64,000 bases of DNA from Clostridia bacterium (GTDB lineage Bacteria; Bacillota; Clostridia; TANB77; UBA1234). Positions 1-64,000 of this stretch are shown here, one piece after another. Each line of letters starts with the position of its first letter. Positions within the stretch are counted from its first letter, which is position 1. The notes below the pieces were generated by a model. It did no database searches. It saw nothing but the letters and a program-made list of their open reading frames with translations, and had not been told where the DNA came from. The DNA is taken from contig JAFUGE010000009.1 in NCBI GenBank assembly GCA_017469545.1, positions 1,567 to 65,566 on the forward strand, written 5' to 3'. A program made the translations under genes and the position numbers.

Positions 1-151
1 AAGAGCTATTTGAGAATGTAGAAGTGTTAGATAAAAAGGCGGGATTTCACGTGATTAGATGTATGTAGGGAGCGCACATCTTAAAAAATTTAAATATTTT
101 TCTTGACATTGAAATACTCTACTGCTATAATAACAATTGCACGATGGAGAT

Positions 152-225
152 GCGGGTGTAGTTCAATGGTAGAATCTCAGCCTTCCAAGCTGATTGTGCG
201 GGTTCGATTCCCGCTACCCGCTCCA
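152..225 (+). tRNA. tRNA-Gly (anticodon UCC)
   Basis: Cloverleaf by eye: acceptor GCGGGTG/TACCCGC, anticodon stem TCAGC/GCTGA, loop CTTCCAA, T-arm GCGGG-TTCGATT-CCCGC, encoded CCA. Confidence 0.9.
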
Positions 226-235
226 AAAGGTGTCT

Positions 236-270
236 AAATTTCCTTGAAATATCAAGGAAATTTTTTATTT
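236..270 (+). terminator. Rho-independent terminator after tRNA-Gly
   Basis: Stem AAATTTCCTTG / CAAGGAAATTT followed by a T-run. Confidence 0.7.
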
Positions 271-301
271 TGTGCCGATTTACCGTAAAAGGGGTTGATT
301 C

Positions 302-355
302 GAACTCTTGTAGAGGTCGCGTATCACGCGGCCCGAAAACGAGAGTTCTTTTTTT
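302..355. repeat. Terminator-like palindromic repeat, family C, copy 1
   Basis: GAACTCTTGTAGAGGTCGCGTATCACGCGGCCCGAAAACGAGAGTTC plus T-run. Near-identical copies at 1566 and 13829. Confidence 0.85.
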
Positions 356-424
356 ATAGAAAGCGAATTTACTTATTAACAATTGAGAACTAAAGTTCTA
401 TAATTGTTTTGAGGATGTGATAAT

Positions 425-730
425 ATGAAAAAAGAATTGATAAAAACGGAAATAAAAGTAAAAGATACACTAGTTGGTGTTATGAGAGTTGGAAATGTTG
501 ATTACATTTCACTAACGGACTTAGCAAAGTACCAGAATGAAAATGATCCTTCGGGAGTTATAAGAAATTGGATGTCTAATAAAAATTCATTTGACTTTTA
601 TAGTTTATGGGAGGAATTACATAATGAAAATTTTAATTCCGTGGAATCCCACAGAATTAAAATTGAAGAAGTTGGGTACAATCGATTTACTATGATGCGA
701 AAACGTTGGAAAGAAGGGATGTCGTTTTGA
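425..730 (+). pseudogene. KilA-N family (phage/plasmid DNA-binding) gene, N-terminal fragment only
   Basis: 'ISLTDLAKYQNENDPSGVIRNWMSNKNSFDFYSLWEELHN' resembles the leader part of KilA-N proteins. The ORF stops after 101 aa, before the conserved core, and overlaps the next gene. Confidence 0.5.
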
Positions 731-753
731 TGTGGAAAGTGAGGGGAAGATTA

Positions 754-1542
754 ATGAGTAGAAAAATAGTTGCAATTGGTGGAGGAGAAAATGGTAGACA
801 ATTATCGGATGGAACAAACGCTCCTTATGAAACATATTTGATGGATAAAGAAATTGTGGATTTGGTACAGAAAGAGAAAGTTAACTTTTTGTTTTTAGGA
901 CATGCTCAACCGATACATATTCAAGAAAGTTATTTTCATACGATGGAAAAAATATATGGTGATATGTTGGGTTGTGAGTGTAAAATTTTGAAAAGCAATG
1001 AATTGGACGATATCGAAAAGGTAAAAAATTTAATTGCTTGGGCAGATATCATTTATGAGGGTGGCGGAGACACGCTAAATATGATGCAAGAATGGAGAAA
1101 TGCAAAGTTTGATAAGGTCCTTGAAAATGCTTGGAACGATGGAAAAGTTGTTTGTGGTGTTTCTGCTGGTGGTGTTTGTTGGTTTCATTCGTGCAATTCA
1201 GATTCGCTTATTATTGAAAATGGACAAAGCGAAGAATTAACTAGTGTAGATTGTTTGAACTTTATCAATGCATATTGTGTCCCGCATTGTGACGAAAAAG
1301 GCAGATACGACTCTGCTAAGAAAGAGTTAAAAAAGAATGGATTAGTTGGGATTTTATTATCAAATTGTGCCGCAATTGAAATTGTAGACGATAGCTACAG
1401 AGTGATATTTACAGATGCATCCCATCACAAGATAGAGCCTTATGCAAAAAAGGCATTTTGGATGGATGGCAATTATTATGAATACGATATACGAAATGAA
1501 AAAGAATTTATGCCACTGAGTGATTTGCTTAAGAAGGAATAG
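754..1542 (+). CDS. Peptidase S51 / dipeptidase E-like (type 1 glutamine amidotransferase-like fold)
   Basis: RBS GAGGGGAAG before ATG 754. Motifs 'IVAIGGGENG', 'IYEGGGDT', nucleophile 'GVSAGG'. Confidence 0.7.
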   Translation: MSRKIVAIGGGENGRQLSDGTNAPYETYLMDKEIVDLVQKEKVNFLFLGHAQPIHIQESYFHTMEKIYGDMLGCECKILKSNELDDIEKVKNLIAWADIIYEGGGDTLNMMQEWRNAKFDKVLENAWNDGKVVCGVSAGGVCWFHSCNSDSLIIENGQSEELTSVDCLNFINAYCVPHCDEKGRYDSAKKELKKNGLVGILLSNCAAIEIVDDSYRVIFTDASHHKIEPYAKKAFWMDGNYYEYDIRNEKEFMPLSDLLKKE

Positions 1543-1565
1543 AAGCTGTAGTGGTGATTTTGCTT

Positions 1566-1617
1566 GAACTCTTGTAGGGGTCGCGTATCACGCGGCCCGA
1601 AAACGAGAGTTTTTTTG
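1566..1617. repeat. Terminator-like palindromic repeat, family C, copy 2
   Basis: GAACTCTTGTAGGGGTCGCGTATCACGCGGCCCGAAAACGAGAGTT plus T-run, 24 nt after the peptidase stop. Confidence 0.85.
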
Positions 1618-1739
1618 TTGAGCGCAAGAGAGAACCCTTTGGTGTTGCACTCTTGCAAAAGTGGGTGGTTTGTGCTAAAATGTAGGAGTTAAAGTGAAAC
1701 TTGTTGAAGTGCTTCTTACAATGAGAAAGGAGAATTTTT

Positions 1740-2804
1740 ATGGCTAGCAATGCGACTGGGCGGAATGGCAAAGTTACTGCTGCAAGGATTATTGGCCTCG
1801 TTATTTTGATTTTGGCGCTCACGTTCGTAAATAATTTGGATGTGTTTTTGGGGCATACCAATGAACCGGTAGCGAATTATTCGGCGAGTAGCCTGGACGT
1901 TTATTTTTTCGATGTTGGCCAAGCGGATAGTATTTTGCTTATGACTGACGATAAGGTGATGCTTGTAGATACGGGGAATGCCGGCGATGCAGCGATGGAC
2001 TACAACGTCAAAGACAAAATTAATTTGTCGCACGAATTGAAGCGGCTTGGCGTGAATAAGATTGATGTTTTGGTTGCGACGCATCCTCACGAAGATCACA
2101 TGGGCTCGATGTACAAAATTATTGAGATGTTTGATGTGAAGGATTTGTATTCCAATAGCATTCTTCCGGAAAGCCAGCAAACGGGCTATTACAAGCGGTT
2201 TGTGTCGGCTTTGGAGGAAAGTGATACCCATTTGATTACCCCTACTACGCTTTCGGAGGAAGAGATTAAAGCAAAAGTGGAAGCGTATAATCAAGGGCTC
2301 CCAGAGGAGGAAAAGGTTGTCTACAATCCCAATGATTACATTCGCGTTGGGGACGAGATTCCTTTTGGAAATGCGAAAGTGACAATGCTTGCGCCAAACG
2401 CCTCTAAGTACTCAGATACAAACGATTACTCTATTGTGCTGATGGTGGAGTTTGAGGGTGTGAAGCTACTTTTGACGGGGGATGCCGGGAAGCTTTCCGA
2501 GAAAGAAATGTTAAAATATGCCGCGGAGAATGATTTTGATTTGAAGGCGGATATTTTAAAAGTTGGCCATCACGGCAGTCGTACAGCAAATACGGAGGAA
2601 TTTATTGCAAAGGTTCAGCCAAGTCATTCTATCATGATGGTGGGCAAGGATAATTCTTATGGCTTGCCGGACGAAGATGTGATTGAACGGCTTGAGAAGC
2701 ATGGTTCCGTGATTTATCAAACGCAAGATGCTGGCGATGTGAAACTTACGATTAATGACGGAAAGTATGCGTTTGACTTAGATTTTGCCCACGAAGAGAA
2801 GTAA
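1740..2804 (+). CDS. ComEC/Rec2-related MBL-fold metallo-hydrolase, membrane anchored
   Basis: N-terminal TM segment; 'ATHPHEDHMG' and 'VGHHGS' metallo-beta-lactamase motifs. Confidence 0.8.
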   Translation: MASNATGRNGKVTAARIIGLVILILALTFVNNLDVFLGHTNEPVANYSASSLDVYFFDVGQADSILLMTDDKVMLVDTGNAGDAAMDYNVKDKINLSHELKRLGVNKIDVLVATHPHEDHMGSMYKIIEMFDVKDLYSNSILPESQQTGYYKRFVSALEESDTHLITPTTLSEEEIKAKVEAYNQGLPEEEKVVYNPNDYIRVGDEIPFGNAKVTMLAPNASKYSDTNDYSIVLMVEFEGVKLLLTGDAGKLSEKEMLKYAAENDFDLKADILKVGHHGSRTANTEEFIAKVQPSHSIMMVGKDNSYGLPDEDVIERLEKHGSVIYQTQDAGDVKLTINDGKYAFDLDFAHEEK

Positions 2805-2809
2805 GGGAA

Positions 2810-3088
2810 GTGACAAAATTGCTAAATGACAAAGCGGCCAATTTATCCACTTTCATTATTTTTGTGGATAGAATTGAGGGGGATTTCGCGGTCTGCGAAT
2901 TTCCCGACGAAACGATGCATGACATTCATTTAGCGGCTTTTGAAGAGCTTGACACAGAAGTAAGAGAACGCGAGCAATATAGGGTTTGCCTGCGAGAAGA
3001 GGGAAAAGTGGAAGTGCTTAGTAAAGTGTTTCTGCTTCCTAATACACCCCAAAAGAAGCTAAGTGCTAAACTGGTGAGATTTATTTGA
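2810..3088 (+). CDS. DUF3006-like small protein (usual partner of ComEC-type MBL hydrolases)
   Basis: GTG start; 'VDRIEGDFAVCEF' motif; 5 nt after the MBL gene. Confidence 0.55.
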   Translation: MTKLLNDKAANLSTFIIFVDRIEGDFAVCEFPDETMHDIHLAAFEELDTEVREREQYRVCLREEGKVEVLSKVFLLPNTPQKKLSAKLVRFI

Positions 3089-3101
3089 AGGAGGGCTAGT
3101 T

Positions 3102-3659
3102 ATGTGTGTGCACGAAAAGTCTTATGAGCAGGGCAAAGGTCGGGATTCCTATTCTTTGGAGAATGAGTGTAGAGCTGCATTGAAAAAGCAGGAACGGGAG
3201 GCAAATATGGATAATTCGGAAAGAAAGGCCGCCATTATTTGTGCGGCTGTGGTCCTTGTTTTCTTTATTGTCTTTTTCGGAATTCGAGCTTTTGGCGGCT
3301 ACTATTCTTTCACTTCCAAAGAGATGGTAAATTACAATGCATTTGCCAAGGGCCTTGCCAACGCAGGGGTTACAACGAATCTGGCGGATAGGATTTCTTT
3401 TAGTGACATTTCGCTTAGCAAGGCGGATGCGCTAGGGAGATATCACTTGAGTATCAAGACTACCAAAGGCGTGATTTCTTATGCCATTGAAAAGGGTGGC
3501 GCGATTTCGGCTCCGACAGTAAGCCGCGTAAGTTTGATTGCTGTAAACACGTTGATTGCTTTGATTTTTACGGTGTTTGCTGCATGTATAGGCTACTTGG
3601 GCGCTTCTACGATTCAGCTTCGTAATGAAATCAAAAAAACGAAAGAGAAAATGACGTAA
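3102..3659 (+). CDS. Hypothetical membrane protein (2 TM segments)
   Basis: Strong RBS AAGGAGG before the ATG; hydrophobic segments near residues 45-65 and 150-175. Confidence 0.6.
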   Translation: MCVHEKSYEQGKGRDSYSLENECRAALKKQEREANMDNSERKAAIICAAVVLVFFIVFFGIRAFGGYYSFTSKEMVNYNAFAKGLANAGVTTNLADRISFSDISLSKADALGRYHLSIKTTKGVISYAIEKGGAISAPTVSRVSLIAVNTLIALIFTVFAACIGYLGASTIQLRNEIKKTKEKMT

Positions 3660-3668
3660 CAAAATGAA

Positions 3669-3707
3669 CTCCCTCACAGAAATATTTTTCTGTGGGGGAG
3701 ATTTTTT
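3669..3707 (+). terminator. Rho-independent terminator
   Basis: CTCCCTCACAG / CTGTGGGGGAG stem followed by a T-run. Confidence 0.7.
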
Positions 3708-3819
3708 ATTTTTGGCAGTGGAGTCATTAAAGAGCAAGAAGCACGAAATGGATTGTGACCAAAGCTATTGTAAATCGAAAAAGTTATGGATATAATATGG
3801 AGTGAGAAGGAGAGACTTT

Positions 3820-4455
3820 ATGGAATTTTTATTTACTTTTTTGGAGGGGATTGCGAGCTTTGTTTCGCCTTGTATGCTACCGATGGTGCCGATTTATGTT
3901 TCGTATTTTGCGGGAAGCGAAGAGAAGCAAAAAGGAAGAGCGTTACTTAATTCAATTGGGTTTGTGATTGGTTTTACGATTGTTTTTGTGGTTTTGGCTG
4001 TGTTTGCAAGCTCTTTGGGGGCAGTACTTAGCACGGCAATCAAATATGTGAAAATTCTTTTTGGAGTTTTGATTATTGTTTTGGGCCTTAATTACATAGG
4101 CGTTTTCAAGATTCCGTTTTTGAACCGAAGTGCAACGATTAACAGTGATTTGAAGAATATTCATTTTTGGAAAGCGATTTTGTTTGGAATGATTTTTTCG
4201 ATTAGTTGGACACCTTGCGTGGGTGCTTTCCTAAGTTCTGCACTTCTTTTGATTGCGAAAAATCAGAATTTATTAAAGGGAATTTTGCTTATTTTGGTTT
4301 ATTCATTGGGGCTTGGCGTGCCGTTTGTGATTTCGGCCGTGCTGATTGAAAAATTAAGAGGCACGTTTGATTTTATCAAGAAGCATTATCACGTCATTCA
4401 AAAAATTTCAGGATTGATTTTGGTGGTTATGGGAATTTACGTGATGGTATCGTAG
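3820..4455 (+). CDS. ccdA: CcdA/DsbD-family thiol:disulfide electron transporter
   Basis: RBS GAAGGAGAG; 'FVSPCMLPMVPIY' and 'SWTPCVGAFL' paired Cys motifs; polytopic. Confidence 0.85.
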   Translation: MEFLFTFLEGIASFVSPCMLPMVPIYVSYFAGSEEKQKGRALLNSIGFVIGFTIVFVVLAVFASSLGAVLSTAIKYVKILFGVLIIVLGLNYIGVFKIPFLNRSATINSDLKNIHFWKAILFGMIFSISWTPCVGAFLSSALLLIAKNQNLLKGILLILVYSLGLGVPFVISAVLIEKLRGTFDFIKKHYHVIQKISGLILVVMGIYVMVS

Positions 4456-4468
4456 GGGGCGAAAATTC

Positions 4469-4921
4469 ATGAAACAAAAAACAGGTGTTGTTATTTTGAT
4501 TGTTTTGCTTGCAGGCGTTTTGTTTGGCGCTAGTTATTTTTCCAAGAATGCGGGAAAAGTATCACGAAATGAGATAGAAAGCAAAGAATTAGAAAATACG
4601 ATTACGGAAAATGGTGCTGTGCAAGAAGTGAGTGCTAGCAGCTTTTCAAAAGAAGTGTTGCAAAGCGATAAGAAAGTACTGATTGATTTTTACGCGGATT
4701 GGTGCGAACCTTGTAAAATGCTTTCGCCACTTGTGGAGCAAGTTGCCAGCGAAAATAGCGATGTGAAATTTGTGAAGATTAATGTTGACGAAAATGACGA
4801 CTTAGCGACGAGGTATCGTGTGCTATATATCCCTACGCTAGTGGTGATAGAAAATGGCGAAGAGATAAACAGAGCCGTGGGATATATAGAAAAAAACGAA
4901 ATCCAAGAATTGATACGTTAA
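4469..4921 (+). CDS. Membrane-anchored thioredoxin-family protein
   Basis: N-terminal TM anchor; 'WCEPCK' active site; directly downstream of ccdA. Confidence 0.85.
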   Translation: MKQKTGVVILIVLLAGVLFGASYFSKNAGKVSRNEIESKELENTITENGAVQEVSASSFSKEVLQSDKKVLIDFYADWCEPCKMLSPLVEQVASENSDVKFVKINVDENDDLATRYRVLYIPTLVVIENGEEINRAVGYIEKNEIQELIR

Positions 4922-4958
4922 AAAGGTTGAAATGACGGCGTTACACCGTCATTATGTA

Positions 4959-4987
4959 TTGACTTATATGGAAATTCGTGGTATAAT
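4959..4987 (+). promoter_or_regulatory. Candidate sigma-A promoter of the suf operon
   Basis: TTGACT, 17-nt spacer, TGgTATAAT (extended -10). Confidence 0.5.
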
Positions 4988-5019
4988 TCCTAGTGATTTG
5001 GTATGAAAAGGAGAAGAAA

Positions 5020-5757
5020 ATGGAAAAGCTATTAGAAATTAAAGATTTATATGCAAATGTAGGGGAGAAAGAAATCTTAAAGGGATTAAATTTGACGATT
5101 AATAAGGGCGAGGTTCACGTTGTGATGGGGCCAAACGGCGCCGGAAAATCGACGCTTGCCAATGTTATTTTTAATAACCCAGCATATACAAAGGTAAGTG
5201 GCTCTGTGGAATTTGAGGGCGAGAATATCAATGATTTGAGTGTAGACAAGATTGCCAAGAAAGGCGTGTTTATGTCGTTTCAGTCGCCAGAGGAGATTCC
5301 GGGCATTTCTACGTTTAATTTTTTGAAGTTCGCGAAAGGAAAGATAACGGACAAGCCTGTGAAAGTATTTGAATTCAAAAAGCAGGTGGAGGGCTTCACG
5401 GAAGAGCTTAATATGAATCCGAAATTGATTGAAAGAAACTTGAATGTTGGATTTTCAGGAGGCGAGAAGAAGAAAAACGAGATTCTTCAGATGCTTGCGC
5501 TTAATCCAAAGCTTGCTATTTTGGACGAGACGGACTCGGGATTAGATGTAGATGCGATTAAAACGGTTTCAAAAGGAATTGAGATGTATAAAAATGACGA
5601 GAATGCGGTGTTGATTATTACGCACAATACGCGTATTTTGAAGCACCTAAAGGTTGATTTCGTGCACGTGTTGGTGGATGGAAGAATCGTAAAGACGGGC
5701 ATGGGAGAGTTGGCAACGGAGATTGAGGAAAACGGATATAAAGAGTACAACGCATGA
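5020..5757 (+). CDS. sufC: Fe-S cluster assembly ATPase SufC
   Basis: Walker A 'GPNGAGKST', 'FSGGEKK', Walker B 'AILDETDSGLD'; RBS AAAGGAGAAG. Confidence 0.93.
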   Translation: MEKLLEIKDLYANVGEKEILKGLNLTINKGEVHVVMGPNGAGKSTLANVIFNNPAYTKVSGSVEFEGENINDLSVDKIAKKGVFMSFQSPEEIPGISTFNFLKFAKGKITDKPVKVFEFKKQVEGFTEELNMNPKLIERNLNVGFSGGEKKKNEILQMLALNPKLAILDETDSGLDVDAIKTVSKGIEMYKNDENAVLIITHNTRILKHLKVDFVHVLVDGRIVKTGMGELATEIEENGYKEYNA

Positions 5758-5919
5758 TACATTTTCGGGGTGGCAGAAAAGTATGCAAACTGGAAAATGA
5801 TGGAAGCGTGCGCATTTTCGGCGACGCCGAAAACGCGCATCCTGGCAGAAATTGGAAAGATGCGCGTTTTCAGGGTGGCAGAAAAGTGATCATTTGTGAA
5901 ATGGGAAAGGAAATATAAA

Positions 5920-7320
5920 ATGGCAAAGACGCAGGTTGAAGACATTAATAGAAATATATATGATATTAAAAATGAAGACGAGTATGCGTTTAAGATGCAA
6001 AAGGGTCTAAACCGAGAGGTTGTTTTGGAAATTTCGAAGCAGAAGAATGACCCTGATTGGATGAGGGAGTTGCGTTTAAAGGCTTTGGAGGTTTACAATA
6101 GTTTGGAGCTTCCTACGTGGGGTCCAGATTTGTCAGAGCTTCATATGGACGATATTGCGACGTATGTAAAGCCGAAGTCGAAGCTTAATACGAGTTGGGA
6201 CGATGTGCCAGAAGAGATTAAGAAGACGTTTGATACTTTGGGAATTCCGGAAGCGGAGAAGAAGTCGCTTGCTGGCGTTGGGGCGCAGTACGACTCGGAA
6301 GTCGTTTATCACAGTATGAAAGAAGATTTGCTAAAGCAGGGCGTGGTTTATCTGGATATGGAGTCAGCGGTAAGAGAGTATCCTGATTTGGTAAAAGAGC
6401 ATTTTATGAAGTGCGTGCCGGTAAATGACCATAAGTTTGTGGCGCTTCACGCGGCAGTATGGTCTGGCGGCTCTTTTGTTTATGTGCCAAAGGGCGTCAA
6501 AGTGGATATTCCTCTTCAGTCATATTTCAGGCTTAACTCGCCAGAATCTGGCCAGTTTGAGCATACGCTAATTATTGTGGACGAGGGAGCGAGTCTTCAT
6601 TTTATTGAGGGATGTAGTGCCCCAAAGTACAACAAAGTAAATCTTCACGCGGGATGCGTGGAACTTTACGTGAAAGATAACGCATACTTAAGGTATTCGA
6701 CGATTGAAAACTGGTCGAAGAATATGATGAATTTGAATACGAAAAAAGCGATTGTTGGTAAGAATGCGCAGATAGACTGGGTAACGGGTTCGTTTGGCTC
6801 AAAGATTTCAATGCTTTACCCAATGAGTATTCTAAATGGCGAAGGCGCAAAGACAGAATATACGGGAATTACTTTTGCGGGCAAGGGCCAGAACTTGGAT
6901 ACTGGTTTTAAAGTGATTCACAATGCGCCGAATACTTCTTCTGTTGTGAATTCAAAGTCGATTTCGAAAGAGGGCGGCTCTTGTACGTATCGTGCTTTGG
7001 TGAGAGTTGCCGAGAGAGCGAAGAATGCGAAATGTAGTGTAAGCTGTGAATCGCTAATGCTTGACGACATTTCACGTTCTGATACGATTCCGGTGAATGA
7101 TATTCAAACAGACGAAGTAGAATTTTCACACGAAGCGAAAATTGGTAAGATAAGCGATAAAGAAATTTTCTATTTGATGTCGAGAGGGCTTAGTGAAGAG
7201 GACGCAAGAGCAATGATTGTCAGAGGTTTTGCATATCCGATTTCGAAAGAGTTGCCAGTGGAATATGCTGTGGAAATGAATAATTTGATTAATATGGAAT
7301 TGGAGGGAAGTATTGGTTAG
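5920..7320 (+). CDS. sufB: Fe-S cluster assembly scaffold SufB
   Basis: Length and the 'FxHEAxxGKI...YLMSRGL..EEA' C-terminal signature; follows sufC. Confidence 0.92.
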   Translation: MAKTQVEDINRNIYDIKNEDEYAFKMQKGLNREVVLEISKQKNDPDWMRELRLKALEVYNSLELPTWGPDLSELHMDDIATYVKPKSKLNTSWDDVPEEIKKTFDTLGIPEAEKKSLAGVGAQYDSEVVYHSMKEDLLKQGVVYLDMESAVREYPDLVKEHFMKCVPVNDHKFVALHAAVWSGGSFVYVPKGVKVDIPLQSYFRLNSPESGQFEHTLIIVDEGASLHFIEGCSAPKYNKVNLHAGCVELYVKDNAYLRYSTIENWSKNMMNLNTKKAIVGKNAQIDWVTGSFGSKISMLYPMSILNGEGAKTEYTGITFAGKGQNLDTGFKVIHNAPNTSSVVNSKSISKEGGSCTYRALVRVAERAKNAKCSVSCESLMLDDISRSDTIPVNDIQTDEVEFSHEAKIGKISDKEIFYLMSRGLSEEDARAMIVRGFAYPISKELPVEYAVEMNNLINMELEGSIG

Positions 7321-7321
7321 T

Positions 7322-8368
7322 ATGGAAATTTTAAAAGTAAATGAAACACCAGTGAGAACATCGAGAAATTTTAAAATCAATAATATCAAACTAGAAGACG
7401 TAGTACTTCCTGAAAATGTGATGGAGTTTAAAGGGCTTCAAGTCCTTGGAGCAAGCAAGATAGAGACGGAAGTGGAAGTAGGAAAAGTAACGTATGGTCT
7501 TGGCGATGTGATGCAGGAAAACGTAAGAGAAATGGCCAATAGTAAAATAAGAATTACGGCAAGTCAAAATAACGAAGACGTAAAATTATTCTATACACTA
7601 GACGACGAGAATACAGCTTTAATTCACTATGTTGAGATAGTAGCAGAGAAAGATTTGAATGTGACGATTAAGTATAGTTCGTCGACTAACTATTCGTGTT
7701 TTGTGAATGGCATTATTAAAATAATTGCAAGTGGCAATGCGAAAGTAAATGTCGTTGCCGTGAATTTGCTAAATGAAACTTCTCATTATTTTGTGTCGAT
7801 GGAGAATGTACTTCAAGAGAGTAGCGAAGTGCAGTATACGGTCATTGATTTGGGCGCGAAAAATAGCGTTCAGAATTATTATTCCAACATTGCGGGCGAG
7901 GGCGCCAATAACGAACTAAAAGCGATTTACTTGGGAAGAGAAAACCAAGTAAAGGATATGAATTATATTGCGGAATTGTATGGCGAAAAGACGAATGTTA
8001 CTATCGATGTGCAAGGCGCATTAAAAGATAGTGCAAAGAAAAATTTTAAGGGCACGATTGATTTTAAGAAAGGTTGCAAGAAAGCAAGAGGAGACGAAAA
8101 CGAGTACTGTATGCTTTTGTCGGATAAGGCAAAGTCAATTGCACTTCCGATGCTGTTATGTACAGAAGACGATGTAGAGGGAAATCACGCAACGGCTTCT
8201 GGCAAGCTTGACGACAAGGAGATCTTTTATATTATGTCGCGAGGAATTGAGAAAAAAGACGCAACGAAGTTAATTGTGAAAGCGAGATTCAACAAGATTT
8301 TGGAGAGGATTGCAGACGAAGAAATACGAAATGAAATTGTGCAAGAAATAGATAGGAGATTGGATTAA
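7322..8368 (+). CDS. sufD: Fe-S cluster assembly protein SufD (SufB/SufD family)
   Basis: C-terminal 'GNHATASGKLDDKEIFYIMSRGIEKKDA' paralogous to SufB; operon position. Confidence 0.85.
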   Translation: MEILKVNETPVRTSRNFKINNIKLEDVVLPENVMEFKGLQVLGASKIETEVEVGKVTYGLGDVMQENVREMANSKIRITASQNNEDVKLFYTLDDENTALIHYVEIVAEKDLNVTIKYSSSTNYSCFVNGIIKIIASGNAKVNVVAVNLLNETSHYFVSMENVLQESSEVQYTVIDLGAKNSVQNYYSNIAGEGANNELKAIYLGRENQVKDMNYIAELYGEKTNVTIDVQGALKDSAKKNFKGTIDFKKGCKKARGDENEYCMLLSDKAKSIALPMLLCTEDDVEGNHATASGKLDDKEIFYIMSRGIEKKDATKLIVKARFNKILERIADEEIRNEIVQEIDRRLD

Positions 8369-9583
8369 ATGAATGTAAGAGACGATTTTCCAATATTGAA
8401 AAATAATGATATAGCCTATTTGGATAGTGGAGCGACGACGCAAAAACCTGTGCAAGTCATAGAGAGCATCAAAGAGTTCTACGAAAAGCAAAACGCCAAT
8501 CCTCACAGGGGCGCTTATGCGCTAAGTGTAGAAGCAACGGCAGTGTTTGAGGGGACAAGAGCGAAAGTGGCGAAGTTTATCGGCGCGAGATATCCGGAGG
8601 AAATTATATTTTCCAAGAATGCAAGTGAATCTTTTAATTTGCTCGCGTATTCTTATGGATTAGAAAACTTAAAGTCTGGCGACGAAGTGGTACTTTCGAT
8701 TATGGAGCATCACTCTAATTTGGTGCCTTGGCAATATGTGACGAAAAAAACGGGAAGCACATTAAAGTATCTATATGTGAATAGCGACTATGAATTATCG
8801 GAGGAAGAGATTAAAGAGAAAATTACAGACAAGACGAAAATTGTTGCGATTACGTATGTTTCGAATGTGCTTGGAACGATTAATCACGTCAAAGAAATTG
8901 CGAAATATGCACATAAGAAAGGCGCTATTGTGATTGTGGATGCAACGCAAGCCATTCCTCATATGAGAATGGATGTGCAAGATTTGAATGCAGACTTTTT
9001 AGTTTTTTCTGGCCATAAAATGATGGCGTCATTAGGTGTTGGCGTGCTTTATGGAAAGAGGGAATTGCTTAATAAAATGTCTCCATTTTTATTTGGCGGA
9101 GATATGATTGAGTACGTTTATGAGCAGGATACGACATTTGCGCCACTTCCAAGTAAATTTGAAGCGGGAACGCAAGATGTTGGCGCTGTTGCATCGCTTG
9201 GCGCGGCCATTGACTATATTGAAAATCTTGGTTATGAAAATATTCAGAAAATAGAAAACGAAGTAGTAGAATATGCAATTGAAGAGCTAAGCAAGCTGGA
9301 TTTCTTGACGATTTATAAAACACCAAATAAAGAAAATTTTGTGGGTGTCATTTCGTTTAATATTAATGGCGTGCATCCACACGACGTGGCCAGTATTTTA
9401 GACCAAGAGGGAGTATGCGTGAGATCGGGAAACCACTGTGCTCAGCCGTTACTTCGATATCTTGGCGTGGATTCTACTTGCAGAGCTAGCTTTTATATTT
9501 ATAACACGAAGGAAGATGTGGATCGATTAGTTAGGGGACTAACTAAGACGTATAATATGTTTAAAAAATATTTGCAGAAGTAA
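8369..9583 (+). CDS. sufS: Cysteine desulfurase SufS (class V aminotransferase)
   Basis: 'FSGHKM' PLP-lysine motif; 'RSGNHCAQP' active-site Cys loop. Confidence 0.92.
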   Translation: MNVRDDFPILKNNDIAYLDSGATTQKPVQVIESIKEFYEKQNANPHRGAYALSVEATAVFEGTRAKVAKFIGARYPEEIIFSKNASESFNLLAYSYGLENLKSGDEVVLSIMEHHSNLVPWQYVTKKTGSTLKYLYVNSDYELSEEEIKEKITDKTKIVAITYVSNVLGTINHVKEIAKYAHKKGAIVIVDATQAIPHMRMDVQDLNADFLVFSGHKMMASLGVGVLYGKRELLNKMSPFLFGGDMIEYVYEQDTTFAPLPSKFEAGTQDVGAVASLGAAIDYIENLGYENIQKIENEVVEYAIEELSKLDFLTIYKTPNKENFVGVISFNINGVHPHDVASILDQEGVCVRSGNHCAQPLLRYLGVDSTCRASFYIYNTKEDVDRLVRGLTKTYNMFKKYLQK

Positions 9584-9653
9584 TTCACTTTGTGCTGTAC
9601 TAATTTTGATGCGAATTGAAAATGGATAATTTTAGATGTGAGAGGAAAAATAA

Positions 9654-10079
9654 ATGGACGATTTGTATAATGATTTGATTATGGAACATAGTATGAATTC
9701 CTATAACAAAAAGAAACTGGAGTCGTGCGACTTTTGTGAAAAAGGGCATAACCCTAACTGCGGCGACGAGATAGAATTAGAAGTAAAATTAAATGGGGAT
9801 GTCATTGAAGATATGGCTTTCTTGGGGCACGGTTGCGCGATTTCGCAAAGCTCGACTTCGATTATGATTGAGACTTTGAGGGGCAAAACGATTGAAGAAG
9901 CTAGAGAAATTATCAAGACTTTTATTGATATGATTAAGCGAGAGACGAAAGACGAAAAAGAGCTTGAAAAGTTGGAAGACGCCATTGCGTTTAAAAATAT
10001 TGCGAATATGCCGGCACGTGTTAAGTGTGCCTTGCTTGCGTGGCACACGCTTGAGGGGATACTTGATAAATTTGCGTGA
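9654..10079 (+). CDS. sufU: SufU/IscU-like sulfur acceptor/scaffold
   Basis: 'NPNCGDEIEL', 'GHGCAISQSS', 'ARVKCALLAW' Cys ligands. Confidence 0.9.
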   Translation: MDDLYNDLIMEHSMNSYNKKKLESCDFCEKGHNPNCGDEIELEVKLNGDVIEDMAFLGHGCAISQSSTSIMIETLRGKTIEEAREIIKTFIDMIKRETKDEKELEKLEDAIAFKNIANMPARVKCALLAWHTLEGILDKFA

Positions 10080-10279
10080 AAATCAGCGATTTGCTGTGTC
10101 AGTTCGATTGTGAAAATCCTCAACGTACCATCGTACGCCTCCGGTTTTCGCAATCGAACTTCCTTGCAACTCACTAATTTTGACGCAAATTTACGAGATT
10201 AACATTAGTTTGAAAAGAGAAAAAATAAAAGTTATGTCAAAAATGATTGTAATGTTTTGACGAAAAAGGAGTTTTAGTT

Positions 10280-11332
10280 TTGGAGAAGAATAATCGTGTT
10301 TTACTTGGAATGAGTGGTGGTGTGGATAGTTCGACGGCTGCCGCTATTTTAAAGCAAAGAGGATATGAAGTGGTGGGAATGACGCTGGAGCTTTTTGCGG
10401 GTTCGTGTTGCAATTTGAGTACGAATTTGGATGCAAAGAAAGTTTGCCAGCAAATTGGAATAGAGCATATGACGTACAACTTGAAGGACGAGTTTAAAGA
10501 GCACGTGATTGACGATTTTATTAATGAGTATGCGCACCAAAGAACGCCAAATCCTTGCATTGAGTGCAATAAGTATATGAAGTTTGGCGCGATGTACGAG
10601 AAAGCGAAAGAGCTGGATTGTTATTACATAGCGACGGGGCATTATGCAAAAACAGAATATAGTGAAGAGTATGGTAGATGGGTTTTGAAAAAATCGAAAG
10701 CGGGAAGGAAAGACCAGAGCTATGTTTTGTGGAACATTCCCAAAGATTTAGTAGAGCACGTTTTATTTCCATTGGCTGATTTTGAAAGCAAAGAGCAAAT
10801 TAGAGAAATTGCAAGAGAAAACAATTTGAAAGTAGCAAACAAGCCAGATAGCGAAGATATTTGTTTTGTTCCAGACGGAGATTACAAAAAGTTCTTGGAA
10901 AACAATTCTGATTTGAAACCTAAAAAGGGCAAAATTGTCAATACGAAAGGCGAGGTTTTAGGCGAGCATACCGGACTTTATCGCTATACGATTGGCCAGA
11001 GAAAAGGATTAGGAATTTCGAATCCAGTGCCATTGTTTGTTGTGGGATTTGATAATGAAAAAAATGAGCTCATTGTGGGAGAAGAAAAAGACTTATATAC
11101 GAAAGAAATTCTAGTCAATGAATGTAATTTGATTCTTGTGGACAAAATAGAGGACGAGATGGAAGTGACGGTAAAGACGAGGTATTCCGCCAAAGAGGCG
11201 CCTGCGAAAATCAGAGAAGAGGGCGATAAAATTAGAGTGATTTTTGACGAACCGCAAAGGGCTGTGACGCCGGGGCAGTCGGCGGTGTTTTATATTGACG
11301 ACTACGTTGTTGGTGGCGGGAAAATCTGCTAA
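10280..11332 (+). CDS. mnmA: tRNA 2-thiouridine(34) synthase MnmA
   Basis: TTG start after AAAGGAG; PP-loop 'GMSGGVDSS'; 'NPCIECN'; 'ATGHYA'. Confidence 0.92.
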   Translation: MEKNNRVLLGMSGGVDSSTAAAILKQRGYEVVGMTLELFAGSCCNLSTNLDAKKVCQQIGIEHMTYNLKDEFKEHVIDDFINEYAHQRTPNPCIECNKYMKFGAMYEKAKELDCYYIATGHYAKTEYSEEYGRWVLKKSKAGRKDQSYVLWNIPKDLVEHVLFPLADFESKEQIREIARENNLKVANKPDSEDICFVPDGDYKKFLENNSDLKPKKGKIVNTKGEVLGEHTGLYRYTIGQRKGLGISNPVPLFVVGFDNEKNELIVGEEKDLYTKEILVNECNLILVDKIEDEMEVTVKTRYSAKEAPAKIREEGDKIRVIFDEPQRAVTPGQSAVFYIDDYVVGGGKIC

Positions 11333-11362
11333 TTCGTGTGAAAATCGGCGATAAATAATGGC

Positions 11363-11388
11363 GGGCAGCGTATTACGCTGCCCCTACA
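11363..11388. repeat. Family A palindromic unit (GGGCAGCGTnnnACGCTGCCCCTACA), single copy
   Basis: GGGCAGCGTATTACGCTGCCCCTACA, 30 nt after the mnmA stop. Probably doubles as a terminator stem. Confidence 0.8.
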
Positions 11389-11416
11389 GGTGCCTTTTGG
11401 GATTGTGCGAATTGTG

Positions 11417-11444
11417 TTGCAATTTGAAAATTAAATGTTATAAT
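11417..11444 (+). promoter_or_regulatory. Candidate promoter of tRNA-Ser
   Basis: TTGCAA, 16-nt spacer, TATAAT, 8 nt upstream of the tRNA 5' end. Confidence 0.55.
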
Positions 11445-11452
11445 ATTGTTAT

Positions 11453-11544
11453 GCAGTGGTGCCGAAGCGGTCATAACGGCGTAGACTCGAAATCTATTGT
11501 GAGGTGTAAGCCTTCCGTGGGTTCAAATCCCACCCACTGCGCCA
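11453..11544 (+). tRNA. tRNA-Ser (anticodon CGA), long variable arm
   Basis: Acceptor GCAGTGG/CCACTGC; anticodon loop CTCGAAA; long variable arm; T-arm GTGGG-TTCAAAT-CCCAC; encoded CCA. Confidence 0.88.
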
Positions 11545-11604
11545 AGTGCTGTATGGGTCGCCCGGAGGGGAGGCCCTTATATTGAATAATGGAGAGGGTT
11601 AGCA

Positions 11605-12501
11605 ATGTACGATATTATCATTGTTGGTGCTGGCACGGCTGGCTTAACGGCCGCTTTGTACGCGCTAAGAGCGAATAAAAAGATTTTGATTTTAGAGGCG
11701 AAGAGTTATGGCGGCCAAATCATTAATGCACATAAGGTTGAAAATTACCCTGGAATTGCAAGCATTTCGGGCTTTGAGTTTGCGACGAATTTGTACAATC
11801 AAGTGAAAAATTTAGGGGCTGAGATTAAGTATGAGACGGTTGTGCGTGTGGACGAAAATAGGCAGGTTACGACGGATAAAGCCACTTACGAGGCAAAAGC
11901 CGTGATTCTTGCTACTGGCTCTGAAAACAGAAAACTTCGCTTGGAAAACGAAGCAGCGTTTGTAGGCAAAGGAGTTTCTTATTGCGCAACGTGCGACGGC
12001 AACTTTTATAAACATAAGGTAGTAGCTGTGGTTGGTGGCGGCAATAGGGCTTTAGAGGATGCTGTGTATTTGGCTGATTTGGCTAGTAAAGTTTATCTTA
12101 TTCATAGAAGAGACGAATTTACGGGCGAAGAAATCTATTTGGAAGAGTTGAAAAGGCGCGAGAATGTGGAGTTTGTCCTTAATTCCAATGTGACTAGGTT
12201 GAATGGCGAAGAGCTATTAGAGAGCATTGATTTGCAGGACAAGGAGGGAAATACAAGAACGATTCCTGTCAATGGCTTATTTATTGCCGTGGGGCAGGCC
12301 CCTCGAAACGATATTTTTGCTAATATCATAGAATTGGACAAAGCGGGATATATTAAGTCTGAAGATGGCGTTCATACGAATGTGCCAGGGATTTATGTGG
12401 CGGGAGATTGCAGAGTGAAAAATTTACGCCAATTAACAACGGCCGTGGGCGATGGGGCAGATGCCGCGACGACGGCTATCAAAGAAATGGCTAAAGAATG
12501 A
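11605..12501 (+). CDS. trxB: Thioredoxin-disulfide reductase
   Basis: 'GAGTAG' FAD site, 'CATCDG' redox centre, 'GGGNRALE' NADPH site. Confidence 0.92.
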   Translation: MYDIIIVGAGTAGLTAALYALRANKKILILEAKSYGGQIINAHKVENYPGIASISGFEFATNLYNQVKNLGAEIKYETVVRVDENRQVTTDKATYEAKAVILATGSENRKLRLENEAAFVGKGVSYCATCDGNFYKHKVVAVVGGGNRALEDAVYLADLASKVYLIHRRDEFTGEEIYLEELKRRENVEFVLNSNVTRLNGEELLESIDLQDKEGNTRTIPVNGLFIAVGQAPRNDIFANIIELDKAGYIKSEDGVHTNVPGIYVAGDCRVKNLRQLTTAVGDGADAATTAIKEMAKE

Positions 12502-12565
12502 TTCATAGCCTAAGGTAAGTATATCTTGGGTTGTAATAAGAAAAATAAAAATAGGGAGGATTATG

Positions 12566-12871
12566 ATGGTTACAGAGATTACACAAAATGAATTTCACGA
12601 GAAAGTAAAAGGGACAAGTGGAAAGGTTTTAGTAGACTGTTATGCGGAGTGGTGTGGCCCTTGTCAAATGCTTTCACCTATCGTGGACGAGCTAGCAGAA
12701 GAAGTGGACACTTGCACGTTTTTCAAGTTAAATGTTGACGATTCCGAAGAGATTTCAAGTGAGTATGGAATTATGTCTATTCCAACACTATTGCTTTTCG
12801 AAAATGGCGAATTAAAGAGCAAAACAGTCGGCTTTAAAAGCAAAGACGAACTAAAAGAACTAATAGGATGA
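12566..12871 (+). CDS. trxA: Thioredoxin
   Basis: 'WCGPCQ' active site. Start 12563 or 12566 (tandem ATGs after AGGGAGGA). Confidence 0.92.
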   Translation: MVTEITQNEFHEKVKGTSGKVLVDCYAEWCGPCQMLSPIVDELAEEVDTCTFFKLNVDDSEEISSEYGIMSIPTLLLFENGELKSKTVGFKSKDELKELIG

Positions 12872-12874
12872 AAA

Positions 12875-12901
12875 AGAAGCAAACCATAATGGTTTGCTTC
12901 T
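12875..12901. terminator. Bidirectional terminator shared by trxA and tRNA-Gly(GCC)
   Basis: 12-bp stem AGAAGCAAACCA / TGGTTTGCTTCT. A-run on one side, so a T-run on the minus strand. Confidence 0.75.
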
Positions 12902-12904
12902 GGG

Positions 12905-12980
12905 TGGAGCGGGAAACGGGGCTCAAACCCGCGACCTCCACCTTGGCAAGGTGGCGCTCTATCAACTGAGCTATTCCCGC
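12905..12980 (-). tRNA. tRNA-Gly (anticodon GCC)
   Basis: Reverse complement GCGGGAATAGCTCAGTTGATAGAGCGCCACCTTGCCAAGGTGGAGGTCGCGGGTTTGAGCCCCGTTTCCCGCTCCA. Anticodon loop TTGCCAA. Confidence 0.9.
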
Positions 12981-13050
12981 GTCGACAATACATATCATAA
13001 CCTATAATTCTTCTATTGTCAAGCCCCCAAATTAAAAAAATACAGAAAAT

Positions 13051-13476
13051 TTATCCCTCTTTTGAATTTTTGAACACAAAGATCTTGCTAAAAATATAGT
13101 TCAAAATCACGACAATCACTGAAACCCCAATTTTCACAAGCATTTCGTTTATCCCTATTACTGTGGCAAGCACAAAAAACGCTACTTCTTCGAAAATCAT
13201 TGTCACAACTCGTCCAGAACAGAACATCAAAAATTCTTTCCAAATATTCGGCTCTTTACTCTTAAACACAAATTTGCGATTTACCACATAAGAAGTAATC
13301 ACGGCCAAAATAATCGAAATGATATTGGCAATATTCTCCTCAATAAATGGCGCAAACCTTCTCAAAAGCCAGAAAGAGCCCCAACTAACAAGCGTTGTAA
13401 TAATACCAAACGCAAAATATGTAATGATATGTTTTCTATATGCCGCGTCTTCGCGCATTCTCTTCACAAAATCCAT
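13051..13476 (-). CDS. GtrA-family membrane protein
   Basis: 4 TM segments; 'VNRKFVFK' and C-terminal 'KIFVFK' GtrA-type motifs. Confidence 0.75.
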   Translation of the reverse strand: MDFVKRMREDAAYRKHIITYFAFGIITTLVSWGSFWLLRRFAPFIEENIANIISIILAVITSYVVNRKFVFKSKEPNIWKEFLMFCSGRVVTMIFEEVAFFVLATVIGINEMLVKIGVSVIVVILNYIFSKIFVFKNSKEG

Positions 13477-13553
13477 CTTAAATCACCGTAAACTATTGTA
13501 GCATTTTACTAGCAAAGTGTCAATTTTTAAGCTATTTTTTTCAAAATTAGTCC

Positions 13554-13582
13554 TTGACAAGACAGCAAAACCACATTATAAT
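13554..13582 (+). promoter_or_regulatory. Candidate promoter of the tRNA-Met/tRNA-Gly pair
   Basis: TTGACA, 17-nt spacer, TATAAT, about 20 nt upstream of tRNA-Met. Confidence 0.6.
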
Positions 13583-13601
13583 ATATTTGTTGCTTATAGA
13601 T

Positions 13602-13678
13602 GGCGGGATAGCTCAGTTGGCTAGAGCATCCGGTTCATACCCGGCAGGTCGATGGTTCAAATCCATTTCCCGCTACCA
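13602..13678 (+). tRNA. tRNA with CAU anticodon (elongator tRNA-Met type; lysidine-modified tRNA-Ile2 not excluded)
   Basis: GGCGGGATAGCTCAG...; anticodon loop TTCATAC; no C1xA72 mismatch and no GGG/CCC anticodon stem, so not an initiator; encoded CCA. Confidence 0.8.
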
Positions 13679-13740
13679 TAAATGACACAGGGGCCGCATA
13701 AAATGCGGCCCGTATTTATTATCTAATATTTTTTATCGAT

Positions 13741-13814
<74 letters not shown>

Positions 13815-13828
13815 CGTAAATTTGCTTC

Positions 13829-13882
13829 GAACTCTTGTAGGGGTCGCATATTATGCGACCAGAATGCTAGAGTTCTTTTTTT
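13829..13882. repeat. Terminator-like palindromic repeat, family C, copy 3
   Basis: GAACTCTTGTAGGGGTCGCATATTATGCGACCAGAATGCTAGAGTTC plus T-run. Inner stem changes are compensatory relative to copies 1 and 2. Confidence 0.85.
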
Positions 13883-14073
13883 GTGTGTAAAGGAATACAA
13901 ATGAGGAGTTAGCAAAAAAGGTCAAATACAGTTAATATAGTAAAAATTTACTAAATCCATTGTAATTTTTAAAATTGTGCTATATAATACAAACAAAAGT
14001 TCTTAAAATAATAATGATTTTCTATTATGGCGAAATCACCATAATTAGAAATATATGGAAAGTGGTGATTATT

Positions 14074-14763
14074 GTGGCTGATATTGAAATTAAAAACAAT
14101 GTAATAATACATAAAGATAAGTCATTGAATCGACTTGACTTGTCTTTTTTGAAGCATATAGAGCTAGAAGAATACAAGAAATGTGATTTACTTGCATACT
14201 GGATATATGATTTTGCAAAATATCATGATGATGAAAGAGTTTTTGATATTGCAAAGTCTGGTGTATATTCTCGTGGAGATGTTATAAAGGTTAATTTAGG
14301 TTTTAATATTGGGAATGAACTTGGCGGATTACACTACTGCATTGTTTTGAACAAATATGATAATACACGTAATGGTACTTTGAATGTAATTCCATTGACT
14401 TCAAGGAAAGACAATAAAAGATATGACTCTTCTTCTGTTAATCTTGGACAAGAACTTTATAACGTATTTCAGGAGAAGATTTCAAAAGAAAAGGAAAAAT
14501 TACAACAGATCTTAGACGAGCTGGAAAAAATAGAAGATATTCCTGTTAATATTCAAAACATAATTGAGAAAGAGCAAAGATATATTGAAAAAATGGAAAA
14601 CGAGATTTCAAATATGAAAAAAGATAGTATTGCTTTGATTAACCAGATTACAACAATTAGTAAGCAGAGGATTTTTAAAGATACTATAAGAAGAAATGTT
14701 AAGATATCTAGTGAATCTCTTAATTTAATAGACAAACAAATAACTAAATATTTCACTAAATAG
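14074..14763 (+). CDS. MazF/PemK-fold toxin-like protein with N-terminal extension and internal coiled-coil insertion
   Basis: 'RGDVIKVNLGFNIGNELGGLHYCIVLNKYDN..LNVIPLTS' and distal 'SIALINQITTISKQRI' match the PemK strand order. Start uncertain (GTG 14074; ORF opens at 13975). Confidence 0.55.
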   Translation: MADIEIKNNVIIHKDKSLNRLDLSFLKHIELEEYKKCDLLAYWIYDFAKYHDDERVFDIAKSGVYSRGDVIKVNLGFNIGNELGGLHYCIVLNKYDNTRNGTLNVIPLTSRKDNKRYDSSSVNLGQELYNVFQEKISKEKEKLQQILDELEKIEDIPVNIQNIIEKEQRYIEKMENEISNMKKDSIALINQITTISKQRIFKDTIRRNVKISSESLNLIDKQITKYFTK

Positions 14764-14969
14764 GGCTAGAATTAAATAAAAAGGAGAGTTGCAAGAACTC
14801 TCCAAAATCATTTAGGCTCCCGCCTTACTATTTCTAGTAGGGGGTTAAGTTATATTTATATTAGCATAAAAAACATAACTTGTCAAATGACAATATTATT
14901 TTATTCATAAAAAAATGGATTATACCTACAAAACTCATTATAAATAGTGGGGTCCCATCCCACAAATCG

Positions 14970-15908
14970 TCAGATTTGTGGGAGCCCTGCTTTTATGGTT
15001 TGCGACTTTTTGTTGTAGTACATTCCTTGATATAAATCTTGTTCTTTTAGTATTTTGTCTATTCCATTTAGTACCCACTTTTTGTGCAGGTTCCATTCAG
15101 GGGCCAGCAGCAAATCTTTTGGCGCGTCGCCAGAAATTCTGTGAATAATGATATCCGGCCTAAGATGTGTTATGATGTACGCAAGTTTTTCGAGATAGTA
15201 TTCTAAGGTGACGGGCTGGTAGTCGCCATCTTTGTACATTTGCGCAAGCTTGGTGCCCTCTACAATATAACACGAATGAATTTTGATTCCTTGGATGTCG
15301 CAAGAGTTTAAAAATTCCACTGTATTTTGAATGCTGTCGTCATTTTCAAAGGGCAGGCCCATCATCATATGCGCAATGACTTCTATGCCGTATTTTCGAA
15401 GTATTTTGACAGCTTCTATGAATTTATCGTTTGCGTAGCCGCGATTGAGATGCTTTAAAATGTTTTCGTCTGTAGTCTGGAGGCCAAGCTCTACCAATAC
15501 CGTATATCGCGGCATATAACTACTTAGTAATTTGGCAATTTCTTCTGTGATGCAGTCCGGCCTTGTGGCGATAGAGAGTGCGACAATGCGACTATCAATT
15601 AGGGCGGCATCATATTTTCGTTTTAGATTTTCTAGGGAGTCATACGTATTCGTAAAATTTTGAAAATATACGATAAATTGATTGGCTCTTTCTTTCTTGT
15701 AATCGATTTGTTTTTTTACTTGACTGGCGATGTTCTTTGCTGACTTTAAATGCTCACCAGAACCTTTCGCGCTGCAAAAAATACAGCCTCCCGTGGAGAC
15801 TGTGCCGTCTCGATTAGGACAAGTAAATCCGCCGTCCACACAGATTTTAAGCGTTCTTTCCCCAAATTTATTTTTGAAATAATTGTTTAAATGTTGATAT
15901 CTTTCCAT
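14970..15908 (-). CDS. TIGR01212-type radical SAM protein
   Basis: 'GGFTCPNRDGT...GGCIFCS' cluster motif and TIM-barrel-length body. Confidence 0.8.
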   Translation of the reverse strand: MERYQHLNNYFKNKFGERTLKICVDGGFTCPNRDGTVSTGGCIFCSAKGSGEHLKSAKNIASQVKKQIDYKKERANQFIVYFQNFTNTYDSLENLKRKYDAALIDSRIVALSIATRPDCITEEIAKLLSSYMPRYTVLVELGLQTTDENILKHLNRGYANDKFIEAVKILRKYGIEVIAHMMMGLPFENDDSIQNTVEFLNSCDIQGIKIHSCYIVEGTKLAQMYKDGDYQPVTLEYYLEKLAYIITHLRPDIIIHRISGDAPKDLLLAPEWNLHKKWVLNGIDKILKEQDLYQGMYYNKKSQTIKAGLPQI

Positions 15909-16032
15909 AATGCCATCATTATAGCACAGAACGGAATAAATGTATATAGAAACAGCACTTGAAATTGTAGGAATAATGATTTAAAATTATAAATAGAGAA
16001 AACATCCTCAAATCATTAGGGGGCGAATTAAA

Positions 16033-16836
16033 GTGGGAAAACGAAAGAAGAATGTCGCAAAGGAAGTGCGTGGAAAGTATTTTGGCTATAAGAACGAGCT
16101 TGATTTTGCGATTGAAACACTACCAGATAAAGAGCTACGAGAGGCTATTAAAGAGTGTAATAGAAGCGGTGCGAGAGTGAAAGGATTTTTTACTACGCTT
16201 GAAATTTCTGAACTGGCTTCTATGGCGCTTAGAATTACGAAAGAGAATGAGAGAAGACTCTTTAATATTTTAAGAGAATTAGAGGCGAATCATTGTCTTA
16301 GAATCGTGCTTGCCTATGACGAATTCGATCATTTAGATACATTAAGAATTTTTGGTAATATTCGAAACAAGGCAAAAGTTTTTACCATAGTGAGGAGTGC
16401 TGTGAAAAAGAAAAGTGATTTTGATACGTTAAGTCCACAATTGCAAGAAATTTATAAAATGCATAAGTCATTGGTGCGTGAGGATTTGGAGCATCAAATC
16501 AAATATAAAGAGGGGAGACTTTTGCAGTCAACGATTATTTGCAATATTGATTCCTCCTATTTTTCTTATGGCGCGGATAGAGTGAAGAAAATCTATAGTT
16601 CTATGCTTTGGGAAAATAATGACGATATGCGAAATGGAAATTACACTTATCGATTTAGAGATAAGAATAGTATGCTAAATAAAATGAAACAGATTAATGT
16701 TGAATTGGATAAGGAGTTCCAGTGGCAGGCAGACGAGCTTGAGGCACTTTCTGCGAAGTATCGATGGGATCCGAATGACGAGAATTCTGATATGTTTGTT
16801 AGACTTGCTAAAGTAAGGGACGGAATTGATTTTTAA
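16033..16836 (+). CDS. Hypothetical protein (267 aa), no recognisable domain
   Basis: GTG start after AGGGGG; long open frame with good coding texture; terminator follows. Confidence 0.5.
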   Translation: MGKRKKNVAKEVRGKYFGYKNELDFAIETLPDKELREAIKECNRSGARVKGFFTTLEISELASMALRITKENERRLFNILRELEANHCLRIVLAYDEFDHLDTLRIFGNIRNKAKVFTIVRSAVKKKSDFDTLSPQLQEIYKMHKSLVREDLEHQIKYKEGRLLQSTIICNIDSSYFSYGADRVKKIYSSMLWENNDDMRNGNYTYRFRDKNSMLNKMKQINVELDKEFQWQADELEALSAKYRWDPNDENSDMFVRLAKVRDGIDF

Positions 16837-16854
16837 TCATGTGTCATAAAATGA

Positions 16855-16889
16855 CCTAGTACAAAATATTTTGTACTAGGTATTTTTTT
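16855..16889 (+). terminator. Rho-independent terminator
   Basis: CCTAGTACAAAAT/ATTTTGTACTAGG stem plus T-run. Confidence 0.8.
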
Positions 16890-16907
16890 GACTGAAAAGG
16901 TGGTTGT

Positions 16908-17141
16908 ATGAATAGGCGTTTATCTTCTTTAAAGGTAGGGCAATCGGGGAAAATTATTTTGGTGGATGTTGCTGATAAGAAAGTCAAACAGCATTTGCTG
17001 GATATGGGACTCGTGAGAGGAACGAGAGTGAAGGTAAAGAAGATTGCCCCTTCTGGTAGCCCGATTGATATAGAACTAAGGGGCTACGAATTATGTGTTG
17101 GAAGAAAAGAACTTGATAATATTATTGTGGAGATAACTTGA
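16908..17141 (+). CDS. feoA: Ferrous iron transport protein FeoA
   Basis: 77-aa SH3-like 'L..L..G....I......G...LL.MGL..G'; overlaps feoB. Confidence 0.88.
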   Translation: MNRRLSSLKVGQSGKIILVDVADKKVKQHLLDMGLVRGTRVKVKKIAPSGSPIDIELRGYELCVGRKELDNIIVEIT

Positions 17142-17143
17142 AT

Positions 17144-19111
17144 ATGAGAATTGCTTTGATTGGAAATCAAAATAGTGGAAAGACAACGTTGTTTAATTTA
17201 TTAACGGGAATGCAACAAAAGATTGGAAATTGGCCTGGTGTTACTGTGGAGAAAAAGTCTGGAGTGATAAAAGGCACTAGCTATGAATTGGTCGATCTGC
17301 CTGGGATTTATTCCTTTAGTCCGTATACGATAGAGGAAAAAATTTCCCAAGAGTTTGTATTACATGAGAAAATGGATTTGATTATTAATGTGGTGGACGC
17401 GAGTAATTTAGAGAGAAGTCTTTATTTAACTACGCAGCTTCTAGAGCTTGACTGTCCTGTGATTGTTGCGCTTAATATGATTGATGTTGCCAATAAAAAA
17501 GGAATGGTAATTCATGATTTGGCACTTGAGAAACAGTTAGGTGCCGAAGTATGCAGGATATCTGCTAAGAATGGTATGGGAATTCATAATTTAATTCAAT
17601 ACATATCACATGCTCGAAACCATAAGAAAATAAGGATTTTTGACGACTATTTGGAAGCGAAAATAGATGCGATAGAAAGAACTTATTTGCACCATGAGAA
17701 CAATAAAAGATTTGTTGCTATTCGATTGTTAGAGGGAAAAGAAAGTAAGAAGGAAATCAATTTATCTCAGGACAGAGACGAGATAGAGAAAAAATATCAT
17801 TTGGAAATGGCTGAATTAATTGCGACGCAGAGATATGATTTTTTAGACAGAATACTGAAAGATGTTGTGCAGTATCAAAAGAGAAGAAGGACTTTAACGG
17901 ATTATTTAGATAAACTATTTTTAAATCAATATATTGGAATGCTGTTTTTTGCTGTGATTATGTTCTTGGTTTATTATTTGTCTGTTGGGGTTGTGGGAGA
18001 CCATTCTACTTCTATTGTGGCGGCCAGCGTGAATATTTTCAAGGGTATGCTACAAAATATTTTTGTAAAAATGCAGGTTTCGGAAATGCTTACCAGTTTG
18101 GTGTTAGAAGGGATTGTTGCTGGCGTTGGCACAGTGCTTTCTTTTGTGCCTCAGCTTGTCATGTTGTTTTTATGTATTTCGGTTTTGGAGTCGACAGGAT
18201 ATCTGTCCAGAGTTTCTATGCTGTTTGATCATTTATTTAGAAAGATAGGATTAAGTGGAAAGTCAATCATTCCATTTATCGTTGGCTCGGGATGTAGTGT
18301 ACCGGGAATCATGGCAAGCAGAATGATTGAATCGGAGGAGGAAAGGGATAGAACGATTATATGTACACCATTTATTCCTTGCAGTGCAAAGCTTCCGATA
18401 ATCGCGTTGTTTGCTGGGTGCTTTTTCAAAGAGTATGCGGGAGTGGCTTCGGCGACTGTTTATTTCTTGGCAATTGTGATTATTATTGTTAGTTCTTATT
18501 TCATGGTTAGGGGACGAACTATGAAAAATGATATCACGTATATTTCAGAATTGCCGGAGTATAAACTACCTAGTGTGAAATACGTATTTCGAGATGTTTT
18601 AGATAAAGTGATTTCATTTTTGAAGAGGGCGGGAAGTGTGATATTGATTTGTTCCGTTGTTTTATGGTTCTTGCTTACTTTTTCGGTTGGCTTTGAATAT
18701 GGAGTAGATGTGGAAAATAGTATTCTTGCTATGATTGGAAAGAAAATTTCATTTCTCTTTTATCCTATGATTGGCAAGAATAGCTGGGAGGCGACTGTCT
18801 CCATCATGCAAGGAATCGTTGCGAAAGAGCAAGTGATATCTTCGATGGCTATTATATCTGGACTGAAAAGTGGAGCAGGAAGTGCCGCGATGTTTGAGCA
18901 AGGCGGAGTATTTGATTTTTTTACAGCATCTTCAGCACTCGCTTTTGTTACGTTTAATTTGTTTAGTGCCCCTTGTATCAGTGCAATTGCTACTATGAGA
19001 AAAGAGCTGGGGACGAATGGAAAATTAGTGAAAGCTTTGATGTTTCAAACGGCTGTGGCATATGTGGTTTCAGTGGTTATTTATCAAGTGGGAAGTAGGT
19101 TTGGTGTATGA
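17144..19111 (+). CDS. feoB: Ferrous iron transporter FeoB
   Basis: G-domain 'GNQNSGKTT', 'DLPG', 'NMID'; polytopic C-terminal permease. Confidence 0.93.
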   Translation: MRIALIGNQNSGKTTLFNLLTGMQQKIGNWPGVTVEKKSGVIKGTSYELVDLPGIYSFSPYTIEEKISQEFVLHEKMDLIINVVDASNLERSLYLTTQLLELDCPVIVALNMIDVANKKGMVIHDLALEKQLGAEVCRISAKNGMGIHNLIQYISHARNHKKIRIFDDYLEAKIDAIERTYLHHENNKRFVAIRLLEGKESKKEINLSQDRDEIEKKYHLEMAELIATQRYDFLDRILKDVVQYQKRRRTLTDYLDKLFLNQYIGMLFFAVIMFLVYYLSVGVVGDHSTSIVAASVNIFKGMLQNIFVKMQVSEMLTSLVLEGIVAGVGTVLSFVPQLVMLFLCISVLESTGYLSRVSMLFDHLFRKIGLSGKSIIPFIVGSGCSVPGIMASRMIESEEERDRTIICTPFIPCSAKLPIIALFAGCFFKEYAGVASATVYFLAIVIIIVSSYFMVRGRTMKNDITYISELPEYKLPSVKYVFRDVLDKVISFLKRAGSVILICSVVLWFLLTFSVGFEYGVDVENSILAMIGKKISFLFYPMIGKNSWEATVSIMQGIVAKEQVISSMAIISGLKSGAGSAAMFEQGGVFDFFTASSALAFVTFNLFSAPCISAIATMRKELGTNGKLVKALMFQTAVAYVVSVVIYQVGSRFGV

Positions 19112-19227
19112 GTCTGGGTGATGTTTTAATTGTGGGAATTATCTTGATTGCGTTGAAACGTTGTTTTAAGCATTTAGGAAAATGCAAAAGGTGCAAGGGC
19201 TGCATGCATTCAGGCGAACGTTCGTGA
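19108..19227 (+). CDS. FeoB-associated Cys-rich membrane protein (39 aa), below the ORF-track cutoff
   Basis: ATGA overlap with the feoB stop. Translation MSLGDVLIVGIILIALKRCFKHLGKCKRCKGCMHSGERS: one TM helix plus a C-x-x-C-x-x-C tail. Confidence 0.7.
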   Translation: MSLGDVLIVGIILIALKRCFKHLGKCKRCKGCMHSGERS

Positions 19228-19353
19228 AGAACATTCAGGGCCGGCCCTTCGTGAAACATTCAGGGACACCCTTTCGTGTTTCACTCAGATAACATAAAAG
19301 CGATTTTTCAACTTTACGTCACGAAGGTGAAACAGGAAAGGGTGTCCCTGGAT
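19207..19353. repeat. Three tandem ~25-bp units plus a ~33-bp inverted repeat between convergent genes
   Basis: Units CATTCAGG(N6-8)TTCGTGAA at 19207, 19232 and 19257. TGAAACATTCAGGGACACCCTTTCGTGTTTCAC pairs with GTGAAACAGGAAAGGGTGTCCCTGGATGTTTCA. Confidence 0.8.
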
Positions 19354-19356
19354 GTT

Positions 19357-21231
19357 TCAGATTAGTTGTTCCCATTCTGCGTAGAGAGAGGCGATTTCGT
19401 TAGAAAGGGCACTAATTTTTTCTGTGATTTCCATTGCTTTGACGTAGTCTGCCCCACAGTTTTCTGCTTCGATTTCCAATGCAGCTTTTTCTTGTTCTTT
19501 TTCTTCGATTGTCTTTTCGATTCTTGCTATTTGATTTTGCTGCTTTCTTTTCGCGGCTTGTTGTTGTTTTCTTTCTTGATAGGATGTTTTTTTTTCTTTT
19601 GTCGTTTTTGCTTTTGCTTCTTCTGTGTAGTGCTGAAGATAAAAATCGTAGTTTCCTTTAAAAAGTAGCGCTTCGCTTGGCGTTAACCTATATACTTTTG
19701 AGGCTAGCTTGTTGATAAAATAACGGTCGTGCGATACTGCAAAAATGGTTCCGTCGTACTCTTGCAGCGCATTCTCCAAAGCCTCTTTAGAAGCGATATC
19801 TAAGTGGTTAGTAGGCTCGTCTAATATTAAGAAGTTGGATTCGGATAGCATCATAAGCAAAAGAGAAATTCTGGCTAGCTCGCCGCCACTAAGAGAGGAG
19901 AGTGTTTTGAAAACATCTTCCCCTTTGAATAAAAATCTTGCTAAGGCGCTTCTCACTTCAGTTTGCGTTAATTTCGGATAAGTTTCCCAAACAAAATCTA
20001 AAATAGATTTGTTTAAGGAAAACCAGTCTTCATTCATTTGGTGATAGTAGGCGACTTTCATATTGCTGCCAATGATATAAGTTCCGGCGTCTTGTTTTAA
20101 TGTGCCTTCTAATATTTTTAGCAGCGTTGTTTTGCCACAGCCGTTGGGGCCAAGCAAAAATACTCTTTCTGTTTTGAACACTTCTAGAGAGATGTTTTCA
20201 AAGAGTTTTTTGTCTCCAAATGATTTTGCAAGCTTGTCCACTACTAAAGCCTCGCGATTTCCGCCGGCAATTGTTTTAAAATGGAAAGAAAGTTTTTCTG
20301 CTTCTTTCTCTGGGGCAACTAGGCTTGCTTCCAATCGGTCAATCATTTTTTGTTTGTTTCTGATAATTTTATAATTTCTTTCTTGGCTCCAAGTTTTTTG
20401 TTGCTCAATGATTCCCTCGATTCGGTTAATTTCTTTTTGCGTGGTTTCATATTTTTTAGTAATACTTTTTTGCGCTTCGTCCTTCAAAGCCAAGTATTTC
20501 GAGTAATTCCCAGGATAAGCAGTTAGCCTTCTATTTTCTAATTCGAATGTTTCGTTTGTCACTTTATCTAAAAAATATCGATCGTGGGAGATAACAATAA
20601 AACTTCCTTTGTAGTTATTTAGAAAGTTTTCTAACCATTCCATAGAGGAGATGTCTAGGTTGTTGGTTGGTTCGTCAAGAAGTAATAAATTGCAATTGCT
20701 TAGTAGCATTTTAGCAAGCGACAATTTTGTTTTTTGACCACCGCTAAGATTAGAGACCGGCAATAGGAAATCTTTTTCTTCAAAGCCAAGGCCGATTAAG
20801 GTAGACTTCGCGATACTTCGATAAGTATATCCGCCTTTTTCCTCGTACTTTACTGTCAAAGAATGCTGTTCGTCTACCAACTCCTGAACATCATTTTTAG
20901 CTAGGGAAATTTGACTTTCCAGCGTTTTTAACCTTTGCTCAATGACAATCAAATCGTTAAAAACAGTCAGTAATTCGTCTAATAGGGTAAGGCTAGAATC
21001 CTGACAAGCAAACTGCTCTGTATAGCCGATTTTTGTGTTCTTTGACTTATATATTTCGCCTTTTTCGAAATTTAATTGGTCGCAAATGATTTTGAAAAGC
21101 GTGGTTTTTCCGGCACCATTTGGGCCGATAAGGCCTATTTTGTGCAAATTTTCTATTTCAAAAGAGATGTTTTCGAGTATTAAATTGCTTCCAAAACTTT
21201 TGGATATGTTACTTAAACTAAGTAGTGCCAT
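19357..21231 (-). CDS. ABC-F family ATPase (two ABC domains, C-terminal coiled coil)
   Basis: Two Walker A sites ('GPNGAGKTT', 'GPNGCGKTT'), two 'LSGG' signatures, no TM domain. Start at 21231 after GGAGGTG. Confidence 0.9.
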   Translation of the reverse strand: MALLSLSNISKSFGSNLILENISFEIENLHKIGLIGPNGAGKTTLFKIICDQLNFEKGEIYKSKNTKIGYTEQFACQDSSLTLLDELLTVFNDLIVIEQRLKTLESQISLAKNDVQELVDEQHSLTVKYEEKGGYTYRSIAKSTLIGLGFEEKDFLLPVSNLSGGQKTKLSLAKMLLSNCNLLLLDEPTNNLDISSMEWLENFLNNYKGSFIVISHDRYFLDKVTNETFELENRRLTAYPGNYSKYLALKDEAQKSITKKYETTQKEINRIEGIIEQQKTWSQERNYKIIRNKQKMIDRLEASLVAPEKEAEKLSFHFKTIAGGNREALVVDKLAKSFGDKKLFENISLEVFKTERVFLLGPNGCGKTTLLKILEGTLKQDAGTYIIGSNMKVAYYHQMNEDWFSLNKSILDFVWETYPKLTQTEVRSALARFLFKGEDVFKTLSSLSGGELARISLLLMMLSESNFLILDEPTNHLDIASKEALENALQEYDGTIFAVSHDRYFINKLASKVYRLTPSEALLFKGNYDFYLQHYTEEAKAKTTKEKKTSYQERKQQQAAKRKQQNQIARIEKTIEEKEQEKAALEIEAENCGADYVKAMEITEKISALSNEIASLYAEWEQLI

Positions 21232-21425
21232 TTTTGCACCTCCAATGGCCAAAGTATACCGCAAAATGAGGGAAAAATCAACATTTTGTCAAAAGATACA
21301 TAATATCAGTAAAAAATAAAAAATTTTCTTTCCTGCGGAAGCGCACTATTCCAGGATTTGCACGCTTTTTGAGTTGAAAAATAATGTAAAATGTAGTAAA
21401 ATTATGTAAAGACGAGGTGAGAAAT

Positions 21426-22745
21426 ATGAAAAAGCTAATTTGTGTTACAATGTTAATATTATTTGCAATGCCTAGTTTCTTATTTGCCGGTGAGAGGGTA
21501 AGCCTCGGCTTTTTGTATGGAGCTTCTGACTCCGTGAATCTAGTGAGAAGAACAAATGGCAGTATCAATGAAGTGGCTCCTACCTATTTTGATTTGAATA
21601 AAAAGGGCAATTTAGTCATTTCTAGTGCTTATGACGAGAAGTTTGTGGCAGAAATGAAAAACGATGGCATCAAAATAACGCCATTTCTTAGTAACCACTG
21701 GAGTAGAACTCTTGGCAGAGCGGCCTTAAAAAATAGGGAGAATTTAACAGATCAAATTGTGCAGGCGATTGAGAAATATGATTTGGATGGCATTAATGTC
21801 GATATCGAGAACTTGACGGCAAGCGACAGAGACGATTTTACCGAGTTTGTAAGGCTACTAAGGGAGAAATTACCTGCCGAGAAACAATTGACCGTTTCTG
21901 TGGCTCCTAATCCTTATGCGATAGATTCTTCGTGGCAGGCTTCTTATGATTATAGAGCTTTGGGAGAGTTAGTAGATTATCTATTTGTTATGACGTATGA
22001 CGAGCACTCGTCTGGCGGGGCAGCTGGCCCAGTGGCTAGTGGCGATTTTGTAGAACTATCGATTCAATATGCTTTGCAACACGTTGATAAAAGCAAAATT
22101 GTCATTGGTATTCCGCTATATGGTAGATTTTGGAGAGACGGAGACGATGTTGGTGGTGAGGCAATTGTTATCGGCGATGTGCCAAGGGTGGTATCGAGGT
22201 TTAAAGGAAAAACAATGTACGATAAAAAGGCCCAAACGCCAAATGCAAAATTTTATGTGCCAGAAGGCTCTAGCGTGAAAGTAAATGGCAATGTGCTTGC
22301 AGAGGGCAATTACACAGTTTGGTATGAGAATGAGCAAAGTATCAAGTATAAATTAGAATTAGTCAATAAATATAATTTGAGAGGTGCTGGGGTGTGGGCG
22401 CTTGGGCAAGAGAAAGTGGATGTTTGGGAATATTACAAAGAGGCGCTAAATGAAGCATTTGAGGAAGAGGAAGTGGTAAATATTCACGAGTTATTTGCTA
22501 CATTTCAGGGAGTGCCTATGGAATTAGAAATTGAATCTGAAAGAGAAGAAATTAAGTTTGAATGGAAAAAATTTGAACTAGAACATAAAAGTAACATATT
22601 ACTTGAAGTGATTCCAAAAAAGAAGGAGAATTTGAAACTTCGTGATAGAAAAGAGGATGTGGCAGAGGAGAAAAAGCCGCATAGCAAATATAGCGTGGCA
22701 TTGCATCAAAATAAATTATCATACAGACCGATAGGAGCAGCTTAA
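21426..22745 (+). CDS. Secreted glycoside hydrolase family 18 (chitinase/peptidoglycan-hydrolase-like)
   Basis: Signal peptide; catalytic 'DLDGINVDIEN' (DxxDxDxE); 'MTYDEH'. Confidence 0.85.
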   Translation: MKKLICVTMLILFAMPSFLFAGERVSLGFLYGASDSVNLVRRTNGSINEVAPTYFDLNKKGNLVISSAYDEKFVAEMKNDGIKITPFLSNHWSRTLGRAALKNRENLTDQIVQAIEKYDLDGINVDIENLTASDRDDFTEFVRLLREKLPAEKQLTVSVAPNPYAIDSSWQASYDYRALGELVDYLFVMTYDEHSSGGAAGPVASGDFVELSIQYALQHVDKSKIVIGIPLYGRFWRDGDDVGGEAIVIGDVPRVVSRFKGKTMYDKKAQTPNAKFYVPEGSSVKVNGNVLAEGNYTVWYENEQSIKYKLELVNKYNLRGAGVWALGQEKVDVWEYYKEALNEAFEEEEVVNIHELFATFQGVPMELEIESEREEIKFEWKKFELEHKSNILLEVIPKKKENLKLRDRKEDVAEEKKPHSKYSVALHQNKLSYRPIGAA

Positions 22746-22860
22746 GCAAAGCTGCTCTTAAATTTTTTAATTGTGAAAAATTGAAATTCATATTGATGTA
22801 TTTCGACATTATATGTATAATAATATCTCGAGACGATAAACAAAAGAAGAGGGGGAACTT

Positions 22861-23541
22861 ATGGAAAACGAGATTAAACAAAGACTAATGGAGCTTTCTG
22901 ATGCGAAGTATAGACAATTTCATTCTTCACTTTGCCCGGAAACAGAAAACATATTGGGGGTTCGTGTACCAATTTTAAGAAGATATGCGAAGGAGCTTTA
23001 TAAAGAACACAAGATTGCAATTCTAAATGAAATTGGTAATGACTACTATGAGGAGATTTTATTGCAAGGATTGGTGATAGGCGAGCAGACAAGTGTAAAA
23101 AGTATTATAAAATGTTTAACAGAATTTGTTCCTAAAATTGATAATTGGGCGATTTGCGATACTACATGTGCTGCTCTAAAGATTATCAGAAGAAACAAAA
23201 AAGAGTTTGTAAATTTTATTAAAAAATGTTTAAATTCTGGAGAGGAATTTCAGATAAGATTTGGATTAGTGTTATTGTTGGATTACTTCATTGACGAGGA
23301 ATATATTGACGAAGTTTTAGCTCTTTCAAATGAAGTAAAGCACGAAGGATATTATGCAAGAATGGCAAATGCTTGGCTTCTGTCGATTTGCCTTGTGAAA
23401 TATTACGATAAAACGATAACATTTTTAAAGAAAAGTAATTTAGACGATTTTACTTATAACAAGGCTTTGCAGAAAGCGATTGAGTCTTATCGAATTACAG
23501 ACGAACAAAAGGCTGAATTAAGGAAAATGAAAAGAAAGTAA
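22861..23541 (+). CDS. DNA alkylation repair protein (AlkD-like HEAT-repeat family)
   Basis: 'GVRVPILRRYAKEL', 'NWAICDT', 'RFGLVLLL' family motifs; about 226 aa. Confidence 0.7.
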   Translation: MENEIKQRLMELSDAKYRQFHSSLCPETENILGVRVPILRRYAKELYKEHKIAILNEIGNDYYEEILLQGLVIGEQTSVKSIIKCLTEFVPKIDNWAICDTTCAALKIIRRNKKEFVNFIKKCLNSGEEFQIRFGLVLLLDYFIDEEYIDEVLALSNEVKHEGYYARMANAWLLSICLVKYYDKTITFLKKSNLDDFTYNKALQKAIESYRITDEQKAELRKMKRK

Positions 23542-23585
23542 AAAAGTGGGGCGCGTCTCAAATATGCGTCCCACTTTTAAATGCA

Positions 23586-24683
23586 TTAATTAAATTTTGT
23601 GATGTCACTTATTTTTGCTGCAAAGTAAGGCACATCTTTGTCTGCCTCTTTTAAAAACATGGCGAAAGTATCGTCTACGTAGAAATGGCGGTATTCAATT
23701 TCGACAGTTGGGGCCATACTTGTCACATTCATGGAAATGCCTGCTTCACTCTTTATCTTTCCGCCTTTTTCGTTTAAATCAAATTCAATTGTTTGAATGG
23801 CGGAGCTAATTATGCCTTCGCGTCCATCAGCTAGCAAAAATGGTTTGCCTGAAAGTTCTGAATAATCTTTTCTTTCATTGAATGAAATATAAGGAATTTT
23901 CAAATCGTCGTTTGACGTGAAGTAGTACTTGCCGGAATAATGATTTGATTTTTCTATGATGTTTTGATAAATTTCTTCAAACGTTTTTCCTTCTGGATTT
24001 TTGCAAAAGATTACTTGGTCGTTGTTTTCTGTCTCTAGTACAATTGCAAAATCATTTTGAGAATTGTAATACAAAACATTTACTTGATTGTATACTTCTC
24101 TTTCGGTATCGTCATTAATTCCAAAATATTTGACGGCATTTTGATTATTGCCGAACTTACCATTTTTCAAGATTGTAAATACTTTTGGAAAAGTAAATTC
24201 TCTCTTGAGCATTGCGTAAAAGAAATACTTTGGGTTAAGCGGGTCTTCTGCATCGTTTGGCCAATCAAAACTATCTAAAATTTTACTGGTTTCATTGAAC
24301 TTCTCTTTAATGCCTTTTTCAATTTCTGCTTTTAATGCAGGGGTTCGTAGGCCAAATTTTTTGTAGTAGTATTCGCTAGAAAGCATATCTTCTGTAAATG
24401 TCTCTGCGTTTAATCTTTCTACTATTTTTTCTTGGGGACTAAAAACAATGTCCTGCTTTACAACTTCGTTTTTCATATCATTCCAAACTAATTGAAAAGT
24501 AGCGCACCAAGCCGCATCAGTATTAATTTCGTCTTGCATTGTAGGAACGATACTAATTCCTTCCGTGGCTGTTGGCTCTTCTTGTTTTACAGGATTATCC
24601 GGATTAACAGGGCTAATTGGGTCATTTGTGCAGCCAGTAAGTGCCGCCATAAGCGAAAGTATCACAGCAACTAATTTTACCAT
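23586..24683 (-). CDS. Serpin-fold lipoprotein
   Basis: Lipobox 'LTGC'. C-terminal 'LKIPYISF...AIQTIEFDLNEKGGKIKSEAG...FYVDDTFAMFLKE...PYFAAKISD' follows serpin s5A/hinge/s4B-s5B order. Confidence 0.55.
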   Translation of the reverse strand: MVKLVAVILSLMAALTGCTNDPISPVNPDNPVKQEEPTATEGISIVPTMQDEINTDAAWCATFQLVWNDMKNEVVKQDIVFSPQEKIVERLNAETFTEDMLSSEYYYKKFGLRTPALKAEIEKGIKEKFNETSKILDSFDWPNDAEDPLNPKYFFYAMLKREFTFPKVFTILKNGKFGNNQNAVKYFGINDDTEREVYNQVNVLYYNSQNDFAIVLETENNDQVIFCKNPEGKTFEEIYQNIIEKSNHYSGKYYFTSNDDLKIPYISFNERKDYSELSGKPFLLADGREGIISSAIQTIEFDLNEKGGKIKSEAGISMNVTSMAPTVEIEYRHFYVDDTFAMFLKEADKDVPYFAAKISDITKFN

Positions 24684-24785
24684 AAAATCAACTCCTTTTT
24701 CATTTCAGACTTATTTTACCACAATTTGTTCCGGAGGGACAAAAGAAATTTTTTTCATTTTGAATGATTGTGTGTACATTAAAAA

Positions 24786-25646
24786 TTATTTATTAATGAT
24801 TTTATAGCATATGTTCTCTATTTTGTAGCCTTTTTCTTTGATTTCACCCTTTTTACCGTTTTTGGTGTTTTTCACATATTGAATTTCATAATAGATTTCG
24901 TCCTTGTTTTTGTTGAACCAATTTGTGATTTCTTGTATAGCAAGAGGTTTGAAATACACTTGCCAGTAGTCGTTTTTGACAATATCTTTGACAATAGCAA
25001 TATAGTCGTCCTCGTAGTAGTGCTTGTAGGAAATTTTGTATCCTAAATTTCTAGCAATGGCTCCAATGAAATTGGAGTGGGGGAGTTTATTTTCAGAGTA
25101 AAGACTGAGTTGTTCAGCAATGTCAGAGGCTAAGCAATAGTTATTCTTGATAGAAACATCGATTTTGGATTTGATGTCTTGCACATCTATTTCCAGATTA
25201 TCGATTCTCTGAGTATTAGATTCAATATTTTTTGAATTTGCTTCAATTTGGTTGAGGGCAAGGTGCATAAAATCAAAAACATTGGATGGATTGCTAATGA
25301 TTTCTCGATATCTTTTTTCTGCTTCGATAAAATATTTACGTATCTTTCTACCAGTTTCATTATTTTCTATCATACATATTTCCTTAGCTGTATCAATTGT
25401 TAGATAATATTCTTTTGTTGCCTTGTTTCCGAATCCACGTTCGTCCCCTTTCTCAAATTTGAGAAAGGGGATAAAGTCTTCATTTTCCACAAATTTATAC
25501 TGTTCTAATCGTCTTTTGATCCAGTCTGCAAATTTTGTATTGCTTTTTAAAACATTATGCAATTCTCTTGCATTGATCAATTTTTCATTAGTATCATTTT
25601 CGTAAATGGGTACGATACCTTCTTCTACTTTTTTGAATTCCATCAT
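24786..25646 (-). CDS. Phage antirepressor, AntA/AntB N-terminal domain family
   Basis: 'INARELHNVLKSNTKFADWIKRRLEQYKFVENEDF' AntA motif; isolated gene. Confidence 0.75.
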   Translation of the reverse strand: MMEFKKVEEGIVPIYENDTNEKLINARELHNVLKSNTKFADWIKRRLEQYKFVENEDFIPFLKFEKGDERGFGNKATKEYYLTIDTAKEICMIENNETGRKIRKYFIEAEKRYREIISNPSNVFDFMHLALNQIEANSKNIESNTQRIDNLEIDVQDIKSKIDVSIKNNYCLASDIAEQLSLYSENKLPHSNFIGAIARNLGYKISYKHYYEDDYIAIVKDIVKNDYWQVYFKPLAIQEITNWFNKNKDEIYYEIQYVKNTKNGKKGEIKEKGYKIENICYKIINK

Positions 25647-25810
25647 AAAACATTCCTTTCTTACTTAATTTGGTTTTTGTTTGGAAAATTCTTGTAACGG
25701 ATGCTACAAAATAGAATTTGTTTCAATAGGCAAGAAGCCTATTGAAAGATTAAGTACATGTTACATTGTAATTTCGATTTTGTCAATACGGATTTTGAAA
25801 AAATGAGAAA

Positions 25811-25855
25811 CTCCCCATGGGGAACTGGTAGTGAGTTCCCTGTGGGGAGTTTTTT
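25811..25855. terminator. Bidirectional terminator hairpin at the yhbY 3' end
   Basis: CTCCCCATGGGGAAC / GTTCCCTGTGGGGAG with T-runs on both strands. Confidence 0.65.
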
Positions 25856-26141
25856 ACGGCAATTCAATTTTTGGTTTTTCCTTATTTTGTTTATATAGTG
25901 TTAATTTGTTACCGACGATTTGGACGATTTGTGAAGATGTTTTTTCTTCTATTTCTCTTGCAATAGCATTTTTGTCGTCTGGCACGGTGTTTAATATGGT
26001 TATTTTGATTAATTCTCTTGCTTCTAGTGCATTGTTTAAATCGTCGATAAGACTATCTGTGACGCCGTTTTTTCCGATTTGAAAAATAGGCGTGATTTTT
26101 TGCGCTAGGCTTCTTAAGTATGCTCTTTGTTTTGTGTTCAT
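25854..26141 (-). CDS. yhbY: Ribosome-assembly RNA-binding protein YhbY (CRM domain)
   Basis: 'KQRAYLRSLAQKITPIFQIGKNGVTDSLI..L.ARELIKI...IVQIVGNKLTLYK' is collinear with E. coli YhbY. Confidence 0.88.
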   Translation of the reverse strand: MNTKQRAYLRSLAQKITPIFQIGKNGVTDSLIDDLNNALEARELIKITILNTVPDDKNAIAREIEEKTSSQIVQIVGNKLTLYKQNKEKPKIELP

Positions 26142-27400
26142 AAATGATTCTCCTTTAATACATTTTCTAACTCATTCGTAATTTGGCTGGCCCTTGGGGC
26201 GTCGTCATAAAAGTATTCTTGAATGAGTGGAATAATGTTATATTTTACTGTCATTTTTAATTCTTCAGGGGATTGCTTTTCGCAAAAATAGCAATGCCCG
26301 ATTTTGGCCTTGTCGTCAAGGCTTTCGTTGATTTCATTGACTTTGCTAACCACACTAGAAAGCAATTGGTCGTTTTCACAAAAGGCAATGAATTTTTTGT
26401 TGTCAAAAATCGGCTTTACCGTATAGAAAGAAAATCTTCTTCTTAGGGCGTAGTCTGTGATAGCGAATTCGTGGCTCGTGGTGTTGGTTGTGCCAATAAT
26501 ATAAAGGTTTTCTGGCACGAAAAATCTTTCTTTAGAGCACGATAATTCAATGAAGTTTTCCTTTCCGCGCTTGTTTGGCTCGATTAGCATGAAGGATTCG
26601 CCAAATATTTTGGCAATATTGCCTCGGTTGATTTCGTCGATAATGACGAAATATTTGTGTGTAGGGTCGTTTGCGGCTTTGGCGCAGTGCGTTTTAAAGC
26701 AGCCTCTCCTAAATTTATAAATTCCGATGCCGTCTGGGCGGAAGCCCTCCAAAAACTCGTCTGTGGAGTATTCTGGATGGAATTGAATGCGAAGAATTTT
26801 ATCGTCGTCTTTTTCTCCCATAATGGCATAGGCCATTTTCTTGGAAATAAAGGTTTTTCCTACGCCTGGAACGCCTTGTAAAATCACGTTTTTCCTAGAT
26901 AGGATTAGATTTTTTAATTCGTCAAATTCCTGGTCGTCGAAGAATACTTCTGATAGAAAAGTTTCCTTTGTGTAAGGAATGTACGGCTTATATATTTTTT
27001 GCGGATTGTATTCGCGTACGACAATCATAATGGCGTCATATTCACTCTTTGTAAGTTTGAAAAAGGCGCCTTGCTGATTTCGAAAAGCCTCGATATTTAC
27101 AATTTCACGGTTTTCTTCAATGGCATAACGAGGGATAGGGTCTGCAAAGCCTTCTGTTTTCATTAGCTTGATGGAATTGTCAGAAAGCGCTTGATAGACA
27201 GTGCAAATTCCGATAATTTCGTTTGTTTGGCCTATTTCATATACAATGACGGTGTCACCAACAGAAGCTTCTTCAAAGTTTTGCGAAAACTTCATGAGAG
27301 AGCCGTCCTCATTTAGTACAGAGTATTCAAATATGTCGTTTAAATCAATTTCTTTAAAACGTATCTTTTTTGGGTTTACGTTTAGCCACCAGTAGTTCAT
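26138..27400 (-). CDS. PUA/EVE-like N-terminal domain fused to a McrB/AAA_5-type NTPase
   Basis: N-terminus 'MNYWWLNVNPKK...VGDTVIVYE'. Walker A 'GVPGVGKTF', Walker B 'FVIIDEINRGN', 'IIGTTNT', 'DYALRRRF'. ATGA overlap with yhbY. Confidence 0.7.
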   Translation of the reverse strand: MNYWWLNVNPKKIRFKEIDLNDIFEYSVLNEDGSLMKFSQNFEEASVGDTVIVYEIGQTNEIIGICTVYQALSDNSIKLMKTEGFADPIPRYAIEENREIVNIEAFRNQQGAFFKLTKSEYDAIMIVVREYNPQKIYKPYIPYTKETFLSEVFFDDQEFDELKNLILSRKNVILQGVPGVGKTFISKKMAYAIMGEKDDDKILRIQFHPEYSTDEFLEGFRPDGIGIYKFRRGCFKTHCAKAANDPTHKYFVIIDEINRGNIAKIFGESFMLIEPNKRGKENFIELSCSKERFFVPENLYIIGTTNTTSHEFAITDYALRRRFSFYTVKPIFDNKKFIAFCENDQLLSSVVSKVNEINESLDDKAKIGHCYFCEKQSPEELKMTVKYNIIPLIQEYFYDDAPRASQITNELENVLKENHL

Positions 27401-27475
27401 GCAAATACCTCTCTTTCTAGTGAAGTATTATATCACAGGTTTACAGAAAATGCAAGAGCTTGACCAAAATGGGAT

Positions 27476-27577
27476 GTCCAAGGGGGGGCTGTCCAAAGGG
27501 GACGGAGGAAAATGGATAACACCCAAGTTGGATTTTATCCATTTTCCTCCGTCCCCTTTGGACAGCCCCCCTTGGAC
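27476..27577. repeat. Family B inverted repeat (about 44-bp arms)
   Basis: GTCCAAGGGGGGGCTGTCCAAAGGGGACGGAGGAAAATGGATAA / TTATCCATTTTCCTCCGTCCCCTTTGGACAGCCCCCCTTGGAC. Confidence 0.85.
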
Positions 27578-27592
27578 ACCTCCTTGGATAGA

Positions 27593-28888
27593 TTAGTTTA
27601 GGGCTAAGATACAAATGGCTGCGCATAGGCATTCTGGCGCAATCGCTGTGATTCCTAAGATTTGGTTCTTTTGTAGCATGGTAAGTTGTGGCATTGATAG
27701 CAGATATACGATAAATGCGGTTAAGTCGTTTTTGTCGTAGCTTTTGATTACTTTCTTTATTTCTGTTAGGCTCGTAATAGAGCTTTTAATAGCATTCCAA
27801 GAAAGTATCTTTTTGTAGCCGCCCTCGATAACGGACTTGTCGTAGACTTTCTTTACTTCTTCCAAAAGGGAAGAGAGCGAATAGATTTTATTTTCAGCTA
27901 CTTCGTAAATGGAAGCCGCTGTTTCTAAAATGTCCATCACATTGCTACTTGCAGTGAAGATTTCTGTGTTAAAGTTATGAATATATTTTGTAAAAGATTT
28001 TGTAGCAAGTTTTTCAATAGGGCTTACCTTTGGCAAATCCGTGAAAACACGCTTGTAGATTGCCTTGCAAGTATTGTTGTATTGCAAGGATTCTTTCACA
28101 GTGCCGAGATGGAACGTGTAGTAATTTCCTTCAAATTTTCCGAATAGCTTCATTGTGTCTAAGTAGCCCATTTCTATATTTTTAATAGATTGTTCTTTAT
28201 TGAAAAGAATGAAATTTCCTAAATCGTGTTTTGGCGAAATATAATGGATTTTGGCTTGCACATCGTCTGGCTTGCTGATGTGGTTCATACCGTGCATATC
28301 GACAATGACGAGTTCAGTAGCCCCACGCCTTAGCGCCATATCGAATGGTACGTTGTCTGTGTAGCCGCCGTCGACATAGTCCTTTCCGTCAATGTTATAT
28401 CTTTGCATAATTGGGAAGCACGCTGTACTTGCTAAGATATAGTCGGCGACTTTTCCCTCTTCCATTTCGTCTACGAATTTTTCTATTTTTTGCGGGGGAT
28501 TAAGGCACGTCGTAACAACGCCAAATTCAATATTCGTCGCGCGGAACTTTTTCTCGTCGCCTAGGGCACGAACTAATTCCTTTAACGGCTTAGGATCAAC
28601 GCCGCCAAGTTTCCCAAGTTTCAATACAAACTCGTCCATGGACTTGATAGAATTAATATCTTCGTCTGGCTTTTTCTCAAAGACCCTTTCCATATTCATA
28701 TTTTCCCAAATTTCGTAGGCGGCTTCGTCTTCGTGAATGGCAAGAAGTGCGCCAATCAGTGCGCCAACAGATGTACCAGTGATAATATCTGGCTCATATC
28801 CAATTTCTTTTAGGGCTTTCCACACGCCTACGTGGTAGCCGCCTTTGGCGCCACCACCACAAAGAACGAGCGCTTTTTTGTTTTCCAT
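27593..28888 (-). CDS. Patatin-like phospholipase with C-terminal helical extension
   Basis: Start 28888 after AGGAGG; 'CGGGAKGGYHVG' oxyanion loop, 'GTSVGA' nucleophile, 'VDGG' Asp. Confidence 0.85.
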   Translation of the reverse strand: MENKKALVLCGGGAKGGYHVGVWKALKEIGYEPDIITGTSVGALIGALLAIHEDEAAYEIWENMNMERVFEKKPDEDINSIKSMDEFVLKLGKLGGVDPKPLKELVRALGDEKKFRATNIEFGVVTTCLNPPQKIEKFVDEMEEGKVADYILASTACFPIMQRYNIDGKDYVDGGYTDNVPFDMALRRGATELVIVDMHGMNHISKPDDVQAKIHYISPKHDLGNFILFNKEQSIKNIEMGYLDTMKLFGKFEGNYYTFHLGTVKESLQYNNTCKAIYKRVFTDLPKVSPIEKLATKSFTKYIHNFNTEIFTASSNVMDILETAASIYEVAENKIYSLSSLLEEVKKVYDKSVIEGGYKKILSWNAIKSSITSLTEIKKVIKSYDKNDLTAFIVYLLSMPQLTMLQKNQILGITAIAPECLCAAICILALN

Positions 28889-28906
28889 AAATGTTCCTCC
28901 TTTTTT

Positions 28907-28959
28907 CGGGCGGCGTGTTACGCCGCCCCTACAGTAGGGACAGCGTAGCACGCTGCCCG
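28907..28959. repeat. Family A double palindromic unit
   Basis: CGGGCGGCGTGTTACGCCGCCCCTACAGTAGGGACAGCGTAGCACGCTGCCCG between the HD and patatin genes. Confidence 0.85.
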
Positions 28960-28976
28960 ATACGATAAATGCATTC

Positions 28977-29519
28977 CTATCTATTTTCATAAATATATGT
29001 AGCCATCAAATCGGCCAAGTGCGTGTACACGGCTAGCGGATATTTTTCATATGCTTTCGTGACGTATGAATAATTTTCTTTTGGCTCAAATCCCCCCATG
29101 TGCCAGCGGATGGCATAAAGTTCTTCTTTGGTAAGCTTGATAAATTCCGAGATAATCATGACTGATTTTTCGCCGTGACCGAGTGGCATTAAATCGTCTG
29201 TGGTGTAGTAAGGTTCTTTTACCCAGTCGCCATGCTCGTTTTTGCGATTGCGATAATCCACTTTATAATAATTGACTTTGCAGATATCGTGAAGGAGACC
29301 AACTAAAATTAATGTCTCGTCGCTCCATTGCCCTTTCGTTAATTCTTTTAATGCTTTATACACGTTTAAGCTGTGCTCTAGTAGTCCGCCTTCATAGCAA
29401 CTATGAAATCTCGTACTTGCCGGCGCCGTATAGAAATCGGTTTTTTCTAAAAATTCAATTAGCTTATCTACGCCGTCGCGATTCACACTTTTTAATAAAT
29501 TGATAAATTCTTCTTTCAT
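28977..29519 (-). CDS. HD-domain phosphohydrolase
   Basis: 'RFHSCYEGGLLEHS', 'LLHDICK', 'HGEKS', 'RWHMG' metal-ligand pattern. Confidence 0.75.
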   Translation of the reverse strand: MKEEFINLLKSVNRDGVDKLIEFLEKTDFYTAPASTRFHSCYEGGLLEHSLNVYKALKELTKGQWSDETLILVGLLHDICKVNYYKVDYRNRKNEHGDWVKEPYYTTDDLMPLGHGEKSVMIISEFIKLTKEELYAIRWHMGGFEPKENYSYVTKAYEKYPLAVYTHLADLMATYIYENR

Positions 29520-29853
29520 AAAAATTCCTCCATTTCAAAACTATTCTAACACAAATGTAATTAATATAGCAACTTAATTTGTTTGTACTACTATTTATGA
29601 TGTGATTTGTACATTGTTTTTTCTTGCCTCACATGGCTTCGCGGGATTCCGCTACGTCGTACAACTTCCTCGGCCTGCGAAAAAATAATATACAAATCGC
29701 ATTTATTAGTGCTGGTTATGTGGCCCGTATTTTTGACGGAACAAATTGATAAATTTTCTAGTCGGATAACTTGACACAAAATTTATTAATTATATAATAG
29801 AAGTGTAAAAATTTCTACGGAAGTAATGAATACAAAAGAGGGGGATTGTTAAA

Positions 29854-32448
29854 GTGAAAAGAAATATTTTTGTGATGCTTACAGTTTTATTAGTAATGGT
29901 TGGTACGCTTGTTTTTGGCGCTACTTTCTCAGATGTTAAGGGGACGAAGTATCAGGATGCTGTTGATTTGCTAACGACTTTAAAGATTGTCAATGGAAAA
30001 ACGACTACATCGTTTGCACCAAATGACAACGTGAAAAGATCTGAGATGGCAAAGATGCTTGTTATTGCTTTAGGAAAAGAGAGCGAAGCAACAAAAGCTA
30101 CGGGTAAAACGAAATTCCCAGATGTGGTAGAAAATCACTGGGCAACAGGATATATCAATGTTGCCACAGAGTTAGGCCTTATCAAGGGATATCCAGATGG
30201 CACATTTGCTGCAGACGATAATGTAAGTTATGTAGAAGCAATTACAATGCTTCTTAGGGCACTAAGCTATGAGGATGTGAATAATCTTGTTTGGCCTACA
30301 GGATATATTGAAAGAGGCAAGAACATTGGGTTAGTGAAAAATGTGACGGTAAGCAATTATGATGCTGGCGCTATCAGAGGCGATATTGCTATCTTAGTGG
30401 AAAACACATTGATGGCAAATACGCGTGAAATTATAGGAAGCGATTCTAAAGGAATGATATACGGCAATGGCGCAGTACTGATTAGCAAGAGTTTTAGTAA
30501 TTATCTATATTTTGCAAACACAGCAATTTCTGATATTGACGAAGAAAATGGAAAGATTACTTTAACAGATTCTAGTAATAAAAAGCAAACGCTTAAATAT
30601 AGTGGCAAGGATATTTTAGAGCTTTATGGTAAAGATGTTACTGCTTTATATGATAAGAGTGGAGAGAAGTTTTTAGAATTTACGGTAGCTCCTGAGTGTA
30701 AGACAGTACATGGTACGGTTACTAAAGTTTCTAAGAAAGAAATTTATATCAAGAAAGTTGCTTATACTTTGCCTGCTAGCAGCAAGATAAAGTTAATTGG
30801 TATTTCTGATATTGCCGATGCGGAAGAGGCTTATCTTACTGTTAAGAACGATGTTGTAACGCACGTCGTTGCAATTGGCGAAGAAGATTTGTACGTAGGT
30901 ATAGCAACAAGTAAGAGTGCAAAGTCTGGCAGTGTATATAAAGTTACTTTAATGGATTTAGAAGGAGAAAAAGATACCTTTACTTTAGCAGATCAATCGG
31001 CAACGATTAAGAAGAACGAAATCGTGATTTATGCTTTGAATGACGACGACGAATTAGTGATTAGATATCGTAGAGATGCAGACGATGGTCTTGCTGTAGA
31101 GAGTGTTTCGAAGACAGCATTAAAGTTGAAAGGCAAAACACAATATACCTTCTCAAGTAGCGATAAACTTGTGATTGTAGAAGTAGACGATGGCGAGATT
31201 GCTGAGAAGAGTGCCCTTACTTCTATTAATAAGAAATATGATACGGCACTTGTAATCGAGTCACAAGATACTACTTTCGTCATTTACTTTGTTGATGGAT
31301 TAGAAGACAACACTGCTATAGTAGACGACAATGCTTCTGCAACAAAAGCGATAGCAAAGAAGAGGTTGGAAGCAGCAATTAAATCTGCTAGTGCAAAGAA
31401 AGAAGCTAGCTATTCAGTAGCAACTTATGAGAAGATGCTTGAAAAATTAGATGCAGCAGAAACAATTTTAGCGAAGTATTCTTCTGCAACAATTACAAAT
31501 ATGGATAAAGCTTCATTGGCACTAGAAACTGCTATTGAAAACTTATCAAAAGCTACAACTTCTGATAAAACTTTAAGAAGTGATTTTGCAAAGCTAGAAG
31601 CTAAAATAACAGAGGCAAAGAAATTAGCAAAGAATACAGAATATACAGAGGCAAGCCGTACAGCGCTAACAAAAGTAATTACAACTTCCGAAAAAATTAC
31701 GTTAGCTAGTACAACATCTGCTAAAATCCAAACTGCTATTAATAACCTAAACGATGCAATAGACGCTTTAGTCAATACTGCAACAGAGGCAGAGATAGCA
31801 GATATCAAAGCAGAAATTACAGATCTTTTAAAAGAGGCTAAGGCTAAGAAAGAAGCAGATTATACCAAAGAGTCTTATGCAAGCTTAAAAGAAGCAATCA
31901 CAGCCGCAGAGGCAATTAAAGATTACTCAAAAGAGAGAATTTCAAAGCTTACGAATATCAGTAATAACTTGGCAACGGCAATCAAAAATTTAGTATCGTA
32001 TAATTCTCAGAATTTAGAAACGGCTAAGAAAGCATACAAAGCGGAAAAAGCCAAAGCAGATAAATTAGACGAGAATAATTATAAGGCTGCTACTTGGAAA
32101 GAAGTAGAGAAGTATCTTGTGGATATAGATAAAGAGTATAAAGACGTAGCAGAGGAAGAAATGGCAAAAGCCACAGCAGAAATAGAAAAGTTAACAGACA
32201 ATTTGAAAGAAGCTATGAATGGACTTATTTATACAGAGGAGTATAAAGCAAAAGAAGATTTAAGTTCAACGATTGCAGATGCAAAGAAGATTAAGGAGTC
32301 TGCTTGGAGTGAAGAGATTGATATTACTTTTGCAGAGTTCCAAACAAAGATTTCAGATGCTGAGAAATTGCTAAAGAGCACAACGGCTAGTGTAAGTGAA
32401 ATTGAAGCAGTGGAGAAAGAGTTACAAGGCTATATCAACAAGATTTAA
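29854..32448 (+). CDS. S-layer-homology (SLH) domain surface protein with C-terminal helical FIVAR-like repeats
   Basis: Signal peptide. SLH motifs 'FSDVKGTKYQDAV', 'FPDVVENHWATGYINVATELGLIKGYPDGTF'. Repeated 'YT.(E/A)S...L...I..AE'. Confidence 0.85.
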   Translation: MKRNIFVMLTVLLVMVGTLVFGATFSDVKGTKYQDAVDLLTTLKIVNGKTTTSFAPNDNVKRSEMAKMLVIALGKESEATKATGKTKFPDVVENHWATGYINVATELGLIKGYPDGTFAADDNVSYVEAITMLLRALSYEDVNNLVWPTGYIERGKNIGLVKNVTVSNYDAGAIRGDIAILVENTLMANTREIIGSDSKGMIYGNGAVLISKSFSNYLYFANTAISDIDEENGKITLTDSSNKKQTLKYSGKDILELYGKDVTALYDKSGEKFLEFTVAPECKTVHGTVTKVSKKEIYIKKVAYTLPASSKIKLIGISDIADAEEAYLTVKNDVVTHVVAIGEEDLYVGIATSKSAKSGSVYKVTLMDLEGEKDTFTLADQSATIKKNEIVIYALNDDDELVIRYRRDADDGLAVESVSKTALKLKGKTQYTFSSSDKLVIVEVDDGEIAEKSALTSINKKYDTALVIESQDTTFVIYFVDGLEDNTAIVDDNASATKAIAKKRLEAAIKSASAKKEASYSVATYEKMLEKLDAAETILAKYSSATITNMDKASLALETAIENLSKATTSDKTLRSDFAKLEAKITEAKKLAKNTEYTEASRTALTKVITTSEKITLASTTSAKIQTAINNLNDAIDALVNTATEAEIADIKAEITDLLKEAKAKKEADYTKESYASLKEAITAAEAIKDYSKERISKLTNISNNLATAIKNLVSYNSQNLETAKKAYKAEKAKADKLDENNYKAATWKEVEKYLVDIDKEYKDVAEEEMAKATAEIEKLTDNLKEAMNGLIYTEEYKAKEDLSSTIADAKKIKESAWSEEIDITFAEFQTKISDAEKLLKSTTASVSEIEAVEKELQGYINKI

Positions 32449-32457
32449 TCGAATGTG

Positions 32458-32498
32458 AAAAACGGATGGTAAAAATTTTACCATCCGTTTGTTTTTTT
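32458..32498. terminator. Bidirectional terminator
   Basis: AAACGGATGGTAAAA/TTTTACCATCCGTTT plus T-run. Confidence 0.8.
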
Positions 32499-32507
32499 GT
32501 TTCAAAT

Positions 32508-33254
32508 TTATAAATAAGGATTAATCGTATCATTATCAAATGTAACATTAATGCAATCGCCGATTGCATGCGGAACGCTAAACATGATAATGGTTTCGTC
32601 GTCCGTGAAAAATACTTTTGAATTTGAAATTTGTGTTTTGATTTCTTCGTCAGAAAAGCTTGTTAAATAAACGGCAAGCTGTTCGTTGGAAGCGGCAGTT
32701 TCTTTAAATAGAGTTACAAAGTCGTCTGTAATGTTGATTAGATCTGATGTCGGAAATTTTCTTAAATCGATTGGATGGATATTCAGAGCGGTGTTTGTAA
32801 CGGTTGGATAAGCAGCGCCTTTGATGGTTAATTCCCCCTCAGAACCGATGCTTATCAGTGATTCGCTTGTCAATCCCACATTGTATTTTTCCTCTAACGT
32901 CAATTCTAAAGTATCGATAGAATTTTCTGGGTCGTTAATGACATTCATAAAATTAGCCTTTGCAAATTCTTCAATTTTAGCATTCAAGTCTGCAAGTTTT
33001 GTATCTTTAAATTGCGGATATGTAATGCTTACCTTGATTAAGTCACTCGGTGAGTGGGAAAAATGAATGTCCGTATAATCGAAAGAATAAGCTTCTTGTT
33101 CGTCTTGTTCTTCTATATTTGTTTCGTCTTGTGTTTTTGCTTCTAGATTAGTAATATTATTTTCTAATTCTTCAGGGTTTAAATCGTCTACACCGCAGCT
33201 TATGAGCAGTGCTATACAGGTAAGTAGCGGAATTAAAATATATCGTTTTTTCAT
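32508..33254 (-). CDS. Lipoprotein, DUF3298/RsiV-like
   Basis: Start 33254 after GAGGAGG; lipobox 'LISCG'; 'ITYPQF', 'GAAYP....T.LNI' motifs. Confidence 0.5.
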   Translation of the reverse strand: MKKRYILIPLLTCIALLISCGVDDLNPEELENNITNLEAKTQDETNIEEQDEQEAYSFDYTDIHFSHSPSDLIKVSITYPQFKDTKLADLNAKIEEFAKANFMNVINDPENSIDTLELTLEEKYNVGLTSESLISIGSEGELTIKGAAYPTVTNTALNIHPIDLRKFPTSDLINITDDFVTLFKETAASNEQLAVYLTSFSDEEIKTQISNSKVFFTDDETIIMFSVPHAIGDCINVTFDNDTINPYL

Positions 33255-33403
33255 AAAAACCTCCTCAAAATATAGTAATAATATATCATTTTTTGTCAAA
33301 AATTGCAACTGTTTAATTTCTAGCACTATATTTGTATTAACGCTTTTGAAAAATCTTGCATATAATTTAACATAGGCAAATGGCCTATAAAGGGGGTAAG
33401 ATT

Positions 33404-33811
33404 ATGTGTTGTGATAGATTGTTTGGATGTTTACTTGCAGCTTTTATTAGTATATTTGTAGGAATTGCTGTAGGAATTTTATTCTTTTTTGGTGTCATTC
33501 CATTTGCAGTAATTGCGGTTGCTGTATCGATAGGAATTGCAATTCTCGCGCTAATAGGATTAGTCATATTATCTGTTTTGGATGGGAGAAGAGGCGATAG
33601 ATGTGTATGTATGTATGGAAATTGCTTGCTTACTGGGATTTTTGGAACTATCGTTACAGCGTTAATAGCACTTTCTATAATATTAACACCGTTAAATATC
33701 ATAGCGGCAATTGCGATTGCTATTTGGGCGTTCTTCTTTTCATTTCTATTAATTGCACTTATTATTTTTGTTAGATGCTTAATTGACACAAACTGTAGGG
33801 GAAGAGATTAA
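33404..33811 (+). CDS. Hypothetical polytopic membrane protein with Cys-rich termini
   Basis: RBS AAAGGGGG; 'MCCDRLFGC', 4 TM segments, 'DRCVCMYGNC', C-terminal 'RCLIDTNCRG'. Confidence 0.55.
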   Translation: MCCDRLFGCLLAAFISIFVGIAVGILFFFGVIPFAVIAVAVSIGIAILALIGLVILSVLDGRRGDRCVCMYGNCLLTGIFGTIVTALIALSIILTPLNIIAAIAIAIWAFFFSFLLIALIIFVRCLIDTNCRGRD

Positions 33812-33814
33812 TTT

Positions 33815-33880
33815 TATCCAAGGGGGATGGAGAAAAAAGGATAAAAATTTTTATCCATTTTCCTCCGTCCCCCTTGGATA
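33815..33880. repeat. Family B inverted repeat, shorter copy
   Basis: TATCCAAGGGGGATGGAGAAAAAAGGATAAAAA / TTTTTATCCATTTTCCTCCGTCCCCCTTGGATAG. Confidence 0.8.
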
Positions 33881-33950
33881 GTCCTTGCCAATTCGTAATT
33901 TGTGTAGTATAATCTTCCGTAGAATGGAAATAACGAAAGGGAGAATTCAT

Positions 33951-36344
33951 ATGGCATATAATCATAAAAAAGTGGAAGAAAAATGGGAAAAATATTGGGA
34001 GGAGAATCAGACTTTTGCTACAGATATCAGGGATTTTTCAAAGCCTAAATATTATGTTTTGGATATGTTTCCATATCCTTCAGGAGTAGGCCTTCACGCA
34101 GGACATCCAGAAGGTTATACGGCGACGGATATTGTGTCTCGTATGAGAAGAATGCAAGGATATAATGTTTTGCATCCAATGGGGTTTGACTCGTTTGGCT
34201 TGCCAGCTGAGCAATATGCTATCGATACAGGGAATCATCCTAATACTTTTACTTTGAAAAATATAGAGACATTTAGAACACAGCTTAAGAAGCTAGGCTT
34301 TAGTTATGATTGGGATAGAGAGATAATGACAAGTGACCCTAGCTTTTATAAATGGACACAGTGGATTTTTAAGAGATTAGTGGAAGATGGACTAGCTAGA
34401 TGCGTGGATATGCCGGTTAACTGGTGTGAAGAGCTTGGTACTGTGCTTGCGAATGACGAAGTCATTGATGGCAAGAGCGAAAGAGGCGGATATCCAGTGG
34501 TTCGTAAGAATATGAAGCAATGGATTATCGATATTCCGAAGTATGCTGAAAGACTTTTGGAAGGCCTAGAAGAAATTGATTGGCCAGAGTCGACGAAAGA
34601 AATTCAAAGAAATTGGATTGGAAAGAGTATCGGCGCAGAAGTGAAATTCGCTGTAGATGGCACAGACAAAGACTTTACGGTATTTACCACGAGATGTGAT
34701 ACGCTATTTGGTGCTACTTACTGCGTATTATCGCCAGAGCACAAATTGATAGACGAAATCACGACGCCAGAGCAAAAAGAAGCAGTTGAGAAATATAAGG
34801 CAGAATGTGCGTTAAAGTCTGATATGGAAAGAACAGAATTAAACAAAGATAAAACAGGCGTATTTACGGGAAGCTATGCCGTAAATCCTGTGAATGGCGC
34901 GAAAATTCCAATTTGGATTAGTGACTATGTATTAGTGACGTACGGTACTGGCGCCATTATGGCGGTTCCAGCGCACGACGATAGAGACTACGCTTTTGCA
35001 AAGAAGTTTGGCCTAGACATTATCCCTGTCATTGAGGGCGGAGACGTTACAAATGAAGCTTACACAGGCGATGGTGTCCATATTAATTCTGAATTTTTGG
35101 ATGGATTAAATAAGCAAGAGGCAATCAATAAAATGCTTGATTGGCTTGAGGAAAAGGGTTTAGGCAAGAAGAAAATTAATTATCGTCTTCGTGAATGGAT
35201 TTTTGCAAGACAAAGATATTGGGGCGAGCCAATGCCAGTCGTACATATGGAAGACGGCGATATTGTTTGCTTAAGAGACGAAGACCTTCCTCTTATTTTG
35301 CCAGAAGTAACTGATTACAAGAGCCACGGCGGAAATGCGCCACTTTCTAATGCAGTAGACTGGGTAAATGTAGAGATAGATGGTAGAAAGGGCAAAAGAG
35401 ATACGAATACAATGCCAGGAAGTGCGGGCTCTAGCTGGTATTTCTTAAGATATATCGACCCGCATAACGATAAGGAATTATGCGATAAAGAATTGATGCA
35501 GCACTGGATGCCGGTTGATTTGTATGTAGGCGGCCCAGAGCATGCAGTAGGCCATTTGCTATATTCAAGAATGTGGAACAACTATTTATTTGATAAAGGA
35601 ATTGCGCCAACAAAAGAGCCTTTCCAAAAGCTTGTTCACCAGGGAATGATACTTGGCGAAAATGGTATTAAGATGGGCAAGAGATACCCAGAGTATGCGA
35701 TTAATCCATTAGATGTTGTCAATGAGTATGGCGCAGATACATTAAGACTTTATGAGATGTTTATGGGTCCACTAGAAGCGGACAAGCCTTGGAGTAAGAC
35801 CGGGGTAGAGGGCGCTAGAAAATTCTTGGAGAGAATTTATCGTTTGTTTGAAAATGGTAAAGTGGTAGATGGCGAGAATCACAATTTAGAAAAGATTTAT
35901 CACCAGACAGTAAAGAAAGTCACAGAGGATTACGAGAAGCTTTCGTTTAATACGGCGATTAGTCAAATGATGATCTTTATTAACGCTGTGTACAAAGAGG
36001 AGAGCTTGCCAAGAGAATATGCTGAAGGTTTTGTGAAATTGCTAAATCCAGTTTGTCCATTTATGTCAGAAGAATTGTGGGAAATGTTGGGGCATCACAA
36101 TACGATTACGTATGAAACTTGGCCAACATATGATTTAGCAAAAACAATTGACGACGAAATCGAAATTCCTGTACAAGTCAATGGAAAGCTTCGTGGAAAA
36201 GTCGTAGTGCCAAAAGATGCAGCAAAAGAAGTTGTGGAAGAAGCAGTAAAAGCAAACGAAGAAGTCAAGAAATTTATTGACGGCAAAGAAATTGTCAAGG
36301 AAATTTATGTGCCGGGAAGGATGTATACGATTGTTGTTAAATAA
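33951..36344 (+). CDS. leuS: Leucine--tRNA ligase
   Basis: '[13 protein letters not shown]' (HIGH), 'KMGKR' (KMSKS-type), 798 aa. Confidence 0.95.
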
Positions 36345-36346
36345 AC

Positions 36347-36415
36347 TGTAGGGGCGGCGTAACACGCCACCCGTTATACAAAGGGGTTCGGGCAGCGTGA
36401 TACGCTGCCCCTACA
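36347..36415. repeat. Family A composite element (two hairpin units bounded by TGTAGGGG / CCCCTACA)
   Basis: TGTAGGGGCGGCGTAACACGCCACCCG...CGGGCAGCGTGATACGCTGCCCCTACA, then TTTT, 2 nt after the leuS stop. Confidence 0.85.
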
Positions 36416-36484
36416 ATTTTGACGCGAATTTCTGTATATGGGATTAGATTATTAAATTGAAATAATTAAAAATGGAGGTTAAAT

Positions 36485-37858
36485 TTGAAGGAAAAAGTGA
36501 CCAATAGTTTCGAAAAAATTGCGGAAATGATTGCGAATAGTGGCGGCAGGATGTATCTTGTTGGCGGAGCGGTAAGAGATAAAATGCTAAAAAAAGAGAC
36601 GCATGATATGGACTTTTGCGTGACAGGACTTTCAGTAGAGGAATTTGCATCATTGTTTCCCGAGGCGAGAGTACAAGGCAAAGATTTTCCGGTATTTATC
36701 ATTAACGGATGTGAATTTGCGTTGGCGAGAAAAGAGAGAAAAGTCGGCGAAAAGCATACGGATTTTGAGATTTTGGCGGATAAGTCTATTACGATTGAAG
36801 AGGATTTATCGAGAAGAGATTTGACTGTCAATGCCATGGCAATGGATGTTTTGACGAAAGAATTGATTGACCCGTTTAACGGCGCAAAAGATATCGAGGC
36901 GAGAGTACTGCGAATGACGACAAATGCGTTTTGCGAAGATCCGCTTAGAGTATATCGTGTGGCACGATTTGCTGCAAAACTTGGATTTGAAGTTGAGGTG
37001 CACACGAAAGAAGTAATGCACGAAATGAATGAATCGCTTTCGGCACTTTCACCTGAACGAGTTTGTACAGAATTTCGAAAGGCACTACTCACAGACCACC
37101 CAAGTTTGTTTTTTAAGGTGCTCCGAGAGGCAGAGGTTTTGGACGTATATTTCAAAGAAGTTTATGATTTAATTGGAGTAGAGCAACCAATCGAATATCA
37201 CCCAGAGGGAGACGCATACCAGCATACAATGGAGGTATTAGACAGAGCAGCCCAAATGACCGTAGGGGCGGCGTATCACGCCGCCTGCAATGGCGCCTCA
37301 ACGGACCGTGGGCAGAATATTGTTGACGGGCAGCGTGCTACGCTGCCCCTACAGAGGCATACATTGGTATCAGACGAACAAACAGAACTCACTCGTTTTT
37401 GTGCGCTGGTGCATGATTTTGGAAAGGCCTCTACACCTAGAGAAATTTGGCCACATCATTACGGACATGAAGAAGCAGGGGTGTCACGAATAAAACAATT
37501 TTGTAGGCGATTAAAACTTCCCAATGTGTTTGAAAAAGCAGGGATTTTAACTTCCAAATATCATATGATGGCAGGAAGATATGATAGCTTAAGACCAGGC
37601 ACAAAAGTAAAAATGTTTGAAGCTATTTATGCCTCGAAAAGCTTGTCGTACGAGGGATTAGAAGTTGTGGCAAAGTGTGATTCAAAAGATAATGCTATTC
37701 ATTTTGCAGAGACGGCACGCCAAGTAATGGATATTGGTGCCACAGAAGAAATGAAAGAAAAGTGTGGCTATGGAAGTGGTAGCGATGGGGACTATCAGAA
37801 ATTAAAAGAAATGATATTGCAAAGGAGAATTCGAAAGCTAAAAGAAATAGAAAAATGA
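36485..37858 (+). CDS. cca: CCA-adding enzyme (tRNA nucleotidyltransferase with HD domain) carrying a repeat-derived in-frame insertion
   Basis: TTG start after GGAGG; 'LVGGAVRD', 'DMDF', 'RRDLTVNAMA', HD part 'HPEGDAYQHT ... LVHDFGK'. Confidence 0.85.
   Translation: MKEKVTNSFEKIAEMIANSGGRMYLVGGAVRDKMLKKETHDMDFCVTGLSVEEFASLFPEARVQGKDFPVFIINGCEFALARKERKVGEKHTDFEILADKSITIEEDLSRRDLTVNAMAMDVLTKELIDPFNGAKDIEARVLRMTTNAFCEDPLRVYRVARFAAKLGFEVEVHTKEVMHEMNESLSALSPERVCTEFRKALLTDHPSLFFKVLREAEVLDVYFKEVYDLIGVEQPIEYHPEGDAYQHTMEVLDRAAQMTVGAAYHAACNGASTDRGQNIVDGQRATLPLQRHTLVSDEQTELTRFCALVHDFGKASTPREIWPHHYGHEEAGVSRIKQFCRRLKLPNVFEKAGILTSKYHMMAGRYDSLRPGTKVKMFEAIYASKSLSYEGLEVVAKCDSKDNAIHFAETARQVMDIGATEEMKEKCGYGSGSDGDYQKLKEMILQRRIRKLKEIEK
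37262..37352. repeat. Family A composite element inside the cca reading frame
   Basis: GTAGGGGCGGCGTATCACGCCGCC...GGGCAGCGTGCTACGCTGCCCCTAC; translated as 'VGAAYHAACNG...GQRATLPLQ'. Confidence 0.85.
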
Positions 37859-38104
37859 TTGGTGGAACTAGCCGTAAGGCTTTCATGGAATTTAGCCTAT
37901 TGATATATGATTTTTGAGAAAAAGATGTTAAAAAATTTTTTTTGACATCTTTTTTTGTTTTGTAATGATAGCTTCCGTAAGCACTTTTGAAAGGTATATC
38001 ACGCTGAAACCGTTGGTATAAGCGAGAAAGCACTTGACAAACTTGTTAATAATAGTAAAATTTAAATAAATACGAACAAAGGAAAAAAGAGAGGGGAATG
38101 ACAA

Positions 38105-41100
38105 ATGAAAGACAAGAAAGAACTACTATTAGTTGTCGTAAATTTGGTAGTGCTCGTCGCGACGATGGGCGTTCTATTTTCTAGAACTTCCAATGTATAT
38201 GCGCGAGTAGTCAACCAACTTTGCGAAAAAGAAGGGCATATATGGACACAAGATACTCCATATTGCCAAAACACAAAAAAATGTTCGAGATGTGGTATCA
38301 GTGGTGGTGGCAAGTTGGCGCACAACCTTGGAAGTTGGCAATCTGATGCTTCTAATCACTATAAAGTTTGTTCAATGTGCAGCAACAAATTTTCAAATGG
38401 TGGACACAAGGACGACAACGGGGATGGCTATTGCGATACGTGTAAACGTGCAATGTATAGTGTAAGTTTGCCATCAACTTTAAAGCTAAAAGTTGGTGAG
38501 TCTAGAAACTTAAGTGCCACTGTGAAGCCATCAAGTGCGAACTTAATATGGAGCGGTTATAACCAATATGTATCAGGCTATAACGGATATATAAAGGCGG
38601 AACAACCTGGAACAGCACGTATCACAGCCATGGTTGACGAGGATAATTCTAAGACGGCTACTTGTGTAGTAACGGTAGAAGCAAATGAAACAGCAATCAG
38701 TTTTTCGATTAGCCCAACTGCGAAAACTCTTTATGTTGGCGATACGTTTAAAATAGTTCCTACTTTATCAAATCCTGGAAATTTGACACCTTCAGCTGAC
38801 TGGAAATCTTCGAATTCAGCAGTAGCGTCTGTTGACGCTGCAGGAAATGTGACTGCAAAAGCAAAAGGTAGCGCAACCATTACAGTCACGGTAACAGCTG
38901 GTGGAAAAGCATACCCAGCAACTTGTCAGGTAACGGTAAATGAGAAAACAATAGCGGTAACAAGTCTTACGTTGAATCCAACGAGCATGGAATTAACGGT
39001 GGGTGGTGGTTCCAAAACCATAACTCCAACTGTATTACCTGCTAATGCAACTACTAAAACGGTGCTATGGCGTAGTTCAAACACGAGTGTTGCAACGGTA
39101 TCAAATGGAACTGTAACACCAGTAGGGCCTGGAACAGCAACGATTACGGCAACTGCTGGAAATGGTATAGGAGATAATGTAAAAACTTGTAGTGTAACCG
39201 TAAAAGCGGCCGTAGTTTATGCAACAAGTATGCAATTAAGCCACAGTGATATATTAAATGTGGCAATTGGATATAAGACAACGTTAAGAGCAACACTTGT
39301 CCCAAGCAATGTAAGTAATAATACGGTAACTTGGGCAAGTAATAATACAAAAGTTGTAACGGTCAATAAAACTTCTGGTGCATTAGAAGCAGTAGGGGCA
39401 GGAACTGCAACAATTACAGCGACTTCTGGTGATGGCAAGGTAACAAGGTCAATTCCAGTGTCTGTAAAAGCAAACGAAAGCACAGTCACAACCCCAACAA
39501 CGGTAGCAGTAACAGGTGTAACAATGAGCACAAGTTCCATGAATATGACGGTTGGTCAGACAAAGAACATTGTAGCTGTAGTTGCACCAAGTAATGCTAC
39601 TAATAAGAATGTAACCTGGTCATTAAAGAGTGGAGCCGGAATTGTTTCAGTATCTAATAACGGAAGTGTAAAAGCATTAAAAGCAGGTACAGCAGAAGTG
39701 TTGGCTACAACAGTAGATGGTGGCAAAACGGCACTATGCACAGTAACTGTTAAAGAAGTAAGCACAATCTCACTTACAGTTAGCCCAAGCTCTAAGACGA
39801 TTAATGTAGGGGAAACATTTAAGATAACTCCTACTGTTATCAATCCGGATAATGTATCATTAACAAATACGAGCTGGAAATCTTCTGTTCCTGCCGTCGC
39901 AACTGTTGAAAGCAATGGAACAGTAACAGGTAAAGCAGAGGGTAAGACGACAATAACTGCTAGTTTCACAGCCAATGGACAAAACTATTCTGCCACTTGC
40001 AAAGTTACGGTCAATGCGGTTCATGTGCCAGTAGAAGGCATTAGCTTAGACCCAACAAAAATGACATTAGTAGTAGGAAAATCAGGAACAATTAAAGCAA
40101 CAATTACTCCAGCGAATGCATCGGACAAAGATGTTATTTGGGATGCGGCTAATGGAACGGGTAGTGTTAAAGTAACATCAAATGGAAAGGTGACAGCAAT
40201 TAGCGCAGGAACAGCTTATGTTGTAGCCATGGCAGATGGAGACCATAATAAAAAGGAGACTTGCGTTATCACTGTCGTAGAGCCGAAAGTGACAGAGTAT
40301 AGTGATTCTGTTGAGATAGCTCAAGGCAAAACATACGATTTAAAAGAAATTTTAAATAAGTATGCAGCAAATGCAAAGAGCCCGAAATATACATTAAATG
40401 GTACTAGAAATATTATCGGCTTATCTGGCTCAAAAGCAAAAGGTGAGAATGTTGGTAGTACAGAAGTAAAAATTGAGGCAGAACAAAGTGACGGTAGTCA
40501 AGTAATTATTTACGTTAAAATTAATATTACAAGTGCAGCACCAAATGCAGGCACATCGACTCCTGCACAACCTACTAAATGTACTACTAAGAGCCACGAA
40601 AGTAGATGGACAAAAGAGTATACGAATATTAAAGAAACAACGCATGACATCATTTATACTTGTCCGGTTTGCAAGCTTACATGGAGAGAGGCTGGCATTG
40701 CACATGCATTTGATAAAAATGGTGTGTGTGACTGCGGTTATAAGCAGGACGGTGGAAAGGTTGCATTAACTTCACTAAAATTTAAGAAGAGTAGCTATAC
40801 ATACAAAGTAGGAGAGGAAGAAAAGCTATTTAATCTATTAACGATTAAGCCAACCAATGCAGGCATGACGTTAAAATACGAGTATGAGTATGTAAATCCA
40901 GCTGATAAGGTTGCATCTATAACATTGGGAACATATGATGGCAAGATTAAATTCATGGACGAGGATACGATTGTAGTAACAGCTACAGATCTAAATACAG
41001 GCTTAAATACAGAAACGACGATTACCATCAAAGCAAACAAAAATGCAGAGCTTGCAAAACCTACGATTAATGTAGATGGCTTCGTTGATATTAGTAAAGA

Positions 41101-41635
41101 CGATTGGTATTATGAACATATTAAGAGTAGCGTAGAAGAGGGTATCTTTAATGGAACGTCAGCTACTACTTTCTCTCCAAATGAAAGTATTACGAGAGGC
41201 ATGTTCGTAACAGCACTTGCAAGATTTTCGGGTGACAGTACTTCTAACTATGCAAATGTATTTACAGATGTACCAAGAGATGCCTATTACACAGACGCTA
41301 TTTGTTGGGCAGCTGCAAGAGGAATTATTAATGGCGTTGGCGATGGATTATTTGCCCCAGAAGAAACCATTACAAGAGAAGAAATGGCGGTTGTTGTAAA
41401 CAACTACATTAAGAATGAACAAAAAGGATTATTGAATGGTGTACAAATCGATAATACAAACTTTAATGATCAAGGCAGAATTGCTTCTTGGTCAGCAGAT
41501 GGCATAAGAAATCTTAAGTCTCTAAAGATTGTACAAGGCGACGAGTATGGCAATTACAATCCGCAAAGCAACGTAACAAGAGCCGAAGCAGTAACCATCT
41601 TAAATAGATTGTCTGGAATGGTGAAAGCAAAATAA
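38105..41635 (+). CDS. Large surface protein: Cys-rich modules, about 9 Ig-like (Big_2) domains, C-terminal SLH triplet
   Basis: Signal anchor; repeated 'W.SSN..VA.V...G.VTA...G.A.ITA' Big_2 signature; C-terminal 'F.D...D.WY', 'FTDVPRDAYYTDAICWAA'. Confidence 0.88.
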   Translation: MKDKKELLLVVVNLVVLVATMGVLFSRTSNVYARVVNQLCEKEGHIWTQDTPYCQNTKKCSRCGISGGGKLAHNLGSWQSDASNHYKVCSMCSNKFSNGGHKDDNGDGYCDTCKRAMYSVSLPSTLKLKVGESRNLSATVKPSSANLIWSGYNQYVSGYNGYIKAEQPGTARITAMVDEDNSKTATCVVTVEANETAISFSISPTAKTLYVGDTFKIVPTLSNPGNLTPSADWKSSNSAVASVDAAGNVTAKAKGSATITVTVTAGGKAYPATCQVTVNEKTIAVTSLTLNPTSMELTVGGGSKTITPTVLPANATTKTVLWRSSNTSVATVSNGTVTPVGPGTATITATAGNGIGDNVKTCSVTVKAAVVYATSMQLSHSDILNVAIGYKTTLRATLVPSNVSNNTVTWASNNTKVVTVNKTSGALEAVGAGTATITATSGDGKVTRSIPVSVKANESTVTTPTTVAVTGVTMSTSSMNMTVGQTKNIVAVVAPSNATNKNVTWSLKSGAGIVSVSNNGSVKALKAGTAEVLATTVDGGKTALCTVTVKEVSTISLTVSPSSKTINVGETFKITPTVINPDNVSLTNTSWKSSVPAVATVESNGTVTGKAEGKTTITASFTANGQNYSATCKVTVNAVHVPVEGISLDPTKMTLVVGKSGTIKATITPANASDKDVIWDAANGTGSVKVTSNGKVTAISAGTAYVVAMADGDHNKKETCVITVVEPKVTEYSDSVEIAQGKTYDLKEILNKYAANAKSPKYTLNGTRNIIGLSGSKAKGENVGSTEVKIEAEQSDGSQVIIYVKINITSAAPNAGTSTPAQPTKCTTKSHESRWTKEYTNIKETTHDIIYTCPVCKLTWREAGIAHAFDKNGVCDCGYKQDGGKVALTSLKFKKSSYTYKVGEEEKLFNLLTIKPTNAGMTLKYEYEYVNPADKVASITLGTYDGKIKFMDEDTIVVTATDLNTGLNTETTITIKANKNAELAKPTINVDGFVDISKDDWYYEHIKSSVEEGIFNGTSATTFSPNESITRGMFVTALARFSGDSTSNYANVFTDVPRDAYYTDAICWAAARGIINGVGDGLFAPEETITREEMAVVVNNYIKNEQKGLLNGVQIDNTNFNDQGRIASWSADGIRNLKSLKIVQGDEYGNYNPQSNVTRAEAVTILNRLSGMVKAK

Positions 41636-41646
41636 ATGAGGATATG

Positions 41647-41681
41647 AAAAAGAGATGCACTTTAAAGTGCATCTCTTTTTT
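41647..41681. terminator. Bidirectional terminator
   Basis: AAAGAGATGCACTTT/AAAGTGCATCTCTTT flanked by A- and T-runs. Confidence 0.8.
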
Positions 41682-41690
41682 GGCAGTGTA

Positions 41691-42749
41691 TTATAAAGTA
41701 GCTGTAACAAATTTCGAACTAATCTCGCTTTCTATGTAGTCTTTATTGTTACGAAAAGCTATCAAAAAGGCGTCTACTAGGTCTGGGTCGAATTGAGTAC
41801 CCTTTCCGTTTTCTAATTCGTCTAATGCCTTTTCTAGTGTGAATCTAGGCCTATAACTTCTGTCTGATGTCATTGCATCGAAGGAGTCAGCCACTGTCAC
41901 AATTCTAGCTAAAAGTGGAATGTCTTCTCCTTTTAGGCCAGAAGGGTAGCCTCTGCCGTCGTATCTTTCGTGATGGTGTTTGACGATTGGAATAATAGGG
42001 TCAAATATTTTGGCCGGGGCAATGATTTTGGCGCCGATGGATGGATGGTTTTTAATGTCGTCATATTCGTCGTCAGTAAGCTTTCCTGGCTTTTGTAAAA
42101 TTGCGTCTGGAATACCAATCTTTCCAATATCGTGGAATAGCGCGCCATCATACAACGTTTGCATTTCGTCTTCCGGAAGTCCAATTTGCTCTCCGATTAA
42201 TTTTGAGTAAAGTGCCACACGGTCGGAATGATTTTTCGTGTAGCTGTCTTTCGCATCAACGGCAAGTCGTAGTGATTCTACTGTGCCACGATACGCATTT
42301 TTTAAATCAGAATAAGCCGTTTCTAGTTTTTGATTGATGTCGTTAATAATTCTCATTTGCGAAACAGACTTTAGTCCCGATTCTACTAGCAAAATCATTT
42401 GATCAAAGTTGCTTGATTTTTCGCAGTATCCTTGGATGTCTAGACGCTTAATGGTTTCTAGTGGAGGCGCTAAGTCCTTGTGGCCAGTTAGTAACAAAAT
42501 GTAAAGACTGCTATTGAATTTTCGAATTTCTTCTACGACTTGGTCGCCGTGTAGCGGCGTCATTAAGAAGTCTAGTAGTAGCAAATCGAAATGCTCTGTT
42601 TTTAACACTTCTAACGCTTCCATTGGATTGGTGTATCCGACGAAATCATATTTATTTAAGTATAGCCCAAGTGAGGCTATAATGTCTGGCTCGTCGTCGA
42701 TAGCCATAATTTTAAAATCTTCTTTTTTGACAGTATCTTTTAATCTCAA
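41691..42749 (-). CDS. Response regulator with HD-GYP output domain
   Basis: Receiver 'MAIDDEPD...LLLLDFLMP'; 'HHERYDGRGYP' HD-GYP signature. Confidence 0.9.
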   Translation of the reverse strand: MRLKDTVKKEDFKIMAIDDEPDIIASLGLYLNKYDFVGYTNPMEALEVLKTEHFDLLLLDFLMTPLHGDQVVEEIRKFNSSLYILLLTGHKDLAPPLETIKRLDIQGYCEKSSNFDQMILLVESGLKSVSQMRIINDINQKLETAYSDLKNAYRGTVESLRLAVDAKDSYTKNHSDRVALYSKLIGEQIGLPEDEMQTLYDGALFHDIGKIGIPDAILQKPGKLTDDEYDDIKNHPSIGAKIIAPAKIFDPIIPIVKHHHERYDGRGYPSGLKGEDIPLLARIVTVADSFDAMTSDRSYRPRFTLEKALDELENGKGTQFDPDLVDAFLIAFRNNKDYIESEISSKFVTATL

Positions 42750-42761
42750 AAAATCGCCTCC

Positions 42762-44759
42762 TTAAATTTTTGGTAGGGGAATGGTAACCGTGAAGGTGGT
42801 TCCTTTTCCTACTTCTGATACAAAGTGAATGTCGCCGTTAAACTTACCCTTGATGGTTGAGTACGACATATAAAGTCCAAGGCCCGTGCCGTTTTTCCCT
42901 TTTGTCGTGTACATTTCTTTGAATAATTTTTCTTTGACTTCTTTGCTCATTCCGCAGCCTTTGTCAGCTACTTCAAAGTAGATATTTTTTTCGTCTGCAC
43001 GAATTGTAAAATCAATTTCTTGATTTGGTTTTCCTTCATAAGCTTGGATTGAGTTGGTAATTAAGTTATTGATAACTTGAATCAAGTTATTGATATCGCC
43101 TTGTAGTTTAAGAGTAGGGCTACATTCCAAATTCGTATTTAGCTGTACCAATGCTCTTTTTAACTCATGCTTCATTAAAATATCAACACGTTTTGATAAA
43201 TCATAGACGGTAAATGTTTCGTTGTCGGAAGTGCTAAGCTGCGCCGCCTGGCCCTTTACTGTCGTGATAATGTCTGACATATATGAGGTATGTGTTTTTA
43301 CTTTTTGAATCCATTCTAACATATCTTTTGCAATTTCTTTATGGTCTTCTTTGGTGACGATTGGATTGTCAATCGAAGCAACATATTCTGCTACCAATTC
43401 TGTTAGACCTTCTGCCGCGCCTGCAATGGACATGATTGGCGTTTTTAAGTTGTGGGCAATACCACCAATCATTTGTCCTAGAGAGGCTAAGCGCTCTCTT
43501 TCGATTAGCATGTTTTGGCCGTTTTGAATTTCTTCAATGTATGATTTTGTTAGGTCTTGCACTTCGTTAAAAGAAACTACTAGGTCTCCAATTTCGTCGT
43601 TTGACGTGATTGGCAAGTTGTCGTTGTAACTTACTTTTTCTACGATATGTTTCATTCCATTTGATACGGCTTGTACTTCGTCAGCAAGCGAATGAGAAGA
43701 AACAAATAGCGTGATTAAGTTTAAGATAAATAGAAAGATAATGCCAGCGCCAAGTGCGAGTAGAGCAGGGTAGGAGGTTAAGTCATATTGAATGCCAACG
43801 ATATAGTTTTCACCGCCTACGGTTACTTGAATCATTGCGCCTCTGATATCAAATCCATAGTAGTCGTAAATCATTGAATTATCTTTTTTAGAAAATTCGT
43901 TTAGATATTTATTCCAGAAGTCGCTAAATTCTATTTGTTCTCCTTGAATGTTATGATATGTGCCGTCTGGATAAAGGACGAATGGCAAATCTTCACTCGA
44001 AGATAGCTCAATGTTTTGCAATTTTTCATATAATTCGTCTGTTGAGGTAAGAGCAGTGGTGCCAAATGTTTCGTTTAATTTTGTTTTGTACAAATCAAAT
44101 GCAATTGGTGCTTCTGCATTAATTAGTGCAGAATATCCGATTAATGAAGTAAGCATTAGAGCAATAACAATAAGAGGCGTGATTTGATAGTACATTCTAG
44201 TTGTTAAACTTGATTTCTTTTCAAAGTTGGAAAGAGGAACATTTATTTTTGCAAGTAGTTTTGCGAATTCTCTTCTTACGAATACAGTGGAGAATGTCGA
44301 TATCACTGTAATGAAAGAAGCGTAAAGGATAAATACCTTTAATGTAGTAATTCCGAAAAATCCAGTTGTAAAGGCATATAGTGCTGGTACCATCAAACTT
44401 GGTAGTAATGTTTGTAGCATATATAATTCGTCAGGAACCTTGAATAATTTTTTTCGTATTTTTACCAAAGCATCTATGTCGTTTGTTTCTAGAGCGATAT
44501 CGAAATGGTTTAAAAACGATAGCTTCCAGAAAACAAGAATTGCATAGATTAGGAATATCGCGGATGTAATTTCAATGAATTGCATCGTGTAGTTTGCATG
44601 TTCTAGTTCCCACTGAAAGTCGTTTCCATAGGTGCCCTCTGGGTAGTTTAGCATTTTAGGCATAAGCGGATAAAATACGGATAAAACCAGAAGCACCATA
44701 ATGATAAATACAAACAATACTTTGAATTGTAATTTGTGTTTCTTGAAAAAGTTTTTCAT
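42762..44759 (-). CDS. Sensor histidine kinase (multi-TM sensor, HAMP-like linker)
   Basis: H-box 'IAHNLKTPI', N-box 'NLITNSIQA', G-box 'DKGCGM', 'GTGLGLY'. Confidence 0.9.
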   Translation of the reverse strand: MKNFFKKHKLQFKVLFVFIIMVLLVLSVFYPLMPKMLNYPEGTYGNDFQWELEHANYTMQFIEITSAIFLIYAILVFWKLSFLNHFDIALETNDIDALVKIRKKLFKVPDELYMLQTLLPSLMVPALYAFTTGFFGITTLKVFILYASFITVISTFSTVFVRREFAKLLAKINVPLSNFEKKSSLTTRMYYQITPLIVIALMLTSLIGYSALINAEAPIAFDLYKTKLNETFGTTALTSTDELYEKLQNIELSSSEDLPFVLYPDGTYHNIQGEQIEFSDFWNKYLNEFSKKDNSMIYDYYGFDIRGAMIQVTVGGENYIVGIQYDLTSYPALLALGAGIIFLFILNLITLFVSSHSLADEVQAVSNGMKHIVEKVSYNDNLPITSNDEIGDLVVSFNEVQDLTKSYIEEIQNGQNMLIERERLASLGQMIGGIAHNLKTPIMSIAGAAEGLTELVAEYVASIDNPIVTKEDHKEIAKDMLEWIQKVKTHTSYMSDIITTVKGQAAQLSTSDNETFTVYDLSKRVDILMKHELKRALVQLNTNLECSPTLKLQGDINNLIQVINNLITNSIQAYEGKPNQEIDFTIRADEKNIYFEVADKGCGMSKEVKEKLFKEMYTTKGKNGTGLGLYMSYSTIKGKFNGDIHFVSEVGKGTTFTVTIPLPKI

Positions 44760-44839
44760 TTGTTACCTCCATTTTCCTATTGGGGGACTGTCCTAAGTAA
44801 GCCTATTTGGCGTATTTGGGACAGGTCCGAAGGATTTTG

Positions 44840-47800
44840 TTATTGCAAAATAATTTGTATTGATTTGTTAATGTAGTCAAATGTAATTTCAGGCCAATGG
44901 AAATTTAGTTTTGCTAAATATTCATTCGTGATGTGATTACTTAAAATGACAGACGGCATAAAGGATAGACCACGTTTGCTGTCTAAGTCATTGACGATTG
45001 CTTTTAAGGTGTCTTTTGAATGATCGTCCTTCGAAAGTTCAACTACTTTTTGATTAAATTCTTCGGAAGATAATTCTAAAACATCGATATTTGCATTCTT
45101 AAGCATTCCAAGTAAATTTTTCATTGATAAGAAGTTTTCGTTATATACGTGGAACACTTTGTGATTGTTTTCTTTTAATTTCGCAAGGAGTACTACTACC
45201 TTCGCACATAAATCTACTGGCGTAAATTCTAGCTCTTGCGAAGTCATGCTGGCAGGAATTACTTTATTTAGCACCATAAATTTTAGGATGTTATAAAAAG
45301 CATTTTCGTCTTTGTTTTGTTGAAATTTTCCGTCACTCATACGTGCTGTCAAGTTTCCCACTCTTAATATCGTATAGTTTAATCCTTTTTCTTTGCTTTC
45401 ATAAATGAATTTTTCTGCTTCGAATTTCGAACGAATATAGACATTTTCATTGTAGTTTTGTCCAATGTAAAAATCATTTTCTGTAAATCCCCTGTTAGGC
45501 ATTGCATGGGATACCAAGTAGTTGCCGGATACTCCTGTGGTAGAAATTTGATTGAAATGAATATCAAACTTCAAGCAGAAATCCACTAGATTTTTTACTG
45601 CTGTTACATTGATTAATTCGTGCTTGTGATAATCGCCATAATATTTTACGTTGGCAGCACAGTTGATTACGGCGCTTACCCTTTGGGATAGGGCAGATAA
45701 TTCGTTATCTGGTAGTCCAAAATTTTCTTTTACTAAATCACATTTTACAATATGGACTCTGTTTTCGTCCATTGCTTTTCCTTGAAAATAATAATTCCAC
45801 GTGTTATGCAGTCTTTCGACCACATCGACATTTTGTTTTTCTCTAATGGCACAATAGATGTCGCAATCGGTAGAAATCAAAAGTTCATTTAAAATGTGAA
45901 TTCCCAAATATCCCGTCACTCCTGTTAAGAAGTATCCTTTTTCCGTTTTGCTGCCTAAGTCCAAATTTCCGTCGTGTTTGGCAAGCAAGTCGTTGATATT
46001 GTACAAGGATTTGTCTTCTAAAGTAGCGGAATTACTTACTTCTTTTTTGCTTTCAGCAAATTGCGCAAATAGTTTGACGGTGCGCAATTGATAAAAGTCT
46101 TGCGTTTTAAATTTTAATCCATAAGGAATAAGCAAAGTCTGTATCTGTATGATGGAAAGCGAATCGGCAGAGTAGTTAAAGATATCGTCGTTTACTCCCA
46201 GCTTTTTCACTTTTAAAACTTTCTCAATCACTTCGCATAATATTTTTTCCATTTCTGTCGTAGGTGCGACATATTCTTCTTCCGATACGAAAGTCGTTTT
46301 TGGTTCTGGCAAAGCTTTGCGATTAATCTTATGATTTGGCGTAAGTGGAAAAGCATCCATTTTCACATAACTTGACGGAACCATATAGTTTGGAAGTCTT
46401 GATACTAAATATTTGTGTAAATCGCTTACTGAAATTTCTTTCTCAGAAATGTAGTAAGCACATAAATATTTTTTCCCTTCGCTATTTTCTTTATCACTTA
46501 CGACGGCTTTCGTAATACCAGGATAGTTTGCGATATGCGACTCGATATCTCCTAGTTCAATTCGATATCCTCTGATTTTGATTTGGTTATCGGTTCTACC
46601 AAGACAGATTAGCTCGCCATTTGGTAGCCATTTGGCTAAGTCGCCAGTGTTATAAATGATTTCACTTTCGTTATATGGATTTTTGATAAATTTTTCATTT
46701 GTTAAATTCTCGTTTCGATAGTAACCTTTGGCAACGCCAAGTCCACCAATATAAAGCTCTCCACTAGCATCAAGTGGCAATAACTTTTTATTTTTATCTA
46801 GTATATAAATGGTAGTGTTTTCAATTGGCTTTCCAATCGTAATTTCTTTTTCATTGGTTAATTCTTTAAAAGTAGAATATACCGTTGTTTCGGTTGGCCC
46901 ATACAAATTAAAAACTCTAGCATCTGTTAGCTTTGGAAGTTCGGTTAAAAAGCTAGCAGGGAATGGCTCGCCGCCTAAAATGATTTCTTTTAAAATGTGC
47001 AAGCAATTTAAGTATTGTGAATCTAAGAAAAGTAGTTGAATGCGAGAAGGCGTCGTTAGTATTTTGCAAATCTTTTCTTTTTCGATTAGTCCACTAAGCA
47101 ATACAGGACTCTTTTGTTCGTCTTCGTTTGCCATCACTAAATGTAGTCCAAATAGAAGAGTAGGGAACACTTCAAAAACAAAGATATCAAAACACATCGT
47201 GGTGACAGATAAAACTTTGTTATCAGAAGAAGTAGTATAATCTAATCTTCTTTTCATACTTTCGGCAAAGTTAATGACGGAATAATTTCTAATCATGACT
47301 GCTTTTGGTGTGCCCGTCGTTCCTGAGGTATACATGATGTAGGCAAGAGAGTCTGGTAAGCGATTAATTTTTATATTTTCTGTCTCTTTCTTTTTATCTA
47401 ACGTAATTTGCTCTAAAAGAACAATGTTAGCATCATTGACAATTTTATCTTGCAATTTTTCTGTGGTAATGATGGCGCTTGCTTTGCTATTGTCAATCAT
47501 AAATTCTACTCGGCTCTCAGGGTATTCCGGCTCGATTGGTAGATAGGTTGCGCCCAATTTTAATATTGCTAAAATCGAAATAATAATTTCCGGAGACCTA
47601 GGAAGTAATATTCCTACGATGTCGTTTTGTGCTACTCCATTTCTTGATAGTTCGGCGGCTAACTGATTGGCACACGTATTTAATTCTTGATAGGTGTAAT
47701 GTTTGTCGCCAAATGTCAAAGCCATTACGTCGGGATGCTCTAGCACGCCTTTTTCAAATTCAGAAATGATGGTGGCATTCTTGTTGTAGATATGTTCTGT

Positions 47801-55809: not shown

Positions 55810-56445
55810 TTATTCTTCTTCTTTTGATTTTAATTTCGTTAGATAATTTTTAATTAGATAAAATAATGTGTACACTTTGTACTCGGATTTCATTTCGATG
55901 GTAAATTCCGCGTGATTTTGCGCATAACTGCCATAGATTTTTTCACTCGGAAGACCATCACAGAGATAAAGTGGCGCTACTTCTTTTTCGTCAAACAATT
56001 CCATCATATCGAAGTCTAAAGGATTTTCAGACTTGATGGAAATTGCCCAAGAAAAGAAGTTGTTTTTCATTACGATTTCTAGTCCGTATTTTTCGAGGTT
56101 AATCTGGTAAATAGGGAGCTTGACAGACTTTGATGTGTGAGTTGCAATGACTTGCGGCTCAAATGCTTCATATTCATTAGAAGTATCCGTTAGGATGTCG
56201 CCTAAGATATCACGAACGAACACGATTTGCCGCCCAATCTGATTACCATAAATTAATTTCTTGTTAGGTTCATTCACACGAATCCAGGCGGTTACCCCAA
56301 CGGGCAAATTTTCTTCGTAGTAGAGACGCAGAGTCTGAATCACAGATTCGCCAGTCTTAGGGCCTTCAACGTATTCGTTTGGGTCGAAGTTGTCGTAGTA
56401 CTTCCGCATATCTTCGAGGATAGCGCAGCTCACTTGCTTTTTCAT
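55810..56445 (-). CDS. Hypothetical cytoplasmic protein (211 aa)
   Basis: RBS AAGGAGGAA before the ATG; no motif recognised. Confidence 0.5.
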   Translation of the reverse strand: MKKQVSCAILEDMRKYYDNFDPNEYVEGPKTGESVIQTLRLYYEENLPVGVTAWIRVNEPNKKLIYGNQIGRQIVFVRDILGDILTDTSNEYEAFEPQVIATHTSKSVKLPIYQINLEKYGLEIVMKNNFFSWAISIKSENPLDFDMMELFDEKEVAPLYLCDGLPSEKIYGSYAQNHAEFTIEMKSEYKVYTLFYLIKNYLTKLKSKEEE

Positions 56446-56682
56446 AATGATTCCTCCTTGTCAATTGACATTAGGTTAAATACAATGGAATGCTTTCACA
56501 TAGTTGCTATTATAGCACGTTTTACATCATTTGACAATCTTTTTGCAGTAAATTGAAAAACGCAGCCATGGCAAATTTTTATGATAGAGAACATATTTTC
56601 GCAAAAAACTATTGCGGAAATATTGGCTTTATGATATATATTTATTTGAAAGAGGAAAAATGATGTTGCGAGGTGGTTTATT

Positions 56683-57468
56683 ATGGATAAAAATAGTAGT
56701 TAAAAGTTATTTGAAGACAGAAACATTAGGGTTCAATGGAATGACGAAGAGGAAAAGTGGTATTTTTCGGTTGTGGATATAGTTGCCGCTTTAACGGAAA
56801 ATGATTATCAGAGAGCAAGAACTTATTGGAAAGTATTAAAACTAAGGTTAAAAGAAGAAGAAAATGAGTCGGTTACAAATTGTAACCAACTGAAAATGAA
56901 ATCTACAGACGGAAAATTCTATAATACCGATGTTATGAATATCGAGCAGATTTTACGACTTGTTCAATCAATACCATCTAAAAAAGCAGAGCCATTAAAG
57001 TTATGGTTGGCACAAGTTGGAAAAGAAAGAATAGACGAAGCATACGATCCAGAAATAGCAATTAATAGGGCATTGGATATATACAGGAAAAAAGGATATT
57101 CAGAAGAATGGATTAACCAGAGATTAAAAACGATTGACATCAGGAAAGAGTTTACGGACGAATTAAAGAAAAAAGGCGTAAATCAAAGTAAAGATTTTGC
57201 GATTTTAACTAATATTTTGACGCAAGCATGGAGCGGTTATACAGTGAAAGAATGTAAAAATTTAAAGGGGCTAAAGAAGGAAAATTTGCGAGATAATATG
57301 ACAAATATGGAACTTGTTTTAAATATGCTTGCAGAAACTGCATCTACAGAAATTTCCAAAAGTAATAATACACAAGGCTTTGAGAATGCCAAGGAATCAG
57401 TGATAAAAGGCGGGAATATTGCGAAGAGTGCAAAAGAGGCGGAAAGATTGGAAGAGGAAAATAGTTAG
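56683..57468 (+). pseudogene. Bro-N / DinD-like phage-associated DNA-binding gene interrupted by an in-frame TAA
   Basis: ATG 56683 after AGGTGG; TAA at 56701-56703. The same frame continues 'FEDRNIRVQWNDEEEKWYFSVVDIVAALTE' (Bro-N signature) into ORF 56773..57468. Confidence 0.7.
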
Positions 57469-57498
57469 AAGAAGTATATCGATTTGGGAGGTCACCAT

Positions 57499-58119
57499 AT
57501 GGAAGAGAATGTGAAAAAAGAATTAGAAGAGTTTCAGAATTTTAAAAAGCAGTTTGTATTTGTACAAAAAGAGATTGTGCAAGAGGGAGAAAATTTGTAT
57601 TGTGATGGCGAACTGTTACAGCAGGGGGAAGAGAAGCCGATAGGCATTACGGATAAGTAGATTAATGTGGGATATAAGCTAAAGGGGCCATTTTCTAAAG
57701 CATTATCCAATTTGTTTCCTTACGAATTTACCATTCAAGATAAGAAATTGAGTAGCATTGAAGCATTTTTTCAAGGAATAAAAATAAAAGACAAAACAGC
57801 ACAGGATTTTGTGCTTCGTTATAACGGAATGGATGCGAATAGCAATAAGGCAGCCAGCGATTTTGACTGGAAAGAATCCGGAATGGTATACTGGAAAGGA
57901 ACTCCTATCAAAAGAAATAGTAGGGAGTATGACGATTTAGTAGACGAGTTGTACATATCTGCTATCCAAAATCCTTTGTATCGCAATGTTTTAAAGAATG
58001 TAGATAGGCCAATTATTCATTCTATTGGGGAAGTTGATAAAAAAGAAACTGTTTTTACAAGATATGAATTTGAGTTTATGCTAAACTGTTTGGTAGCGTT
58101 TTTGAAAAGAGGAGAATAG
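57499..58119 (+). pseudogene. NADAR(YbiA/DUF1768)-like gene with an in-frame TAG
   Basis: A 53-aa ORF (57499..57660, RBS GGGAGGT) and ORF 57667..58119 share one frame, split by TAG 57658-57660. 'LSNLFPYEFTIQDKKLSSIEAFFQGIK' and 'QNPLYRNVL' resemble NADAR. Confidence 0.45.
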
Positions 58120-58202
58120 CTGCATTCGTCCTGGGGCAAGGAACACCTTGCCCCATTTTTGCATACAATATAGTGAAATACAAAGAAATTGAGGTGAATA
58201 CT

Positions 58203-58559
58203 TTGGAGAACTATATTGTTGAAGGGGGCAATCGACTAGAGGGGGAAGTCGTGATTTCTGGAGCGAAGAATGCGGCACTACCTATCATTGCGGCTACGAT
58301 ACTAAATCCGGAAAAAATAGAAATTGATAATTGCCCCAATATACACGATGTTGCGATAATGCTCAATATTTTAGAAATATTGGGATGTAAGGTACATATG
58401 GAGAAGAATCAGATGTTGGTGGATACGTCTGATATTAATCAATATGAAATTCCTGAGAATTTAATGCGCGAAATGCGTTCTTCTGTTATTATTGTTGGTG
58501 CAATGCTGGGACGAATGAAGAAGTGTGTGTTTACGTATCCAGGGGATTGCGATTTTTAA
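58203..58559 (+). pseudogene. murA: UDP-N-acetylglucosamine 1-carboxyvinyltransferase, 5' fragment (about 120 of about 420 codons)
   Basis: 'IVEGGNRLEGEVVISGAKNAALPIIAA', 'MRSSVIIVGAMLGR', then 'YPGDCDF*' where MurA reads YPGGCAIG. Confidence 0.8.
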
Positions 58560-58691
58560 TTGATACATCGGACAAGCTTAAGATAAATGAGTGGATAAAA
58601 GAATTTATGAATTAAATAAAATATTGAAATAAGAGGGAATGCCAGTTGAATTGGTATTCCTTTTTTGATGCAGAAAGAAGTGTGATAAGAT

Positions 58692-59198
58692 ATGAAAAAA
58701 TTTGATGGAATTTGGATACCATACGATATATTAACGGATACTCATTTATCAGATAAACAAAAAATCATTTTATCTATTGCGTTATATTTTAGTCAGCAAA
58801 AGACAGGATGTATTGTTGGAAACGAATATCTAGCAAAGCTATTAAATATAACAGATGATAGAATATCAAAGCTGGTTAGTTCACTAAAGAAAAAAGGATA
58901 TGTTGATGTAATATTAAATCGTAAGCATGAAGATAGCAAAGTAAGAAAAAGAGAGATAGTTGTTTTAAAGGATGAGCTGATAAAGAAGTATCATAAAAGC
59001 TCAAAGCAAGTAGGTGAAAATAACTACTTGAGTAGTGAAAAACAACTAGATGAAATAGGTAAAAAGGACGGAGATATAATAAATAATAATACTAATAAAT
59101 ATATAAGAAATAATGGTAAGCAGTTTCAAGGATACACACCTTATAGAGATTCACAGTATGAAAATATTGACTGGAGCAAATATTATAAAAATTATTAA
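58692..59198 (+). CDS. Winged-helix DNA-binding protein, plasmid/phage replication-organiser-like
   Basis: 'LSDKQKIILSIALYFSQ....C.VGNEYLAKLLNITDDRISKLVSSLKKKGYV' wHTH pattern; Asn/Lys-rich tail. Confidence 0.5.
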   Translation: MKKFDGIWIPYDILTDTHLSDKQKIILSIALYFSQQKTGCIVGNEYLAKLLNITDDRISKLVSSLKKKGYVDVILNRKHEDSKVRKREIVVLKDELIKKYHKSSKQVGENNYLSSEKQLDEIGKKDGDIINNNTNKYIRNNGKQFQGYTPYRDSQYENIDWSKYYKNY

Positions 59199-59402
59199 AG
59201 TGTCTTATTCAAGTTTGTGAATAAGGTTATATATTTTTAGGTGCCCCACTGGGACACCTTATGCCCTGTCCCAATGGAGCAGCTTGCCTGACACTCGGGG
59301 GTAGCTATGTTTTTTAGTTAAGCAAGATTCCTATTCGTATATACACGAATAGATGAAAAGGAGAATATCTCCTTAGACCTCTAAAAAGAAAGGTGTGATT
59401 AA

Positions 59403-59708
59403 ATGAAAAATAAACAAATTAATATTCGATTAACAGAAAAAGAATTAGCATATATAAAACGCAAATCAGAAAGAGCAAAAATGGATATGACAAGATTTGT
59501 TATAACAGCCGTTTACAAAAATAACATAAATGTGATAGAAGGACTACTACCATTGTCAACCGAATTAAGACATATTGGAAATAATTTAAATCAGTTAACA
59601 AGATTGTGCCATGAAGGAAGAATTAGTTGTATTAATCTAGATAAATTCACCTACCAAGTAGGTGAAATATGGAAGAAGTTAAATGAGTTAATGAAGGAGA
59701 AGAAGTAA
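59403..59708 (+). CDS. mobC: MobC-family mobilisation (relaxosome accessory) protein
   Basis: 'IRLTEKELAYIKRKSE', 'ELRHIGNNLNQLTRLCHEG' MobC signature. Confidence 0.8.
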   Translation: MKNKQINIRLTEKELAYIKRKSERAKMDMTRFVITAVYKNNINVIEGLLPLSTELRHIGNNLNQLTRLCHEGRISCINLDKFTYQVGEIWKKLNELMKEKK

Positions 59709-59981
59709 AAATTTGTGAAGGCAATAAGTGGAGTTAAGTTCAAAGCACTATTGTAAATATAGAAAGTAATGGTGTTTTTATATTGCTAAAATATTGATTT
59801 GTTAATGTAATTTATGCTAAAATATACACAGATAGGCAAACTATCAATATTTAAAATAAGTGAACAAAATTTGAAGAAAAAAACTCTAATTTTAATTACC
59901 TTACTTGATATGCAATATTGGAGTGATGAAAATAGAAAGAGGATATCTAATAAAATTATTATTCAAATAAGGAGTAATAAT

Positions 59982-61943
59982 ATGGATTTAAATGACAGAA
60001 GCTATGAAGGTATAATTGAAAAATTAAATAGAGGATTAATAAACTTTTTAGACATTGATGCCATTAATGAAATCGTTAATGGCTTGGCAAGAGACTCTAA
60101 AGCAAGAGAACAGTTCATTAATGTGATTAAGGCTTATGTGAAAAAAATAGATGTAAATGTGCCTTTGTCAAATATTGACGTAACTGATTATAATTTTGAA
60201 AAATGGCGTGGCTTAATGCTTATAATAAATGATAAAGACTTTATAGAAGAATGCATAGAAGATTATTCTGATGAGGCACAGTCAATAGCAAGACGTTCGT
60301 TTGCAAGTCGTATAACATACGAACAATCTAATCTAAGTGAGAAAAGTAGAAATGAATCGCGAGTTCACAGTTATTTTACAATGGATTCGGATGTAGCTCT
60401 AAGATATCATGATGAAGAATTAAGGTATATAAGCGAAGATAATCTTATTGTAAGAATTGAGGATGCTATAGATGCTATAACAATTTCTAACGAAGATTTA
60501 GAACGCCTTAAGGCTAATTGCAGAATACAAAACGAGACATGGTTTGAAAGAGACAAATATACTATAGATGAAATTCGCAATATTTCTAATAAGCTAAAAA
60601 ATGATATTCTTAAAGGTATAGAAAAACCAAAAAGCAATGATTTTGAAAGCCAATTTGAGGTATTTTCAGAAATATGTAAAAGATTAGCTGCACATATTGA
60701 GTATGACGACGATGAAATCGAATATTGCAAAAAAATGGGCATAGGTTGTAGAGACCATGATACTTACACAGTAAGAAATGCTATTTTAAAGGGTAGAAGT
60801 GTTTGTAGTGGAAATTCAAAAACGCTGAAACTTGCATTAAAAATGCACGACATTGAATGTGAATACATTAGTGGAAATCCTGAAATAAAAGACAAAGAGA
60901 ATATCCCACTAGAAGATCAACACGGACATGCATGGAATCAAGTCAAAATTGGAGGGCATTGGTTTAATTTTGACTTAACATGGGCAAGAGATAGAATTGT
61001 AAATGAAAATGGACTTGTTACTGTTGAATTGTTAAAAACGGATTCGGAATTTTCTGATCATGATAAATATGGGAAAAATCGACCTAGTTATGAGCACAAG
61101 TGTGAAACATCAGTATTTGATTTGGTTGATGATGAATTTATATTGAGGCACAGCGGTAGTATATTAGATAAGATAAATTACTTGCACACTAGAGACGATG
61201 AAACAAAAAAGAAATGGATTGATATTTTAATAAGTGATAATAATGAGCAAAACAAAACAAAAGCTTCGTTAGAGTTAGATGAAAGGCTGATTGCTGGTTT
61301 AATCATATCTCTTGATAATCAAGATTATTTAAAAAATTGTATAGAAAGCGAAAAGTTAAAATATCGAACACATGATTTATTAATAGCAACACAAGATAAG
61401 GAATATATGAAAGAATGGGTGAAAGGACAGCTTGAATCAAAGACTAAGGACTTATCTGGAACACTAGCTGTTGCAATTGAAACAATGGATGGCGATATTA
61501 TAAAGAAAGTAATAATGCAAGGCAGCAATACACTTACTGAATACGATATGTATTCAGCTGCAATAAAAACAAAAGATCCAGCTTTTGTAGCGGAGTGCTT
61601 TCAAAATGATATGTTCCCTGATTTTGTTGATCAAGACACTTTAGAAGAAGATATAAGAAACGGAGAAGATGATAAATTTTTAGTTGCTTGGCAAGAATAC
61701 ATAGCCGGGAAAACATTGGTAAAGCATGTGAATGAGAAATCAGAAGATGTAGCAGAAATAGAAGATGATAGTCAAGAAGGAATTAATTTACCGCAAGAAG
61801 ATAAGGAAGTAGTAACTACTGAAGAAACGAAGCAAGATATTACAAGTAACAATAAACGCCTATTAGGTAGAATGGTTGACAAATACATTAACTTGTTTAA
61901 AATAACAAAATCAGAGCTAAAAGAAACATGGCTACGGCTTTAA
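59982..61943 (+). CDS. Cassette copy 2, gene A: transglutaminase-like (Cys-His-Asp) protein with the helical repeats C-terminal to the core
   Basis: RBS AAGGAG. 'SVCSGNS' (Cys 60804-60806), 'GHAWNQVKIGGHWFNFDLTW' (His 60927-60929, Asp 60972-60974). Repeats 'LDNQDYLKNCI', 'ATQDKEYMKEW', 'KTKDPAFVAECF'. Confidence 0.75.
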   Translation: MDLNDRSYEGIIEKLNRGLINFLDIDAINEIVNGLARDSKAREQFINVIKAYVKKIDVNVPLSNIDVTDYNFEKWRGLMLIINDKDFIEECIEDYSDEAQSIARRSFASRITYEQSNLSEKSRNESRVHSYFTMDSDVALRYHDEELRYISEDNLIVRIEDAIDAITISNEDLERLKANCRIQNETWFERDKYTIDEIRNISNKLKNDILKGIEKPKSNDFESQFEVFSEICKRLAAHIEYDDDEIEYCKKMGIGCRDHDTYTVRNAILKGRSVCSGNSKTLKLALKMHDIECEYISGNPEIKDKENIPLEDQHGHAWNQVKIGGHWFNFDLTWARDRIVNENGLVTVELLKTDSEFSDHDKYGKNRPSYEHKCETSVFDLVDDEFILRHSGSILDKINYLHTRDDETKKKWIDILISDNNEQNKTKASLELDERLIAGLIISLDNQDYLKNCIESEKLKYRTHDLLIATQDKEYMKEWVKGQLESKTKDLSGTLAVAIETMDGDIIKKVIMQGSNTLTEYDMYSAAIKTKDPAFVAECFQNDMFPDFVDQDTLEEDIRNGEDDKFLVAWQEYIAGKTLVKHVNEKSEDVAEIEDDSQEGINLPQEDKEVVTTEETKQDITSNNKRLLGRMVDKYINLFKITKSELKETWLRL

Positions 61944-62008
61944 AAGAAGTATATCAAAAAATAATGATGAGCACGAATTTATAGAAAATGGAGATGATAG
62001 AGGTGAAC

Positions 62009-62635
62009 ATGATGATTGAAAGTGAGAGTTTGAAAAAATATATATCATCCTTGTTAAATAAAAGTGCTGATGAATTAACCGTAGAGGATTTGAATAAAAT
62101 TGACTATATTAGTTTGAAAAAGATGAATGCATTATACCAAGAGACAGATTGCATAACAGGTGATTTAATTCAATTTAAAAATTTAAAAGGATGCACATTA
62201 TTTAAGTTTGATGTATCAGAAAGTGATATTAAAAATTTAAATAGGATTCCTAAATTAGAATCAATTTGTTTTGACTTTTGTGAATTGAATGGACTTAATC
62301 TTTCAATAAATGAATCTATCAATAGATTTTATTTTAACATGTGTAATGATTTAAAATTAAAGCAATTTAAAGAATTCACAGCAGAATCTTTAACGATAAT
62401 TGGGGATGAAAATAGGAAGACGGAATTAAATATTAATGACATTGAAAGAATGGATAATTTAAAGAGATTGTCTATAAATAATTATGAAATAAAAAATATA
62501 GGAATGATTATGGATGTTGCTCCTAATATAGAGTATATAAATATAGACGGTTCTACAGTTGATTCAACAGAGTTAAATGAAATAAAAGGTAAAATTGAAA
62601 TTTCAAATAATGAAAGATTTTTATTAGTGCCATAG
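62009..62635 (+). CDS. Cassette copy 2, gene B: LRR-like protein
   Basis: RBS AGAGGTGA; 'IPKLESICFDFCELNG', 'MDNLKRLSINNYEIKNI', 'APNIEYINIDGSTV', collinear with 54616..55248. Confidence 0.6.
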   Translation: MMIESESLKKYISSLLNKSADELTVEDLNKIDYISLKKMNALYQETDCITGDLIQFKNLKGCTLFKFDVSESDIKNLNRIPKLESICFDFCELNGLNLSINESINRFYFNMCNDLKLKQFKEFTAESLTIIGDENRKTELNINDIERMDNLKRLSINNYEIKNIGMIMDVAPNIEYINIDGSTVDSTELNEIKGKIEISNNERFLLVP

Positions 62636-62647
62636 TTAAAGGAGAAT

Positions 62648-63067
62648 ATGATGTCAAACACTATTCAAATGAAATCTTATAAAGAAGTTTTAGTAATTTT
62701 AGACGAATTAGATTTGCTAAAAGAAATACCAAATGAAATAATTCAACATATGCAAGCCAAACAAGATAGAAAATGGAATTTTACTTTTGATAAAAATATG
62801 CCAATCGAAGCACAGAAAATTACAAGAGATACAGCAAAATTATTGTCATTATTGTATTTAGGATATATTTGTAATGATGTGGATGAAAAAGAAAAATTCA
62901 ATAAAATTCTTGAGCAAAACGAAAAAAGTGCCAAAGAACAGTTTAATATTAATATTATAAGACAAAAAGTGGATAATTCTAAAGACGAGCATCAAATTGT
63001 TCCATGCGTAAGAGAATCTTTGTGGCAGAGGTTCATTAGTAAGATAAAAAAGTTATTTAAGAGGTAA
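62648..63067 (+). CDS. Cassette copy 2, gene C: small charged helical protein
   Basis: 'VLVILDELDLLKEIPNEIIQHMQ...W.F.FDKNMPIEAQKITRDTAKLLSLLYLGYICND' is collinear with 55266..55703. Start 62648 or 62651. Confidence 0.55.
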   Translation: MMSNTIQMKSYKEVLVILDELDLLKEIPNEIIQHMQAKQDRKWNFTFDKNMPIEAQKITRDTAKLLSLLYLGYICNDVDEKEKFNKILEQNEKSAKEQFNINIIRQKVDNSKDEHQIVPCVRESLWQRFISKIKKLFKR

Positions 63068-63199
63068 ATACATAAGGTTAGTGTTAAATTTTGCACTATC
63101 CTTTTTTATTACAAAAGATGCCGAATTGTTGCTAAATAAGGCATTTTATGGTATAATTATAATAGAATTCTATTAAATATGATAGATGGGGTGATTGAT

Positions 63200-63547
63200 A
63201 TGAAAAGTAACGAAGAATATAACACTGAAGTACAGGAAATATTGAGCAAATACAAGAGTGTAAGAGACAAATATAAAATGTTAAAAACAATTTTTTTATT
63301 AATAATGATTTTATCTGTAATAGCATTGCTAATCGTATTTGCTGTTCCAACTATTAATAATAGACTATTACTAATAGCTATTGCTTTTGTTTTTATTATA
63401 ATTTCAGAACTATTAAATATAGTATTCGGAGCAAAGTTATATAATATTGGGAGAAAAGTAATTGAAGAAGTTGAACAAATGGATATAAAAGATGAGGGAG
63501 TACAGGAAATAATGATAGAAAAAGTTGAGGATTTCTTTGGTATATAG
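63200..63547 (+). CDS. Hypothetical 2-TM membrane protein
   Basis: RBS GGGGTGA; two hydrophobic helices between charged termini. Confidence 0.45.
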   Translation: MKSNEEYNTEVQEILSKYKSVRDKYKMLKTIFLLIMILSVIALLIVFAVPTINNRLLLIAIAFVFIIISELLNIVFGAKLYNIGRKVIEEVEQMDIKDEGVQEIMIEKVEDFFGI

Positions 63548-63586
63548 TCTGAGTAAAAATATTTTTGTGATTTGGTGGTGTTGTTT

Positions 63587-64000
63587 ATGAATAATGTTCC
63601 AAGAAGATCGGAATATTCGCTTACTGATGACGAAAGAGATAATCTAAGAAAACAAAATGGACAGTATATTGAAACCTTCCTAAAAAGAGGGAGAGGAAGA
63701 ACAGAAAAACAGGCAAATGTAACATTATTTAGTAATTTATACTACGACATTGGTATGCAGGATTTTATGATATATAGAGATGTAAACAGTGATATACCAA
63801 AAGAAAAATTAAGAGAATTGATAAAAGGATATTTAAAAACAAGAGCTAATGATTCTGCTAGGTTACAAGTTTTGATTGATGATATGAAGGCAAATGGATT
63901 CGATTTTGAAACAATTACAAATCCACAAATAAGTGATGTTTTTGAATACAACTCTTCCAATAGTGCATTTCCAAATATGTTATATCATGGAACAACTGCA
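63587..64000 (+). CDS. Hypothetical protein, 5' part only (runs off the window)
   Basis: ATG after GGTGGTG; 138 open codons to the window edge; ends '...FPNMLYHGTTA'. Absent from the ORF track because it has no stop. Confidence 0.5.
   Translation, partial: MNNVPRRSEYSLTDDERDNLRKQNGQYIETFLKRGRGRTEKQANVTLFSNLYYDIGMQDFMIYRDVNSDIPKEKLRELIKGYLKTRANDSARLQVLIDDMKANGFDFETITNPQISDVFEYNSSNSAFPNMLYHGTTA

Follow-up and report, generated by a model that had tools for sequence, protein, structure and literature searches.

The genomic stretch analysed here (the window, 64,000 nucleotides of contig JAFUGE010000009.1 from a Clostridia bacterium) carries two cassettes of the same three genes, A, B, and C. This raises the question of whether the second cassette arose from the first by local duplication or was acquired separately, and what the encoded proteins might do together. 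Copy 2 (59982-63067) is an intact second instance of a conserved three-gene A-B-C operon that is without prior description and is not named in any database. Since both copies are present in several independent assemblies, the arrangement is not an assembly artefact. The coordinates of both copies and of the features between and around them are compiled in Table 1.

Table 1. Features of the two A-B-C cassettes and their neighbourhood in the window.
Feature	Position	Strand	Remarks
tRNA-Arg(acg)	52047-52123	+	directly 5' of copy 1; ARAGORN, Rfam
Terminator-like hairpin	52127-52153		3' of tRNA-Arg; terminator scan
A1	52231-54594	+	transglutaminase-fold, 787 aa (773 aa from ATG at 52273)
B1	54616-55248	+	leucine-rich-repeat (LRR) protein, 210 aa; Pfam LRR_4, B-family profile
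C1	55266-55703	+	unannotated C family, 145 aa; C profile E 8e-36
Strong terminator-like hairpin, 16 pairs	55771-55807	+	closes copy-1 operon
Bro-N protein	56773-57468	+	between copies; Pfam Bro-N; candidate defence model PADLOC PDC-S13, E 2e-99
MurA-like fragment, N-terminal part, 128 aa	58173-58559	+	Pfam EPSP_synthase positions 1-116/417
HTH_36 protein, replication-initiator-like	58692-59198	+	GC 27%
MobC/NikA-like mobilisation accessory protein	59403-59708	+	Pfam NikA-like 1e-13, MobC 5e-12
Third C-family gene relic	59853-59972	+	hmmsearch 20-25 bits, E 1e-5 and 5e-9
A2	59982-61943	+	transglutaminase-fold, 653 aa (709 aa if read from 59814)
B2	61988-62635	+	LRR protein, 215 aa; 37% identical to B1, E 6e-38; B profile
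C2	62648-63067	+	C-family protein, 139 aa; AF2 model; 37% identical to C1
Predicted membrane protein, 122 aa	63179-63547	+	3' of C2, same strand, GC 26%

The peptide strings quoted in the first-pass annotation of this DNA were all found in the open reading frames 59814/59982-61943, 61988-62635, and 62648-63067. The start of A2 at position 59982 given there is also the preferred one, as an AAGGAG ribosome-binding site is located at 59969-59974 and the homologue from a sheep-rumen contig (L108) opens with the identical residues MDLNDRSYE. The first 56 codons of the longer reading frame from 59814 can be attributed to the relic of another C-family gene, which covers positions ~52-92 of the C profile in frame with the 5' end of the long A2 frame and aligns with residues 44-93 of dozens of C proteins. 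The gene for the 122-aa membrane protein may be a member of the copy-2 transcription unit. A counterpart is absent at copy 1, and in L001 this gene is followed by genes for uncharacterised proteins of 307 aa and then 337 aa.

With a distance of about 4 kb between them, a shared strand, and an identical gene order, the two copies could be taken for the outcome of a recent local tandem duplication, in which copy 1 was the source and neutral drift came after. The proteins, however, are only distantly related. According to BLASTP, the A proteins are 33% identical across 234 aa (E 3e-30), the B proteins 37% across 190 aa (E 6e-38), and the C proteins 37% across 134 aa (E 1e-26), so that the similarity of the B and C pairs, on which the first reading depended, is significant. 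Global alignment gives 28.6%, 34.4%, and 38.3% identity for A, B, and C, in good agreement with the earlier estimate that roughly a third of the residues are identical. The block-by-block alignment claimed for all three proteins holds for B and C; in the A proteins, a transglutaminase core of ~230 aa alone aligns. The helical TKDxxFI repeats precede this core in A1 and follow it in A2, and the order of domains thus differs between the copies, contrary to what a recent duplication would produce. The more AT-rich composition ascribed to copy 2 is also real, with a GC content of 25-31% as compared to 32-37.5% in copy 1. The GC content at third codon positions differs by ~10 points (22-24% in copy 2, 31-35% in copy 1), the respective value for core genes being 37.8 ± 5.4% at an overall core-gene GC content of 38.8 ± 3.0% (n = 22 core genes). 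At the DNA level, no similarity between the copies was detected. Identity at third codon positions is 33-43% and dS is at least 2.4 or undefined; dN/dS ratios, which had been proposed as a further check, were computed for the three pairs and are uninformative because dS is saturated or undefined.

A phylogeny of 73 catalytic cores places A1 as sister to a homologue from a roe-deer Clostridia MAG (L021; 60% core identity), while A2 clusters with other contigs and, when the neighbours of A1 are ranked, takes only place 25 of 72. The two A genes are therefore not each other's closest relatives. The MAG L021 also harbours the best match of all three copy-1 genes and has no synteny with the window outside the cassette. 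The closest known relatives of A2, B2, and C2 are all encoded in the sheep-rumen contig L108, with 47%, 70%, and 74% identity, respectively. The genes of each copy hence share one best-match locus, and the cassettes are inherited as units. In addition, unrelated mobile and defence genes and the murA fragment separate the copies. Because each copy has closer relatives elsewhere and synonymous sites are saturated, copy 2 is not a recent duplicate, and a tandem origin can be regarded as extremely improbable. As the first-pass annotation had argued from composition, copy 2 entered the genome independently of copy 1, and the two are deeply diverged. This narrow result, a diverged second copy on an AT-rich mobile island, is solid and of ordinary interest alone.

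The island that carries copy 2 extends over at least 13 kb with a GC content of 25-33% and starts just 3' of the truncated murA fragment. Its genes include those for the HTH_36 protein, the MobC/NikA-like protein, a ThsB-TIR protein, and an OLD-like protein; ThsB, PDC-M50, PDC-S13, and OLD-like genes are found near copy 2, so that the island borders on genes of the phage-defence type, and it also contains the relic of the third C-family gene. The description of this segment as mobile-looking is justified by the position of copy 2 behind the HTH_36 and MobC/NikA genes. No relaxase gene follows the MobC/NikA gene, relaxase and integrase reading frames are absent from 58.6-64 kb, and none are listed in the 10 kb beyond the window. 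Neither att-like direct repeats flanking the island nor repeats of the tRNA-Arg 3' end were found, and a DNA search with the 58.6-64 kb region returned no plasmid match. A complete integrative mobilisable element was rejected, as the segment offers MobC/NikA and HTH_36 only. In the absence of relaxase, integrase, and direct repeats, the segment was classified as a remnant or island, and it resembles a mobilisable element in decay or a portion of some larger composite island.

A is a cytoplasmic enzyme that combines the transglutaminase/papain-like fold and an intact Cys-His-Asp triad with a fused α-solenoid. Both proteins exceed the Pfam Transglut_core cutoff of 23 bits (A1, 32.1 bits; A2, 34.1 bits). 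In A1, the catalytic Cys-His-Asp core is located at residues ~570-720 and is followed by a tail of ~65 residues. The core of A2 lies at ~250-440 (long-frame numbering), followed by the α-solenoid and a C-terminal helical hairpin; the AF2 model has pLDDT values mostly above 85 for core and solenoid. Neither a transmembrane segment nor a signal peptide was predicted for A, and there is no hydrophobic N-terminus. The A profile matches the structures 9crn (E 1.4e-18) and 4xz7 (E 2e-9), and 9crn is also the top Foldseek match of the A2 model (E 2.6e-5). Since no variation is seen at the triad residues C331, H372, and D387 (A2 numbering) across 53 aligned sequences or in eight full-length relatives, and the fold matches transglutaminase-like structures, A is probably catalytically active. 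Known families of related proteins could be set aside. The MAG6410-family lipoprotein model NF045980 matches the core only, with 59.7 and 47.8 bits where the cutoff is 450, and A has no lipoprotein-type N-terminus. The secreted bacterial transglutaminase-like cysteine proteinases (BTLCP) and the spore-coat transglutaminase Tgl are absent among the Pfam matches with E ≤ 1 for A1 and A2, which also have no signal peptide or transmembrane segment. Polymorphic toxins of the LXG, Rhs, or CDI type were rejected as well, as no Pfam trafficking domain is present and the core is internal in A2 and located towards the C-terminus in A1. A further search for homologues of the A core yielded mostly short proteins consisting of the transglutaminase domain only.

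Profile comparison identifies B as a short LRR protein. The B-family profile matches the LRR structure of a Roco protein (5il7, E 4e-12) and also internalins and ANP32, and B1 scores 25.5 bits with Pfam LRR_4, just below the cutoff of 27. C is a small helical protein ending in a basic amphipathic helix and belongs to a family with >4,700 clusters (50% identity), for which no model exists in Pfam, NCBIfam, or PADLOC (C1 matches PADLOC at the chance level of E 0.006). The AF2 model of C2 consists of a four-helix N-domain, a long helix, a disordered linker, and the basic amphipathic C-terminal helix (SLWQRFISKIKKLFKR), which has a hydrophobic moment of 0.89. Across C tails, the mean hydrophobic moment is 0.80 compared to 0.46 for shuffled sequences, the net charge is +4.8, and the tail is retained behind linkers of widely differing length (P0198, P0242). 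The C model has no significant Foldseek match in PDB or BFVD, the C profile has no match among PDB sequences, and a DNA-binding domain is not recognisable. As the N-domain is without a match to a known fold, it could equally be an anchor, an inhibitor, a sensor, or a substrate. A bacterial gasdermin-protease system was rejected, given that the model is all-helical and without significant fold match in these databases. Apart from A, C also pairs with unrelated large proteins of 500-800 aa, some of which have HExxH motifs. For these partners no significant family was found in Pfam, NCBIfam, or PDB sequences, and their reading as HExxH metalloproteases or YRG ADP-ribosyltransferases is a weak one, as it relies on motifs spotted by visual inspection.

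Modules of this kind are present in dozens of uncultured gut Clostridia, in which the order of the genes is shuffled. Within the top 80 of the 323 GTDB loci that have a related core, adjacent sets of A, B, and C occur 12 times, of A and B 21 times, and of A and C eight times, in the orders ABC, BCA, BA, AB, CA, AC, and CBA; 18 BA and three AB loci have no C. Natural fusions exist of LRR and A (P0008, which combines LRR, pentapeptide repeats, and transglutaminase core) and of A and C (P0173). Five loci carry at least two cassettes (L004, L025, L037, L055, and L059). C-type cassettes are located just 3' of relaxase genes in L018-L020, where Phage_rep_org_N, integrase, NikA, relaxase, a 612-aa protein, a 64-aa protein, and C follow each other, and in L055; in L017, an HTH_36 gene is found upstream of such a cassette. 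From genome to genome, the neighbouring genes almost always differ. The closest two genes on either side mostly have housekeeping functions, such as PcrA, ZIP, ABC transporters, fatty-acid synthesis, and release factors, and the flanking genes in other genomes are not enriched in defence functions. PADLOC analysis of 132 of these flanking genes matched only PcrA-type helicases with GajB models, which is uninformative on defence. Scans of IMG/VR contigs with a C protein and the A alignment yielded no viral relatives. The lack of viral relatives, the housekeeping flanks, and the groEL/alaS-like and pcrA loci described below, which fit a cellular role, were counted against the overall account given in the following.

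From the adjacency of the genes, the A-C and LRR-A fusions, and the inheritance as a unit it can be suggested that A, B, and C probably cooperate. In the proposed mechanism, the three proteins would act jointly: B, and perhaps also the A solenoid, would pick a protein target, A would covalently modify or cleave it by deamidation, cross-linking, or proteolysis, and C would use its terminal helix to retain or regulate the complex on the inner side of the membrane. Catalysis, the A-B-C complex, and membrane binding of the C tail are predicted from sequence, and the module would probably be a membrane-tethered, LRR-guided protein-modifying accessory or conflict module. Based on its multiple copies, shuffled gene order, and scattered sites, the unrelated partners of C, and the cassettes 3' of relaxase genes, we infer that it is most likely an accessory module for conflict, be it in defence, in addiction, or in the establishment of elements, instead of a core function of the cell. 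The first-pass annotation had called diversified paralogues in one locus typical of conflict systems. This is plausible in itself, but the related loci elsewhere are mostly flanked by housekeeping genes, and A1, B1, A2, B2, and C2 have no match among the defence models of PADLOC-DB v2; PADLOC, PHROGs, and NCBIfam gave nothing beyond the transglutaminase core for the six proteins. The account as a whole, comprising a separately acquired copy on an island, a joint A-B-C mechanism, and a role in conflict, has in our estimation an even chance of being correct.

Alternatively, the module could have a cellular role, such as the cross-linking or trimming of envelope, division, or spore-coat proteins by a membrane-associated enzyme of transglutaminase type, with copy 2 being a xenologue that was gained horizontally and travels passively on an island. 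Besides the many loci among housekeeping genes, one A-B-C locus lies between groEL and an alaS-like gene, one clade retains B-A beside pcrA in a syntenic arrangement, and a sigma-A-like extended -10 element can be read by eye 5' of A1. Some loci also lie beside sporulation genes, namely those for SipL and YunB (L004), for a sigma factor and a PRC-barrel protein (L009), and elsewhere for YpeB, and Tgl of Bacillus subtilis is a transglutaminase that cross-links the spore coat. As neighbours differ in nearly every genome, this link to sporulation was kept as a rival only. A cellular function is further opposed by a site that differs in almost every genome, the closest relative of copy 1 (L021) having no synteny with the window, by paralogues and partner swapping inside one genome, by permuted order with frequent loss of B or C, by an identity between species that is very low for a core function, by C-type cassettes that ride on mobilisable elements, and by the lack of Tgl among the Pfam matches mentioned above. 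It therefore appears unlikely, yet deserves to be considered.

The pairing of one small family with many unrelated large proteins, which recalls the hyperpromiscuous antitoxin domain PanA, together with the position of C-type cassettes on small mobilisable elements, could also indicate that the island is stabilised by a toxin-antitoxin or addiction module. The toxic enzymes would then be A and the other large partners, with C as a promiscuous neutraliser and B tuning specificity. A ParE gene near the L012 cassette, AbiE near L010, and the existence of an A-C fusion are compatible with this, though a toxin fused to C in this way would neutralise itself. The C partners with their 500-800 aa are far larger than usual toxins of such systems, C has no recognisable DNA-binding domain, and the BA and AB loci without C are ill-suited to an essential antitoxin. 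Addiction is thus a very unlikely explanation.

Conflict might finally take place upon transfer. Conjugative elements have been described to carry large polyvalent enzymes, and substrates of type IV secretion systems (T4SS) typically bear positively charged C-terminal tails as signals. The enzyme could accordingly be establishment or anti-defence cargo that is made or transferred at conjugative entry and disarms recipient proteins, the C helix being a signal for the coupling protein or T4SS and not an anchor. In three independent contexts, namely the window, L018-L020, and L055, C-type cassettes directly follow MobC/NikA-relaxase genes in the same orientation. Conversely, many cassettes reside on the chromosome and have no mobilisation genes in the flanks examined, none of the cassettes examined has a T4SS or coupling-protein gene beside it, and the element in the window is without relaxase, which makes this scenario about as unlikely as addiction.

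If the inference of a membrane-tethered conflict module holds, the unannotated C family with its thousands of clusters in Clostridia of gut and rumen would be a common partner of several unrelated large enzymes. A broader and rather doubtful extension is that C is the hallmark of an extensive, hitherto undescribed class of modular cassettes from gut Clostridia. In these, a conserved membrane-tethering adaptor would be combined with swappable large enzymes (transglutaminase-fold with LRR partner, HExxH proteins, and others) in 3-kb mobile units on mobilisable elements, forming a new defence or establishment system. Were this true, the two copies and the C relic would represent three instances within 12 kb. 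On the former, narrower premise, the recurrent operon of transglutaminase-fold, LRR, and C proteins would give a concrete starting point for tests on the "dark matter" among uncultured gut Firmicutes, and it may represent a new pairing of a repeat-domain recogniser with a papain- or transglutaminase-like enzyme at the membrane.

The module can be compared with several known systems. A shares core and triad with members of the PF01841 superfamily, of which 9crn (Streptococcus pyogenes TglA), 4xz7, and 3isr are the closest solved structures. These have 290-400 aa, whereas A has 650-790 aa, an α-solenoid, and an operon shared with an LRR and a C protein. A function of these structures was not found in the searchable literature, and searches for 9crn, S. 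pyogenes TglA, and transglutaminase-LRR operons returned nothing relevant, the one match concerning secreted cellulosomal dockerin proteins. Small integrative or mobilisable elements of Firmicutes, consisting of rep, int, mobC, relaxase, and cargo, are matched by L018-L020. The window has in common with them HTH_36 and MobC/NikA followed by the C relic and A2-B2-C2 in AT-rich DNA, and differs by its lack of relaxase, integrase, and direct repeats. The association of one small family with many unrelated large proteins is likewise known from PanA-type toxin-antitoxin partner domains and polymorphic effector cassettes, although C has no homology to known antitoxins or immunity proteins, its partners are much larger, and their toxicity is putative. 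C is comparable to peripheral membrane proteins that are attached via an amphipathic helix at the C-terminus, such as MinD and FtsA with their membrane-targeting sequences, in that a folded N-domain and a linker of variable length, predicted to be disordered, precede a conserved basic amphipathic end helix. It has no sequence or fold similarity to these two proteins, and its membrane binding is predicted. The combination of repeat-domain specificity with a Cys-based enzyme in one module is also found in the LRR-NEL ligases IpaH and SspH, in Roco LRR proteins, and in the LRR/TPR sensors of NLR and Avs type, unlike which the module contains no NEL, NACHT, or STAND ATPase domain and no secretion signal. 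B is usually a separate protein of 175-215 aa and the likeness to LRR effectors is architectural only; in P0008, repeat domain and enzyme are united in one chain, as in LRR-guided effectors.

Copy 2 of the three-gene cassette (A2-B2-C2) is very probably a second copy that was acquired separately from copy 1 (A1-B1-C1) and resides on a mobile island. Both cassettes encode a transglutaminase-fold (TGase) protein A, a leucine-rich-repeat (LRR) protein B, and a small helical protein C, and family profiles found each of A, B, and C exactly twice in the window, plus one C fragment. The three copy-2 open reading frames proposed by the first-pass annotation are present, and each product matches its copy-1 counterpart in BLASTP, with 33% identity over 234 aa for A (E 3e-30) and significant similarity also for B (37% over 190 aa, E 6e-38) and C (37% over 134 aa, E 1e-26). 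Global alignment identities are 28.6%, 34.4%, and 38.3%, respectively. The block-by-block correspondence claimed for A did not hold, since A1 and A2 have only the catalytic core in common and the helical TKDxxFI repeats are located N-terminal of this core in A1 and C-terminal of it in A2.

Features of the two cassettes and their surroundings (window coordinates unless a contig is named)
Feature	Position	Strand	Length	Remark
NRPS gene, single-module	44840-49162	-	1,440 aa	
4'-Phosphopantetheinyl transferase gene	49253-49840	+		
tRNA-Arg (cct)	51879-51955	-		
tRNA-Arg (acg)	52047-52123	+		
A1	52231-54594		787 aa	
B1	54616-55248		210 aa	
C1	55266-55703		145 aa	
Strong terminator-like hairpin	55771-55807			copy-1 end
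Gene of no assigned function	between copies	-	211 aa	
Bro-N protein	56773-57468			candidate defence model PDC-S13, E 2e-99
Phage gp30.3-like gene	57667-58119			after Bro-N
Truncated MurA-like fragment	58173-58559		128 aa	N-terminal part, ends '...YPGDCDF' at stop
HTH_36 gene	58692			after murA fragment
MobC/NikA gene	59403			followed by A2-B2-C2
A2, long ORF	59814-61943		709 aa	first-pass start 59982 = Met57
C-family relic	59853-59972			
AAGGAG ribosome-binding site	59969-59974			ahead of ATG 59982
B2	61988-62635		215 aa	
C2	62648-63067		139 aa	
Two ThsB-type TIR genes with PDC-M50A/B, DUF6076, Fic-like, OLD-type AAA-TOPRIM	15923-22130 of L001			about 6-12 kb past window end, same AT-rich island

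A1 and A2 are not each other's closest relatives in a tree built from 73 catalytic cores. The sister of A1, with 60% core identity, is encoded on L021, a Clostridia MAG from roe-deer omasum, while A2 clusters with the homologue from locus L006 and ranks only 25th of 72 among the neighbours of A1. L021 holds the best matches of A1, B1, and C1 and has nothing in common with the window beyond the cassette. A2 and C2 both have their best match on a single sheep-rumen contig, L108, and direct comparison of copy 2 with this contig gave identities of 47% (A), 70% (B), and 74% (C). Thus, the cassettes are inherited as units and entered this genome in two separate events, in agreement with the independent acquisition suggested by the first-pass annotation. 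Both copies were also recovered from independent assemblies, one of them an NCBI MAG with the label 'Clostridia bacterium'. L108 itself (3385 nt, 27% GC), which carries the closest relative of copy 2, contains only A-B-C, with the A gene split by a frameshift, and a 248-nt intergenic region; its first and last 55 nt are identical, indicating that the contig is either circular, with a length of 3,330 nt, or derived from cassettes in tandem that were collapsed into one.

Copy 2 is indeed more AT-rich than copy 1, with a GC content of 25-31% (GC3 22-24%) compared to 32-37.5% (GC3 31-35%); the 22 long genes in the first 51 kb have 38.8 +/- 3.0% (GC3 37.8 +/- 5.4%). The AT-rich block begins just past the truncated MurA-like fragment and extends at 25-33% GC over at least 13 kb in the longer contig L001, which continues past the window end. 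Similarity between the copies was not found at the DNA level, third-codon identity is 33-43%, and the NG86 dS is about 2.4 or undefined, so that the dN/dS ratio, computed as the first-pass annotation had proposed, is not interpretable. The same values rule out a recent local duplication as the origin of copy 2.

Copy 1 starts about 100 nt past a tRNA-Arg gene, and the divergent tRNA-Arg pair marks the border between core genes and the region with both cassettes. Upstream of this pair, the phosphopantetheinyl transferase gene adjoins an NRPS gene with condensation, adenylation, carrier, and terminal reductase motifs recognized by eye. Four genes lie between the copies (see table); the missing 3' part of murA was not found within 10 kb beyond the window. 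C2 is followed by a gene for a 122-aa membrane protein. Past the window, L001 encodes, in order, two uncharacterised genes, the two TIR genes, DUF6076, the Fic-like protein, and the OLD-type ATPase-TOPRIM, and no ThsA gene was seen in this stretch. Searches around copy 2 in the window and L001 turned up neither a relaxase nor an integrase gene and no att-like repeats. We interpret the copy-2 segment as the decayed form of a mobilisable element, embedded in a composite island.

A relic of a third C gene precedes A2. In the long A2 ORF, the 56 codons ahead of Met57 match the C profile, with residues 15-54 (KISEQNLKKKTLILITLLDMQYWSDENRKR) corresponding to profile positions 52-92 at 20-25 bits (E 1e-5 over all window ORFs, 5e-9 locally). 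This stretch is up to 62% identical to residues 44-93 of dozens of C proteins and matches neither C1 nor C2; it is what remains of a further C-family gene. Together with these C-like codons, the ribosome-binding site and the L108 homologue, which starts with MDLNDRSYE at the same point, argue for Met57 as the true start of A2, as annotated in the first pass. In loci L018-L020 the arrangement is intact, with NikA and the relaxase followed by a large protein, a small protein, and C, and in locus L055 a relaxase and a 318-aa protein are followed about 450 nt on by a C gene behind a short antisense ORF. The layout in the window could be explained by a deletion that took the relaxase gene and the larger part of a cassette of this kind.

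A scores above the Pfam Transglut_core threshold, and its Cys-His-Asp triad is invariant among aligned relatives. Its AlphaFold2 model (mean pLDDT 74; most 10-residue blocks of residues 250-640 above 85, three at 74-77) shows a predicted TGase-like core with an alpha-solenoid behind it. Among known structures, A is best matched by 9crn (S. pyogenes TglA), 4xz7, and 3isr, for which literature searches found no functional description. B is an LRR protein, with matches of its family profile to the LRRs of Roco proteins and internalins at E-values as low as 4e-12. C has no family in Pfam, NCBIfam, PHROG, or PADLOC; in its model, a confidently predicted four-helix N-domain and a long helix are joined through a disordered linker to a terminal helix, and no fold match was found in PDB or BFVD. 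Among 70 family members, this last helix is strongly amphipathic, with a mean moment of 0.80 vs 0.46 for shuffled tails, and basic (+4.8), and it is retained despite widely differing linker lengths. Signal peptides and transmembrane segments are absent from all six proteins.

The full-length A family is rare, with eight matches in an index of 5.8 billion proteins. In GTDB species genomes, a pattern scan retrieved 323 loci that encode a related core, almost all of them from uncultured gut or rumen Clostridia. Among the best 80 of these, A is adjacent to both B and C in 12, to B in 21, and to C in eight, and stands alone in 39; seven gene orders recur (ABC, BCA, BA, AB, CA, AC, and CBA), with BAC and ACBA at single loci. 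These counts and orders, together with fusions of LRR, pentapeptide repeats, and TGase core (P0008) and of TGase core and C (P0173), argue for a joint action of A, B, and C. At L006, three paralogues of about 250 aa (27-38% mutually identical) and a 137-aa gene (405-2779), all without a Pfam family, immediately precede a B-C-A cassette.

The C family is far larger, comprising 4,740 clusters at 50% identity with E<=1e-3 (2,965 with E<=1e-10), and C genes are also found behind unrelated large proteins. Two of these have HExxH motifs, recognized by eye only; database searches gave no family support for them. Homologous 52-71-aa proteins between HExxH proteins and C (L015 5622-5985, L018 5793-5987, L010 5564-5981) suggest that C cassettes also come in a second type, with four genes. 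P0131 (718 aa) is another C-family architecture, in which a weak VWA match (E 5e-4, under the Pfam gathering score) precedes two C N-domains and one more domain at the C-terminus. An insertion hot spot lies immediately downstream of a cassette of 380-aa, 498-aa, and C genes (around 6500-8500 in L012/L101/L103 vs L102): depending on the sample, it carries different islands with an integrase (ParE with DUF6076, or DpnII-type restriction-modification) or is empty.

The evidence on the role of the A-B-C module is mixed. An accessory or conflict role is suggested by multiple, deeply diverged copies, shuffled gene order, and swapped partners, by a genomic position that changes in nearly every genome, by three contexts in which a C-type cassette lies behind mob genes, and by the position of copy 2 among defence genes in the window. 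Against this, the immediate neighbours in other genomes are mostly housekeeping genes, one cassette is flanked by groEL and an alaS-like gene, and neither a known defence model (PADLOC) nor viral relatives were found. A cellular envelope or sporulation role, with which such neighbours would agree, is nevertheless unlikely given the shifting order and partners. A toxin-antitoxin system and transfer-associated establishment cargo are two further candidate roles, both improbable. In the tentatively preferred mechanism, which is possible rather than probable, the LRR protein B, perhaps with the A solenoid, would pick a protein target, the TGase-fold A would modify or cleave it, and C would act on their complex at the membrane as a tether or regulator; the module would serve in some conflict between elements. 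The combined statement of a separate second copy on a mobile island and this mechanism is evenly poised. The interpretation of the first-pass annotation is thus supported apart from its alignment of A and its label 'conflict system'. As far as the tools and libraries searched show, the A-B-C module itself is new to description.
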